Virus record (IMG/VR): IMGVR_UViG_3300009506_000004
Span: 1 to 64,000 of that record
Source of the DNA: a virus
Strand: one strand, 5' to 3'
DNA length: 64,000 nt
The position numbers and the translations under genes were made by a program. The notes below the pieces were generated by a model. It had not been told where the DNA came from. It saw nothing but the letters and a program-made list of their open reading frames with translations, and ran no database searches. This document shows, piece by piece, positions 1 through 64,000 of this stretch; the stretch's first letter is position 1; every line of letters begins with the position of its first letter.

Positions 1-391
1 GTCTGCCGAGTCTACAGCAAAGTAGGTCAGCATTAAGGGCTATCGTACCCCACCGATCACTATCCGATACCTCCCCTTTGCGGCCACATACATCAAATGG
101 CCCGTCGTAGTCTGCGACCATAACCGCAAGCCGATCAACAGTGCACATGCACTTGATTAGTTTGCTTTCTAATCGTTCTGATTCTAATCGTTCTGATTCT
201 TGCATTGTTCTATGTCCGTTTAGTTGAGAATGCTCCTTGGCACGTTCTACAATCCCGTCGCGCTTTTCGGCTTGTTTAGCTTCCCACTTGGCCCGGTGGA
301 TTCGGATCCGCTCTTGTTTGTCTGCATCATATACATTCGCCATAATCGATTCTCCTGATTGCTCTAATTAAAATGGAGAGACCATCCCCTT

Positions 392-1615
392 CTAACAGGG
401 GATTAACTTAGCCCTCGTAACGATTGTTTGCTTTCCCCACCCCTCGCGATTATCATGCGCTTTAATGGTGGCGGTTAGCCGATACTGCGCCCCTTCGTCG
501 TATTCTTGTGATCCCGTTGCGAACCAAACTAGAGGGGCCACGCTATCGCCTACCGGAGCTTCCATTGCTACAATTGTTCTAGTACCCCATTCCCCATCAG
601 TATATCGAACCCGCAGAACCGTCACAACCTGATCCTTGACCCGTTCCTTGACTGCCCCAAGCCATACCTTAGTGGGCGCTTGTGCTTTTTCCCGTTCCCT
701 ATCCTGCGCCTTATGGTAGGCGACGATCATGGAGCCAGTATAACCGTCTAATGACCAGTCTACGATACCCTCTACTGCTATTCGATGCAGTATGCTGAGA
801 TACTCGTTTGTCTCCTCTATCCCTTGTGCCCATTCTATTGCCTTATCCGCTAGGGTATGGTCCCCCTCGTTGACATAGAGATCATTCTCCTGGATAAACT
901 CGCGCCAGTAGTGATCTCGCCTACCGTATAGATAATAGCCTACTTGGTCAACCGTGGCAGTCGCCATACTATCACGCGCTTCTGTTCTCGATACCCATCC
1001 GATCCGTCTAGTCATCATGGCAACCAACGCTAGGTACTCGTCAAGAGGTTGTACTGGTTTAAACTGGTTGCCCCATCCGCCCTCGAATCCTTCCTCCTCA
1101 CATTCGGTGGGCGTCAATCGAGCTAGTTGCTCACACCACTCCCCATACTGCGCCAAGCTTTCGGCATCCCCACAACGGAGGAAATCGGCTAGGCAATTCC
1201 GCCCCACCACTTTGCGCCCCTCACTCTCGTGTTGCAAAACAAACACATCATTTCGGCGACGCGCGGTATTGCAATGTTCGCAGGTTGGATCGATTGTCCG
1301 GTATTTCGCGAATGTTCCGTTATCTTCATACCACGGAACGATTCGGACGACATTGCCGATTGTATCGTTAAACTCGATTCTTGCGATTAGGCGCCAACCG
1401 TTTATGCATGGTTCGCACCCGTTGATCTCTACCTCATACCGTAGCTCCGTTACTTCGATCCCATTGTGTTCTCTTGTGACTAGCTCCTCCGATAACACGT
1501 CAACCCGTATCTCCTCAAGACCGTGGCGACGCGCCCTCTTGTTTAGCTTCTCTACCTTGATCCGTAGACCATGCAATCCAGCCCCGTTTAGACTCAGCTT
1601 GATGATAGTCGTCAT
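392..1615 (-). CDS. Phage hypothetical protein with Zn-binding Cys motifs and possible C-terminal OB-like domain
   Basis: 407-aa ORF with CEHC...VGRNC motif; AAGGAG RBS and sigma70-like promoter directly upstream. Confidence 0.65.
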   Translation of the reverse strand: MTTIIKLSLNGAGLHGLRIKVEKLNKRARRHGLEEIRVDVLSEELVTREHNGIEVTELRYEVEINGCEPCINGWRLIARIEFNDTIGNVVRIVPWYEDNGTFAKYRTIDPTCEHCNTARRRNDVFVLQHESEGRKVVGRNCLADFLRCGDAESLAQYGEWCEQLARLTPTECEEEGFEGGWGNQFKPVQPLDEYLALVAMMTRRIGWVSRTEARDSMATATVDQVGYYLYGRRDHYWREFIQENDLYVNEGDHTLADKAIEWAQGIEETNEYLSILHRIAVEGIVDWSLDGYTGSMIVAYHKAQDREREKAQAPTKVWLGAVKERVKDQVVTVLRVRYTDGEWGTRTIVAMEAPVGDSVAPLVWFATGSQEYDEGAQYRLTATIKAHDNREGWGKQTIVTRAKLIPC

Positions 1616-1645
1616 TTTGTGGCTCCTTGAGTAGGTGTCTACTCA

Positions 1646-1674
1646 AGAATAGGATCGCACTGCCCAAGTGTCAA
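1646..1674 (-). promoter_or_regulatory. Sigma70-like early promoter (copy 1)
   Basis: TTGACA-17 nt-TATTCT, then TGAGTAGAC and an AAGGAG RBS. Confidence 0.75.
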
Positions 1675-3233
1675 GCTTTCCCGACAAATACCCTACCATT
1701 CCGGCGCACTGATTATAGCTGTTCGCGCTCTTGCTCTAATTGGCCAAGCAAAAAGTATAATTGCCACGTGTTTTGCAATTGCCCACCTAGTGAAAACCCT
1801 CCCCGCTGAATGCTAGACTCTAGCATATTCAAACTAGTCCGAATAACTTGAATTTCCGCTAAGACCTGATCTCGCATCGACATTTTCGATTCTCCTGTCT
1901 TGATAGTATTTAGCCAAAATAGGAATTAAACGTTCTGTAACGATTCCGTGTGATCCCCATGGGTCGCAATCGTCTATCCACCCCTCGTCAACGAAGGTTT
2001 TGATTATCGCTCTAATAGCAGTCGTGGTGGATATTCCTAGCATTCTAACCCTTTTAGTGCAGTTTCATCATCGGATTCGATGATAGCTTGGATCGTCTCT
2101 TCGGAGATATTGCTCCCATATAGTCGCAGAACAGCTACTAGTTGCAACGCTACTGCATGTCGGCAAATTGAGGGTTGAGGAAAATCCAGTAAATTCCTCA
2201 CAATCGTCAAAATTTCGTCTGTCATGTTTTGTTTCCTTTACCAAACCATAGCACACTATTTGCCACTGTGTGGTTTAGTTCTCCTTGCGATTCCGTTTTG
2301 GCGCAATCCAGCTTGCGCTGTGCCACTTTTCTAGCTCCCTCCTAGTATCCTCTAGCTCCTTGCGCAAACGCTCTAGCTCCCGCTCTAGTCGCTTATAGGC
2401 TTGCTCTAGCTTGACCATCATGCTACCTCTAGAATCCGCTCGGCAAGACTTTCCGCTGAAACCTCAAAATCGTCAATACTCCACTTTTCTACCACAAAGG
2501 AGGGGGTAGTTGCCAAATGAAGAAATAGCTCCTTGACTAGCCCATCAGTAGCTCCTTCACTCAAGATGCGCCTTGAAATTTCAAAAATGCTCATTAGTAA
2601 ATTCTCAGTTTGTTGTGTGTGTTTGTTGTTCCCTGTCAATCTTAGCTTCCGAGACAATGGGGTTGATACGATTGACAATATCGAGAAAAGTCTCTTTCTC
2701 TCCGGCCCGCAACGTTGCCCAGAATATGCGCCAGCCATAGCAGCGAAGGACTAGGAAGGGGTGCCGCATTACTTCGCGCCTTGTGACTACGCCTACCACT
2801 AGCCCCTCCCAAATTTGATGCTATCCAATTGGATCACTTTCGGCTCTATCCCGAAATTCTCCCTGACGTACTCAACGCCCCGCCCCCTTGATGCCTCAAA
2901 CTGAACAACAAGATTAGGTTGTTCGGGAAGACATTCTGGCACAAATGGGCATGGTTGATCCGTATGCAGGCTGATCTGATCTGCCCCCTGTCCTACTAGT
3001 ACGCTGGCTCTTAGGATCTGCATGGTTATCTCCTAGAAAAGAGAAGGGGCGTCTAGTTGCCACTCCAATGGCTCATCGTCACGTTGGCACTTGCTCAAAT
3101 CAATATCTTCTAAGTGGTATGTAGGACACATGGCTAGGGCTATGTCAATAGCTTGGTCCAGTGTATCGCCACCTACTGTACGAGTGGTGCTGTCACGAAA
3201 CGCAATTACCCATGTCTTCATTTATGACCTCCA

Positions 3234-3270
3234 CTAGGGAGGGGCGCTACCCGTTGCGCCCCTCCCCTAG
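3234..3270. repeat. GC-rich intergenic stem-loop, copy 1
   Basis: GGGAGGGGCGC...GCGCCCCTCCC inverted repeat; the same stem recurs at 4850-4877. Confidence 0.7.
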
Positions 3271-3398
3271 CTCACATATGCACATACTGCTAAAAAGCAG
3301 ACAAAACTGACTACGCACAGATTGAAAAACCAGTTTCTGTCAACTAGCTGTGTGTTGCTGACTACTTCGATCATTGTGTGGCTCCTTGTGTCTACTCA

Positions 3399-3427
3399 AC
3401 ACTAGGATCGAAAGTGGCAGCTGTCAA
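3399..3427 (-). promoter_or_regulatory. Sigma70-like early promoter (copy 2)
   Basis: TTGACA-17-TAGTGT with CGATCC before the -10 and TGAGTAGAC after it. Confidence 0.7.
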
Positions 3428-3657
3428 GTTTGATTAGTTCTAATTTTCATCCCCTCTTAAAACCCATCATCAAGACCATACGTCTTAGTGACACAACCGT
3501 CAATGATGACCTCAGCCTTAATAGCGGTATCGTTGACATGAACCGCACTAAACGCACAAGTCTCAGCATCGTCATCATTGATATAATCCTTTACAACCCA
3601 ATTTTCCGTCTCATTGGTAAATCGTACATTGATCATGTTTGGCTCCTTAACTATTCA

Positions 3658-3685
3658 AGTCTAGCTTACAAGGGGCCAGTGTCAA
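3658..3685 (-). promoter_or_regulatory. Sigma70-like early promoter (copy 3)
   Basis: TTGACA-16-TAGACT-TGAATAG, then AAGGAG RBS. Confidence 0.65.
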
Positions 3686-3749
3686 GGCCATTTTATCATT
3701 TTAACCGGATCATTAAAAGATATGTTCATCTAGATATCCCTGCGGCTTA

Positions 3750-3811
3750 CGGCCCGTGGCTTCCGGCCCGTGGCTTCCGGCCCGTGGCTTCCGGCCCGTG
3801 GCTTCCGGCCC
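3750..3811. repeat. 14-bp tandem repeat (CGGCCCGTGGCTTC) x~4.5
   Basis: Directly visible perfect tandem copies next to the 3' end of ORF 3817-4692. Confidence 0.9.
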
Positions 3812-3816
3812 GCGAC

Positions 3817-4611
3817 CTAATCAATACAAACATCATTCCTTGAAATTGGGACATAATCCTTATTATTGGCTGACTTTGCAAAATAATCGATAAGACTGGA
3901 CGATGGCTGATTTGTTGCTTTGATCAATATAACCCGTTCACCTTCAGCAAGTCGTAATTCTGTTCCTATTAGGTGGATCGGATTAACCATCACACCAGTC
4001 AATTTATCATCAGATTCTTTACATTCCTCACAAATGGCTTCGGCAAGCTTTTCTTTCATAGTATCGGCAGAGACTACCATATCCCACCGACCACCGGGAA
4101 GGTCAGAAAGCGTAATTGTAGGATACTCGCTTTTTTCATTAAAGTACCCTACGTGTTCTTGTCGCTCGGTTTCTGGATTGTAGCGAGTGATCGAATGTAT
4201 GCAGAATTCCTCGCTTAGCTCGTCTAGAATCCCTTCTAGTGTGCCATCGTACCATGCCTCCTTGAGAATATCATGATCCCTGATCCCTACTTGTGTCTCA
4301 ATTTCGTCTACTTCACACCCCCACAAACAACACCCGTCGCCTGAATATTCGCAGTATTCGTTCCAACTATGAATAGGCTCACAATCGATAGAACTAACCG
4401 CTATACGCGATGCTATCCGTTTAGTCAAGGTTATCCCTAGACGTCCACACGTATCGGGGTGGTGCTGCCATAGCCATGTTTCCACTTGTGGTGTATGGTG
4501 GCCAATTTCATCAACGCAATGGAGGTATCCTGCCCCATAGTCATCGTGTGCACTGTAGTCTGTTGACCCCTCTAGTATGTCAGTTAACAGATCCCTGATT
4601 TCGTCTATCAT
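3817..4611 (-). CDS. Acidic phage hypothetical protein
   Basis: Long ORF; likely start MIDEIR after a GGGGAG RBS. Confidence 0.6.
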   Translation of the reverse strand: MIDEIRDLLTDILEGSTDYSAHDDYGAGYLHCVDEIGHHTPQVETWLWQHHPDTCGRLGITLTKRIASRIAVSSIDCEPIHSWNEYCEYSGDGCCLWGCEVDEIETQVGIRDHDILKEAWYDGTLEGILDELSEEFCIHSITRYNPETERQEHVGYFNEKSEYPTITLSDLPGGRWDMVVSADTMKEKLAEAICEECKESDDKLTGVMVNPIHLIGTELRLAEGERVILIKATNQPSSSLIDYFAKSANNKDYVPISRNDVCID

Positions 4612-4849
4612 ATTATCTCCCCATTTGGCATAACTTGAGTTTTTGCTTTTGACGGTACAGAGGGATCTATGCTGAGTAGCACATACGACCATTCTGTCTG
4701 TTTATTCCAGTTACAGATCGCGTTAATGCCATGATCCCTACTAACAAACTGCTTAGAATGCGTGCCGTTTTCTATCCACACATAGGAACCCTCAACAGTA
4801 TCTCGAAACATGCGTGTGTAGGTTATTTTGACCATTAGTCACTCCTCAA

Positions 4850-4877
4850 GGGAGGGGCGCGCCACTGCGCCCCTCCC
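4850..4877. repeat. GC-rich intergenic stem-loop, copy 2
   Basis: GGGAGGGGCGC-6 nt-GCGCCCCTCCC. Confidence 0.7.
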
Positions 4878-4885
4878 GCAACACG

Positions 4886-5284
4886 TTAGACCATCCCGAA
4901 AGCGCGCGCCCAACGAAGGGCACCAGCTTGTGCCAGAACCGATAATGCCGATTCTGCCAATTTTACTACCTCGTCGAGTCTCTCCTTCTCCTTCTTGACA
5001 AATTCCCACCGCTCGTCACGATCCATACTATTGTAAAGAGCGGCAGAAATATCAAAATCGGCAGTAACCGGCATACAGCAATGAGGGTGAAAATCGCAAT
5101 AATCATAGCAAAGCATACGCCAGACATAATTGCACTGCCCCTCGAATAGGGTAGTGGCGCGCTTGAACGGTTTCGTAGCCCGTAGATCACCACTTTTCCT
5201 AAAAGCTTTGCGAACGATCTCGGCGTCAGAATCGGAAACCTTCTCACACATTGAATCAACCGGAAGATTCGGCATTCTTGACAT
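4886..5284 (-). CDS. Phage hypothetical protein
   Basis: 132-aa ORF with AAGGAG RBS and promoter copy 4 upstream. Confidence 0.65.
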   Translation of the reverse strand: MSRMPNLPVDSMCEKVSDSDAEIVRKAFRKSGDLRATKPFKRATTLFEGQCNYVWRMLCYDYCDFHPHCCMPVTADFDISAALYNSMDRDERWEFVKKEKERLDEVVKLAESALSVLAQAGALRWARAFGMV

Positions 5285-5324
5285 AATTGGCTCCTTGTTG
5301 TTTGTGGTGTTGTTTGACTATTCA

Positions 5325-5353
5325 AGACTAGGATCGCGCAGCGCTGGTGTCAA
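5325..5353 (-). promoter_or_regulatory. Sigma70-like early promoter (copy 4)
   Basis: TTGACA-CCAGCGCTGCGCGATCC-TAGTCT. Confidence 0.75.
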
Positions 5354-5588
5354 GTTATCACTGCGGCTTGCTACTCCTTGATAATCCAGAGAAGATCGTC
5401 AAAACCCTCATTGCAATAACAACCGGGGATATCGGGAAGGGTAGCTCCTTCTCCTGCTAGTTGCTCGTACACTTTTTGCGCTTCCGTTGTGTCAACTATA
5501 CGTGGCTCCTTGATCCCGTATCGGTTATACTCTGCAATTATATAGATCATAGGTTAGCTCCTTATGGATTGTGTTGTTTGACTACTCA

Positions 5589-5617
5589 AGACTAGGATCG
5601 CGCCGCGCTGGTGTCAA
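5589..5617 (-). promoter_or_regulatory. Sigma70-like early promoter (copy 5)
   Basis: TTGACA-CCAGCGCGGCGCGATCC-TAGTCT, nearly identical to copy 4. Confidence 0.75.
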
Positions 5618-5882
5618 ACAATTCCGGCAACAAACTGGTCTAGTTTATGGACGAAACTAGGCGCGAAGCAAGTCCATCGGTACTCCTCCTCTTCCCCGAT
5701 ATCTTGGATCCACCATGCCACGTGTTCGGGGAGTACGAAAGTGATGTCATGTTCGTCATCCCACTCTGCCTCCGTCCACTCCCGCAGGAGTAGCCCTAGT
5801 TCGTCTCCATGTGCATAGCGGTTACCTACCCAGTCTATAGCTTGTCTCTCGTCGTGGGTTAGAGTTAGTTTGTAGCTCATAG

Positions 5883-6185
5883 TTATAGGTCCTTTTTATG
5901 ATTGACATCCGTGGCAGTATAGAACAGTACGATCCCTTCGCGATCACAGTATTGCCAAGGTGCCTCCGTTCCACCGTTGCTGTACCGTTTGATCTTGATA
6001 TAACCGTTTGCGTCTAACCACTCCCATGCACTCCAGACATATTGGTCCCCATATCCATATTCATAGTCTACTTTGTGCACGTGCCTCCCGTCAACTAGGA
6101 TGGTAGCCGAGTGGTAAGTATTACCGTTTACCTTATCAAACCACTTGCGCCCCATAATAGTGATAGTTCGTGGGGTTTTAGTCAT
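5883..6185 (-). CDS. Phage hypothetical protein
   Basis: 100-aa ORF with AGGAG RBS; RKWFDKVNGNTYHS segment. Confidence 0.6.
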   Translation of the reverse strand: MTKTPRTITIMGRKWFDKVNGNTYHSATILVDGRHVHKVDYEYGYGDQYVWSAWEWLDANGYIKIKRYSNGGTEAPWQYCDREGIVLFYTATDVNHKKDL

Positions 6186-6298
6186 TTATCTAGCTCCTAT
6201 AGGGTGTTGAAAAGTAGGTAGGCTAGATCATGCGTGCCGTTTCGCGCATTTTGGGCGGTAGCTCATATCACTATGAGAACGATCTAGCCTGACTATCA

Positions 6299-6326
6299 AA
6301 TCTAGCTCCGCATTTTTTGTTGTCAA
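6299..6326 (-). promoter_or_regulatory. Sigma70-like promoter (copy 6)
   Basis: TTGACA-16-TAGATT-TGATAGTC. Confidence 0.6.
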
Positions 6327-6375
6327 GTAAAGAAAACTAGGCTAGTATGAAAGCGGACGACCAGATCCATAATTT

Positions 6376-6582
6376 GGATATCTGGATATGTAGGTATGTA
6401 TATCTAGAGATATGAAGATATGAAGATATGTATATATGAAGATATGAAGATATGAAGATATGAAGATATGAAGATATGAAGGTCCAAATGCCCGGCATAA
6501 GATAGAAGGTAGGCAGGAAAAATCATAACGTAGACTGTAGGCAGGAAAAATCATAACTAAGGCGATTGGCAGGAAAAATCAA
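6376..6582. repeat. Composite repeat cluster A-left: (GATATGAA)n microsatellite plus 3x GGCAGGAAAAATCA
   Basis: Visible tandem 8-mers at ~6409-6480 and three spaced 14-mers at ~6512-6581. Confidence 0.9.
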
Positions 6583-7123
6583 GCCGGAAAAGTAAGTAGA
6601 AAAATTGCCATAATCAATGCTTAGCAATTATTGTGTGTGTTTGGTTAATACAAGCTATTATGTCTTGAATAAGTGCAAATTCTTTATAGTTTGTATTTAT
6701 CCTTAGTAGCAAAAAAGATGAGCAAGATAGCTCAAATGGGGATTCTATAAAGCAAACTTTCTTGCTATCTGTGTAATACACTATAATCGGGTATGGTGAC
6801 ATACTAATACTTCTTTGTTGGTTGTGGTTCTATTACATCTTTCCATTTAAAGATGATTTTAGGGGTTAACATAGTCCTATTCTTTGTGATAGTGCCTATT
6901 TGTGTCTTACCATAAAACTCTAATCTAGTGATGTCACCAACATCAACAATACGCTCGCCACAATAGGAATGTACTCTCCCCTCCCGAATATTGTAGTACA
7001 AGAAACAGTCTTTGGAATCAGCAGCAACCACAATACCACCAGTGATCCCAAACTCTTCTCTATCTAGTAAGACATACTGACCAACACTAACATCACACAT
7101 GGTTTGATTCTCCAAAAATTCGT

Positions 7124-7192
7124 AAGCGCAACTACCACCCCGGTCAAGCGCAACTACCACCCCGGTCAAGCGCAACTACCACCCCGGTCAAG
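7124..7192. repeat. Cluster A-right: 22-bp tandem repeat AAGCGCAACTACCACCCCGGTC x3
   Basis: Three perfect tandem copies. Confidence 0.9.
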
Positions 7193-7196
7193 ATTG

Positions 7197-7817
7197 TCAA
7201 ATCAAAGTTGGGTAACTTTCCTCAGCATCTTTGTAACAGACACCCCATTCGCACTCTTTGATACCCTCAAAAACATTACCAATAATTGGAGAATCATCAC
7301 AACCACAATGCCGAATAGTACCGTCCGGTTTAATGAAAAAATCCTCACAAGCGCAATTACTGTATTCACCGGGTTCAATTTCAAGAACCGTTAAAGCCCT
7401 TCCAACTGCTACAGGATTCCTTGTTCCCTTATTAGTGACATCACGATAACGACCATCAAAGGCTTTAACAACTTCAGGATCAATTATATCATGAAATTCA
7501 TCACGTGATAGCTCAGCCTGCAAAACATTCTTTTTTGCTAATTTTGCTAATAGTAATGCATGTTTCTTAATTGATCCATTTGTTATAACAAATACCCCCT
7601 CTTCTGCATCTGCTACAATTGCATCAATCAAATATTCCCTAAACTTCGGATGTAATGTGGGTTCCCCACCACCCAGAATAATGTAACTACCCCAATCCTC
7701 ACACAGCTTAATGGCTGCATCAAACACTTCCTTGGACATATCCTCGCCTTCAGCAGTGCAAGAATAGCAGCAGTGCTCACAAGACATGTTGCAGCGTGTT
7801 GTTAGTTGAATGTACAT
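7197..7817 (-). CDS. Radical SAM protein with short C-terminal Cys-rich (SPASM/Twitch-like) region
   Basis: CNMSCEHC (CxxxCxxC), GGGEPTLHP, ITNG, C-terminal IKPDG..HC..IIGN. Confidence 0.9.
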   Translation of the reverse strand: MYIQLTTRCNMSCEHCCYSCTAEGEDMSKEVFDAAIKLCEDWGSYIILGGGEPTLHPKFREYLIDAIVADAEEGVFVITNGSIKKHALLLAKLAKKNVLQAELSRDEFHDIIDPEVVKAFDGRYRDVTNKGTRNPVAVGRALTVLEIEPGEYSNCACEDFFIKPDGTIRHCGCDDSPIIGNVFEGIKECEWGVCYKDAEESYPTLI

Positions 7818-10677
7818 TTAAGCCCTCTTTGTTAATGTGTCACTACTTAAACATAGGCTAGAATCACCACCCGCAACAAGCACATTTCCATATGGTTTGC
7901 CCTCTCTTTCTACTAAATCATAGCACAAAAGAAAGGCTTGTCAAGTTTCATAATGGATATATCTCCATGTATTCAAGAAAATAGATAGTCCGGAGCCTCT
8001 TTCTTAGGGTAGTTTCTGCGCTGTTTTGTGTCTTACCCCAAGCGCCAAATCTTCCTTGATATTCACCATAATAGAACACGTCAAAGTAGTATTGTGTCAA
8101 TACCATCCCCTTTCAGGTGACCAAATAGCCTCAAATCCAGCATAATTTACATATTCTCGATATAATCCTTCCAATCTACATAATTGTTCTGAATCAATTT
8201 CTTTGTCTTCACAAATCCAACTATTAAAATTGGATGATACACACATTTCTGTCAATCCTAATCGTCGCGCAATTTGGTCCATCTTATCCAAGATGGCATT
8301 TTCTAACTCTTCTTGAGCAGACTCAATATTCGCTATAAGTTGCTTAATCGTTGGCTTCAAGTTTTCTCTCCAACCTATAAAGATAGTTTTGTAATTTTTC
8401 TAGCTTATTATCGTAATAATCCATTACTGTACTATACATAGAAAGACTAGTAAATTCCCTATTCTTGCAAAAACTATCAAACCAATCATTAAAAGCAGTA
8501 CGCAAAGCTACCTCATCCAAAGAAATATTACCACAAGTAGAACAAGTATAGTATTCTTTGACATAGCTGTCAAATAGTTCACGTACCTCAAAATCATCGG
8601 GATCAGGCTCCCATTCATCGCGCTGCTTTTCTACTTTTTTAATTTCATTTTCTATTTCTTCGATTTCTTCATGCACAGTGATCATAACTTATTCTCCAAT
8701 ATGTCTAAAATTTCTTTGGCCACTAGCTTAGTAGAGTCTATTGGCGATGACATACCTATCTTAGCATACTGTATGCAATCTGACAAATCTGGTTTGCTTG
8801 CTCCTAACTGCTTTCGTATAGCGCCGCCAAGTATCTCTAATTTGACATCGAAAGCTAATTGCATTGCTCTATGTAACTCGCTCATAGGTGTCACACCAGA
8901 TAGGAATTACAAAAGCCTCAAAATGAGAACCAAGCCCACAAAGTGGTTGACTATCAATAGCAGAAAGAAACGAAGAATTATTAAAACCTAACGGAATGGC
9001 TTTTCCGCCATAGGTAGCATTAAGCCCGTCTTTTTCATAAACACCCCAACTTTTACCACACTCACAATCTACAACTTTGCGCGGATTGATTTTTCTAACA
9101 TCATTACATACTGGGCAATAGATTAGTTTCATTAGAAATACTCCAAATCACCACTCCGACACTTTGCAACAGTAATATTTGTATCAAATGGGTCAAGTTT
9201 TAGAATTTGTAAAATTGGCTCGGACCACACAAGATACGGATTGCCTTCAATATGTTTGGGATTTGTCCAAGCGCCAATACGGTACGGACCCCAAACACAT
9301 TCACCCTTTATAATCAGAAAACGTTCGTGATCATGCACAATTAGTATATTCATTATTCACTCCATACACTAGCAGTAACCCTACGATCCTCAAGAATATC
9401 AAGGACTTCCTTTTCTGGGAGATCAATCCATATTCCCTTACTTTTTAAATCGTTAGGAATCTCGGGAATAGGGTTATTGTTTTCCCAGTCACCCTCCGAT
9501 TGAGTGTGCCAAATAAACCAGTCGTTTGTATCGTGCCTTGCTACAAAAGTGACGTAGACTTGAAAGATAGATCTCTTTGACATGGTTGTTTCTCCATTGC
9601 TAAAGCCTTGTTGAATGTTTTCTCTTACACTCAATAATAGCTTTTTACTTTGGCTTGTCAATCGAAAAATCTGCAATCATAACAGCATTTTTTGTGACCA
9701 AAAAAGCATAATGATCATCATGTTCATAAATTTCAACTTTAGCACCTTGCTTGTTATAGCCCTGCCAAACTTTACAATTATCGTCATCAAAAAGCTTCTC
9801 AAATTTTTTAATCTCGTAACCAAACATGTCATGGCTCCCTTGGGTCTAATTTTTGGATATCTGGCGCAGTAACTGATCCTAATCTAGAATCAGAATAACC
9901 AGACAACTCGAATAATTCAAAATCAGTAGGAGAAAGAAGATACCAAGTAGAGTATTTACCTTCACCCCAAGAAGACTTAAACCTACATTTAAGACCAGTT
10001 CTTTTTTCGATTCGTTCAACAAAATCAGGTTTATTCACGGTACTAGAAAAATTGAAATAATATACAAAATAAACAAAATCCAAGAAACAATAATGATCAG
10101 TTTCATGTTGATGTAACACCAATTTTATTCGACGCCACTGGTAAAATTGTTATTTGATTATTAAACCCCCCAGCTACACTAATTTCGATGATTCCTCTTT
10201 GACGTTCAAATAATTCAATCAATACTTCTGTGTCATTGGATAGAAAAACCCGTAGAACTTCTCCAGATAGTTCGTCAGTTAGATCCGTATCTGGACCACG
10301 AAGATTATACCCAAGCAGAACTTTTTTTACATTTTGCATAACTACCTCAACTGATATAAACAGTAATTTCGTACCTACCAGAAGGCATTTCATACCAACA
10401 AAAAACTAGATTATTGTTAAATTCCTTACATTCCATACCGCAACGATCACAGACAATATGAGCTGTCTCAATTGGTATAATTGGAAAAGATACTGTTCCG
10501 CCTGGGTACTCAACAGGAAATGAGGCAGCAGTACCTAACTCCAAGCCATGTTTAGCAAGGATATCTTCCACTTGCCCGATAGCTTCTAATAGAGTTTCGT
10601 GATATGTCTCAAGATTAGCGATTTCTTGTCTTACAGGGTGTTTATTTGTGATTCTCATTTGTTTCTCCTCTAACACA

Positions 10678-10706
10678 AGCCTAGAATAAGTCTAGGCTTG
10701 TGTCAA
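10678..10706 (-). promoter_or_regulatory. Sigma70-like promoter embedded in a palindrome
   Basis: TTGACA-17-TAGGCT overlapping the inverted repeat ACACAAGCCTAG..CTAGGCTTGTGT. Confidence 0.55.
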
Positions 10707-10715
10707 GGAAAATAT

Positions 10716-10883
10716 TTAGTCGTGACAAGGACAATCAGGATCATCACATTCATCATCCTCGTAATCATCATAATCCTCATCCTCATACTCATACTCATCC
10801 TCATACTCATCCTCGTAATCATCCTCATCCTCAAAATCATCTTCAAAATCATCTTCAAAATCATCTTCAAAATCATTGTACAT
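10716..10883 (-). CDS. 55-aa hyper-acidic peptide (not in ORF track)
   Basis: Manual translation MYNDFEDDFEDDFEDDFEDEDDYEDEYEDEYEYEDEDYDDYEDDECDDPDCPCHD; GGAAAGGG RBS upstream. Confidence 0.7.
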   Translation of the reverse strand: MYNDFEDDFEDDFEDDFEDEDDYEDEYEDEYEYEDEDYDDYEDDECDDPDCPCHD

Positions 10884-12581
10884 TTATTTACCCTTTCCAA
10901 GCAAAACGAACAACAGTAATAATCAACCAAATCGAAAACAACCTCAAAATAGTGTTTACAAATATAGCAAATAACCAAGATACCATTCCCTTATCTGGTG
11001 TTAACCGAAAGCCTAAAGTTGTGTAAGCTGTGATATGATTTACCCAATCACCAAAAGTCATACCATACCTCCAATTGTTAAAAGATTACCGTGTTGTCTT
11101 TGTTCAACAAGATCAACAAGATCCAAAACCCAAATATTCACTTGCCGCGGTTTATTAGAAACACGTGAGATAGCATTTTGCCTACGTGCCGCTTCATTAA
11201 AATCAATTAAACCAAGATCAAGCGCTTCTTTGATAATATTCCTAGCTTTTGAAACTTTCATTTTATGCCCTTTAAAATGGCAAGGCCACTAGTGTATCAC
11301 TCACCTATTACTTTTCTTAGCACTTTTATACGTGTTTCCACTAAGGTACAAAAATTGTCTAGTATATCTTTTCTACAAAAAGAAAAATGATTAAAAATAT
11401 CGCCAGCAATCAATCCGATGCAAGCCAAAAACGGATCATAAGTAATTTGGTCGATTTTGTATTTGAAATCCTCAAATGCTTCCTTGGTAACCCAACTATC
11501 AAAATATCTATGATTCCATTTTCCTGAATAACTAATATAATTACCACATCTATTATGAGCAAGAAAATCCTTAGCTCTTTCATAATCCTCAAATTTACAG
11601 AAAATGGATCCTGGACCATTACAACCCTTGCCATTAGTAGGATTGATTTCAAGGTTAATGGCCAATTTTCCGTGTACAGTATCGAGATAGTATGTTTTAA
11701 TTCGATCAGGAGAAACAACTACTATAGCACCCTTACTTCTAAGGTATTTACCAATTTTTGCAAGAAAAGCAAAGCTGTTTCGTGTTCTCATTTTAACTCC
11801 TAACCGTGAATGCAACCACCAGTGTGGCCGTGTACCCAATTAAACGTTAAGCGCTTTCCACTTTTGTCTGCTGTTTTGCCAACTCGTAGTGCGCCACCGA
11901 ATTTACTTTTCTTTGTAAGGACCAATACTCGCCCATCGTCAGGAGACGCTAATTCACGTGGCCCTACTGAAGTATAGCCCATAGAAATCAGATAACGTCG
12001 AAAACAAGCAAAGGCATCTTCTGATGACGCATGTACTTTTCTTAGCCTCTTGTCAACTTGAAGAGTTGTGCCACCGCATTTATGGTCGGGTGTACCACAC
12101 AGATATCGTAACATAATTTGCTCCCTTTACTCTTTAATATAATCGATATGTTTCTGACCACAAGGTGGTTGAACCATGTCAAACGGATGGTAACAACTTG
12201 CCAAATAATCCTCATCGCCTACATAAGGATCCCCGCCATCGTCTTCATATTGTACTTCGTCGCCAGCAATAAAGCGTTGGCTAATGCAGTAAGCATTCTC
12301 ATCAAATACTTGTTCAACGATCCCGATAGTGTACTTTTTCATAGTTCTCTCCTCTTTATTTCATTCGTTACTCTAAACCAAGCTTCCTTCCGCCATTCTG
12401 GTATGGTCCTAAGATCCCAACCAAAGTGATCTCCTTCTCCGTATCTATACCATAGCTTATTAGCTAACCGCATTAGTTGCTTGTCTGTTAATTGGTTCAC
12501 GTCTATCTCCTTTCTGATAGTATGCAAGCGCATTTTTGTTTGTCAAATTATTTTTTTATTCATTATATATTGCGTGCCAAT

Positions 12582-12609
12582 TTGACAAATAGTGTGTAGA
12601 TTGTATACT
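12582..12609 (+). promoter_or_regulatory. Sigma70-like promoter for plus-strand islet
   Basis: TTGACA-16-TATACT at the strand switch. Confidence 0.65.
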
Positions 12610-12653
12610 AAAATCAGTAGATATTTTTACTTACTCTTTTTGTGAGGTTTAAA

Positions 12654-13190
12654 ATGAATATAATTGGTGTATTTGAGGCGCTGGAAGATTGTGAAGTTAC
12701 TAGGGAAATTAAGGAAGAGATTTTAGAGGGGATTGTTGATAATCATCTTAATGAATTTAATTATGATGATCAACGTACTCTTCTCTTATATTATCATCTT
12801 TTTAGTGGCAAGGGATACAATTGCTCCATAAAGAATTTAACTGGTTGTGGTTGTATCGTAAAAGAAAATGATACAGAATATTATGTCCTAGATGACGATG
12901 AAGCTGACGTTCTTTGTGATAGATTTATTGACGATTCTCTTTGGTCCTTTGATTCAGATTTTCTTTCCTCTGTTACTGGCTTTGATAAATCAATCTTTGA
13001 AGCTCTTAATAGTGGAGGAGAAAAGAGTAATGAAGCTATTAGGGCTTTGATTGATTCTTCTTGTGGTATCCACAATTTTTTTGAGAAAGCCAGAAACTTA
13101 GAAGATAGGGGTCATTTTATTGCCTCTGATGGGGTAGAGAATGAGTTGTATATTGGTGATCATCAATATTTCTACATTTATAAAAAATAG
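12654..13190 (+). CDS. Acidic phage hypothetical protein
   Basis: ORF with GAGG RBS before the ATG at 12654. Confidence 0.6.
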   Translation: MNIIGVFEALEDCEVTREIKEEILEGIVDNHLNEFNYDDQRTLLLYYHLFSGKGYNCSIKNLTGCGCIVKENDTEYYVLDDDEADVLCDRFIDDSLWSFDSDFLSSVTGFDKSIFEALNSGGEKSNEAIRALIDSSCGIHNFFEKARNLEDRGHFIASDGVENELYIGDHQYFYIYKK

Positions 13191-13199
13191 GAGAAAATA

Positions 13200-13589
13200 A
13201 TGGCTGCGATTTATGACGCTGATATTTATTGTGATGATTGTGTTGATGCTATCAAAGAAAGACTCCAAAAAGTTGGGGTAGGCGACATTGATATTGACGA
13301 TGAAACTAGCTATGACAGTGGTGAATACCCTAAATATTGTAGTGATGACGAGGAATCCGATTCTCCCCAACACTGTGCAGCTGGTGAGGATTGTTTAAAT
13401 GCTCATGTTATGAGTGATGGTACTAAAATTGGCTACTTTTTTGCTAATAACTTAACTACTGATGGCGAGGAATATGTTAAAGAAGCCGTTAAGGAAGATA
13501 GGGCTAATGGAAATTTTGATTCTGTAGCTTGCGAAGTTTGGGCTGAGTATTATGATTATATTGATTTTGATTTAGAAGGAGAGTATTGA
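13200..13589 (+). CDS. Highly acidic Cys-containing hypothetical protein
   Basis: 129-aa D/E-rich ORF, AGGAG RBS, YCDDC motif. Confidence 0.65.
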   Translation: MAAIYDADIYCDDCVDAIKERLQKVGVGDIDIDDETSYDSGEYPKYCSDDEESDSPQHCAAGEDCLNAHVMSDGTKIGYFFANNLTTDGEEYVKEAVKEDRANGNFDSVACEVWAEYYDYIDFDLEGEY

Positions 13590-13770
13590 TTTGCTAATAA
13601 TTTTGTTAGTTCTATTTGTTTGTTCAGCAATATTTGCTTTTGGTGTAGCGTTTGATCTTACTTGGCTCAAAGTAGAACAAGAGCAACACGAAACCTCCAT
13701 AACTTGCTGGTGCGAACGTCCAGAGTATAGCATACAATCACAAGAAAGTCAATGTGATATAGGGGAAAGA

Positions 13771-13950
13771 GGATATGTGGGTATGTATATCTGAAGGTAT
13801 GTATATCTGAAGGTATGTATATCTTAATATCCAGATGTCCGGAAGTGATATATAAGCGCGCCTTTCAATAGATAAATCTAAGGTTATAGGCAGGAAAAAT
13901 CAGATCTATAAGCGCGCCATTAGGCAGATAAAATGGCACTTATAAGCGCG
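13771..13950. repeat. Composite repeat cluster B-left: 3x GGTATGTATATCT(GAA), 3x TATAAGCGCG, TAGGCAGGAAAAATCA
   Basis: Visible repeats sharing motifs with 6376-6582. Confidence 0.85.
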
Positions 13951-13967
13951 GTTTTCTATAGGTAAAA

Positions 13968-14438
13968 TTATTCAATTCTAGCAAACTTGCCATGATATTT
14001 CTTAGCTGCCTTTTCATAAGCTTTAGCTGCTTCTTCTATATCATTAAAATAACCTAAATGAATATAATTTTTATTAAAATAGATTCTTGCTCTCCATTTA
14101 TTTCTACGTTTTTCCCAATTTACACCTTTATATCCACTTGTGTTGTTTTTACTCTTACCTTTGTTTTGATTATTTTGAGCATGAGTTGCAGTCCTTAGAT
14201 TTTCTCTTCTATTATTTAAACCATTATTATCTTTATGATCTATCTCATTTGATAAATCTAATCCCATTCTTTTTGCTATTTCTCTATGCATAAAAATTTT
14301 TCTACTATTATGAGTCTTCATACTATAAAAAGTATTATTGTTTTTAGCAGCATATCACTTCCATTGTCTTAAATACATATAATCTTCTTCAGAGACAATA
14401 GTAGTTTTGCCTTGCGTTAATTCAATTGTGTACTCCAT
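13968..14438 (-). pseudogene. HNH-AP2 homing endonuclease interrupted by an in-frame TGA
   Basis: MEYTIELTQGKTTIVSEEDYMYLRQWK*YAAK... continues in frame into MHR..DHKDNNGLNNRRENLR and an AP2 domain; TGA at 14355-14357. Confidence 0.8.
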
Positions 14439-14455
14439 AAGCCCAAATTTCTTCA

Positions 14456-14551
14456 AGTGCAATTATCTTCAAGCGCAACTTACACCCCGGTCCAAGCGCA
14501 ACTTACACCCCGGTCCAAGCGCAACTTACACCCCGGTAGCTAAGCGCAACT
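14456..14551. repeat. Cluster B-right: 23-bp tandem repeat AAGCGCAACTTACACCCCGGTCC x~3
   Basis: Tandem copies closely related to the unit at 7124-7192. Confidence 0.9.
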
Positions 14552-15901
14552 AAATCCCTAGTGTCTGAGCGCAATAGCGCCCATATGCCACTCCAAGTGC
14601 AAAAGTCTTTACTTTCTTATAAGAATAAGTTGTATAGACACTTCTTCCGTTATGTTCAAATTGATAGAAAGTCCCTTTTTCATCTGTTCTAGAAATCACG
14701 TTCAAGCCAGATAGCTGGCGTAAATGTACTAAGCGCTGATCAATATATGCTTCTACCATGATATAACTTCTCCTATAAATGGTTCTTTAGGATTATCCTT
14801 CATTCGATACAATTCAAGCCATTTGAAATTTTCCTTACCTAAATAAGAACTAGTAATAGGATCCTTTAGTTTAAGTGTCCATTGTCTAGCTTCTCTCTTC
14901 ACTGTAAAAGCAGCATAGATTGAAGCTGGATTACACCGAGAACGAACAAGATAAATATAGGTAGATCTAGCCATATAATTCTTTATATAATTGAGACACT
15001 TTTTGTAATTCTTTATCAAGAACTTTTTTTTGACATTTACTACATGTATGCACTAAAATAGCTACATAACCATATTCTTGTTCTATTTCAGGGTTATAAC
15101 TTACTCTAACAGTTGAAAGTTTTTCACCACAATCATAACATATAATCTTTGTTCTTATTATGTTATCTGTCACGTTTTCTTGCCTCCATATAATTTTCTA
15201 ATTGGATATATCTTTGATTTAATTCGTGGTAAGCTAAGTAATAACGCTCACCGAAGTGCCTAAGCGCATCAACTACAATATTAAGTACTTTTATACTGCT
15301 TTCTAATTCCTTGTCAGAAATAGAATCACCATCAAGACATGCTTTTACGGCATTACCAGCTAATACAAGATCATTAGTAGTAATATTCATCTTACCATAT
15401 CCTCTACTATATAGGTTATTGGAATAGAATCTTTCCTTTGACATTTCATAATCTTTTTAGACCTGAAATTTATTTCAATCCAATCAAACTCCATATCATC
15501 CATGCTCTTTATTGAATATAAATTTGATACAGTCAGCAAGCCAGCTATAATAGTAGTACTTGTTGATTGTGGCTTTTTTAGAAGTGTTCTAATATTTGTT
15601 AAAGCTGCTTCAAAATTACTTTCTATTTTAAATAAAACACTTATACCAGCTTCACTTACTACTTTAATTATTGTCATTTAAAATAATCCACTAAGTAAAA
15701 TTTACCTTCATCTGGAAACTCACGCATTGTGTCTTCGTCTAATTGAACTGTAACATCTTTAGCGCCGTTTGCAATCAACTCTTTCTTGAATTTAGCAAGT
15801 TCTTTTTCAGATACACCAGAATAACCCATCTGAGCCACCTTAGGCTCTTTTTTCTTTCTACCCATAAATATCCCCACCTTTTGCCTTTATAAGCACTACA
15901 C

Positions 15902-16261
15902 TCATTTTTCAAGGTATCTTCGAGTAATAGGAGGTTTTTTAGGTAAATTTACTAATTTATTTTCTATCAAAATAATTGCTATTTCTAATGCTAATGTTTC
16001 AATAAAACTTTCTTCATCATTGACATATTTTGCTAATAATGGGTTTCTATAAAATAATGCATGAAGAGTTTCATGAATTAAAGTTTCCAAAATTCCTATT
16101 TTAGTTTGATCCGAAAAAATTCTAATAGAAGAATTCTTAGGACTAGATGTGCATTGGCCTAGAAGAGAAGTAGAAAAATTTCTTGAAACTTCTTCTCCTG
16201 TAGGCACATAACTAATATCATATTCATATCCTTTAATTCTTATTTTCTTTAGATATTTCAT
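15902..16261 (-). CDS. HExxH metallopeptidase-like phage protein
   Basis: TLIHETLHA motif. Confidence 0.55.
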   Translation of the reverse strand: MKYLKKIRIKGYEYDISYVPTGEEVSRNFSTSLLGQCTSSPKNSSIRIFSDQTKIGILETLIHETLHALFYRNPLLAKYVNDEESFIETLALEIAIILIENKLVNLPKKPPITRRYLEK

Positions 16262-16451
16262 ATTTGAATTCTACTGCATTCTAAAGTTGCTATATGGTAT
16301 GATTTCATTGATTGTTCTGTAACAATTACATCAATCAAAATTTTGAATTCTTTTAAAGAGATTACATCATCTTTAACCCAACCCCAAATAACTTTTAATG
16401 CTTGATCTGCATCAAGTTTTCTTATTTTATCAATTTTTATTTGAAGTTTTG

Positions 16452-17225
16452 TCATTCTAATAGTCTTGCCTTTCGTCTAGAGGCTGGTTTATAATCAGCA
16501 CCATCAGATTTACCTTCCGCGTATGCACCAAAATCTTTTAATGCCATACTTGGTAGTGGTCTTCCCTTACCTAATTTTAGTCCACATTCTGTTGATAGCC
16601 ACTTCTTTGCGTCTTTCTTGACCGTTAAACTTCTGTTAATGACCATTAAGGCATTTTTGTCGCCACCTTGACTAGCTTCCTCAAGAACCCTTGTCTCTTT
16701 CTTGTTAGCTTCCCAAAGACCGTGTGCAAAGCCTTCAGCATACGCTGCTGCTTCGCCACGTGCAAGCGCATTTCCAAATTTTAACTTAGCAGAAGCAGTT
16801 ACAAAGCAACAAATTTCATCGTATAATTCAATGCAGAATTGCACATCTAATTCAGGACCATAAAAAGTAATTTTGGTAGCTTTTCCTTTTGTAGCCATTC
16901 CAGCAGAATTACGACGAAGTATTCCATTTTGAATATAAAATCCAACATTACCAACAAAATCACTAATAAATCTACAAATGTAACTTTCCCAGCTGCAAAT
17001 TGACGAATACATTGAATAACAGGAACTTCTACCAAATACTACATTTGTAGTACAGACTTCACCATCATCAGTTTCAAAAATATCATCACGTTCAATTTGA
17101 TGCTGTGACATAAGATTTCTAGCAGCACGCATAGCATTCTCAATTTCACCATCTGTACTAGCATCATTTTCAGCTACTGCAAAAAGTCTCTTTAATCTAA
17201 TCTTAATTTTGTCATCAATCATCAA
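16452..17225 (-). CDS. DUF2786-family protein
   Basis: N-terminal KIRLKRLFAVAE..EIENAMRAARNLMSQHQI pattern; AYAEG motifs. Confidence 0.75.
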   Translation of the reverse strand: MMIDDKIKIRLKRLFAVAENDASTDGEIENAMRAARNLMSQHQIERDDIFETDDGEVCTTNVVFGRSSCYSMYSSICSWESYICRFISDFVGNVGFYIQNGILRRNSAGMATKGKATKITFYGPELDVQFCIELYDEICCFVTASAKLKFGNALARGEAAAYAEGFAHGLWEANKKETRVLEEASQGGDKNALMVINRSLTVKKDAKKWLSTECGLKLGKGRPLPSMALKDFGAYAEGKSDGADYKPASRRKARLLE

Positions 17226-17579
17226 TTTCCTCCTCGGGATCTAATTCAAATTCGTCATAATTAAACTCATGCCAACTGTAACCAAAACCAGTATTGACAT
17301 CATCAAATTGAGCTTTAACAGTTGTCCCATTTAATAGGATAAGCGCTGTTTCTCCTTTTAATTCTTCTATATTACCAATATAAGTACCACTTCTCATAGT
17401 ATCTCCTCCCCATATACTCTACCCCAAATTATTCTTTCGTTCAAAGTAACATTTTTTATGTTATGTACAATATCTACATCCATTAGTTCCAATAAATCCA
17501 GAATTGCATTTAGTTCATTTGCTCTACCTACAATCTCTAATTTTCTTACAGTTTCGTCAATCATCATTTCCCCTTTCAG

Positions 17580-17664
17580 TGGCCAAGGTGGGACTCGAAC
17601 CCACATGAGCATAAAGCCCACGGGATTTTAAATCCCGTGCGTATACCTATTCCGCCACTCGGCC
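17580..17664 (-). tRNA. tRNA-Leu(UAA)
   Basis: GGCCGAG/CTTGGCC acceptor, CGGGA-TTTAAAA-TCCCG anticodon arm, long variable arm, GGTTCGAGTCC T arm. Confidence 0.95.
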
Positions 17665-17666
17665 AA

Positions 17667-17751
17667 TGGGAAGTGAAGGAATTGAACCTCCCGGCCCCAC
17701 CTAGCATAACAATGCCAACGGATTTACAGTCCGCTGCTAGGAACACCTCCC
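17667..17751 (-). tRNA. Atypical tRNA-Tyr(GUA) lacking a normal D arm
   Basis: GGGAGGT/ACTTCCC acceptor, GCGGA-CTGTAAA-TCCGT anticodon arm, GGTTCAATTCC T arm; only 10 nt between acceptor and anticodon stems. Confidence 0.8.
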
Positions 17752-19323
17752 CTATTCATCATCATTAACAATTTTGTCAGCTTCCTCGATTAGATTCTTC
17801 CAATCTTCATAATATTCTTGGATAAAATCAACCATTGGAAGATTAACTAATGCGTCCAAAAATGTGTCTATTTCTAGAATAGCTTCAGCTTGGCCTAGTG
17901 TCAATTTGCTCATTTAAAATCCCTTTGCTGCTTCGTCAATTGCCATCATTTACATCTACAGTTTCTACAGCTTCACAGACTATTTTCAACCAGAAACGTT
18001 TGTAGTCTTGATTAAATTGAAGCCGTGTTTGTTCTAATTCTCTTAAAAGATCATCTACTTCTAATATAGCCATTGCTTCATTTACTGTCATTTATTTCTC
18101 CAAGATAAATAGAAAAGAGGGATCATTCCATTGTTCCCTTTTTCAAATAAAAATTTTATACAAGCTTATCACTAAAATCATTATAGTTACATGGCCTTTC
18201 TCCTTATATTGCGTAGAATTACCATGATTCCACTAATTGCCAAGATCCTACTCGCAGACCGTAGCCGTCGCGATAGGTACAAGGTTGCCTTATGCACTGT
18301 TAGGTGATACATTTTACCATACGGCAGCAACTGACCGCACCCATTTTAGTCTGGGCGACTCAATATTCAATCATACCATGCAAATTTTTGTGAGTCAAAT
18401 ACTTGACAACCAAATTTTTTTGATGTATGGTTCAAGTATGAACACAAAACAACTAATATTGCTGACAAGATTTAGCATCGGAAGCCTGAATTTGACAGAC
18501 CGGGCTAAAAGATCTATTCTTGCAAAAGAAGTAAAGAGACTACGAAAAACACAACGTGAGTTATGGGCATGGCATGGCCAACCAAATACTTACAGAATTT
18601 TTAGTTGAGGATTATATATGATTACTATATGTAATATTGCTGAAACATTGGAAAATAGTGGTTCATCAGAAGCATATCAACTTGCTTTACAATTCAAAGA
18701 AGACTTAAAGGATAAGAATATACCAGAACCAGAACAACTAGATACCGATGGATGGTACACCTTAAGTGATATGTTAATTGATTTACTTGAACGAGTAGTT
18801 AATTATGAGGAAGAGACAGAACTTGATTGTTATAAGCAAGACCATTTAACTTCTGGGCATTATGATAAATGGGATAGTGCTTTACCACCTGATAGACGAT
18901 TGTATCGTTAAGAAAGGAATGTAATGATATATAAATTAAGAGTAATTTACTCTAGATTAAATGATATCAAATCATACGTTACTGACCTTAATTTGTATGA
19001 TAAACAACTCTTAGTACAATACCATGAACTAGTTGGAATGTTGAATGCAATTTCAACTATTACAGATGATTTAAATGATAAATCATTTGTTCTTTTCTGT
19101 AAATTACAAAAGGGGACATTAGAATGAAAGAAACAACTAGGCTATGTAAGACTGTTGACAAAAAATTAGACGAACTAGTGCTTTTACTACCTGAAGGAAA
19201 AACGGGGCGTGAATTGTTTCTTATCTTCAAGTATAATGAATTATCTGGAAGATGGGATTCAATTTCAACATTAGTTCAAGAATTAGATAAAGAAATTGAT
19301 AAACTTCGTGTCAGAATTGCAGA

Positions 19324-20751
19324 ATGGGAGAAATCATGTTCTTAATGATCCAGAATAAAGGTGTAGCGCCAATTGAATCATTTACTCTTCTTGGAGCAAG
19401 TACTACGCGCAATTGTGGTATAGATGGTGCAATTGGTCAATTTGGTACTGGCAATAAACAAAGCGTAAATCTCCTGCTTAGGAACAATATTGGTTTTCGC
19501 ATCTATTGCGGAAAAACTAGGCTTTCATTTTCTACTGAACCTTATGATATGGAAGGTAGTACTTTTGATAAGGTATTTTGTAAGCTTAGTGGTGCTAATA
19601 ACAAAAAGATCGATCTTGGATGGGTTTTAGATTTTGGGTCTATTGATTGGACTACCATTGACATGGCACTTAGAGAATTTATTTCTAATGCTATAGATAG
19701 GACAATTAAAGAGACTGAGGAGTTTTTACCATCTATTGAATCTGGTGATCTTTGTGTTAAGCTTACTGAAAATGCACAAGCTAAGGATGGGTATACAAGA
19801 ATTTTCATTAAGGTAGAAGATGCACCGGAAATTTTAGAATATGTAAAAGAACTACCTAAGCGCTTTTTACATTTCTCTAAGGATACAACACAACTTAAAG
19901 AGACTATTTTACCAAAAGCTAATCGTAGTTTTACTGAATCTAATGGTCCGATGATTTATAGAGAAGGTGTCTTTGTACGTCAATTAACTGATCATAGTGA
20001 TTCTGTTTATGACTACAATTTTAGAGCAAATGAAATTACAATTGATGATTGTAGAAATTCAAGTGAGTATGCTTTAAAAGCAGCATGTGCTAAAGCTATT
20101 AAAAAAGCTGATCAATTAACATTAACTGATATTTTTAGGGCGCTTGCTTCTGGAAAAAATTGTTTTGAAGCAAAAATTGATACTTACTATACAACATTTT
20201 ATAGCGCTACAAAAGAGGAAAGAAATAATTGGATTGGTGCTTGGGAAATAGCTTTAGGGGATAAGACTGTTTCTGCACCAGTGAATGGTGATAACTATGC
20301 CAAAACTTATGCAAAACGTAAAGGGTATAATGTAGCAGAGATACCTGATTCATGGTTTACTACTGTTGAGCATTTTGGTATTCAAACTACTGATGATGTC
20401 TTAACAGAGAATGAGCGCAAAGGAAGAGAAATATTTGAAGCTACATCAAGCGCGAAAAGGGCAGTAGAGATTGTATGGGAATGGTGCAAAATGTCAGGGT
20501 TTACAAACGACAAGGAAATGCCGCAAGTCTTTTGTTATAAAGAACTTACGGATGCTGAATCAGACCTTATGGGCTTTGCGAAGGATAATGGAGTTTACCT
20601 TCGTGAAGACATTTCTAGTGGCCTTAATAAATTAACTCTTAAAGCAGCACTTGAGGAAGTAGCACATTATATCACTGGTGCTACAGATAATAGTAGGGAT
20701 TTTCAAAGTTTCTTTAGAGATATGCTTGTGGAATTTCTTTTTAATCAATAA
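19324..20751 (+). CDS. GHKL/HATPase-like protein (permuted motif order) with C-terminal zincin-like helix
   Basis: IGQFGTG (G2-like) precedes ALREFISNAID (N-box); LEEVAHY near the C-terminus. Confidence 0.7.
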   Translation: MGEIMFLMIQNKGVAPIESFTLLGASTTRNCGIDGAIGQFGTGNKQSVNLLLRNNIGFRIYCGKTRLSFSTEPYDMEGSTFDKVFCKLSGANNKKIDLGWVLDFGSIDWTTIDMALREFISNAIDRTIKETEEFLPSIESGDLCVKLTENAQAKDGYTRIFIKVEDAPEILEYVKELPKRFLHFSKDTTQLKETILPKANRSFTESNGPMIYREGVFVRQLTDHSDSVYDYNFRANEITIDDCRNSSEYALKAACAKAIKKADQLTLTDIFRALASGKNCFEAKIDTYYTTFYSATKEERNNWIGAWEIALGDKTVSAPVNGDNYAKTYAKRKGYNVAEIPDSWFTTVEHFGIQTTDDVLTENERKGREIFEATSSAKRAVEIVWEWCKMSGFTNDKEMPQVFCYKELTDAESDLMGFAKDNGVYLREDISSGLNKLTLKAALEEVAHYITGATDNSRDFQSFFRDMLVEFLFNQ

Positions 20752-20765
20752 GAAGAGAGGGAAAA

Positions 20766-21131
20766 ATGCTAATTGGAAAAACAGAGATTTTATACGGGTA
20801 TTATAGATATGTAGAATATCCTTATTTTACTCGTTGTCTTGGTTTTGAGGGAGATAATGAATTTGTTTGTGGTGAGTGGGTTTACAAATTATTCAACTTA
20901 CCGCGAATAGTAAAGCGCCTACAATTCTTTGCCTATAACAAACCAAGTAAAAATCGTCTTGAATTAAAGATTTATAGAGGAATTGTTTCTTTTGACGGGG
21001 AAGATGAAAATTTTTATTATTTTGTTCGAGGTAATAAAAGGATATATTTTGATGCCTTTATAGAGATAAAACTTGAAAAATTATATGAAAACGGCTACAA
21101 AACTATTTATGTGGAGTGCGAATACGAATGA
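20766..21131 (+). CDS. Hypothetical protein, paralog 1
   Basis: MLIGKT...QFFAY...KLEKLY..G.KTIYVECEYE shared with 21255-21647. Confidence 0.7.
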   Translation: MLIGKTEILYGYYRYVEYPYFTRCLGFEGDNEFVCGEWVYKLFNLPRIVKRLQFFAYNKPSKNRLELKIYRGIVSFDGEDENFYYFVRGNKRIYFDAFIEIKLEKLYENGYKTIYVECEYE

Positions 21132-21254
21132 TAATGCTTGAAGTATTTTGTGGGCGGTGTGGTGAAGGCTTATGCCTTAAATCAAAAGCGCTGCCATTTG
21201 AGGGGCTTTGTATCTCAGTAGAGCCATGCGAAAAATGTATAGAGGAGGCAATCA

Positions 21255-21647
21255 ATGCTAGTCGGGAAAACGAGAATTTTGAAGTTAACTAGGGTAGACT
21301 TAAGTTTTAATGAGTATGTAAATACTTATAGAAAAACTGCTAATTATATTTATGAATTTTCTTCTAATTGGGAAGTAGTTTGTCATGATGGTGTTAGGAG
21401 ATTTTTCAAGGTGCCCTTAAGTGCCAATAGAATTCAATTTTTTGCTTATGATGAACCAACTGAATACAGTGTAAAATTTGAAATCATTAAAAAAGAAATC
21501 GAAAAACATATTTGGTATGAGTTACGATATGGTTGTGAACGCGCCATGGTTATGAGCCCAGGCATAGAGGCTAAACTTGAAAAATTGTACGATAGAGGTA
21601 TTAGAACTATTTATGTGGAGTGTGAATATGAACGCGATGAATGCTGA
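21255..21647 (+). CDS. Hypothetical protein, paralog 2
   Basis: MLVGKT...QFFAY...KLEKLY..G.RTIYVECEYE. Confidence 0.7.
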   Translation: MLVGKTRILKLTRVDLSFNEYVNTYRKTANYIYEFSSNWEVVCHDGVRRFFKVPLSANRIQFFAYDEPTEYSVKFEIIKKEIEKHIWYELRYGCERAMVMSPGIEAKLEKLYDRGIRTIYVECEYERDEC

Positions 21648-31938: not shown

Positions 31939-32065
31939 GATAGGCATTGGGACTCGAACCCAAACTACTGCTTCAGAATAGCGATAACGATCAAACCAGT
32001 CGGCTCATTAGAACAAGTTATTGGAGACCGATTTTTAAGTGTGCTACCATTACACCATACCTATC
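31939..32065 (-). ncRNA. tRNA-bodied, circularly permuted Y RNA-like RNA 2
   Basis: GATAGGTA/TGCCTATC acceptor, GTGT-AATGGTA-GCAC D arm, TTGGG-TTCGAGT-CCCAA T arm; insert CGGTCTCCAATAACTTGTTC-TAAT-GAGCCGACTGGTTTGATCGTTATC. Confidence 0.8.
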
Positions 32066-32796
32066 GTTTATTCTTTCATTAACCCACAACAGCGATCCTT
32101 TTCTTTTAATTCATTATAACAAATATGGCAATGCGTTTGTGGTTCTTTATTTAATTCACAAACAAATTCAACTTTATTTGAATTACCAACTTTTCCAGGA
32201 ATATTTCCCCAACCCCTCAAATATATCGTGCCATCTTTATTAACAACTAATTGAACAGTCCTACCATCATCTAATTCAATTTCAATTACAGCTGAATGTG
32301 GATCATTAACTTCAATAAATTTTGGCTGTCCCATAACATATGTTCTAGCTATCATTTGTTCCCTTTGTAAAATAATCATTTACAAGATTAACACAAGCTA
32401 ACAACGATAAACATAAAATTGGCAAGATTATTATTGGAAGTAAAATTAATCCCATAAAAGGGTCACCCCATAATCCCTTTATTGAATCATAATAATCTTG
32501 TTTCCAAGCCCCCTCCGACACATCATCATCATCATCATCATTCCCGCCGCCATCGTCTATTGTCGGAGGGGGCTTAGCCTTCAACCGAAACGCAGATCTC
32601 CATTCAGCATCCAATTCATTTTCATCAACTGTTTTAAACTTCTTAAGTTGTTCAACAGAATAAATTGTTTCATTTACACTATTAGGATTTATTCCTTCAA
32701 GACAAATATAAACTACACCCTTAAAACCTTTTGGGCTTCTTTTAGTTTGAAGAATTAGTTTATTATTGTCTCTGAAAATCATTTGCTTATATCTAT

Positions 32797-32824
32797 ATTA
32801 TACTACTTATTCTCTTGTTGTCAA
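32797..32824 (-). promoter_or_regulatory. Consensus sigma70 promoter upstream of the Y RNA/SPFH/Ro60 cluster
   Basis: TTGACA-16-TATAAT. Confidence 0.75.
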
Positions 32825-33581
32825 ATTATTTTTTGTTCCAAGCACAGCATATTTGAATAAAAATAACAATTAAAATTAATACAATAGATATAATCCAATA
32901 ATCTAATGTTTCATTGCCAATGAAACCACGTTGGAATTCTGACCACCACACTATTGTCTCTCACTAAGACGCTGACCTATAACTTGTCTACCTAGAAACA
33001 TAAGATTAAATTTACTACCACAAGCATCACATCTAACATTAATTGAACAACCCCCTTCAGGTCCAGTTAGTAAATACCCTATTTTACAATCTGGGCAATC
33101 AGGTTTCTTACTTTCAATAGCAGTAAGTATATATTCAGCTTCTTCTTCTGTAATACATTCATTAATTTCACATGACTGTTTCATACAAAATCCCCTAAAT
33201 TATTATTCATCAGAAACATATTCATCCCAGACTTCCAATACTTTCGCAAGAATACATTTTACATTATTTTCTTCTTCATGAGAACAACATTTATCTGACA
33301 TAACAGTACAAAAGGCATCAATAATCGATTCACGTAATTCAGTAATTATATCATTTTTTTTCATTGTTTCAAGTTTGTACACATTTATCATGTAAAATCC
33401 CCTATGGTGGTTACATCTTTGATATCGAACATTTTGGCTGGTTTAAATGATCTGAATCCATCCTCAGTCCTACAAAGGAGGTTACTACCTTGCCCACCTA
33501 ATACCAAAGCAAGTCTTTCCTTATCGTGGTATGTAAATGTCCACCAAGGACATCTAGGGGCTTGAACAAATTCACAACTAA

Positions 33582-34001
33582 TCATTGGAATCCTCCCTTA
33601 TTGATATTACATGGTTCACATAAAGTTTGATAGTTATCTATAATGTTTAATCCACCACTAGATTTTGGTATTATATGGTCCTTTGTCAACATTACAACTT
33701 GCCCACTAGGTTTAATTCCATATAAATTAAAATGCCCATTTGATCGCCTAGTTCTTTTAACATCAAGACACATAATTCTTCCAACTACACCACAATATGC
33801 ACATGCACAAGATTTCTTGAATACTTTGTATCTTTGAGAAGCTAGATTAATTTTTAATTCATATAATTTAACTCTATCTTCTTTTTCCATTAAATCAAAT
33901 ACAAATTCTGGTGTAAATTGTGCTATATGAGTATTACCAGAATGTCTTGAATCATTTAATTGCATACGTAACATAGCTAGTAATATATCTTCACTTACCA
34001 C
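33582..34001 (-). CDS. HNH endonuclease
   Basis: CAYCG, TKDHIIPKSSGG..NYQTLCEPCN. Confidence 0.88.
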   Translation of the reverse strand: MVSEDILLAMLRMQLNDSRHSGNTHIAQFTPEFVFDLMEKEDRVKLYELKINLASQRYKVFKKSCACAYCGVVGRIMCLDVKRTRRSNGHFNLYGIKPSGQVVMLTKDHIIPKSSGGLNIIDNYQTLCEPCNINKGGFQ

Positions 34002-35733
34002 TGATTACCTCCAAATAAAGTCTAGCACATTCTGGACAAGCATGTTTCATAGATTGAGGATTTATTTCACAAGCAACATCCCATCCACCAAATTTCAAAT
34101 CAACTCTACCACATAAACTTGGGGTATCAATACCACCACTCATATGCTGACCAGTTTTTGTTAATGGTCTGATATGCCACTTAGAATAACTATTAGCCAT
34201 TACTGACTCACAGTAGGAATATCGAGTTTTCTGTATTGCCATTTGTTGCTTCTTTCCTTTCTTGTCACAGTTTCAAAAGCCCTGTCTCTATCTTCTATCT
34301 TAGCATATTTTTTATACGTGTGCCATCTTTTTATTCCATCATAATATCTCCTACCAAGAGCATTTATTAGAATATCTTCACCAACAAAACGACACTGAAT
34401 AATAAATGGTTTAGGCTTAGATTTCTTGTAGTGTTTTGGTCTTTCTTCCTTCTTATTTCTATCATATTTTTTCATGGTGTCAATTCTGTACTAAAATTGA
34501 GTGGTATTATTAACTTTTCTTAGTTAACTGTTCTACTAAACTAGCCATCTTTAAAATACCTTTGTGCTCTATAAAACATTTCTTCGATAGCCTCTTGAAT
34601 AGGGTATTCAAAGAAAACTGAACCGTCCGGATTGTATCCCATAACTGATTTAGGATTGATATTAGACACAAAATCAGGATTAATAGGATTGACATTAGAC
34701 ACAAAATCTGGGTTATTTAAAATTTTTCTAGCTCTACCAGTAGCAATATTTTTACCAATAGTTTTATCAAAATCATCTACTTCATTACATTGACTCCATC
34801 CAATAGCAAAGTTAGTACCTTCACCAACTGCTGCAACACATCCAATTAACTTATGTGCTTTAAATGGATGTCTAACAAATTTAATTAGTTCATACATTTT
34901 ATTCCTCTCTTATTGAAGTTAGAATTAAATCAGATCTTGGTATTACTAACGTATCACTATAGAATTCCTCAAATTCATTATCATTAAGACATAATGCATT
35001 TATATTATCTATTGTAATAGTCCTAATGTACAATTCTTCTTTGTATTCAAAAGTATCACCAATTTCTATACTTTCAAAAGGAATATTTACTTTATAATTT
35101 ATTTTATTATCAATTCTCATTTTTTAACCTCATTAAAGCTTCCAACCGCCTAGATTTTTCATCTTCTAACTGTTTAATTCTACTATATAAATAAGGTAAT
35201 GTTGGGTCATCTTCTACTTTTCTAAGCAAATCAGATATTTCTATTTCTAACTTTTTTATTACTTCTACTAATTCATTCACTTTCACACTCATCTAGAATC
35301 ATAGATTCGTAGTATTCTATATCATCTTCTAAATATCCCCAAACTAATTTATTAAGTTCTGTAAATAAATCAGAATTATCAACATGATAATCACCATCTT
35401 CATTTGTGTATTTTGTTATAATAAGACTATTGATATTTACACTAGGTGGTGAACCTGGATAACCACGAGCATAACCACGTTCTCTAAAATCTGGTTCTTC
35501 ACCTGGGGTATAATCATAGAGCAAAGTGGCTTCTACATCAATAATCCCTAAACCTAATTCAGTAGCATCGATTTCCTCAAAAGTAGCTTCGTATGTTTTT
35601 GCCATTACATTCCTCCACAAATTTTCTTATTTGCTTATAACATTTATTATCAACTATATCCATATCTCCTGCTTCGATAGCTCTATCTAATAAAGCTTTA
35701 ATTTGTCTTGCTTGTTTTTCACCTAAAACTATG

Positions 35734-36840
35734 CTAGTCATTTCTAGTCTCCTTTAAACAATCAAACATACTAGGAATAGAAAATTCAAAATCAAAATCT
35801 ATTTCATCTTTTATAACACAATCTCTACAACCCGTAAAATGTTCAACATTTAAAAATTCTAGTGAATCTGCTTCAGGTATTTCATGGCATCCTTCACTTT
35901 CAATATGTATTCCATACCTACATTTATATTTAATTTTTGGAAAAGTAACTCTTACATGTACTTCCTTAGCATACCGTTTAATTTGTGGTACCAAATATTG
36001 CATAGTTGGTCCACGTACGATTGAATCATCAACAAGTATAACACACTTATCCCATAATGCTTCAGGAATTAATGTATATTTATTTTCTTGTCCATTCTCA
36101 GTTATAAATGTCCTATCTGTTCCTCTATTTCTAACAATAGCACTAACACAAGGTATACCAGTTTTTTCTGATAGTGCTTCAGCAGCAGCTATAGCCGAAT
36201 CGGGTACTGGTACAATTATATCAGCTTTAGGAACATTTATTAATTGCCCAAGTTCCCTTCGTCTAGCCCATGTACCTTTATTAGTTACATGCGAAAAATA
36301 TACATCTTCAAAACAACATTTGTGACTTGATGAATAATAAAATCTATATACGTTACCATTGGCTAAATTAACTATAGTACCTGGATCCACCTCTGTCCAA
36401 TTTAATTTTGGGTCTGCTGTAGTCTCTGAAGCTACTGCATAGCCCCAATCACTCCATGCAACATATAGCGGGTGGAATCCAAATGGATCCCTCCCAGCCA
36501 TCATTTGATTACCATCTTTCCAAACAAATGAATATGCACCAGCTATTCTTCCACCGTGAAATAAAGTTTTGGCTAATTTAACAGTATCCCCATCTTTAAC
36601 TTCACCATTAAATGCTGTCCAAGTACTTTTATAAAAGTATGGTTGACAAACAGAATCCTCATTAGTTACATACCTAACATGACCAATACCAAAATCATTA
36701 ATTTTTTCTAATTCATTAACTCTATTGGCTAATAGCCGTGTGAAACCAGTAACAATTCCACATTGAGCAAACCCCCTATGTTGAATTCTTGACAACATTT
36801 CAACAAGATTAACAGTATATCCTCCAACTATCCCGCACAT
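35734..36840 (-). CDS. purF: Amidophosphoribosyltransferase-like protein
   Basis: N-terminal MCGIVG, QHRG, GHVRY, RDPFGFHPL, FEDVYFS, VPVPDS, VDDSIVRG.T. Confidence 0.9.
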   Translation of the reverse strand: MCGIVGGYTVNLVEMLSRIQHRGFAQCGIVTGFTRLLANRVNELEKINDFGIGHVRYVTNEDSVCQPYFYKSTWTAFNGEVKDGDTVKLAKTLFHGGRIAGAYSFVWKDGNQMMAGRDPFGFHPLYVAWSDWGYAVASETTADPKLNWTEVDPGTIVNLANGNVYRFYYSSSHKCCFEDVYFSHVTNKGTWARRRELGQLINVPKADIIVPVPDSAIAAAEALSEKTGIPCVSAIVRNRGTDRTFITENGQENKYTLIPEALWDKCVILVDDSIVRGPTMQYLVPQIKRYAKEVHVRVTFPKIKYKCRYGIHIESEGCHEIPEADSLEFLNVEHFTGCRDCVIKDEIDFDFEFSIPSMFDCLKETRND

Positions 36841-37055
36841 TAAAACCCCTCAGTATTTTTATTAAGAAATTTACGAATTTCTGTTAATGCTTTACCAATA
36901 GCTTTATCTTCTCTTTTTTCACTAAATTCATAAAGCATAGAACCATCGATTGTTACCGAAGCTCTATAATAACTTTCATTGCTTCCTCTTTTGACATAAA
37001 TATGGTCAGTTTCAATTTCTATTTTCATAAATTCCTCCTTAATTCTTCCAAATAG

Positions 37056-37164
37056 TGGACATGATCAGTACTGCCCTGATGTCCTAGCAACTCTAACGGC
37101 TTTTCACTAGCGCTTTTAACCGCTTCCTCAAAGGACGAATTGTAGTCGAATCTAGTTCATGCCC
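37056..37164 (-). ncRNA. Mini tmRNA-like RNA (tRNA-like domain only)
   Basis: 5' GGGCATGAACTAGATTCGAC, 3' GGAC-ATCAG-GGCAGTA-CTGAT-CATGTCCA; G3:U70 pair and A73; only ~60 nt between the two halves. Confidence 0.75.
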
Positions 37165-37196
37165 AAACATTTATCAACTAATTCAATATCTTCCAT

Positions 37197-37826
37197 CTAT
37201 ATTAGCTCCATACCAGTTAAAGCTACTTCTTGGTTTCTATCAGAAATTAATTTATCAAAACAATACCTTAGAAATGTTTCTGTATTATTCTCATAATAAC
37301 TGTTCCATGGTCTAGGGACGATAACAGCTCTTCCACCTCTACCAACAAAACCTCTACAAAGTTCATTATTATCGTCAATTATTAAGTCACCATTAGATGC
37401 TGCTAACTCAATTTTATTTGGTGTAATAAAAAATTGCCCTTGTAACCAAATTGGTAGAGAAGTTTGAATCCATTTCATTTTACCAGAAGCACAGTCAACA
37501 TCACATTTATGATTAAGAGTATTAGAAGTAGCAATGAATATTCTATTGCGTGGTACTAATTCTTGTGCAAAATCCAAAATTAAATTAAATTCTTTGCTTA
37601 ATGGTGCTTCTGCCCAACACCATTCTGGTATAGATTCCCAAAATTCATCAGACGTCCACTCTCTTTCAGTTAATATTGAACAAGCTTTAACAATATCATA
37701 TTCACCTGGACACGGGAATTTATTGTAATCATATGGTCTGATATTTAAATTAAAAACTTTCCCCAAAATAAACATAGTAAGAGAATTAAGTGTATCATCT
37801 ACATCTATAAAGATTCTTTTAATCAT
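37197..37826 (-). CDS. HAD-family 5'(3')-deoxyribonucleotidase-like protein
   Basis: IDVDDTL, GKMKW, LIIDD, PRPWN. Confidence 0.8.
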   Translation of the reverse strand: MIKRIFIDVDDTLNSLTMFILGKVFNLNIRPYDYNKFPCPGEYDIVKACSILTEREWTSDEFWESIPEWCWAEAPLSKEFNLILDFAQELVPRNRIFIATSNTLNHKCDVDCASGKMKWIQTSLPIWLQGQFFITPNKIELAASNGDLIIDDNNELCRGFVGRGGRAVIVPRPWNSYYENNTETFLRYCFDKLISDRNQEVALTGMELI

Positions 37827-38289
37827 TAAGAAAACCCTTTAAACCTATTTCTTTTGGTAAGCATCCTATTAAACTACATTCTAAAGATTCATATTCTTTC
37901 ATAGATAAAGTAAAAATTAAATCTTTTACTAACTGTTTCCAACCTCTTGCATCACATTCATCACCAGCCTCATTTCTATGTAAAGCTTCAATAGTATCAC
38001 GAAGCAATATCAATTTTGTATGTATAGTAAATTCATCCCAATGTATCTTAATCCAATCAATACAAGATCCAACAATGTAACTGCGTCTGCCCAAACAATA
38101 ACGATGTGCAGCTGTTACCATTAACTGGCTATTCGTACCTTCTGATATTTTCATTACCAAGTCCAAAAAGTAGACACACGGAATGCATCACCAAGAAGTG
38201 CATCATAACAATAAAATGCTGCAATAGCTACACAAGTCCAAAAAAGCAAATCTTTCATTTTAACCTCTCTTTCTTTCTAACTTTCTTAG

Positions 38290-38365
38290 TTGGCATGAGT
38301 GGACTTGAACCACTGAAACCTCCTGTTTATAAGACAGGCGCTCTGACCAACTGAGCTACATGCCA
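38290..38365 (-). tRNA. tRNA-Ile(UAU)
   Basis: TGGCATG/CATGCCA acceptor; CCTGT-CTTATAA-ACAGG anticodon arm. Confidence 0.9.
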
Positions 38366-38366
38366 G

Positions 38367-38438
38367 TGAGACCGGCGAGATTTGAACTCGCAATCTTTTG
38401 ATTAAAAGTCAAATGCATTACCATTTTGCTACGATCTC
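38367..38438 (-). tRNA. tRNA-Lys(UUU)
   Basis: GAGATCG/CGGTCTC acceptor; TTTGA-CTTTTAA-TCAAA anticodon arm. Confidence 0.92.
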
Positions 38439-38776
38439 TAATTAATTCTTGCAAATTCTTCATGATATTTCCTTGCTGCTTCTTTGTAAGTTTTAACTGC
38501 TTCTTCTATATCTTCAAAAAGACCTAAATGTTTTCTTTTACCATTTATTTTAATATATGCTCTCCACTTTTTGGCATTATTATCCCAGCAAACACCTTTA
38601 TAACCACTAGTATTATTTTTCTGTTTTCCTTTATTCATACAATTTTGAGAACGAGTTGCAGACCTTAAATTTTTTCTTTTACATTTTAATACACACCATT
38701 TCCATTGATTTAAATACTCATAATCTTCATCAGAAACTATAGCATATTTACCTTGTGTCAATTTTATTCTTTTCAT
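38438..38776 (-). CDS. AP2-domain protein derived from an HNH-AP2 endonuclease with the HNH core deleted
   Basis: LTQGK..SDEDY..QWKW joined directly to NLRSAT..NNTSGYKGV..WRA; lacks the MHR..DH segment present at 13968-14438. Confidence 0.75.
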   Translation of the reverse strand: MKRIKLTQGKYAIVSDEDYEYLNQWKWCVLKCKRKNLRSATRSQNCMNKGKQKNNTSGYKGVCWDNNAKKWRAYIKINGKRKHLGLFEDIEEAVKTYKEAARKYHEEFARIN

Positions 38777-38949
38777 ATTACCTTTAATCTAATTAAAAAT
38801 TCATCGGCATAAGTAAATAGCTAGTTTACTTATGCCGACCAGGAACATTTACCTGTCTCATAGGGTGCTTAACTAGGTTTAGCCCCTGCGTTGGATCCTA
38901 CTAGTCTAGTATTTCAGTATCCCTTGCGGCACATATGGTGCTATAAAAG

Positions 38950-39023
38950 CACCGAGTGGGGGAATCGAACCCACCATTTTCAGATCGAAGGTCTGATGTC
39001 CTAAACCGTTAGACTAACTCGGC
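38950..39023 (-). tRNA. tRNA-Glu(UUC) with C33
   Basis: GCCGAGT/ACTCGGT acceptor; TCAGA-CCTTCGA-TCTGA anticodon arm; GGTTCGATTCC. Confidence 0.85.
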
Positions 39024-39193
39024 ATTTGCTTCTTAACTCCAGACGGGTCAGCCTTCTTTGCTAAGAAGCATCGATCACCCTAGTTTTTGTTGATCAAGTA
39101 ACTAACTCTAGTCCTTCCGGACGCCTATAAAATAACGTAGACACTTGTCAGTGTCCTGTTACATCTAAATTATGGCACGAAAAAAGCCCGCTG

Positions 39194-39865
39194 TCAAGAG
39201 CGGGCGAATAATTTTTCTATTCTATTAATCTTCTGTCCAGTCTTACTATTCATATCAGTCTTGACAGGCTTCTTCCAAATTGCTTCAAAGTCTGATGGTG
39301 CCTCATACTCAGAAACTAGCACAACTCCTGACAAATTTCTAGCCCAATCCCAAAATTGATCAGAATTAAATTTACCACTACTAAAATTAGTTGTGTCTTT
39401 GTATGGTGGATCACAATAAATTATATCTGCATCACCAGAATAATCTGAATAATCTTGTTGGTAAAAATCAACATCTTTAATTGATTCTGCAAGTTTTACT
39501 AGACTACTTGATGCATTATAAGCATAATTTCTTTTTGTATTATCTTTAGCATAACCACCAAAGAATTTACCACCAAAGCTACAACCAAAACCAACAAAGC
39601 CTCTTAGAACACTTGGTTCTTTATTTTTTAATTGATTGTATAATTCTTCAGAAACCTCGGTAGGGCCAACCCAATCATTTTGAACAGCCTGTAATAATAA
39701 AATAAGATCAGGGTGGATATCAGCGCCAGACCTATAAGGTAATTTGACATACCTACCAACACTATACACACCACAAAATGGCTCATGATAAGTTTTGGCT
39801 TCAATAGAATTTATAATGTTTGCAATTTGTTTGCCTATTCTATGTTTACCACCAAAATATCTCAT
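39194..39865 (-). CDS. DNA adenine methylase (Dam/D12 class)
   Basis: RYFGGK, EPFCG, YCDPPY, VSEY. Confidence 0.9.
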   Translation of the reverse strand: MRYFGGKHRIGKQIANIINSIEAKTYHEPFCGVYSVGRYVKLPYRSGADIHPDLILLLQAVQNDWVGPTEVSEELYNQLKNKEPSVLRGFVGFGCSFGGKFFGGYAKDNTKRNYAYNASSSLVKLAESIKDVDFYQQDYSDYSGDADIIYCDPPYKDTTNFSSGKFNSDQFWDWARNLSGVVLVSEYEAPSDFEAIWKKPVKTDMNSKTGQKINRIEKLFARS

Positions 39866-40690
39866 AAATATCTTATTTCTGATATGTCATTCCAACAGAC
39901 GCTAAACCAGCCGATGCAACAGCTATTTGTATCAATGCTAATATTAATTCACATTCTTCCGTGTCTAATACAGCCATATGTTCACTGCTGAAAGGTCTCA
40001 ATTTCATTACAAGTTCCTCTATTCTTTCCCATGGCTGTGCATCATTAAAAATCGCAGTTAACTGATCATTAGTATGAATAAGCTGTAATAATTTAGCGTC
40101 CATCTAAAATTTTCTCAATTCTTTTTCTAGATTTTATTAATTCTGATTTAACATATTCAGCATAAATAGACTTTTCACTCATATTATCATCATATATTAT
40201 AGCAGATGCCTGATCACTAAAATGACAAAAGCGAATAAATTCTTCTCTTAATTTAGCGTCCATAATAATCTTTCAAATCTTGTTTATCGCGGTGCCTTGA
40301 AGCGCGATTCATTTTCTTTTTTGAAAACCTTCCAGGTTTTTGTATATTTTTTCCCTCTCCATTAGCACGTTTACTCCAATAATCATATCCAGGGTCTTTT
40401 TCCCCACGTTTAGTATCACTCAATTATCTTCCTCCAATGTTTGTATCTGTGATAACAATACATCTACTTGTTTTCTTAATTCTTTCAATTTTTCTTTATG
40501 TTTATGTTCTTCCGAATCCTTACGTGCTACTGCCATTCTAGCAGTAAAAGATTTCTTATCTTTTATTGCTTCAACAGAAAACCATTTTTCGCTATTATAT
40601 AAACCATAATAATTACTTGCAACTAAATAAGAAGAAAAAGATTTAGTAAAATAATCAGGACCAATTTTATACTGAACTAAAAGTATAGGA

Positions 40691-41386
40691 TCATTCATTT
40701 AAATCTCCAAAAACAGTTGGCCAAAAAGTTGAAAACTTAGTTAACATATCTTTAAATAAACCTCTTATTTCCCATTGTGCATGTTTATTTAAGCCACGCT
40801 CTTGAAATACATGCCGCCACATGCGGCAATTAAATGTAGTAGCAATTTCTGTTTTACATGCATTAGGAAGATTAAATCTAGCATCTTCTGGTGGAATTTT
40901 TTCATCCAATTCTTCCAAATATTCTTCATATTCTAATGCGCGTAACCTTAACCATCTCCATTGTCTAATATTTAATTTAGATAATATCCCATCTAATGGC
41001 GGAAAATTATAATATATATTACTATTTGATTCATCTATTTCATATATACCTTCAGGAATTCCAATAGAAGGTGGACAAATTACTTGTAAACCCTTCTTAC
41101 CATAATGACAATAGCGTTGCGATTCTTGACTATATGCTGCAATTCTATGCCTCACCAACTGGTGTGAACAAGCCCTACTACATACTATTCTAACAGATAT
41201 TGAAGCATGTTCAAGTACTGATATATGATTATTTCGACAAATCATTCTTACGAATTTGTCAGCAGAGTCATTGGTGATACAATCTTCACTTTTGTAGCAA
41301 GTCCTACCACATTCCTCAATATATTTTGTTAATTCATCAGGGAATCTTATAAATTCCCAACTAGGTTTCACTACTGTAATATTCAT
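40691..41386 (-). CDS. thyX: FAD-dependent thymidylate synthase
   Basis: H.SVLEH, SRACSHQLVRHRIAAYSQESQRY, EDARFNLPN, AQWEIR. Confidence 0.95.
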   Translation of the reverse strand: MNITVVKPSWEFIRFPDELTKYIEECGRTCYKSEDCITNDSADKFVRMICRNNHISVLEHASISVRIVCSRACSHQLVRHRIAAYSQESQRYCHYGKKGLQVICPPSIGIPEGIYEIDESNSNIYYNFPPLDGILSKLNIRQWRWLRLRALEYEEYLEELDEKIPPEDARFNLPNACKTEIATTFNCRMWRHVFQERGLNKHAQWEIRGLFKDMLTKFSTFWPTVFGDLNE

Positions 41387-41893
41387 TTATCAACATTCTC
41401 TTTTCTAAATCTCTCACCATTGCCTCAAGTTCCTCTATTTTTTTACTTAAAACTCTGTTTGTCTCTAATATTTCATTTTTAAGATATTTAATAGCTAAAT
41501 CTTTTCTGTCTTGTAATTGATTAATTCTTGTTTCTGTACCGTACATATCTATTACTCTAAACTTAAAAAATCACTATAAGCTGCTGAACATGCTTCACAA
41601 CCACATTGACCCTTACAATTATAAGGGCAGTTATATTCACATGTACATGGTATTTCTTCGTAATATCCATCTGTATCAGGATAATTTATCTTTCCTTTAA
41701 GAGTTGGTTTATAAGGAGACATGTCGTCGGGAAAATTAGGACTCATATTTATACTTCTTTTCTCACATGAATAAAACAACACTAAAATTAACGGCAGCAC
41801 AAAGCGCCGCAACACAAATCCCAAGAAAAAACATAACACCAATACTAAAAAAGAATAGCCATGTCATATCACAAAGTATCCCCCAGATTGTTT

Positions 41894-42412
41894 TCATCGG
41901 TTATCACCCGAACCTTGAATAACGCCACGATCTTTTCTTGAGAATAATTTATCAATATTCTGTTGAGCTATATCACTTAAAGATATATCCATTTCTATAG
42001 TATATTCTTTCAATGCATTAAGAATAATCTTCAACCCATATTGTATCTTTATTATTTTTTCAGGAAGAAGAATACCATTATTATCACGTAAAATTTTCTT
42101 TATTGTTTCTAAAACTTCAGCTAATCCTTTTGCTAATTCTATTATAATCCAATCAGCTTTTGGATAACCTTCAAGTTCTTCAAATGTTTCAACGCCTGCT
42201 ATCTCAGATAATTTCAAATCACAATCAGATGCGATAGCAGCAATATACCAACATATATCTCCTATTTCTTTTGAAATCTCTACAAGTGACGGATCTCCCA
42301 TTTTTGCTAAAAATTCAAATGTTTCTCCACCCAATCCAAGCGCCGGATAGATAAGGGTTTCTTTATAAACTGCTGTTTCTTTTGCTAATTTTTGGTACTC
42401 ATCAAGATTCAT
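41894..42412 (-). CDS. MazG-like NTP pyrophosphohydrolase
   Basis: YQKLAKETA, LGLGGE, KEIGDICWY, NIDKLFSRKDRGVIQGSGDNR. Confidence 0.85.
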   Translation of the reverse strand: MNLDEYQKLAKETAVYKETLIYPALGLGGETFEFLAKMGDPSLVEISKEIGDICWYIAAIASDCDLKLSEIAGVETFEELEGYPKADWIIIELAKGLAEVLETIKKILRDNNGILLPEKIIKIQYGLKIILNALKEYTIEMDISLSDIAQQNIDKLFSRKDRGVIQGSGDNR

Positions 42413-43676
42413 CTTCTTTTCTTTCTATCGTTATATCTAATCCAAGCGCATTTAGTACACTTATAACTTCTTCAAAATCATGTATACTTGTCATAAAATC
42501 AAAATGATTTTCTATCAACCATTTAATCCAACATGTAACACAATTACTTGTTGGTTTTCGTTTAGCTTGATATCTTGAATGGTCAATACATTGAACAACA
42601 TCATCAATAACTTTAATTTTTGTTATCACAGTCATACCTCTTATGTATAATGTCCTTCAAAAACAAAATTAAGACCATAACATCCATAATCTTTTTTATC
42701 TGTAAAACCACAAAAACCAGTATGAGGAATTTGAATTGTTAATACAGCACCTTCTGGTGTTTCTATTTCAACATAATAATCGGTCTCTTTCTTTTCGACA
42801 TTAAGAATCTTCATTACAAATTCCCATAAAAACAGAAAATTTTTGTTTAGGACACTCTTGGCAAGGGTGTGCAAGTTTATTTAATGGGTGTTTACCAGTA
42901 GACACTGTACATTTACATTCATCACAATAATATCTAAAATAGCTACATTTTAATTCACCACAATAAAAACATTGACGCCATCTTTCCATAATGACTGATT
43001 TAGGTAATAATTGCATACCACCAATAAACCATTGGTACATAGCTTTAATGAAACGATTAATCACCACGTTCTGCCTGCGCTTCTGCTAACTTAGCAAGTT
43101 CATTTATAATAGTATATCTTATTTGATGCATTTCTGCTGTGAATGGCTTCCATTCTCCTCCATCCTTATATTTTTCAACACCCATCCAGCGATTACAAAA
43201 TTTAGCCAAATCCGTGTCATGGACAGCAATGTCATGGTTAACAAATGGTAAGTCAGAAATTAAATCACAATCAACCATAAACTTTTGTGGGCCACCACTA
43301 TTAGTCCATTCATCTAATAATTTAGCATTTTTTTCTTTGATGTCAAGCGCAATTTGCCTAATAAAATGATGGGCTAATAAAGTTCTAGAAGATTCTGGCA
43401 TTCTTCCTTTCATTTTCAGTATAATAGTTGATATATCACTAACTTTCATAATTTACCCTATAAACAAAAGCCACATTTTCCATAATGGGAATATCTATAT
43501 TTTCTGTAATTATAAAACCATTTTTTATAGTTTTAACTTTTAATAGTTGTTCACCATCAAAATAAAAAATATCCCCGCCGTCAATAGCTGCTAAGCGCAA
43601 AAATTCTTTATATCTTTTAATCCCAAACCAATGCCAAATTCTACCAAACATATCCTTTATTGGAGTTGAATTAATT

Positions 43677-44315
43677 TCAAAAGCGAATTTTTCTAAACAA
43701 TTCATTTCTATAATCCTCATAAAATCTCACATCATCATGGCCAGATCTTTTTGCCATATAATTATAGATTTCAATTTCACTTACAGGACCATAATATCCC
43801 CATAATTTGTAAATATTATCAACACCAATATCTAATGATCTACGTTGAGGGAAAAGAAAATCTAAATCTTCTTCTCTCATTCCGTGTATATGACCATATA
43901 AATGACCCCATCCCTTATGTGATCCATCCCAAAAAGCGTGTGGATAATGAGAAATAAATAATTTAATAAAATCATTGCCTTTATCATTATATGCTTTACA
44001 ACGTATTATATCAGGTATTTCTCCAAATATATTTGTATTTATCTGAGGTTTATCATGATTACCTCTAATTAATCTAATATGTCTACATTCTATTTTGGAT
44101 CTATATTTACCTGGAGTAGTCCAAGCAAAATCACCAGCTACAATTAATTCATCATCTTTATTAACTAGGTTATTTATTTGGTCTATTAAATGTTGGTCAT
44201 GCTCCTCAGTAGATGAAAATAATTTACCATCTGGGCCTACACGTGACATCATTTTAATAATGCCACCCCTTTCATTTATATGTCCAAAATGAGTATCAGC
44301 TGTAAAAAATCGCAT
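43677..44315 (-). CDS. Calcineurin-like metallophosphoesterase
   Basis: DTHFGH, GD, GNHD, HYP, GHIH. Confidence 0.9.
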   Translation of the reverse strand: MRFFTADTHFGHINERGGIIKMMSRVGPDGKLFSSTEEHDQHLIDQINNLVNKDDELIVAGDFAWTTPGKYRSKIECRHIRLIRGNHDKPQINTNIFGEIPDIIRCKAYNDKGNDFIKLFISHYPHAFWDGSHKGWGHLYGHIHGMREEDLDFLFPQRRSLDIGVDNIYKLWGYYGPVSEIEIYNYMAKRSGHDDVRFYEDYRNELFRKIRF

Positions 44316-44524
44316 TAACCTGGATCCACTCTTCCATAGCCACCAACACCACGACCACGCCTTGGATGCATAGGGGAAAGTGTATCGTGGTAAATTACTT
44401 GTGTTATTTGTTTAACTAATTTATTTTTTCCGCAAACTGGGCATTTTCGTTTTATTTCACCAACTTCTAATAAAAATTCAGATTCTCTTTCACATTCGTT
44501 ACATTTAAAAACGTAAATTGGCAT
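44315..44524 (-). CDS. FmdB-like zinc-ribbon protein
   Basis: MPIYVFKCNEC...CPVCG. Confidence 0.8.
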   Translation of the reverse strand: MPIYVFKCNECERESEFLLEVGEIKRKCPVCGKNKLVKQITQVIYHDTLSPMHPRRGRGVGGYGRVDPG

Positions 44525-44781
44525 CTTTTACTCCGCAAAAGGAATTATATTATTTCTACCAATAATAGCTAACCTATCAATAGAAGTTATAGATATAGGA
44601 TATCCATCACCTCTTAAACCTTCTACTTTAATAGCACCAGTATAAGTAAGACTTATATTTTGCACGGTTAAACGATTCATCCACATATGAGAACCACGTC
44701 TAACAGGGTAAACACAAATATCACCAACTTTGATCACTCGATCAAACATATCTTTTGCTTGTTCCATTTTAAAGTTCCTTA

Positions 44782-45555
44782 TTACATTTCCTTGTACCAA
44801 ATTCCCTCTGAAACGAGGGGTATATCATTTTCTTCTGCTATTTTTGTACAATAATTTTTAGAAATATCAGTTGTTGTACATGACCAACCATTTTGAATAC
44901 ACACTCTAAATGTGGTACCAGTACCAGCAAACGGATCAAAAACAGTACCATTTTCTGGTGTGGACATCAATAAACAATCTTCAATTAATCCTTCTACTAA
45001 TTGTGTTTTATGCCATTTCCTTCTTTGTTTACTATTTCCTGTTATTCGTGCATATTCCAAAAAATCAGTATACCAAACATCACCGGGTACACGGCCTTTA
45101 GGATTCGCTCTCTTATCCCCTATCTTCATTCTCTTACTTTCACAGCGTGTTTTGTCTGGGAATCGTGTAGCGTCATTTCTCATAAGGCGGATGATTGGCC
45201 GGAAATTATTGGCAAAATCATAATTGTTATGCTCCCCAAAAGTAAACCCTTGTATCAATAAGCGCGGTTCAATTCTATACTGTGAAGCTAAACAGTATAA
45301 AATATGCCCCATTGCCATAAAATATTTAGCATTAAAGCTAATAAATGAAATTTTAGCGTGTCTAAAACAAGTCCTAACTAAATTTTCTAAAAGAGAATAA
45401 TATGTTGTATCATCTAAATGATCATCATATTCATCATATTCTAAACCAATATTATCAGGTGGATCTGCAAATATTGTATCAAATTGACTAAGTACTGGCA
45501 TCATATTATGCGTGAACTTTTGATAATTACCATGAAGTATTTTATACTTTGGCAT
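44782..45555 (-). CDS. Beta-class N4/N6 DNA methyltransferase (DPPD variant)
   Basis: IFADPPDNIG, GDVW, H.TQ, VFDPFAGTGTT. Confidence 0.85.
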   Translation of the reverse strand: MPKYKILHGNYQKFTHNMMPVLSQFDTIFADPPDNIGLEYDEYDDHLDDTTYYSLLENLVRTCFRHAKISFISFNAKYFMAMGHILYCLASQYRIEPRLLIQGFTFGEHNNYDFANNFRPIIRLMRNDATRFPDKTRCESKRMKIGDKRANPKGRVPGDVWYTDFLEYARITGNSKQRRKWHKTQLVEGLIEDCLLMSTPENGTVFDPFAGTGTTFRVCIQNGWSCTTTDISKNYCTKIAEENDIPLVSEGIWYKEM

Positions 45556-46759
45556 CTTCTAATTCCTTTATATTAGCCCGAGCATCTCGCATACTTTTTC
45601 TATGTTTAATTAAATATGCCTGTAATATTGCCATACTTATATTTAATTGGCTAACTTTTTCACCAAATTCACTAGCATTTTTACATCCGGGGAAAAATCT
45701 TTTATACATTTCTCTTGCTTGGTAAGCAGTAGCATTTGGTAATGCTATTTTTAAATCTATCCTACCTGGGCGAATTAGTGCTGGATCCAATTTATCTACA
45801 TGATTAGTAGTCATAAAGACTAAGCGCCCTTCTCCTGCATTTACACCATCAAGCGCATTTAATAAAGTTGATAAATTAGGGCCATTGTTTTTTTCGTCTC
45901 TATTTGCAAGTATACAATCAATATCCTCTAATAATAAAATACTTTTACCATAAATTCTTGAAAAAAGATCTGATAGCTCTTTATCACCCATACCATTAAT
46001 ATTAGCAATATAAATATCTAAATCTAATTCACTTGCTACAGCTGTAACAAGTGATGACTTTCCATTTCCAGGAGATCCACATAGTAAATATCCTCGTCTC
46101 CATGGGACACCAATTTTCTTAAACCATTGTTCAGAATTAAGAAATTCATTTATATCATTTAATAATTCTTCTTTTATACCAATTGGTAAAATTACGGAAT
46201 CTATTAATCTTTTTCTTCTCTTAGCAACTTGCTCCCAACTTCCATATTGTGGTTCTCTTATATTTATAAAAGACTCTCTTTCCTGCTCTGATACATTTTT
46301 ACATTCATCAATAAAACCCTTGACTCTTTTTCTATTTCCAATCATCCTGATTTTCCAAGATTCCCTGAAAACAGCATTTGTAAAATCTGATCCTTCTTTT
46401 CGTATTCTAGTAATAATAAGTGGTCTATACCTCCACCATAATAAATGGCTTCCAGGTGCTGGTGTAATACTAGAGCTATTTTTAGAAATAGAAATCTTTT
46501 TAGATTCTACAGTTATCCGTTTTGACTTACTTGAATACTTATGCTCAGCTAACCAATCAGTCACCCATTTAAATGCGTCAGTTTTATCTGGAATATCTAT
46601 TTCAGTTATAAATAAAAATCTAGAAATTCTAATTAATCTAAGAGGTATCCTTTTTAGATAATTAAGAACTATAGCAAGCGCACCAAGAATAGCACCACCA
46701 GCGAGTAAATCATTTTTACTAATTTGTTCTAGTACAAATTTGTAAAGTTGTTCTAGCAT
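45542..46759 (-). CDS. BCS1-like AAA ATPase
   Basis: N-terminal TM and BCS1_N-like region (P.PG.HLLW); GVPWRRGYLLCGSPGNGKSS, LLEDID, LLNALDG, ALIRPGRID. Confidence 0.88.
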   Translation of the reverse strand: MLEQLYKFVLEQISKNDLLAGGAILGALAIVLNYLKRIPLRLIRISRFLFITEIDIPDKTDAFKWVTDWLAEHKYSSKSKRITVESKKISISKNSSSITPAPGSHLLWWRYRPLIITRIRKEGSDFTNAVFRESWKIRMIGNRKRVKGFIDECKNVSEQERESFINIREPQYGSWEQVAKRRKRLIDSVILPIGIKEELLNDINEFLNSEQWFKKIGVPWRRGYLLCGSPGNGKSSLVTAVASELDLDIYIANINGMGDKELSDLFSRIYGKSILLLEDIDCILANRDEKNNGPNLSTLLNALDGVNAGEGRLVFMTTNHVDKLDPALIRPGRIDLKIALPNATAYQAREMYKRFFPGCKNASEFGEKVSQLNISMAILQAYLIKHRKSMRDARANIKELEDAKV

Positions 46760-47412
46760 AATTAACTATCTGACCTAAGTTAAATAAACAATCGGATAAA
46801 TAACTGGCTAAAATAAAATCTGGTGTATGTAGCACATTATCAATAGAATACTTATTAAGCAAAGCTATTAATTCCTTTACAAAATCATCACTTATTTTAT
46901 CAGTCAGCATTAGTAAACTCCACTGGTTCACTAATTAAAGGTGGCATATAAGGACGAAGCACAAAATGAAGTTCAGGAATCAAGTCCCCTTGCTTCATTT
47001 CACTAGGAAGTACCACAAATTGAAATTGTGCATACTCCATCTCCGCACCAGTTTTTTTCATATTCTCTTCAAGTCCACGAAATATTTCAAGCAATTGTGG
47101 GCCACTAATATTACTAGACGATATCCTCATAGCAGCTAGTTTATTGATTTTCGACATATTTTTCCTTTCTTTCAATTATAACATTTTTTGGAAGCCTATG
47201 CTTTCTTGAGATACCTAATTCTTTTTTAATTAGAGCACGTGCTTCACTACAAGTGACAGCAACAACAGTACCACTTTGACCATTATATTCATAATACCAC
47301 TTATTAGGTATATTATCACCAAAATAGCCAGCAGCCCTATTTGCCCTACAAATTACACGATTCAAATAATTAATTTTAGCTTCCAGTTTATTTAGTAAGC
47401 ATCCTCTTGTTT

Positions 47413-47901
47413 TCATAATATTTCTTTCTGAAATATATAAGCCTCTACTATGTTACCATATCTTTCAAACTTATTTTCCTCTATTCTAACACATTTATAA
47501 CCCATTGTAACTAACCATTCAGAAATATCGTATGGATCCATTTTTCCAAAACAAGAAGTTACTGGAGTAGTAAATTGTATTAATTTAGCACCTAATTTAT
47601 ATACACTAAATTCTATTGAATTTAGAAATAATTCATCGGCTCCTATTTTCTTTCCAGCAATCTTTACAGCAAATTTGTGTATATATGCTATTTTTTCATC
47701 TTCCACATATTCTATCAAAGCAAATCCTATAGGTGTATGGTCAAGTGTTAATACCGATATTCTCCAATTTTGAAAATATTTTCCTATAGTCTGCCAATCA
47801 TTTGTTGTATAAGGAATTTCATTTGATTTTAAATCAATATCAACAAGATGATGCGCATCACCAGGTTGCATGGGTCTTATATCAATATTTAATTGTTCCA
47901 T
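47413..47901 (-). CDS. GNAT-fold acetyltransferase-like protein
   Basis: IRPM..GD start, IGFAL, IHKFAV..GKKIG, MGY; RimI-like pattern. Confidence 0.6.
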   Translation of the reverse strand: MEQLNIDIRPMQPGDAHHLVDIDLKSNEIPYTTNDWQTIGKYFQNWRISVLTLDHTPIGFALIEYVEDEKIAYIHKFAVKIAGKKIGADELFLNSIEFSVYKLGAKLIQFTTPVTSCFGKMDPYDISEWLVTMGYKCVRIEENKFERYGNIVEAYIFQKEIL

Positions 47902-47908
47902 TTACATC

Positions 47909-48904
47909 TTATCGTGCAGTATAAAACTTGGCTGGTCTTGCACAAGCTGCAAAAAAATCACCTTCTGCTGTACCATCAGATAACATAGAAAAAACAGTAG
48001 AATTTAATTCTTCACATTTTTTGTTATTTTCTTGTTCACTTAATTCTGTAAAAATATATCCACTTTTAATGGCATTCCACATTGTAATTAAGCGCTGCCT
48101 TAAACTAAATTGATATTCTTTTGAAACTTGGCTTTTATGATTTGCTATACGCAATAATGGAGGGCCAATGGGTGGTCTAGATGGTTTTGATGCTATTTGC
48201 TCTATACAAACAACCATTTTTTCAGACCCTACTTCTTCTCCCATCATCCACCCATACATAGATAATTGATCAGCCCAGTCAATACTCACATGCTCCATAT
48301 TAAATTCATTTATAGTTAATCCCATAAATTCTTTTGGTTTATATAATCCATGAGATTTATGATTTGAACGACTTGGTTTTAACCACCCCTCGCCATCCCT
48401 ACACAGTGCATATCCCTTATTTGGTGAAACAGGATTTTTACTACAATATCCATTTACTTTCCAGTCTAAAATTATATGAGCACCATTTTTATGAATAAAC
48501 CTACAATCAGGTTTACCAGATATAGGTATATCACAAATTGTTGAATAAGCTTCAAACTCAAATTTGGGATCTTCTTGTGCCCCTTCCATTAAATATAATA
48601 AATCTATATAAGCACCACAGTATTCATAATTTTCTAATATATGTTTACCTGCTTCTATAGCAAAATCCCTATTTTGTTTCTCTACTTGTGCTTCAAATAA
48701 TTTATCAAAAACATCATCTTTATTAAATAAGTCTTTTTGTAGTTTAGCTTTAACATATGCATCAAAAGCAGACCCAGCTGCTGCTGCTGGTAATTGTGGT
48801 TCTTTTTCTATTTTTGTTTCACATAAATAAGTTAAATAAAAACTCTCTTTATTTTTTTCAAATGTAGCTAAAGAACTAGGACTAATATTAGTAGGTTGTC
48901 TCAT
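47909..48904 (-). CDS. PD-(D/E)XK exonuclease-like protein
   Basis: SPSSL, GSAFD, GKPD, ILDWK, QLSMY. Confidence 0.8.
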   Translation of the reverse strand: MRQPTNISPSSLATFEKNKESFYLTYLCETKIEKEPQLPAAAAGSAFDAYVKAKLQKDLFNKDDVFDKLFEAQVEKQNRDFAIEAGKHILENYEYCGAYIDLLYLMEGAQEDPKFEFEAYSTICDIPISGKPDCRFIHKNGAHIILDWKVNGYCSKNPVSPNKGYALCRDGEGWLKPSRSNHKSHGLYKPKEFMGLTINEFNMEHVSIDWADQLSMYGWMMGEEVGSEKMVVCIEQIASKPSRPPIGPPLLRIANHKSQVSKEYQFSLRQRLITMWNAIKSGYIFTELSEQENNKKCEELNSTVFSMLSDGTAEGDFFAACARPAKFYTAR

Positions 48905-49848
48905 TCAAAACTCCAATGCTGCAAATACATTGACCACTCATCATTAGTTGGGGATGGAGAATATCTTGCATTCATACCAAAACCAACTTGATTAGGACCA
49001 GAAGTAAAAAAACTAGTCCTACTAACTGAAATTAATGTAGACCAACCATATCCAGTATTAGAGTACTTAAAATATAAATTAGTTCCATTATCTTCCAATT
49101 GAAACCAAAAACATTGTGGCCAAATAACATATCTACCATAACTTTTAACCCATCCATAACCTGTTGTTTCATCTGTATAATTGTAAACAGCTAAATCACC
49201 ATCGTTTCTCATAAAAATAGCTGTAATCTTAGACGTGCTACTTTCTCTAAACCACATTTGAGCTAATGGTAATTGATTAACAGCATCCCTATCTCCCCAA
49301 GCTGACCATGAAAATCTCCCACTAACTGAATATGGTGTCGAGGGTGCACTAATTACTAACCCTTGCAAATTAGGTCCACCCAATGTATGTGTAAGGCAAG
49401 TTAATCTAATTTCACCATTATCCATTTCGGTAGCAACTGCATCCCCTTCTGTAGAATTTTGGTTAACCCATGTCCAATCAGTTAAATCAATAGCATTATC
49501 TGAGCCATCCATCATATGACCTACACCTTTTCCCTCGCCATATAATGGAACCCTATCAACCATATATTGATTCAATGCAGCAGCAGTAATAATAGAATGA
49601 ATATAAGTACCAGCTGAATGTGAGGCAGCTGTTGTCCCTTCAACCTCTCTTTCTACTGTTAACTCGTTTGTATCAGAATCAACAGCAGTTACTAGCATAA
49701 TTTCACTATCAATAATAATACGGAAATCTTCTGAAGTTGGCAATCCACTTACAGTACTGGCCACTAAAGTTGTAACACTGTCATTTATATCAGCTACTAA
49801 TGCTGCAACGTAACTATTAACTAATTGTTCTCTTTGAATTGCTGACAT
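48901..49848 (-). CDS. Putative virion/receptor-binding beta-rich protein, paralog 2
   Basis: FRIIID.EIMLVTA, TVER..G..AASH, WVNQ, EDN.TN, QVGF shared with 49851-50762. Confidence 0.55.
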   Translation of the reverse strand: MSAIQREQLVNSYVAALVADINDSVTTLVASTVSGLPTSEDFRIIIDSEIMLVTAVDSDTNELTVEREVEGTTAASHSAGTYIHSIITAAALNQYMVDRVPLYGEGKGVGHMMDGSDNAIDLTDWTWVNQNSTEGDAVATEMDNGEIRLTCLTHTLGGPNLQGLVISAPSTPYSVSGRFSWSAWGDRDAVNQLPLAQMWFRESSTSKITAIFMRNDGDLAVYNYTDETTGYGWVKSYGRYVIWPQCFWFQLEDNGTNLYFKYSNTGYGWSTLISVSRTSFFTSGPNQVGFGMNARYSPSPTNDEWSMYLQHWSFE

Positions 49849-49850
49849 AA

Positions 49851-50762
49851 CTATTCTTCCACCCATTGTACAATAGTAATGTTACCAGCTGCTGTAGTAT
49901 CATTTGAATTAACATAGAATCCAACTTGATCTGCACCATTTGTTAAAAATGTAGTTCTAGCCTCACTAGCAACTAATTGAAATTCCATTCCATTAGTAGA
50001 AGTATAAAACAAAATATTTGTATTATTATCTTCTATTCTGAACCAATGCGGAAACCCAAATAACCATACTTGAGCGCCATATAAATCAGCACTAAAAACT
50101 GTAGGGCTAGTGTATTTAAGAATTCTAAGTGTTCCATCTGCCAAACAAGCATGGGTTATTAACCTAGAAGAAACACTATCTCTAGCAACTATACCACAAT
50201 GCCCAGCTGTACCACTTCCACTCCAGTTAGGTTGTGGTATAAATGCAGCTGTAACTGTCCAAGGTGCAGATTGAGGGATTGCTTTTTGTAAAACTCTCAA
50301 ATTGGCACCAGTACCTGTTTGTGCTATTAATTGTATTCCCCCACTGGATAAATCAGATACAGTAGATGTACCTTGATTAACCCATGTAAAATCAGTTGAA
50401 TCTATAACACTGCCACCACTTACGAGACTATTCATTGGTGCAAGTAAATTATCATCATCTACAAATGGAGTATAATCCATCAATAAACGCTTCATAGATT
50501 CTTTTGTCAAAATTAAAGAAACAACAGCTTCGTCACTATGTGATGCTGCTTCTGATCCACCATCCCCTCTTTCTACAGTGAACGTGTAACTAGAAATAGC
50601 AGTTACTAGCATAATTTCATTATCAATAATGATACGAAAGTTTCCAGCTGATGGAAATTGAGCTACGCTATCAACTATTACTGATGTAGTAGTTGAATTT
50701 ATACCACCATTTAAAGTAGTCTGTGCCCCATTTGAAAATTGTTCAAATTTATTTGTGCCCAT
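49851..50762 (-). CDS. Putative virion/receptor-binding beta-rich protein, paralog 1
   Basis: S/T-rich; same motifs as its neighbour; lectin-like C-terminal region inferred. Confidence 0.55.
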   Translation of the reverse strand: MGTNKFEQFSNGAQTTLNGGINSTTTSVIVDSVAQFPSAGNFRIIIDNEIMLVTAISSYTFTVERGDGGSEAASHSDEAVVSLILTKESMKRLLMDYTPFVDDDNLLAPMNSLVSGGSVIDSTDFTWVNQGTSTVSDLSSGGIQLIAQTGTGANLRVLQKAIPQSAPWTVTAAFIPQPNWSGSGTAGHCGIVARDSVSSRLITHACLADGTLRILKYTSPTVFSADLYGAQVWLFGFPHWFRIEDNNTNILFYTSTNGMEFQLVASEARTTFLTNGADQVGFYVNSNDTTAAGNITIVQWVEE

Positions 50763-50774
50763 ATTTTTACCCGT

Positions 50775-51854
50775 TTATTCTACCTCTCGCTTACGCCAAT
50801 ACCTAGCTTCTTTTGGTATTCCATCATCAGAAAATTCTCGGTATTTAAATGTAATTTTTTCTCCTAGTTTAAAATACAGTCCTTGAAAATTATTGGGCAT
50901 TTCTTCACCAGGATGTTCTATGGCATACGAAACCATATCATTTGTTTCAAATCTTCTTTCTACATCTGTAAATCCTGATAATTCTAGGCGTTTTCCATTA
51001 TAATCTAGTATAATAGAACCTATTAGACCTAACAATTTTGAACCTTTATTTGTTTCCCTCCCACTTATAAAGCCTATGATAGTACCTTCATCATCATTCC
51101 ATGGTTTAAATTTAAGGCATGAGGAAACACGTTTTGGTGTCCATTTAGAATTTGGATTACGTAGAATTATACCTTCTGCACCTTGCTCTAATAAATTATC
51201 TAAATGTCTATTTAACTGAATTAGTGCTTCATTTTTATCATTTGGTAATATTATTTGCCTATGTATATAAACTTGATCATCCCATTTATTCCAACTTCTC
51301 ATAGCAAATAACTCTTGTTCAAAAGAAGCATTAATTGGTGGTGCTATTAATTGCTTTTGAATACCATTCAACCATATTTTTATATGCTCCCAATTAATAG
51401 AGACATGCATATTAGTATTATTTATAATTCCTGTTTGAAATAAATTAGCCCATGGTGGACTTGAAAAAACAGCAAAATAAATCTGGTCAAACCTAGCATC
51501 TGGCTCATCACCACCACATATAGAACGACATAATTGAAAATTTCCACGGCCAGCCCAAAGTTCACCATCGCACGGAAATGGCGGTAATTTATTTATAAAC
51601 CAATCAGGAACTATAATTGGGTTTCCATATCTAGACCAAAGTCCAGTTGAAAATGGTTTTATTTTTGTTTTTAATTCACCAGTTTTAGGATTATTTATTG
51701 AAGCCCATGGTACATCAATAGTTCTTATACCACGAGTAATACCACCATCCCATAAGCATCTTGTCCCATCCAATTTTTCTGATAAGAACCACCCAGTTAT
51801 ATCATCTTTGCCAGGTCTAAAAGTTTTTGCTAATTGTAAAAACTCTCTTTTCAT
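50775..51854 (-). CDS. ATP-dependent DNA ligase
   Basis: SEKLDG.R, DGELW, EGIILR, LKFKP, C-terminal OB domain. Confidence 0.92.
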   Translation of the reverse strand: MKREFLQLAKTFRPGKDDITGWFLSEKLDGTRCLWDGGITRGIRTIDVPWASINNPKTGELKTKIKPFSTGLWSRYGNPIIVPDWFINKLPPFPCDGELWAGRGNFQLCRSICGGDEPDARFDQIYFAVFSSPPWANLFQTGIINNTNMHVSINWEHIKIWLNGIQKQLIAPPINASFEQELFAMRSWNKWDDQVYIHRQIILPNDKNEALIQLNRHLDNLLEQGAEGIILRNPNSKWTPKRVSSCLKFKPWNDDEGTIIGFISGRETNKGSKLLGLIGSIILDYNGKRLELSGFTDVERRFETNDMVSYAIEHPGEEMPNNFQGLYFKLGEKITFKYREFSDDGIPKEARYWRKREVE

Positions 51855-52496
51855 TTATTCTCCAGTATACTTTTTAGCTATTTCCAGAAGTTTTATTCCA
51901 ACATAATCAGATGATTTATTTAATTTTTTTGCTATTTTCCTATTAGACAAACCCTCTATTTTTAACTGCATAATTTGCTGTTCTAAATCAGATAATTTAT
52001 CAATAAAATCATTAAACCAAATTTCACTAAATAAATTCCCGTCTAATGCTTCAATATCACTTATTTTTAGTTGTCTACTACTAATTTTATTTATCTTATC
52101 TTGACTCCATTCTCTTCCGTCATGGTGAAATAAACTTCCAGGAGGAATAGAAACTGGTAATTTTGACCTTACTACCCATTTTTTAACAGCACCTAGACAT
52201 TCCTTTTTGACATAGCCAATAAATCCATGCGCTGTAAAATTTTTCCCTAATGATTTATTTACAAACTCTGTTAGTGCTAGTAAAGATTCACCAATCAAAT
52301 CATCCTTTAAATTTAAAAATTGGGCATTATTTCTAATAAACCAATCAACTTCATTAATTACGAAACCTATCAATCCACTTATTAAATCATTTACAACTGA
52401 TTCATCACCAGCAGCTAACCTTTCCATATCTTCATTAGAAGGTATATGTTCATTTGGTAAATTATCCATTATTCCATTCCATTTTAATATGCTCAT
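51855..52496 (-). CDS. Sigma-factor-like HTH protein
   Basis: DDLIGE..LAL region-2-like segment; LSDLEQQIMQLKIEGLSNRKIAKKL region-4 HTH. Confidence 0.65.
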   Translation of the reverse strand: MSILKWNGIMDNLPNEHIPSNEDMERLAAGDESVVNDLISGLIGFVINEVDWFIRNNAQFLNLKDDLIGESLLALTEFVNKSLGKNFTAHGFIGYVKKECLGAVKKWVVRSKLPVSIPPGSLFHHDGREWSQDKINKISSRQLKISDIEALDGNLFSEIWFNDFIDKLSDLEQQIMQLKIEGLSNRKIAKKLNKSSDYVGIKLLEIAKKYTGE

Positions 52497-53082
52497 GAAT
52501 GTGTTGTATCTTCTATCAAGAAAAATTGTAATGGATTAAAATCTTGGTCTTTATTCCAAGCCCATTTATAACCGCGTGGGTCATAAAATTGCCGTTCTTC
52601 TTTACACCAAGCTACTGCGTGTGGCATTTTAGCAGTAGTGCCAAATACAACACCATCACCAAATAAAAATGCTTCAAAGAACCTTTCTTCACCTAACAAT
52701 GGAGTATGATCTATAATCATATTTCCATGCATTAATGCTGGATGTCTCTCTACCATAGTCATTGAATATCCTTTTAAAAGGAGGATATCTACAAATTCTT
52801 GTGGGTGAAAACTTCTAAAACAATATGGTTCTGGTGGTGCGTTTTCATCTAAAATTCTTTCCATACCATTGTGGCCCAATTGCTCTATTAGACTTTCCAT
52901 CGTCTCATTTAGTACCATCGCAAAAGATGCTACAACACATTGTGGTGATTCTGCTTTAATTAATTTCATTTCTTTTTCTTTTCTTTTTACTATTTTTTAT
53001 AGCTTGTCCATCAGCTAATGCTCTACGCTTTGCACTATTTCTACTTTTTGTATTTCCTTTTATATAAAAATGAATTTTTCCA

Positions 53083-53547
53083 TCATTCCAACAATAGCCT
53101 ACTTTTTCGCCCACAATTACTCTCTTCAAGGGCATTATCACACTCCTCCAGCAATTCATCTATTGTGGGTTGCTGATCCCAAGAACTTTTCCAATAATCT
53201 CTCCAATTAGGTTTTCCGAATAATTTTTTGTATTCTTCCGACATAAAATCAAAATTACATTCTTCTTTACTCGATGCGCCTAAAATCCATATCCCTATGT
53301 TATATTGTTCCCAAATAGGCCATTTTATTTTCTGTGCTTTAGTAAAAGCATATTTACCATAAACTTTAAAATCTACCCATCTAGTTCCAAATTCATTATG
53401 AGCAATATAAACATCTGGTATACCATATTGACTGATGTTTCCTGTTAATCTTTCTATATGCCATTTCTTAGCTTTTAAAAAATTAATCCATTTACCCTGA
53501 ATATAAAATTCAGGACCATGATAATTCCTGGGTTCAAAGGGTTCCAT
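53083..53547 (-). CDS. VRR-NUC/resolvase-like PD-(D/E)XK nuclease
   Basis: PE..IQ, GIPDV, WVDFK, T.AQ. Confidence 0.65.
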   Translation of the reverse strand: MEPFEPRNYHGPEFYIQGKWINFLKAKKWHIERLTGNISQYGIPDVYIAHNEFGTRWVDFKVYGKYAFTKAQKIKWPIWEQYNIGIWILGASSKEECNFDFMSEEYKKLFGKPNWRDYWKSSWDQQPTIDELLEECDNALEESNCGRKSRLLLE

Positions 53548-56094
53548 TTAATCACCACATGAGCCTCCTTTTGTTAAGGAGCATATATTCATTGAATATT
53601 CTTCAACAGCATCCTCGTATCTAATAGGCACTAATGGTTGTCCACCACGAGCACCATCTGGATAAACTGTTATTCCTCTTAATTTAGATAAATATTTTAA
53701 TAAAATAGTTCCAAAATTATTTAATGTACTTTCGTTATTTAACTCACTTCCCCATCTGGGCAGATTAATCGTGCTACTAATAGCATGGTCAACATATTGC
53801 TGAACCCAAGCTTGAAAGGCTATTCTACGTTCTGGGTCACTAGCAAGATCATATGCGTCTTCAATAAGGTCTGGTCTCACACCATTTTCAATAAGTCGTT
53901 TAGCACAAGGATCCACAACTTTCTGCGAAAACCAGACATTTCCTTTTAAATATCGCCTTTCATAAGCTACACAAAATATAGGCTCAATTCCAGTTGTTGT
54001 CTCTGCTACTATTCCAATAGTCCCTGTTGGTGCTATAGCTCTAGTTGCAACTGGTGTTGATATTTCCCATTCATTAGCATATTTTTCAGCATATTCATCA
54101 GTTTTTAAATACACTTTCAAATATTTTTCTAACTCTTCATCAGGTCCGTATTTCTTACCATGAGTTAAGAGCCATTCATGAACACCCATTAATCCTAATC
54201 CAAGACGTCTATTAGCATTTCTTACTTTATCAACTTTAGGATATGGTACATCTGAATATAAAGTACCAGCTAAAAGAAACATAATAGCTAATTCAACAAC
54301 TTCTTCCATTTCCTCTAAACTATGAATTCTTGATAAATTTATAGATCCAAGATTACAAATATCAGAATCATTAGCACTAGTGACCTCCGTGCAATTAGAT
54401 AATCTAACACCTTCAGCTATAAATGAATGTTCTTCTACTCCAACATTACAACAATAAACATCTTGAATAGCACCATTAGTAATATTTATTACTTTTAATT
54501 CAGATTGCCTATAAGATTTATAACCCCTAAATTTTCCTAAATTCAATCTTTTACAAGGAATTATTTTTGCAAATCTAGCGATGCTACTAGATAAAACTAT
54601 TAAATTTCTAGTATCTTGTTTTCCATCAAAACCAGATTTAATTGGTGCTGATATAGTTGACAGTATTCCTAAACACTCTAATAAACGCCTAGCTTCAATT
54701 AAAAATTCAAATTTTCCAGATAATCTAATCATCACTTTATTTGAATCAAAAGAACCATCAGCATCAAACCAACCTGCTAAAAATGAAAATGCACAATTAA
54801 CATCAGGTATATGATCTTTTATTGTTTCACTAACTAATGAATATCTATCATATCCTCTCTTATCATTATATTTTGTACAAAGTCCTACAATATATTTCTT
54901 TAATCTTTTCTTTTCTTCAGTACAAAATGATACACTTTTCTCAGAATCATCACCAAATAAAAATCCAGCTGTATATGCTTCTTTATCCAGAATTCCATCA
55001 AATTCAAGTTCAGGTAAGGAAACATCTAAATAATCATTAATCTCTAAATCTTTAGCTTTAACTTTTATAATATTTAATTTTCTACGCTTTCCAGCACCAG
55101 TATATTTTCTTACAAAAAATTCATGGTCTAAATCACAAGTTATAAATCTTTTTCCAGTTATCTCAATAGTTATTGTTTTAACATTTTCTTTTGTTTTAAC
55201 AAATGTTGCTTCTGACCATTGATAACCAGTCCACAATTTAGTAGGTATTCCAATAATTTCTTTTACTTGTTTATAACCATCTTTTGTTAATACAAAAGTA
55301 TCACTAGAAATTGGTGCATTCCTTAAATCTTCACCAACATTATGTCCACAATTGACACTAAAACCAGGTTCACCAGTTTTACACATTCTACGTATAACAG
55401 TCCAATAAATTCCATGGGCTAATGAATGTTGTGGATCTTCTGGGTCATTATAAGCTTCAAAAAATTCATCATCTAATCCAATACTGATGTTTGTCATATC
55501 AAGTGTAGCTGGAAAATTAAAATCTCTTTCTTTTAATTCTCTAACCTCTTGAATCCAATCCTTTGCTACAATGAATTTATGTGCGTCAGGGTGTTGCCAG
55601 TTCAAACCAGCCCAAATAGCTGCTCGTCTTGACCCACCTTGAATTATGCCACGGCCACATTCGTTTATCATTTGCATCAAAGCCAATGGACCAGTTGCAG
55701 TACCACCAGTGCGCCTAATTTTAGCCCCTTCTTCACGAATTAAACTATATTCAATACCTATTCCAGCACCAGTCATAAGAGCCATACTGGCCTTGTGGAG
55801 TAATTCTGACCACCCTTCCCGGCTATCCTCTGCCCTAAGCATTAAACAATTTTGAGTCTGATGGAAAGAGTTTCCTGCTGCTGCTAAATATCTACCACCT
55901 GGAATAAATTTACGTTCTCGTATAAGTTTATGAATTGCTTGGCAATATTTACTTCGCATATTATAGCCAGCAGCCTTCATAACATGTTTAGTTGTCCTAT
56001 AAGCTATATTATTCCAATTTTCCTTAGAACCATCTTCAAGAGTATGACTATATTTATGCTCCATAATAGTACGAGCAAAATTTGACATTTCCAT
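53548..56094 (-). CDS. nrdJ: Class II (B12-dependent) ribonucleotide reductase with intein
   Basis: FIPGGR, NC, GGSRRAA, GEPG, NA|CTE split by intein, CNLGSINL, RRLGLG, AIAPTGT, AISSTINLP. Confidence 0.92.
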   Translation of the reverse strand: MEMSNFARTIMEHKYSHTLEDGSKENWNNIAYRTTKHVMKAAGYNMRSKYCQAIHKLIRERKFIPGGRYLAAAGNSFHQTQNCLMLRAEDSREGWSELLHKASMALMTGAGIGIEYSLIREEGAKIRRTGGTATGPLALMQMINECGRGIIQGGSRRAAIWAGLNWQHPDAHKFIVAKDWIQEVRELKERDFNFPATLDMTNISIGLDDEFFEAYNDPEDPQHSLAHGIYWTVIRRMCKTGEPGFSVNCGHNVGEDLRNAPISSDTFVLTKDGYKQVKEIIGIPTKLWTGYQWSEATFVKTKENVKTITIEITGKRFITCDLDHEFFVRKYTGAGKRRKLNIIKVKAKDLEINDYLDVSLPELEFDGILDKEAYTAGFLFGDDSEKSVSFCTEEKKRLKKYIVGLCTKYNDKRGYDRYSLVSETIKDHIPDVNCAFSFLAGWFDADGSFDSNKVMIRLSGKFEFLIEARRLLECLGILSTISAPIKSGFDGKQDTRNLIVLSSSIARFAKIIPCKRLNLGKFRGYKSYRQSELKVINITNGAIQDVYCCNVGVEEHSFIAEGVRLSNCTEVTSANDSDICNLGSINLSRIHSLEEMEEVVELAIMFLLAGTLYSDVPYPKVDKVRNANRRLGLGLMGVHEWLLTHGKKYGPDEELEKYLKVYLKTDEYAEKYANEWEISTPVATRAIAPTGTIGIVAETTTGIEPIFCVAYERRYLKGNVWFSQKVVDPCAKRLIENGVRPDLIEDAYDLASDPERRIAFQAWVQQYVDHAISSTINLPRWGSELNNESTLNNFGTILLKYLSKLRGITVYPDGARGGQPLVPIRYEDAVEEYSMNICSLTKGGSCGD
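54394..55314 (-). mobile_element. 307-aa intein with LAGLIDADG endonuclease, non-canonical Pro1
   Basis: PISSDTFVLTKDG start, TCDLDHEF block B, AGFLFGD and LAGWFDADG, DVYCCNV block F, HSFIAEGVRLSN|C end. Confidence 0.9.
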
Positions 56095-56103
56095 TTCACT
56101 ATC

Positions 56104-58584
56104 CTAGACTGTAAGTGATTCCATTACTAACTCTTTATCGTAAGTAACATGTAACATATTATTACTACCACCTTTTTCAGACCAATTCTTCATTTTCTTG
56201 CACCACTTGATACCAATAAGAGGAACTTCCGACCTAAAAGATTCAACTGTCTCTCTAACAATCTCAGCTTCCTTCTCTACATAATCTGGATGTGTCACAG
56301 ACATTATTTCATCATGGATATTCATTGGCATAACAACAAATTCATGTAAACCATATGGTTGTAATCTCCAAATAGCTAGTTGAACAGCTTTGGTTATATC
56401 AGCGCCAGGGGATTGAATTTCATGATTCGCAGCAGCCCTAACATTGGAATCAGCTACTCCTCTTGCTGCACCATAAAGAGCTGAAGAAAGAGCACCCCAT
56501 GCCTTTTGCACCCCTCTATAAGTACTTCTTACTACAGGAGTATTGCATTTACGCCACTCTTTAGGAAGATTTCTAGCTAAATCAAATAAAGCTCTAATTA
56601 TCTTCTCTTCAAGAGTAAAATATCGTCTGAACCCTAAGAAAGATTCAACATATTCTTTTGGTTCTGACCAAGTAATAGCTGTTCCTATTCCACCCGGTTG
56701 AAGTAAACATTGAAAATCATTTATAATACGTTGGCGGCTCTTAGCAATTCCAGGGAACATCTTGCACCACTCTGCATAAGCCTTTTCTGCTACTTCTATA
56801 AGAACACCAAGATTCCTATTCAATGTGTTAGCATTTCCGCCATAAATTAAAGCAAATACACCAGACTTAGCTTTAGTATACATATTTCCAAATTCATAAT
56901 TTTCTGGGTGCTTTTCGCTGTCTAAAATTTGTTCATATGTATAACCTGGATATAATAATGTTCCAAATAAACCATGTAATTTCTGTCCAGATACAATAGC
57001 GCGCCGCAAATCAGGATCATTATAAACAGCATCAGCTAATGTTACCTCAAAACTATCAAAATCACCACCACATAACACATACATTCCATTAGCCAATGGA
57101 AACTTACCTCTAACGGCTGGATCCTTTTTTATTCCTTGAGGATTTAATCCATCACCACCAGCCATTCTAGAAGATAAAGTACCAATAACTTTAAAACTAG
57201 CATGAAACTTACCAGAAATTAAAAGCTTATCATAAAGTTCTATTTCTTTTTTAGCTATCTTAATATCAAGTATTTCTTTAGCTTTATCGGCAACTGGATG
57301 CGGACCTTTCTTTAAAATTCCTTCATCACTACAACGTTTACAATTAGGTTCAAACCCTAAACATTTAGTGCATACTTCTTCCTCATGAATTAACCACTGA
57401 GACATTTCTTGTAATCTAGCTTTCCTAGTTGTTTCTTCTAAGAAAGTCATTTCTGTATCATCACAATATTGATTTAAGTATGCTCTAATTTCTACAGGTT
57501 TATTAGTATTTATAGGTGATTTAATAACAACTTGAACAGCTTTTTCTCTTAATTCTTTAATACCATCAACATCAATTTCAAATCCATGCCACCTAACTGA
57601 AGCTACCATACAAGCTAAAATACTATCTACATCACCATGTACTGGTTCATTGAAGTGATAATAAAGCCCACGTGTGTATACAATGTCATCATTGGCATAC
57701 TCTCTAGCTTCTTTATTAAAATGCCAATGGTCTATGTGATGTTTTATAACACCAGGCCATTCATATCCAATTACTTTTTCTTCACCTTTATCAGTAGTTT
57801 CCCAAACTTTCCAATCTTTATCAGCACTTGATAAAGTTGTACAATAAGGTGCATAACCTAATTCCACTGGGAATAATTCAGAATCAATAGCAATATCTTT
57901 ATGTTTATACTTTGGTGGAATTTTTAAAGCATGTTCAGCTAAAGATTTTAAAGAACCATCAGCATGAAATTTTAAAACTACATCGGCAAAATTCTTATCT
58001 TTAATACCATCTTTTTCACGATCCATAACAGTCCATCTAGGAGCATCAGGATCACAAGTACGCGCAAAATAAATCCCATCAAATTCAATAATTTTTTCAA
58101 GATGATTTGCTACGGCATAAGCCATAGGTACCATTTGCCCTTCCCATTCTACTGGTGTCAATGGAATACGCTTGATTCTGATATCGCTTCGGGCCATAAG
58201 AGATTGATATGGCCCCTTACGACTATGAAGCATTAAATCCAGAGCACTGTAAGGCTTAAGACATAGGCAATCAGTACATGTGCGCTCAATAGCTGAAATA
58301 AGATCTATATGTTCTTCTGGTATTGTATCACCATAGCCAAGGCGAATCATTTCTGACCAAATAGCATGAATCTTTTGTATATGAAACCAGTCGAAAGAAA
58401 GATTAAACCCAACTACAATATTATCAGCAATCCATTCAAGAACTTCTATTGTTTCTTTGAATGGTTTTTTCCAAATTTCCCATAGTTGAATTTCACCGTC
58501 TTTACCAACAGCAAACTGAAGCAAAACCATCATGCTATGAAGTCCACAAGTTTCACTATCAATAAAAATTAATTTCTTTCCCAT
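56104..58584 (-). CDS. Family A DNA polymerase with 3'-5' exonuclease domain
   Basis: DSET, GFNLSFD, YANDD, SSR, DFDSFEV, KAK..VFALIYG, NHEIQS, IHDEI. Confidence 0.93.
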   Translation of the reverse strand: MGKKLIFIDSETCGLHSMMVLLQFAVGKDGEIQLWEIWKKPFKETIEVLEWIADNIVVGFNLSFDWFHIQKIHAIWSEMIRLGYGDTIPEEHIDLISAIERTCTDCLCLKPYSALDLMLHSRKGPYQSLMARSDIRIKRIPLTPVEWEGQMVPMAYAVANHLEKIIEFDGIYFARTCDPDAPRWTVMDREKDGIKDKNFADVVLKFHADGSLKSLAEHALKIPPKYKHKDIAIDSELFPVELGYAPYCTTLSSADKDWKVWETTDKGEEKVIGYEWPGVIKHHIDHWHFNKEAREYANDDIVYTRGLYYHFNEPVHGDVDSILACMVASVRWHGFEIDVDGIKELREKAVQVVIKSPINTNKPVEIRAYLNQYCDDTEMTFLEETTRKARLQEMSQWLIHEEEVCTKCLGFEPNCKRCSDEGILKKGPHPVADKAKEILDIKIAKKEIELYDKLLISGKFHASFKVIGTLSSRMAGGDGLNPQGIKKDPAVRGKFPLANGMYVLCGGDFDSFEVTLADAVYNDPDLRRAIVSGQKLHGLFGTLLYPGYTYEQILDSEKHPENYEFGNMYTKAKSGVFALIYGGNANTLNRNLGVLIEVAEKAYAEWCKMFPGIAKSRQRIINDFQCLLQPGGIGTAITWSEPKEYVESFLGFRRYFTLEEKIIRALFDLARNLPKEWRKCNTPVVRSTYRGVQKAWGALSSALYGAARGVADSNVRAAANHEIQSPGADITKAVQLAIWRLQPYGLHEFVVMPMNIHDEIMSVTHPDYVEKEAEIVRETVESFRSEVPLIGIKWCKKMKNWSEKGGSNNMLHVTYDKELVMESLTV

Positions 58585-59063
58585 TTATAAACACTTTCAT
58601 TACAAATCTTATATTTCACTTTTATTAGGTCACCATTGCATACATAACAAGGTAAATGATCAAATGGTAAAAATTTACAAATCCTATGTTCAAATGAATT
58701 TCCTGTAACCAAAATTCCAATTAAATCAAGACTTTCAAATATATCCCACTCTAATACTATTTCTTCTGGCTCAATAATTTTTTCTTTAAAATGTGTTAAC
58801 TTAGGCTCATAAACAAATTTTCTATCATTATTAACTAATGAAGTTCTTAAGTTAATTGAAAAAATTTTACTTTGTCTTTGGAAAATATGGTCACATTCTT
58901 CGTCTAGCAAAAAATCATCTATTGAATCGAAATCTATTGAATCGGTAGCTTTTAATTCTTCAGCATTACTTCCTCTTATTAAACTTCCTGTAAAACCAAG
59001 AGCTAGTAAAGTAGTAGAAGATTTCAAAAAATTCCTACGTTCAATCTTCTTTCCACAACTCAT
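58569..59063 (-). CDS. Hypothetical protein with twin-arginine-like N-terminus
   Basis: ERRNFLKS followed by a hydrophobic stretch and SNA-EE. Confidence 0.55.
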   Translation of the reverse strand: MSCGKKIERRNFLKSSTTLLALGFTGSLIRGSNAEELKATDSIDFDSIDDFLLDEECDHIFQRQSKIFSINLRTSLVNNDRKFVYEPKLTHFKEKIIEPEEIVLEWDIFESLDLIGILVTGNSFEHRICKFLPFDHLPCYVCNGDLIKVKYKICNESVYKWERN

Positions 59064-59411
59064 ATTTACACCCTTTAACAATAATCATTGCACCAATTAT
59101 TATACCTGTAGTAATTACTGATGCATCTGAAAAAATCATTACTAATCTTAAACCTTTACCTATCCAATCTTTTATATCATATTTTAATAAAGGACAATAA
59201 CTATTTATATCTACACAAGGTTTTTTTGGGAGAACACGAGAACCAGAATCTATTACATATGTAATCTTATCTGTTTTGTTTACAGTTATCTTATAAATAA
59301 ATGTATCTGTATCAACCCAAACAATTGTATCATGTGATAATTTACTAGGAGTTATACCACCTAATTTTTTCTGGCTTTCTTTTAAAGCTTCAATTTCCCT
59401 ATTTCTTGTAC

Positions 59412-60206
59412 TCATCTAAGCCAATTTTTTCTTTCTCTTAACCAACGTAGGCTTTTTATTAAACCAGCTTCACTAACATCCCCAATAGTCCAACTTACCA
59501 ATCTTAAAAAATTAGGGTTAAACCCCTCGTGTAACAATTTAGTTATTAATTTCCTAACTTCTGATTTTTGTCTTATTATTCCTTTATCACCTTTTAAAAA
59601 AATTGTTTTTCTCTTAGTTTTTGCTGCACCTATTAATTTCCGTGCAATAGCTTCTGGATCATCTGATTTTTCTATTAACAATAAATCTTTGTCAGTAAAT
59701 TTTCTTAGTGCCGCATTTTTCTTAACAAAATCGGGCATCAAAATTAAATCACGTCTAACTTTAACCCATATTTTAGGTTTATTTAATTCCTTAGCTATAG
59801 ATTCTATTGTTCTATAAACAGGGAATATTTTATCTATAGCTAAAGCTTCTTCCCATATATTAAGATCCTTTCTTCTTAAATTTTCATCAAAATTTAACCT
59901 AACCATTTGTTCAGGAGATAAACCTATTTTTAATATTGCCGGAATAGTTTTAAGACCAAGTATCTTAAAAGCTATTGTCCTTCTTTCGCCACAAATAAGT
60001 TTATACTTAAAACCTTCTGGTACCCCTTGACATTCTTCAGCTAACTGAACCATAATTGGAATATGCAAACCATCATTTCTAATTGATTCTGTTAAATCTT
60101 CAACAGATTCGTCAGAAACATTTTTTCTACAATTAAATTCTGGATCTATCCAAATTTCAGAAACTAATATGTCAAATGTATCATATTTTGAATCAGCTAA
60201 CTCCAT
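59412..60206 (-). CDS. ParB/Srx-domain protein
   Basis: FNCR, L.ESI..DGL..PI, LICGERR, ENLRRKDL..WEEA, HTH. Confidence 0.88.
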   Translation of the reverse strand: MELADSKYDTFDILVSEIWIDPEFNCRKNVSDESVEDLTESIRNDGLHIPIMVQLAEECQGVPEGFKYKLICGERRTIAFKILGLKTIPAILKIGLSPEQMVRLNFDENLRRKDLNIWEEALAIDKIFPVYRTIESIAKELNKPKIWVKVRRDLILMPDFVKKNAALRKFTDKDLLLIEKSDDPEAIARKLIGAAKTKRKTIFLKGDKGIIRQKSEVRKLITKLLHEGFNPNFLRLVSWTIGDVSEAGLIKSLRWLRERKNWLR

Positions 60207-60211
60207 ACTAT

Positions 60212-60240
60212 ATTATACCATATATTTAATATTTTGTCTA
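60212..60240 (-). promoter_or_regulatory. Sigma70-like promoter upstream of the ParB/Pol/RNR block
   Basis: TAGACA-17-TATAAT. Confidence 0.6.
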
Positions 60241-60249
60241 CTATATTTG

Positions 60250-60912
60250 TCAAAAACCTTGCACAACTTTTATTTGTTGCGTTAATTTAGCCCTAATTCT
60301 CTTATCAATATTACATATCATACGACCATCTTCTTCAATATCAATGTTATAACCAAATCTTTTCATAAATCCACCATATTGTCTATTCATTAAATATTCC
60401 ATTATTCTTTTACTATCATCAGATTTAAAATAAGTAGTCCATGGATTTTTACCTTGTGTCTTATGTGCTTGATTATATGGTAATCTAAAATCATCATTTT
60501 TAGGGTCATTCGTACGCCTACCAAATACCCATCTTAAATCCTCTTCTAAATCTTCATAATAACACCAAATTTCAGCAGATTTCCATAATCCTCTAAGTGG
60601 TGTTGCAACTAATACATGGTCTCTATTATCCCATGCCCATTTTTCAAATGGTCCATTTCTACCAGGACTTACACGCCATTTTGTTATCAATACATCAAAT
60701 GGATTCCTAATTGTACAAATTATTTGGTATTCTTTTATATCTTTTGTAGATATATGTTCTCGCCTCCAATTAGTTAATTCATCAACATCAATATGATGAT
60801 GACCAAGTGTTGAAGCGCCACCTTCTTCCCTTAGTAATTTATCAGTTGCTCTACTTGCTGTATGAGGCTCAAATAAATAAATCCATTTTTGTTGTACGTT
60901 AATTAATGCCAT
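60250..60912 (-). CDS. Sulfotransferase-fold (Sulfotransfer_2-like) protein
   Basis: PHTASRA (5'-PSB-like), IRNPFDVLIT (3'-PB-like), YEDLEEDL, FGY. Confidence 0.6.
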   Translation of the reverse strand: MALINVQQKWIYLFEPHTASRATDKLLREEGGASTLGHHHIDVDELTNWRREHISTKDIKEYQIICTIRNPFDVLITKWRVSPGRNGPFEKWAWDNRDHVLVATPLRGLWKSAEIWCYYEDLEEDLRWVFGRRTNDPKNDDFRLPYNQAHKTQGKNPWTTYFKSDDSKRIMEYLMNRQYGGFMKRFGYNIDIEEDGRMICNIDKRIRAKLTQQIKVVQGF

Positions 60913-61414
60913 AACCTAATTTCTCCATTTCGTCTTTATAAGAATCAACAATCATTGATTTTATTTTAGGTGTATAAAGTGATTGCCATTTAATTCCTTT
61001 TGGGCGTTTAGATTTACTTCTAATTAATGGTCTAAATTCTAAGCCAGCGGTATTACATAAAGTAGCCCATTCATTTTCTAAAGATTCATATCTAAGAATA
61101 TAATTTGAATTAAATTTACTGTATAATGTAACTGGTTTTAAAAATGAATGCTTGCCATCAAGAACATTTTTAATAAATTCTTCAAATGGTGTAGATGAAC
61201 ACCGCCAATACCACCATGATACTAATACATCACAATGATGCCTGACAGATTCTACAATTAAAGTATCCCATTGAGTTAATACTGGTGGGTCATGATGTTC
61301 ACCTATTTTATTACCACCCATTTCTAAAATAGTTGTACCAACTGCTGTACTACCAACTCTATAATTACAACAATAAACTACAGGATAATCTTTACCTTGT
61401 ATAAAATAGGCCAT
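60899..61414 (-). CDS. Sulfotransferase-fold protein, degenerate
   Basis: RVGSTAV, VRHHCDVLVSWW, LRYESLENEW, LGY. Confidence 0.55.
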   Translation of the reverse strand: MAYFIQGKDYPVVYCCNYRVGSTAVGTTILEMGGNKIGEHHDPPVLTQWDTLIVESVRHHCDVLVSWWYWRCSSTPFEEFIKNVLDGKHSFLKPVTLYSKFNSNYILRYESLENEWATLCNTAGLEFRPLIRSKSKRPKGIKWQSLYTPKIKSMIVDSYKDEMEKLGYGIN

Positions 61415-62727
61415 TAAATATCCTCCAATCCTGGAATAAAATACCGAGTTGGTTTTTCTAAGAAAGATTTAAAATTCCTAATATGTGCATTTATTCTCCA
61501 CGTAATTCCATGCTCAAAATTTACACCATGAAACCATTGTGTTGGTTCAGTATAACTATTATATCTATTATAAACATATGCATCAGAAGCAACCCAAGGT
61601 CCATTTATTACAAGTTCACCGTCCAAATCACCAATCATAGCAGGTTTATGAAAATGACCACAAACTTGGTAACGAATTCTTGGCAGACCAGTAGCTTGAT
61701 GTAATGATGATATACGTCTAGTCCGTCTTTCCAGACCATACCATGGGATTCCTAAAGAATTATTACGGATATCATCACCATGAAAAATTTGGAATCCAAC
61801 ACCATCTATATCTATATTAGCACAATAACAATCAGGTATTTGAAAAGAAACATTATCTAATTCTCTACAATGTTCTTGTGCGACTCTTCCAACTACATAA
61901 TCCCAATTATCATGTGCGCCATGGTAATCTTTCTTTTGTGATCTTCGTCCATGATTCCCAGGCACATAAATCACATTGACAGAATCAAAAAAGCTAGATA
62001 ATTCAGCAATCATACATCCATGTAATTGACCTATACCAAATGAATTTTTAAATTGGTTACGAAAATAAGATCTATTAACAGCACCATGTATTTCACCACT
62101 AGTATGATCACCATAAGCTAATATCCATAAAGTAGAAAATTTGTAAGTATTACCTACAATTCCTTGCGTATAACGTAATACACGATCTACATATCTTTCA
62201 GCACGCCTAATAGAAGTTGGAAAATCATGTTTTTCTAATCCACCACATTCTTCACTTTTAACTGTTTGGTCATGGTGTCCGTCAGATAAATGCATAACTA
62301 ATGTTTCTTGGATCAAACCAGTCTTTTTTATACCAGTTGGTCTCTTTGATTTAAATGATTTTATTGGCTTTATGCGATTCCCCATTTCTTCGACAACAGC
62401 TTTAAAAATAGATGCATCCTTTTTTGTAGCTTGATATTTTTTAGCAGTATGTCTTTTTTCTTCCCTTAAAGCCTCTATTTCTGATTCTAGTTCAAGAATT
62501 CTTTCATTTGTGGGGTCATATTTTGGGATTCTTTTTTGTGGTCCAGATAATTTAGGTTTATGCTCTTCTGGCCATTTTACATCTGACCAAAGTCTACCAG
62601 AATCAATATCACTTATTGTTGATCTACTTACTCCGTATTTCTTAGCTATTTGTTCTTGTGTTAAATTACCCTCTACTATTAATTTCTTGATGTTTGCTAC
62701 TTTGCAAACATTTAATTTTCTCATCAT
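61414..62727 (-). CDS. HTH + coiled coil + metallophosphoesterase protein
   Basis: TQEQIAKKYGVSRSTISDI; SDGH, GD, GNHG, HGD, GHFH. Confidence 0.8.
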   Translation of the reverse strand: MMRKLNVCKVANIKKLIVEGNLTQEQIAKKYGVSRSTISDIDSGRLWSDVKWPEEHKPKLSGPQKRIPKYDPTNERILELESEIEALREEKRHTAKKYQATKKDASIFKAVVEEMGNRIKPIKSFKSKRPTGIKKTGLIQETLVMHLSDGHHDQTVKSEECGGLEKHDFPTSIRRAERYVDRVLRYTQGIVGNTYKFSTLWILAYGDHTSGEIHGAVNRSYFRNQFKNSFGIGQLHGCMIAELSSFFDSVNVIYVPGNHGRRSQKKDYHGAHDNWDYVVGRVAQEHCRELDNVSFQIPDCYCANIDIDGVGFQIFHGDDIRNNSLGIPWYGLERRTRRISSLHQATGLPRIRYQVCGHFHKPAMIGDLDGELVINGPWVASDAYVYNRYNSYTEPTQWFHGVNFEHGITWRINAHIRNFKSFLEKPTRYFIPGLEDI

Positions 62728-62934
62728 CTTTTACCTTCAATGTCAAAGATTCTATCTGATCAGGGAAATACCTAGTTTTATCTTCAGATAAAAAACCTAC
62801 GTGAGCGATTCTATCCTGCATTTTTCTAGCTAAATCCCTTCCTCGTATACCTAAATAAAAAGTTTTATGCTCCTTGCCCTCAACAGCAACAATGCACAAA
62901 ATATAATCTTGTTCTTCTTTATTCATACTTTACC

Positions 62935-64000: not shown

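Follow-up and report, generated by a model that had tools for sequence, protein, structure and literature searches.

Y RNAs are thought to tether the Ro60 protein to other factors. The viral locus considered here raises the question of what is encoded by a 127-nt element in which the acceptor stem, D arm and T arm of a tRNA enclose, in place of the anticodon arm, a hairpin resembling a Ro60-binding helix with its two strands in reversed order. The element lies in IMGVR_UViG_3300009506_000004, a complete virus record of 129,439 bp with direct terminal repeats, the first 64 kb of which form the window, that is, the whole stretch of DNA under analysis. A second element of the same kind lies in the window, and the two are referred to below as chimera 1 and chimera 2, the latter being the 127-nt element itself. 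The reading favoured here, to which a probability of roughly 0.8 is given, is that chimera 2 is the gene for a Ro60-associated Y RNA of the YrlA kind that is laid out in the ordinary order of a tRNA gene, with an open 8-bp acceptor stem, a D/T elbow, and a capped Ro hairpin replacing the anticodon arm.

The Ro60 locus and the anatomy of chimera 2

The genes around chimera 2 are all on the minus strand (Table 1). Read in that direction, a promoter (32824-32797) is followed by two small ORFs, chimera 2 and five plain Y RNA units, and then by an 82-aa ORF, a 380-aa ORF, chimera 1 (30114-29985), the Ro60 gene, and a terminator-like hairpin, with the Ro60 gene on the same strand as chimera 2 and 2.1 kb downstream of it. 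An earlier note on this DNA had placed a promoter at 32797-32824, and a perfect 12/12 match to the sigma-70 consensus is indeed found there. The stop codon of the ORF at 32068-32379 lies 2 nt upstream of chimera 2, and the end of chimera 2 (31939) is separated from the helix of the first plain Y unit (31935/31934) by 3-4 nt, in agreement with the 3 nt reported previously. The five plain units (31547-31934) follow one another in tandem, about 14-19 nt apart, without a tRNA-like element in between; their Rfam matches are weak and all below the gathering threshold, reaching 28.1, 26.3, and 24.9 bits for the nematode sbRNA family (RF01656) and 19.5 bits for Y_RNA. Among the ORFs between the promoter and Ro60 none was named by Pfam, and PHROGs named only the 380-aa ORF among the neighbouring ORFs, as 'lipoprotein'. 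A blastn search of 31500-32120 against annotated phages gave no match. Just downstream of the terminator-like site, two products are encoded at 26495-28062 (minus strand), a sugar transferase of bacterial type (Pfam Bac_transf, 2.7e-60) and a protein whose matches to Wzz/GNVR chain-length determinants are weak and below cut-off.

Table 1. Features of the Ro60 locus and of chimera 2, in positions of the window.
Feature	Position	Strand	Score or remark
Intrinsic-terminator-like hairpin, 13 pairs and T run, 3' of the Ro60 gene	28017-28045	-	Consensus match alone
Ro60 (Rsr) gene, 521 aa	28237-29802	-	Pfam vWA_Ro60 3.3e-57, TROVE 1.1e-45
Chimera 1, sister of chimera 2	29985-30114	-	R1 81.6 bits; read by Rfam as a tRNA (51.1 bits, 61-nt insert)
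Five plain Y RNA units	31934-31858, 31843-31782, 31763-31697, 31682-31627, 31607-31547	-	Read from the sequence
Chimera 2, 127-nt Y RNA in tRNA order	31939-32065	-	R1 79.9 bits, E 8.6e-19 (64 kb), model positions 1-129
Acceptor 5' strand; G32065 is an extra first base, 32064-32058 the usual seven	32058-32065	-	Pairs with 31946-31939
D arm, 4-bp stem and 7-nt loop with GG; position 15 is A	32041-32055	-	Stem 32055-32052 with 32044-32041
A-rich single-stranded linker, D arm to Ro hairpin	32031-32040	-	Like linkers in class members and, by eye, in canonical YrlA-like viral loci
Ro60-binding hairpin (predicted), reversed strand order	31988-32030	-	Lower helix covaries
TTATC of GTTATC, at the junction	31983-31987	-	Invariant in alignment A2, though demanded by the search pattern
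Short V hairpin and variable region	31964-31982	-	Exact pairing in chimera 2 ambiguous
T arm, 5-bp stem and TTCGAGT loop	31947-31963	-	Stem 31963-31959 with 31951-31947
Acceptor 3' strand; last base C31939 pairs with G32065	31939-31946	-	Covariation, 8th-pair count, anatomy
Sigma-70-type promoter consensus, 12/12, with two small ORFs and the RNA array downstream	32797-32824	-	Consensus match alone

Every structural feature claimed for the element, namely a tRNA body, a D arm, a T arm, and a permuted Ro module replacing the anticodon arm, is present on the minus strand. The acceptor stem consists of a 7-bp part (32064-32058 with 31946-31940) and an eighth pair, G32065:C31939; all eight pairs are standard in the alignment to the covariance model R1 (described below), and all eight covary among 22 members of the class. 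In the Ro hairpin, the upper stem pairs 32030-32026 with 31992-31988 and 32024-32022 with 31998-31996, in a register that is ambiguous and to which the minimum free energy (MFE) fold prefers another. The lower helix pairs 32014-32011 with 32006-32003 around a TAAT cap (32010-32007), with C32002 bulged and the GA at 32001-32000. The reversal is seen in the order of its strands, in that the 3'-type strand (32016-32011) comes first, followed by the cap and then by the 5'-type strand with the bulged C (32006-32000). The conserved GTTATC motif occupies 31988-31983, and the Levitt pair is A15:U48, with U48 at 31964. Chimera 2 has its TAAT cap instead of a GNRA loop and encodes no CCA, and it has no U immediately before the first base of the stem (G32065), whereas many relatives do. 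Chimera 1 has a G:C Levitt pair and retains an anticodon-type stem of 5 bp, with the entire Ro hairpin inside it. The same subtype occurs in loci L012, L054, and L093 (7912-8042), where GGGA/CGGA is conserved just before the 3' strand of the anticodon-type stem.

Standard tRNA and Y RNA searches pass over the element. ARAGORN called four tRNAs in the window, none of them at 31939-32065, and the Rfam tRNA model (RF00005) gave no match there at its gathering threshold or at E up to 10; of the cloverleaf features of that model, the acceptor, D, and T arms are present in chimera 2 and the anticodon arm of 5 bp and 7 nt is absent. Neither RF00019 nor RF01656 matches at 31939-32065, where the Ro helix is capped by a loop and not made by the RNA ends. 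An unconstrained MFE fold of chimera 2 recovers the acceptor, the D stem, the capped hairpin, and the T stem, with a single-sequence stability that is equalled or exceeded in 28 of 200 shuffles (z -1.10).

Recurrence and covariation in viruses and bacteria

Relatives were sought with a pattern in which the Ro 5' strand (CCGA), GTTATC, and the T arm GGTTCGANTCC were all demanded, and which therefore yields a biased set. At least 119 stretches of the viral collection and at least 120 stretches of bacterial contigs, sampled at one genome per species, contained this pattern. The viral matches listed proved, by eye and by script, to be a mixture of the canonical YrlA order (T, closed acceptor hairpin, D) and the order seen in the window. 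A first rule-based sorting into 9 tRNA-order, 23 canonical, and 112 unclassified stretches was too strict and was replaced. R1 is a covariance model with 23 pairs that was built from 20 aligned viral sequences, none of them from the window, and its seed admitted sequences with 6 or more of the 7 acceptor pairs formed.

When R1 was applied to the window, both chimeras were matched over their full length and the four ordinary tRNAs scored 34 bits or less; R1 detected no further copy in the 129-kb genome, where the next best match scored 43.6 bits. The earlier note had judged the arrangement to be more than chance, which is borne out by the full-length match of chimera 2 (79.9 bits) to a model derived from sequences outside the window. 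Its argument had been that two unrelated tRNA scaffolds carry one and the same graft, and this premise has to be given up, since both chimeras belong to a single YrlA-homologous family and score 81.6 and 79.9 bits on one model.

The search of related phages that had been proposed shows that the same architecture recurs in viruses: at 68 bits or more, R1 recovers 37 copies, comprising 34 distinct sequences, in 23 viral loci among the matches listed (119 loci). These copies are often in tandem, with spacers of 5-8 nt among the matches listed, where there are also five other viral chimeras in which a Y RNA helix starts 4-5 nt after the end of the chimera. A Ro60 homologue was found within the fetched locus in 10 of the 23 viral loci listed, many of these loci being cut at one end. 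R1 was also applied to four of 361 cultured Ro60-encoding phages (Cashline, GMA2, StarPlatinum, and BONAISHI) and gave nothing above 48.6 bits in them, the best match being that in Gordonia phage Cashline, at a canonical-order junction with an unpaired acceptor. The closest viral relative as judged by Ro60 (locus L002, 49% identity) has, upstream of its Ro60 gene, two tRNA-like elements along with plain Y RNAs, and gives no R1 match at E up to 1e-4 and no Rfam tRNA match at E up to 1. Its tRNA-like elements (4340-4430 and 4768-4840, plus strand) lie amid the plain Y RNAs, and one of the two has a 7-nt loop with a Ro-strand-like GATCGA.

In bacteria, the same threshold of 68 bits yields 68 copies in 38 loci among the matches listed, of which 21 are cyanobacterial, 6 are from Myxococcota or 'Deltaproteobacteria', 5 from Gemmatimonadota, 4 from Armatimonadota, 1 from Chloroflexota, and 1 from Deinococcus lacus. 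Carriers of the class that can be cultured probably include Nostoc carneum NIES-2107, Scytonema hofmanni UTEX 2349, and Nostoc sp. FACHB-280, all three being among the matches. The class is linked to Ro60, a homologue of which is present in the same locus (8 kb or less) in 35 of the 38 bacterial loci listed, often at a distance of 60-900 nt. In locus L133 (7148-7652, minus strand) and other Nostocales loci, a conserved CAT precedes the units of the array and ACCAA follows them; the Nostocales unit adjoining rsr has CTTTCATT in place of ACCAA and lies 61-65 nt from the gene. A third layout is seen in a Leptolyngbyaceae genome (locus L126, 4275-4399 and 3999-4122, minus strand; R1 about 60 bits). 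There the lower Ro helix is loop-capped and the upper stem forms a separate downstream hairpin, so that the Y module is joined at its internal loop to the tRNA body; this layout alternates with the ordinary tRNA-order form.

The proposed structure is supported by covariation. In an alignment of 22 members that was made with MAFFT from sequence only and fitted to no structure, 96.2% of cells pair, compared with 70.9% in shuffles, and the covariation score is 0.764, compared with 0.237 in shuffles, none of 500 of which reaches 0.764; when the partners are slid against each other, pairing falls to 36-47%. Applied to the 22 members, RNAalifold arrives at an acceptor of 8 bp, a D stem, a Ro helix with its cap, and a T stem, amounting to 21 pairs of which 18 show compensatory changes. 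In the 90 bacterial matches, none of which came from the seed, 98.0% of cells pair and 0/500 shuffles are as high, in an alignment that was fitted to the model, as were alignments A4-A6 generally. The pairing of seven of the acceptor pairs is partly built in because the seed demanded at least 6 of these 7; choice of the seed placed no demand on the eighth pair, the Levitt pair, or the caps. The Levitt pair (15:48), which lies outside the model, reads G:C or A:U in 30 of the 32 viral and window members and in 60 of the 63 from bacteria. Of 95 members, 84 have after the D arm a stretch complementary to the 5 nt that precede TTATC, compared with 55.8 +/- 3.6 when the partners are shuffled. A GNRA tetraloop closes the Ro helix in 16 of 36 members, at once in 8 and beyond 1-2 more pairs in the other 8, and a UUCG-like loop does so in one; such stable GNRA caps argue that the Ro hairpin is meant to stay closed.

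On this comparative sequence evidence, 31939-32065 is a genuine and conserved gene for an RNA. The lack of an Rfam tRNA or ARAGORN call and the non-significant fold z-score would fit a tRNA gene in decay that carries an insert by chance, or a functionless pseudo-tRNA, but such a reading is scarcely credible for an element that scores 79.9 bits on a model from unrelated viruses, in which every helix has compensatory changes and the Levitt pair covaries, and whose class is linked to Ro60 in nearly all of the bacterial loci listed (35/38).

The V hairpins of the relatives have a stem of 2-4 bp and a 7-nt loop that resembles an anticodon loop, and may be vestigial anticodon arms. Their loop often reads C-T-N-N-N-A-A, with a middle triplet that is not conserved. 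These anticodon-like loops, together with the 5-bp anticodon-type stem that is kept in chimera 1 and the reading of that element by Rfam as a tRNA with a 61-nt insert, could suggest that the chimeras are true tRNAs from which an intron-like insert is removed to give a decoding tRNA. This is even harder to sustain than a decayed tRNA: chimera 2 has no anticodon stem, the 'anticodons' of the V loops are not conserved, the supposed insert bears a conserved, predicted protein-binding helix, an 8-bp acceptor is atypical of decoding tRNAs, and we know of no bacterial splicing route for such inserts.

Relationship to YrlA and other Y RNAs

The canonical order of YrlA has been described by Chen et al. 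(2014; PMC4201824), and its structure by Wang et al. (2018; bioRxiv 10.1101/312249). Chimera 2 shares with YrlA (RF02553) a Ro60-binding helix, here predicted to bind, with a conserved 5' strand, a bulged C, and the GA. YrlA and the class have in common a D arm, a T arm, a V hairpin, and the Levitt pair, which is kept in 90 of 95 class members, and both are encoded beside a Ro60 gene and are found also in phages. The two differ in the order of their parts, since YrlA ends in the Ro helix and runs from the T arm through a closed acceptor to the D arm, whereas chimera 2 runs from the acceptor 5' strand through the D arm, the capped Ro hairpin, and the T arm to the acceptor 3' strand. The tRNA-order element, as far as can be read from sequence, is homologous to YrlA but is its circular permutation, the homology being indicated by the D/T core, the A-rich linker, GUUAUC, and the V hairpin, all of which are common to the canonical-order copies in the same collection.

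Chimera 2 is not filed here as a member of YrlA, because its predicted layout lacks Ro-helix ends and a closed acceptor, which define the family as described, and because RF02553 does not match it. With RF02553 (gathering threshold 69 bits), neither chimera was matched at E up to 10, in the whole genome or in 29000-33500. The only notable match of the model was at 38340-38393 (minus strand; 24.9 bits), at a tRNA-Lys/tRNA-Ile junction where the T arm of one gene is followed by the D arm of the next. Tandem tRNA junctions mimic YrlA and are a type of false positive of which Chen et al. (2014; PMC4201824) warn. It might accordingly be asked whether chimera 2 is itself a canonical YrlA that has been misread, with the T arm taken from one unit and the D arm from the next; the junction at 38340-38393 and the 48.6 bits that R1 gives at the canonical-order junction of Cashline both illustrate how such confusion could arise. 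This is nevertheless the least probable of the alternatives, since what lies upstream of chimera 2 is neither a Ro 5' strand nor a T arm but a protein-coding ORF with its stop 2 nt away, the T arm of chimera 2 has no D arm after it, and both acceptor strands lie inside the unit. Moreover, the units of one array differ in their acceptor sequences and the differences are compensated inside each unit, which rules out a canonical YrlA reading that spans two units.

Other known RNAs approach the class in single respects. The tRNA-like Ro60-bound RNA of 2014 (PMC4201824) has, like the class, an open, CCA-bearing acceptor stem, but it becomes two pieces with a 7-bp stem and an open Ro helix, whereas chimera 2 would remain in a single piece, its stem having 8 bp and its Ro helix being closed. 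In the authors' model of Yrn1 from Deinococcus radiodurans (PMC4201824), a D-like arm, a stem-loop at the position of the anticodon, and a T arm are arranged as here, but the Ro helix is formed by the RNA ends and replaces the acceptor stem, whereas that of chimera 2 replaces the anticodon arm. Among phages, the Ro60 gene of Thermus phage phiLo has Y RNA genes just upstream, as here, although its Yrl1 and Yrl2 are of a plain stem-bulge-stem form, and in vitro phiLo Ro60 binds host PNPase as well as two plain Y-like RNAs (PMC12135203). The Ro60-like gp130 of Bas63 counters the ppl defence, and its authors guess that some of the annotated tRNA genes beside gp130 are Y RNAs (PMC11482910). The available text of the phiLo (PMC12135203) and Bas63 (PMC11482910) papers describes no tRNA-order Y RNA, and full-text searches of the literature found no description of such an RNA. 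The supplementary tables in which Chen et al. (2014) list cyanobacterial YrlAs with 'longer acceptor stems' might hold tRNA-order copies that stand in tandem and were read in the other register. The tRNA-order form is apparently an undescribed variant of known bacterial Y RNAs that is widespread in phages and bacteria, and it may be part of the reason why few YrlAs have been found in cyanobacteria and delta-proteobacteria. In locus L012 (1023-1282, plus strand), two chimeras are adjacent, and 6 bp can also form between the 3' acceptor strand of the first and the 5' acceptor strand of its neighbour; the stretch can be read in both the tRNA order and the YrlA order and may represent an intermediate in the origin of YrlA from tandem units.

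The open acceptor end and a proposed mode of working

The 8-bp acceptor helix that had been drawn in the earlier note is upheld by the presence of G32065:C31939 and by the retention of the eighth pair in 28 of 34 in-register viral and window members, as G:C in 17, U:A in 8, C:G in 2, and A:U in 1. The next two positions outward are paired in 10/34 and 15/34, about the level of chance. The eighth pair is formed in 81 of 90 bacterial members (G:C in 54/90). In ordinary tRNAs from the same viral loci, for which 526 of 933 ARAGORN tRNAs were usable in register, the equivalent position is paired in 228/443 and is G:C in only 8/443, six of these being tRNA-His. A CCA is encoded at the 3' end of 37 of 97 relatives, compared with a chance rate of about 3%; it follows the eighth pair directly in 8 of 34 viral members, and among the best 63 bacterial matches it does so in 9 and follows after one extra base in 20 (29 combined). 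The kept eighth pair and the CCA encoded in relatives together indicate that members of the class most likely have a free, tRNA-like CCA end.

Acceptor stems of 8 bp are found in bacterial tRNA-His (G-1:C73) and in tRNA-Sec, which share with the class an extra first acceptor pair, a G:C in chimera 2. A likeness to tRNA-His had been raised for this reason, and as regards the G:C eighth pair it stands; it fails in the bacterial matches in which an extra base precedes the CCA (20/63, compared with a direct CCA in 9/63). Many Nostocales copies have N-CCA, implying an 8-bp stem plus a discriminator base, so that the comparison is only partly apt. The class also differs from both tRNAs in being without an anticodon and in having U:A or C:G at the eighth pair in some members.

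The probable free end also bears on whether the permutation is carried into the RNA. If the transcript were cut in the cap loop and its acceptor ends were joined, an ordinary YrlA would result and the element would be permuted at the DNA level only, the opposite of what is seen with the permuted tRNA genes of certain algae. The element is indeed an exact circular permutation of YrlA, which itself has no free CCA end and has been described as a circularly permuted tRNA, and processing of this kind, in the opposite direction, has been discussed for YrlA (Wang et al., 2018; 10.1101/312249). Such maturation is very unlikely, even if it is the strongest of the rival explanations. The caps are often GNRA tetraloops, which make a stable closed hairpin, a 3' CCA is encoded in 37/97 relatives, the acceptor stops sharply at 8 bp, and no member of the RtcB-type ligase family was found in the phage genome.

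The following mode of working is proposed for chimera 2. It would be co-transcribed from the promoter at 32824-32797 with the five plain Y RNAs, chimera 1, and the phage Ro60 gene. Host RNase P would cut 5' of G32065, and a host activity acting on tRNA 3' ends would cut after C31939, the same cut freeing the 5' end of the first plain Y RNA; the one observation that points to a release of downstream Y units by tRNA-end processing is the start of a Y helix 4-5 nt after chimeras elsewhere. The CCA would be added by a host enzyme, and no member of the CCA-adding enzyme family was found in the phage genome. In the mature RNA, the cap loop of the Ro helix would sit where normal Y RNAs have their ends. 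Phage Ro60 would bind the capped helix, the elbow and the free acceptor end would engage a host factor that recognizes tRNAs, and the RNA would thereby tether Ro60 to that factor.

A more far-reaching and rather doubtful extension is that tRNA-order Y RNAs with a genuine free CCA on an 8-bp stem take part in an acceptor-end biochemistry that goes beyond canonical YrlA. Members with G-1:C73-CCA might be charged by histidyl-tRNA synthetase, or the class might serve as acceptor-end decoys or sensors, guiding Ro60 (and an exonuclease, by analogy) to tRNA-end enzymes. Under the same extension, the tRNA-order form might also be the unpermuted ancestor that gave rise to YrlA when the register of tandem arrays shifted, which would explain the small number of YrlAs in cyanobacteria and delta-proteobacteria.

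The field has yet to establish what binds the tRNA-like portion of bacterial Y RNAs, and a widespread form with an open 8-bp acceptor and an often encoded CCA opens RNase P cleavage, CCA addition, charging, and the binding of tRNA-end enzymes to test. Recognition of the tRNA-order class would recover Y RNAs that are missed by current models or annotated as odd tRNAs, and it bears on the origin of YrlA from tRNA genes. For the biology of phages, the locus presents a Ro60 operon with tRNA-like elements that may serve as punctuation in a transcript carrying several RNAs.

Follow-up and report, generated by a model that had tools for sequence, protein, structure and literature searches.

Phage-borne tmRNAs reduced to the tRNA-like domain (TLD) have been described before. 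The passages of the literature drawn on here contain a single example, from mycobacteriophage DS6A, listed as "TLD only" by Hudson, Lau and Williams in 2014 (PMC4131195), and nine sequences entered as "Standard, no CDS" in the 2025 tmRNA database (PMC11915505). The hypothesis published for the DS6A RNA is inhibition of tmRNA through titration of SmpB (PMC4131195, PMC11915505); inhibition of tmRNA by DS6A in E. coli is reported in the database paper (PMC11915505), and inhibition is stated not to require chargeability (PMC4131195). As described there, the database also holds CDS-less plastid forms, a "re-permuted" mitochondrial gene of Jakoba libera and tmRNAs with 2-amino-acid tags (PMC11915505), and a further report describes two-piece tmRNA genes on marine phages (PMC9004378). 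Both the "TLD only" kind and the idea of an SmpB-titrating decoy are in print, and neither is new here. The locus described below almost certainly holds such a TLD, and we take it to be a genuine gene of the phage that encodes a tag-less "mini-tmRNA," a term that was not found in the literature searched.

The window, meaning the whole 64-kb stretch of DNA analyzed here, is the first part of a 129,439-bp IMG/VR virus record (G+C, 34%) that has direct terminal repeats and is rated complete. The sequencing runs listed as containing the stretch are three, all of them DNA runs from one marine-sediment study and none an RNA run; its source is an uncultured phage from marine sediment. The element is 109 nt long, intergenic, and read on the minus strand from 37164 to 37056. 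It occupies most of a 168-nt gap (37029-37196) with a minus-strand ORF on either side, and the downstream ORF has a strong ribosome-binding site that lies 12 nt past the end of the RNA. Features are collected in Table 1, in which position p of the RNA lies at window coordinate 37165-p.

Table 1. Features of the 109-nt element and its immediate neighborhood, in window coordinates
Feature	Coordinates	Strand	Basis
Whole mini-tmRNA gene, 109 nt	37056..37164	-	Sole descriptor match in genome; 0 of 200 shuffles
Acceptor stem, 5' strand, p1-7, GGGCAUG, including G3	37158..37164	-	Read from sequence, and fold
Stemless D-loop analogue, p8-20, 13 nt, with UAG and terminal UCGAC	37145..37157	-	Comparison with tmRNA 5' halves
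P2 (helix-2-like), 5' strand, p20-28	37137..37145	-	Minimum-free-energy (MFE) fold: 20-22/79-81, 23-28/72-77
Hairpin A, p30-40, 4-bp stem, 3-nt loop	37125..37135	-	Fold; position is that of PK1 in full tmRNAs
Hairpin B, p41-70, 7-bp stem, 16-nt A-rich loop	37095..37124	-	Fold
Loop 9-mer GCUAGUGAA, p54-62, with UAGUG and overlapping triplets UAG and UGA	37103..37111	-	Common to the L180 loop
P2, 3' strand, p72-81	37084..37093	-	Fold
GGAC, p81-84, 5' of the T arm	37081..37084	-	Read directly
T arm, p85-101, 5-bp stem; loop GGCAGUA p90-96 (37069-37075)	37064..37080	-	Sequence, and RF02544 sub-threshold match
Acceptor stem, 3' strand, p102-108, CAUGUCC, including U70	37057..37063	-	Sequence, fold, covariation
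Discriminator A73, p109	37056..37056	-	A in 11 of 11 aligned minis
3' trailer CUA; CCA not encoded	37053..37055	-	Sequence
Upstream neighbor ORF, 209 aa, weak 5'-nucleotidase-like match	37197..37826	-	Context only
Downstream neighbor ORF, 62 aa, without family match	36840..37028	-	Context only

A sequence-only reading of this DNA had named a tmRNA-like 5' pattern, GGAC, a T arm, G3:U70, and A73, and had described a tRNA-like domain with alanine identity. All of the base-level statements are correct, on the minus strand, which that reading had not named. The acceptor stem is a 7-bp helix (G1:C, G2:C, G3:U, C4:G, A5:U, U6:A, and G7:C). Sixty nucleotides separate UCGAC from GGAC, and in the MFE fold they form P2 enclosing two hairpins, a predicted three-way junction that reproduces the proposed helix-2-like pairing around two small stems. 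The MFE of the whole element is -30.3 kcal/mol (z-score, -1.58 versus shuffles), and fold energy by itself proves little here.

The resemblance to a TLD is not due to chance. A descriptor comprising a 7/7 acceptor stem with G3:U70, UCGAC at the right offset, a gap of 10 to 75 nt, GGAC, a T arm with a 5/5 stem and any loop sequence, and a discriminator A matched the 129,439-bp genome once, at the element, and had no match in 200 dinucleotide-preserving shuffles. Of the two programs that had been proposed as a check on the locus, neither ARAGORN nor Rfam at gathering thresholds calls the element. The sole sub-threshold Rfam match is to the mitochondrial tmRNA family RF02544 (20.5 bits, E = 0.74, against a cut-off of 65 bits); it covers the T arm and the 3' acceptor strand and runs on into the next gene. 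RF00023 and RF01849, run on the whole genome, gave no match anywhere. At a lowered threshold ARAGORN returned 20 permuted "tmRNA" calls, none at the element, which were judged to be noise; two of them borrow the T arm of a tRNA-Thr.

The element is distinct from the standard classes in several respects: there is no Rfam gathering score or ARAGORN call for a full tmRNA, P2 and two hairpins of the MFE fold stand where PK1 to PK4 would be expected, its short reading frames (given below) have no ...AA end, and, compared with the tRNAs of RF00005, it lacks an anticodon arm. What it has in common with tmRNA is the acceptor stem with G3:U70 and A73, the stemless D loop, and GGAC followed by the T arm.

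The kinship of these parts is with the permuted tmRNAs of the alpha type. When viral contigs were searched with only the 3' half (GGAC, N5, GGCAGTA, N9, and TCCA), at least 120 matches were obtained, and the T stem is a perfect 5 bp in 118 of the 120 listed. Among the matches listed, 117 loci could be sorted, into 98 permuted tmRNA genes, 3 full standard ones, 3 minis, and 13 left unclassified; in the permuted genes among them the 5' acceptor strand and D loop lie 7 to 213 nt downstream of CCA. Rfam called RF00023 in three of the sampled loci (L052, L077, and L080, with 76.1, 63.6, and 63.5 bits), and ARAGORN found permuted tmRNAs with tags in L016, L043, L051, and L181. Permuted alpha-type tmRNAs are common on viral contigs.

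When the 5' halves of these tmRNA genes were located by acceptor complementarity only, without any 5' pattern, the D loop proved to be 13 nt long in 100 of 104, with the consensus AA[A/C]UAGGAUCGAC. The D loop of the element has the same length and equals the consensus at 11 of 13 positions, and its exact string occurs once among the 104. The nearest TLD among the matches listed belongs to a permuted gene on a viral contig of 36% G+C (L111), which Rfam calls as RF01849 and RF04321 and which is identical to the element at 42 of 49 compared positions. The sequence-only reading had named GGCAGUA as an alphaproteobacterial type of T loop, and that the loop belongs to alpha-type tmRNAs is borne out by the 98 permuted genes, L111 among them; the 3 standard tmRNA genes have it as well. 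By these comparisons the element is assigned to the alpha (permuted) tmRNA class as a TLD. Its halves stand in standard order, so it is not a permuted gene.

To what extent does the stand-alone form recur? A scan of viral contigs in which the D-loop and T-loop motifs were fixed, the acceptor was left free, and the gap was 10 to 40 nt returned 46 loci. A 5/5 T stem and a 7/7 acceptor stem were present in 32 of these, every one with G3:U70 and A73; 13 others were chance matches (at most 3 T-stem pairs) and 1 lay at a locus edge. The 32 minis reduce to nine unique sequences in five lineages, four of 85, 77, 68, and 63 nt and a 78-nt family found on 28 contigs. As a background control, the same scan with a gap of 41 to 71 nt gave nine matches, none of them structured, and the 109-nt size class was not otherwise found in IMG/VR by that scan. 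Of the 35 minis checked, 34 have no other TLD piece within 500 nt; the one that does is L181.

Across 11 aligned minis, compensatory changes occur in 7 of the 12 TLD pairs, comprising acceptor pairs 4 to 6 and four of the five T-stem pairs, while G1 to G3 and their partners (G1:C72, G2:C71, and G3:U70) are invariant. The 100% pairing among the minis is an effect of selection, and the variety of the pairs is not. Exact motifs of the element served to find every relative; conservation in the motif columns, including GGAC of the scanned tmRNAs and minis, is therefore built in, and relatives that have diverged escaped detection. An encoded CCA follows 9 of the 11 aligned minis; those without it are the element, L020, and L129.

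None of the 32 mini-bearing viral records, two of which are at least 90% complete, has an SmpB match or an alpha_tmRNA match above cut-off, and they share no protein with this phage except for one weak match (E = 2.5e-5). The minis look phage-specific, because the anchored pattern matched only once among the genomes of 185,579 prokaryote species (one genome each), at a site that is unclassified. Several other searches yielded little. A first, strict pattern gave three matches that by eye were coding sequence without stems; an apparent 114-nt mini in L181 was rejected as a duplication junction inside a real permuted tmRNA; and L179, L182, and L183 have the T arm but gave no clear 5' strand. Searches of GenBank phages with 2.5 kb (megablast), 991 nt (blastn), and the 109-nt element, the 78-nt mini, and the L180 mini (blastn) returned nothing meaningful. 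In a synteny search of IMG/VR, the 368-aa and 826-aa proteins had no relative there, and the 209-aa flanking protein matched one unrelated high-GC contig that does not carry the RNA.

The genome around the element offers some indication of how the RNA might be made. No promoter or terminator stands out beside it (10 promoter-like sites versus 10.1 expected). The tRNA cluster is preceded by a strong promoter-like site (39197-39169). None of the seven phage tRNAs encodes CCA and five of the seven trailers begin with C-U, like the CUA of the element, a pattern that fits a tRNA-type processing shared between them. No SmpB match was found in the phage genome, nor was any RNA family beyond the tRNAs; the check for a separate coding piece elsewhere in the genome found no tmRNA of either form. 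The earlier description of a tRNA-like domain with alanine identity is supported; the domain stands alone, on a genome without SmpB or a full tmRNA, and has relatives on other viral contigs. In a profile search the phage genome matched none of the following families: PolyA_pol, to which CCA-adding enzymes belong, RF-1/ArfB, RtcB, and tyrosine integrase. Because of these absences the phage appears to depend on host factors and does not look temperate. A reading of the locus as an attP site was set aside on the same absence of an integrase match, which concerns the tyrosine type only.

We favor the interpretation, with a probability of roughly 0.55, that the RNA is a charged, SmpB-binding competitor of host tmRNA. 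A function as a decoy, or in tag-less rescue, is suggested by the conserved sequence elements and by the published reports on DS6A. Under this model the RNA would be transcribed with its minus-strand neighbors and excised like the tRNAs of the phage, by RNase P at the 5' end and by a CCA-less pathway at the 3' end, and CCA would be added by the host enzyme, since the phage encodes none. Host AlaRS would then charge the RNA with alanine by means of G3:U70 and A73, and host SmpB and EF-Tu would bind it through UCGAC, GGAC, and the T-arm elements. The RNA would compete with the host's own tmRNA both for SmpB and for ribosomes that have stalled, with the outcome that fewer stalled products, phage proteins among them, would receive the proteolysis tag. 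That the whole alanine identity set is kept in every mini lineage argues that charging matters, and its retention together with a mostly encoded CCA makes an action on the ribosome a better fit than a pure SmpB sponge. A plain decoy does not explain the conserved loop motif found in the longer of these RNAs.

That motif bears on a different proposal, in which the RNA would be a minimal complete tmRNA: hairpin A would stand in for pseudoknot 1, and the loop of hairpin B would be a tiny mRNA-like module with a resume codon and UAG, so that stalled ribosomes would be freed with alanine and 1 to 7 further residues and without a degradation tag. We regard this as unlikely. The comparison is with L180, a metagenomic contig that carries a 116-nt mini and has no protein in common with the phage. 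The internal domains of the element and of L180 both fold to the shape [[][]], which was obtained for 29 and 81 of 1000 shuffles, respectively, and the sequences of their stems differ. In L180 the equivalent of hairpin A is a 4-bp hairpin of different sequence in the same place, and hairpin B has a 6-bp stem, also of different sequence, with an 18-nt loop. In both hairpin-B loops the 9-mer GCUAGUGAA comes after AAAG, with a spacer of 1 or 0 nt; among 5000 shuffles, 55 had a common stretch of 9 nt or more. The loop 9-mer combined with the T arm was also sought across viral contigs, where it had no match.

Several properties of the motif lend themselves to this proposal. In E. coli, as reported, the reading frame is set by a sequence, UAGUC, in which the A is nearly invariant, a purine comes next, and a run of A lies upstream (PMC2481249); the UAGUG of the loop motif is close to it, and both come after a run of A. 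Short frames ending in UAG follow directly after UAGUG in both RNAs, K-S-R-stop from p61 in the element and N-K-I-R-F-A-stop in L180, and reading from just after UAAAA instead gives A-L-V-K-S-R-stop and G-stop-stop, with GCG (Ala) and GGC (Gly) as first codons. The cited reports further state that tmRNAs with 2-amino-acid tags exist (PMC11915505) and that activity is retained when pseudoknots are replaced (PMC2481249). Against it, the candidate registers disagree between the two RNAs, and neither register yields a conserved peptide or the hydrophobic ...AA end that is typical of tags. Natural tmRNAs are reported to have a strong preference for C or U immediately ahead of the resume codon (PMC2481249); at the putative resume codon of either register, a purine occupies that position. 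Base-paired parts of P2 and hairpin B take up part of the frame. Beyond P2 the closed loop has about 43 nt, which on structural reasoning would be very short for entry into the mRNA channel, and the shorter minis (63 to 85 nt) have no space for a frame.

The motif, seen in these two sequences only, may function as a micro-frame, may provide another contact for SmpB, or may be vestigial. The statement in the sequence-only reading that the RNA has no mRNA or tag domain is not certain: there is no recognizable tag frame, but the 9-nt loop motif resembles a frame-setting sequence and is followed by short UAG-ended frames. The stronger claim, that the element and L180 are the smallest natural complete tmRNAs, each consisting of a TLD, a 9-bp helix 2, a hairpin, and a loop-borne frame-setting motif with a short UAG-ended frame, is somewhat more doubtful still.

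Could the RNA be a tRNA mimic that acts outside trans-translation? It might serve as a decoy or sensor-blocker aimed at host defense proteins that recognize tRNA or tmRNA, as a partner of a Ro60-like protein, or as a processing signal between the flanking messages. The phage encodes a Ro60-like protein at 28237-29802 with a tRNA-like RNA beside its gene, which suggests that it already uses tRNA mimics, and over 250 bacteria and phages are reported to encode Y RNAs with tRNA-like domains beside Ro60 (PMC4201824). Defense systems with SmpB-like domains have been predicted (PMC11090510, in the passage cited), and the element lies between two same-strand genes. The element is 7 kb away from the Ro60-like gene, however, which has its own adjacent RNA, and its similarity to that RNA is at chance level (285 of 1000 shuffles); its D and T loops are of the tmRNA type rather than of the tRNA or YrlA type. 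A processing signal would need no strict AlaRS identity set, yet this set is kept in all minis. The proteins of the mini-bearing records have nothing in common with those of this phage except for the one weak match, and L180 has no such match at all. We hold this alternative to be distinctly improbable.

It is very improbable that the element is what an internal deletion or a duplication junction left of a once complete phage tmRNA, decaying and functionless. In favor of such an origin, permuted tmRNAs whose TLD is almost the same are common on phages, and the partial duplication of a permuted gene in L181 gives a pseudo-mini in standard order. Yet no other tmRNA piece is present within 500 nt of the element or elsewhere in the genome, and all 12 TLD pairs and the identity elements are intact. 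The unrelated L180 keeps the architecture and the loop motif with stems that differ, and five further lineages have covarying stems; these relatives speak against the recent-deletion origin that had been named as a possible refutation. As for a chance resemblance in AT-rich intergenic DNA, for which the modest fold z-score and the silence of every detector might be cited, it is made practically negligible by the shuffled-genome control, by D and T loops that match a large natural class, and by the compensatory changes in relatives.

These findings show that the reduced form also arose from the alpha (permuted) lineage, widespread in marine phages, and they extend it to at least 32 other viral contigs without SmpB or a full tmRNA. 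The form is likely to be under-annotated, because ARAGORN made no call at any of the 11 mini-bearing loci run and L180 drew no Rfam call at gathering thresholds. As a small construct open to testing, the long form and its conserved loop could be used to ask what minimum of RNA suffices for trans-translation, and also how phages tune the ribosome rescue of their hosts. If the micro-frame reading were true, the phage would free stalled ribosomes by adding a few harmless residues and not a degradation tag.

Among the known systems, permuted alpha-type tmRNAs (RF01849/RF04321) share with the element the D loop AA[A/C]UAG..UCGAC, GGAC, GGCAGUA, and G3:U70. In permuted genes the 5' acceptor strand comes only after the T arm, the 3' acceptor strand, and CCA, whereas the element has the standard order; such genes also have pseudoknots and a frame for a tag, ANDNFASEDFALAA in the case of L043, whereas the element is in one piece with no recognizable tag. 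Organellar RNAs come close in another way. The mitochondrial tmRNAs of RF02544, the Jakoba libera gene, and the plastid forms of about 65 bp in Mallomonadaceae are, as described in the database paper, TLD-reduced and tag-less like the element (PMC11915505), and RF02544, whose consensus T loop GGCaGUA is that of the element, is the sole Rfam family that touches it. Organellar tmRNAs are usually permuted and work with a nucleus-encoded SmpB, unlike the phage-borne element, whose score lies below the RF02544 gathering threshold. The 2-amino-acid-tag tmRNAs of Fermentibacterota (PMC11915505) indicate that a one-codon frame can work, which bears on the micro-frame reading; by their description they are tmRNA genes with a tag CDS, whereas the frame of the element is itself doubtful.

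YrlA-type Y RNAs and the element are alike in being phage-encoded tRNA mimics without an anticodon, and some of the former are reported to be cut by RNase P and to receive CCA (PMC4201824). YrlA, which neighbors Ro60, has D and T arms of the tRNA type together with a Ro-binding stem, whereas the element has tmRNA-type loops and a distant position; on both counts it falls outside the YrlA type. The RNA of DS6A, which we located at 28478-28560 of JN698994, is the closest counterpart, and the element has the makeup of the CDS-less or "TLD only" standard form: it is stand-alone, in standard order, with a short insert and no tmRNA pieces nearby. Both are phage-encoded and have a 7-bp acceptor stem with G3:U70 and A73, a stemless D loop ending in UCGAC, a T arm of 5 bp, and a short insert that lacks a tag frame; in both, the trailer reads CUA in place of CCA. 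They differ in class, the DS6A RNA having the canonical T loop UUCGAUU and a UGG-type D loop and the element belonging to the GGCAGUA/UAG class; DS6A scores 43.2 bits with RF00023 (cut-off, 47 bits), and the element has no match to that family. The DS6A match is 83 nt long with an insert of about 30 nt, compared with 109 nt, a three-way junction, and a conserved loop motif here, and DS6A is a temperate actinophage with an integrase, whereas this phage has no integrase match. With the nine "no CDS" entries and the 79 phage entries of the database entering this comparison by their count only, what the present locus adds to the systems already described is an alpha-type TLD in standard order, an insert with a predicted three-way junction and a conserved loop, and a count of relatives.

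A partial tandem duplication within a high-GC permuted tmRNA gene, in which the T arm and 3' acceptor strand lie upstream of the 5' strand (scan-derived locus L181, 1-520; tag ANDNEALAIAA), has generated a 114-nt pseudo-mini in standard order, demonstrating one way in which a permuted gene can yield a tRNA-like domain (TLD) arranged like this. Standard order is also found at full length in the tmRNAs of three viral contigs, all of which combine the alpha-type T loop GGCAGUA with UAG-type D loops and carry tags that, read by eye, begin A-N-D-N; none of the three was called by ARAGORN.

Features of the phage and of viral contigs
Feature	Position	Strand	Note
Seven phage tRNAs	window 17579-17664, 38289-38438, 38949-39023; genome 67981-68618	- (all)	
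AP2-domain HNH endonuclease ORF	window 38438-38776	-	within tRNA cluster, tRNA-Glu and tRNA-Lys either side
Ro60-like RNA-binding protein gene	window 28237-29802	-	protein similarity to actinophage Ro-like proteins
129-nt tRNA-like RNA	window 29985-30113	-	immediately upstream of Ro60-like gene; Rfam tRNA match
Five-tRNA cluster, L035	1926-2585		
68-nt mini, L035	3612-3679		
Full-length standard-order tmRNA, L052	649-1024	+	Rfam RF00023
Full-length standard-order tmRNA, L077	4021-4456	-	Rfam RF00023
Full-length standard-order tmRNA, L080	9058-9419	-	Rfam RF00023

Across one genome each of 185,579 prokaryote species, the mini pattern matched only once, on a Saccharimonadaceae MAG contig (L179, 7888-7948). 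This locus has a GGCAGUA T arm, its 3' end reads CAGCUCC-A-CCA, and UCGAC occurs 12 nt upstream, but the place expected for the 5' acceptor strand has no complementary sequence. In viral contig L020, a second stretch similar to a 5' acceptor strand plus D loop, ending GUAGUUCGAC, was observed in the region 60-140 (-), about 45 nt downstream of the 85-nt mini, and no matching T arm was seen within the available part of the contig.

The phage encodes tRNAs Leu-UAA, Ile-UAU, Lys-UUU, Glu-UUC, Pro-UGG, Met and Thr-UGU, none with an encoded CCA (0/7), and a single C separates the tRNA-Lys and tRNA-Ile genes. A tRNA cluster of the phage lies 1.1 kb upstream of the mini-tmRNA; in viral contig L035, a mini likewise lies 1 kb from a tRNA cluster.

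The Ro60-like protein is 42-46% identical to its actinophage counterparts. The adjoining RNA, which scores 51.1 bits against the Rfam tRNA model in normal tRNA order and has its anticodon loop replaced by a 61-nt insert, is probably a Ro-associated Y-like RNA; ARAGORN made no call there.

Mycobacterium phage DS6A, for which a TLD-only tmRNA has been published, additionally carries a gene for an RtcB-like RNA ligase (JN698994 49300-50502). No RtcB match was found in the present phage. In contrast to the description of YrlA in PMC4201824, the Ro60-adjacent RNA would have its ends at the acceptor stem.
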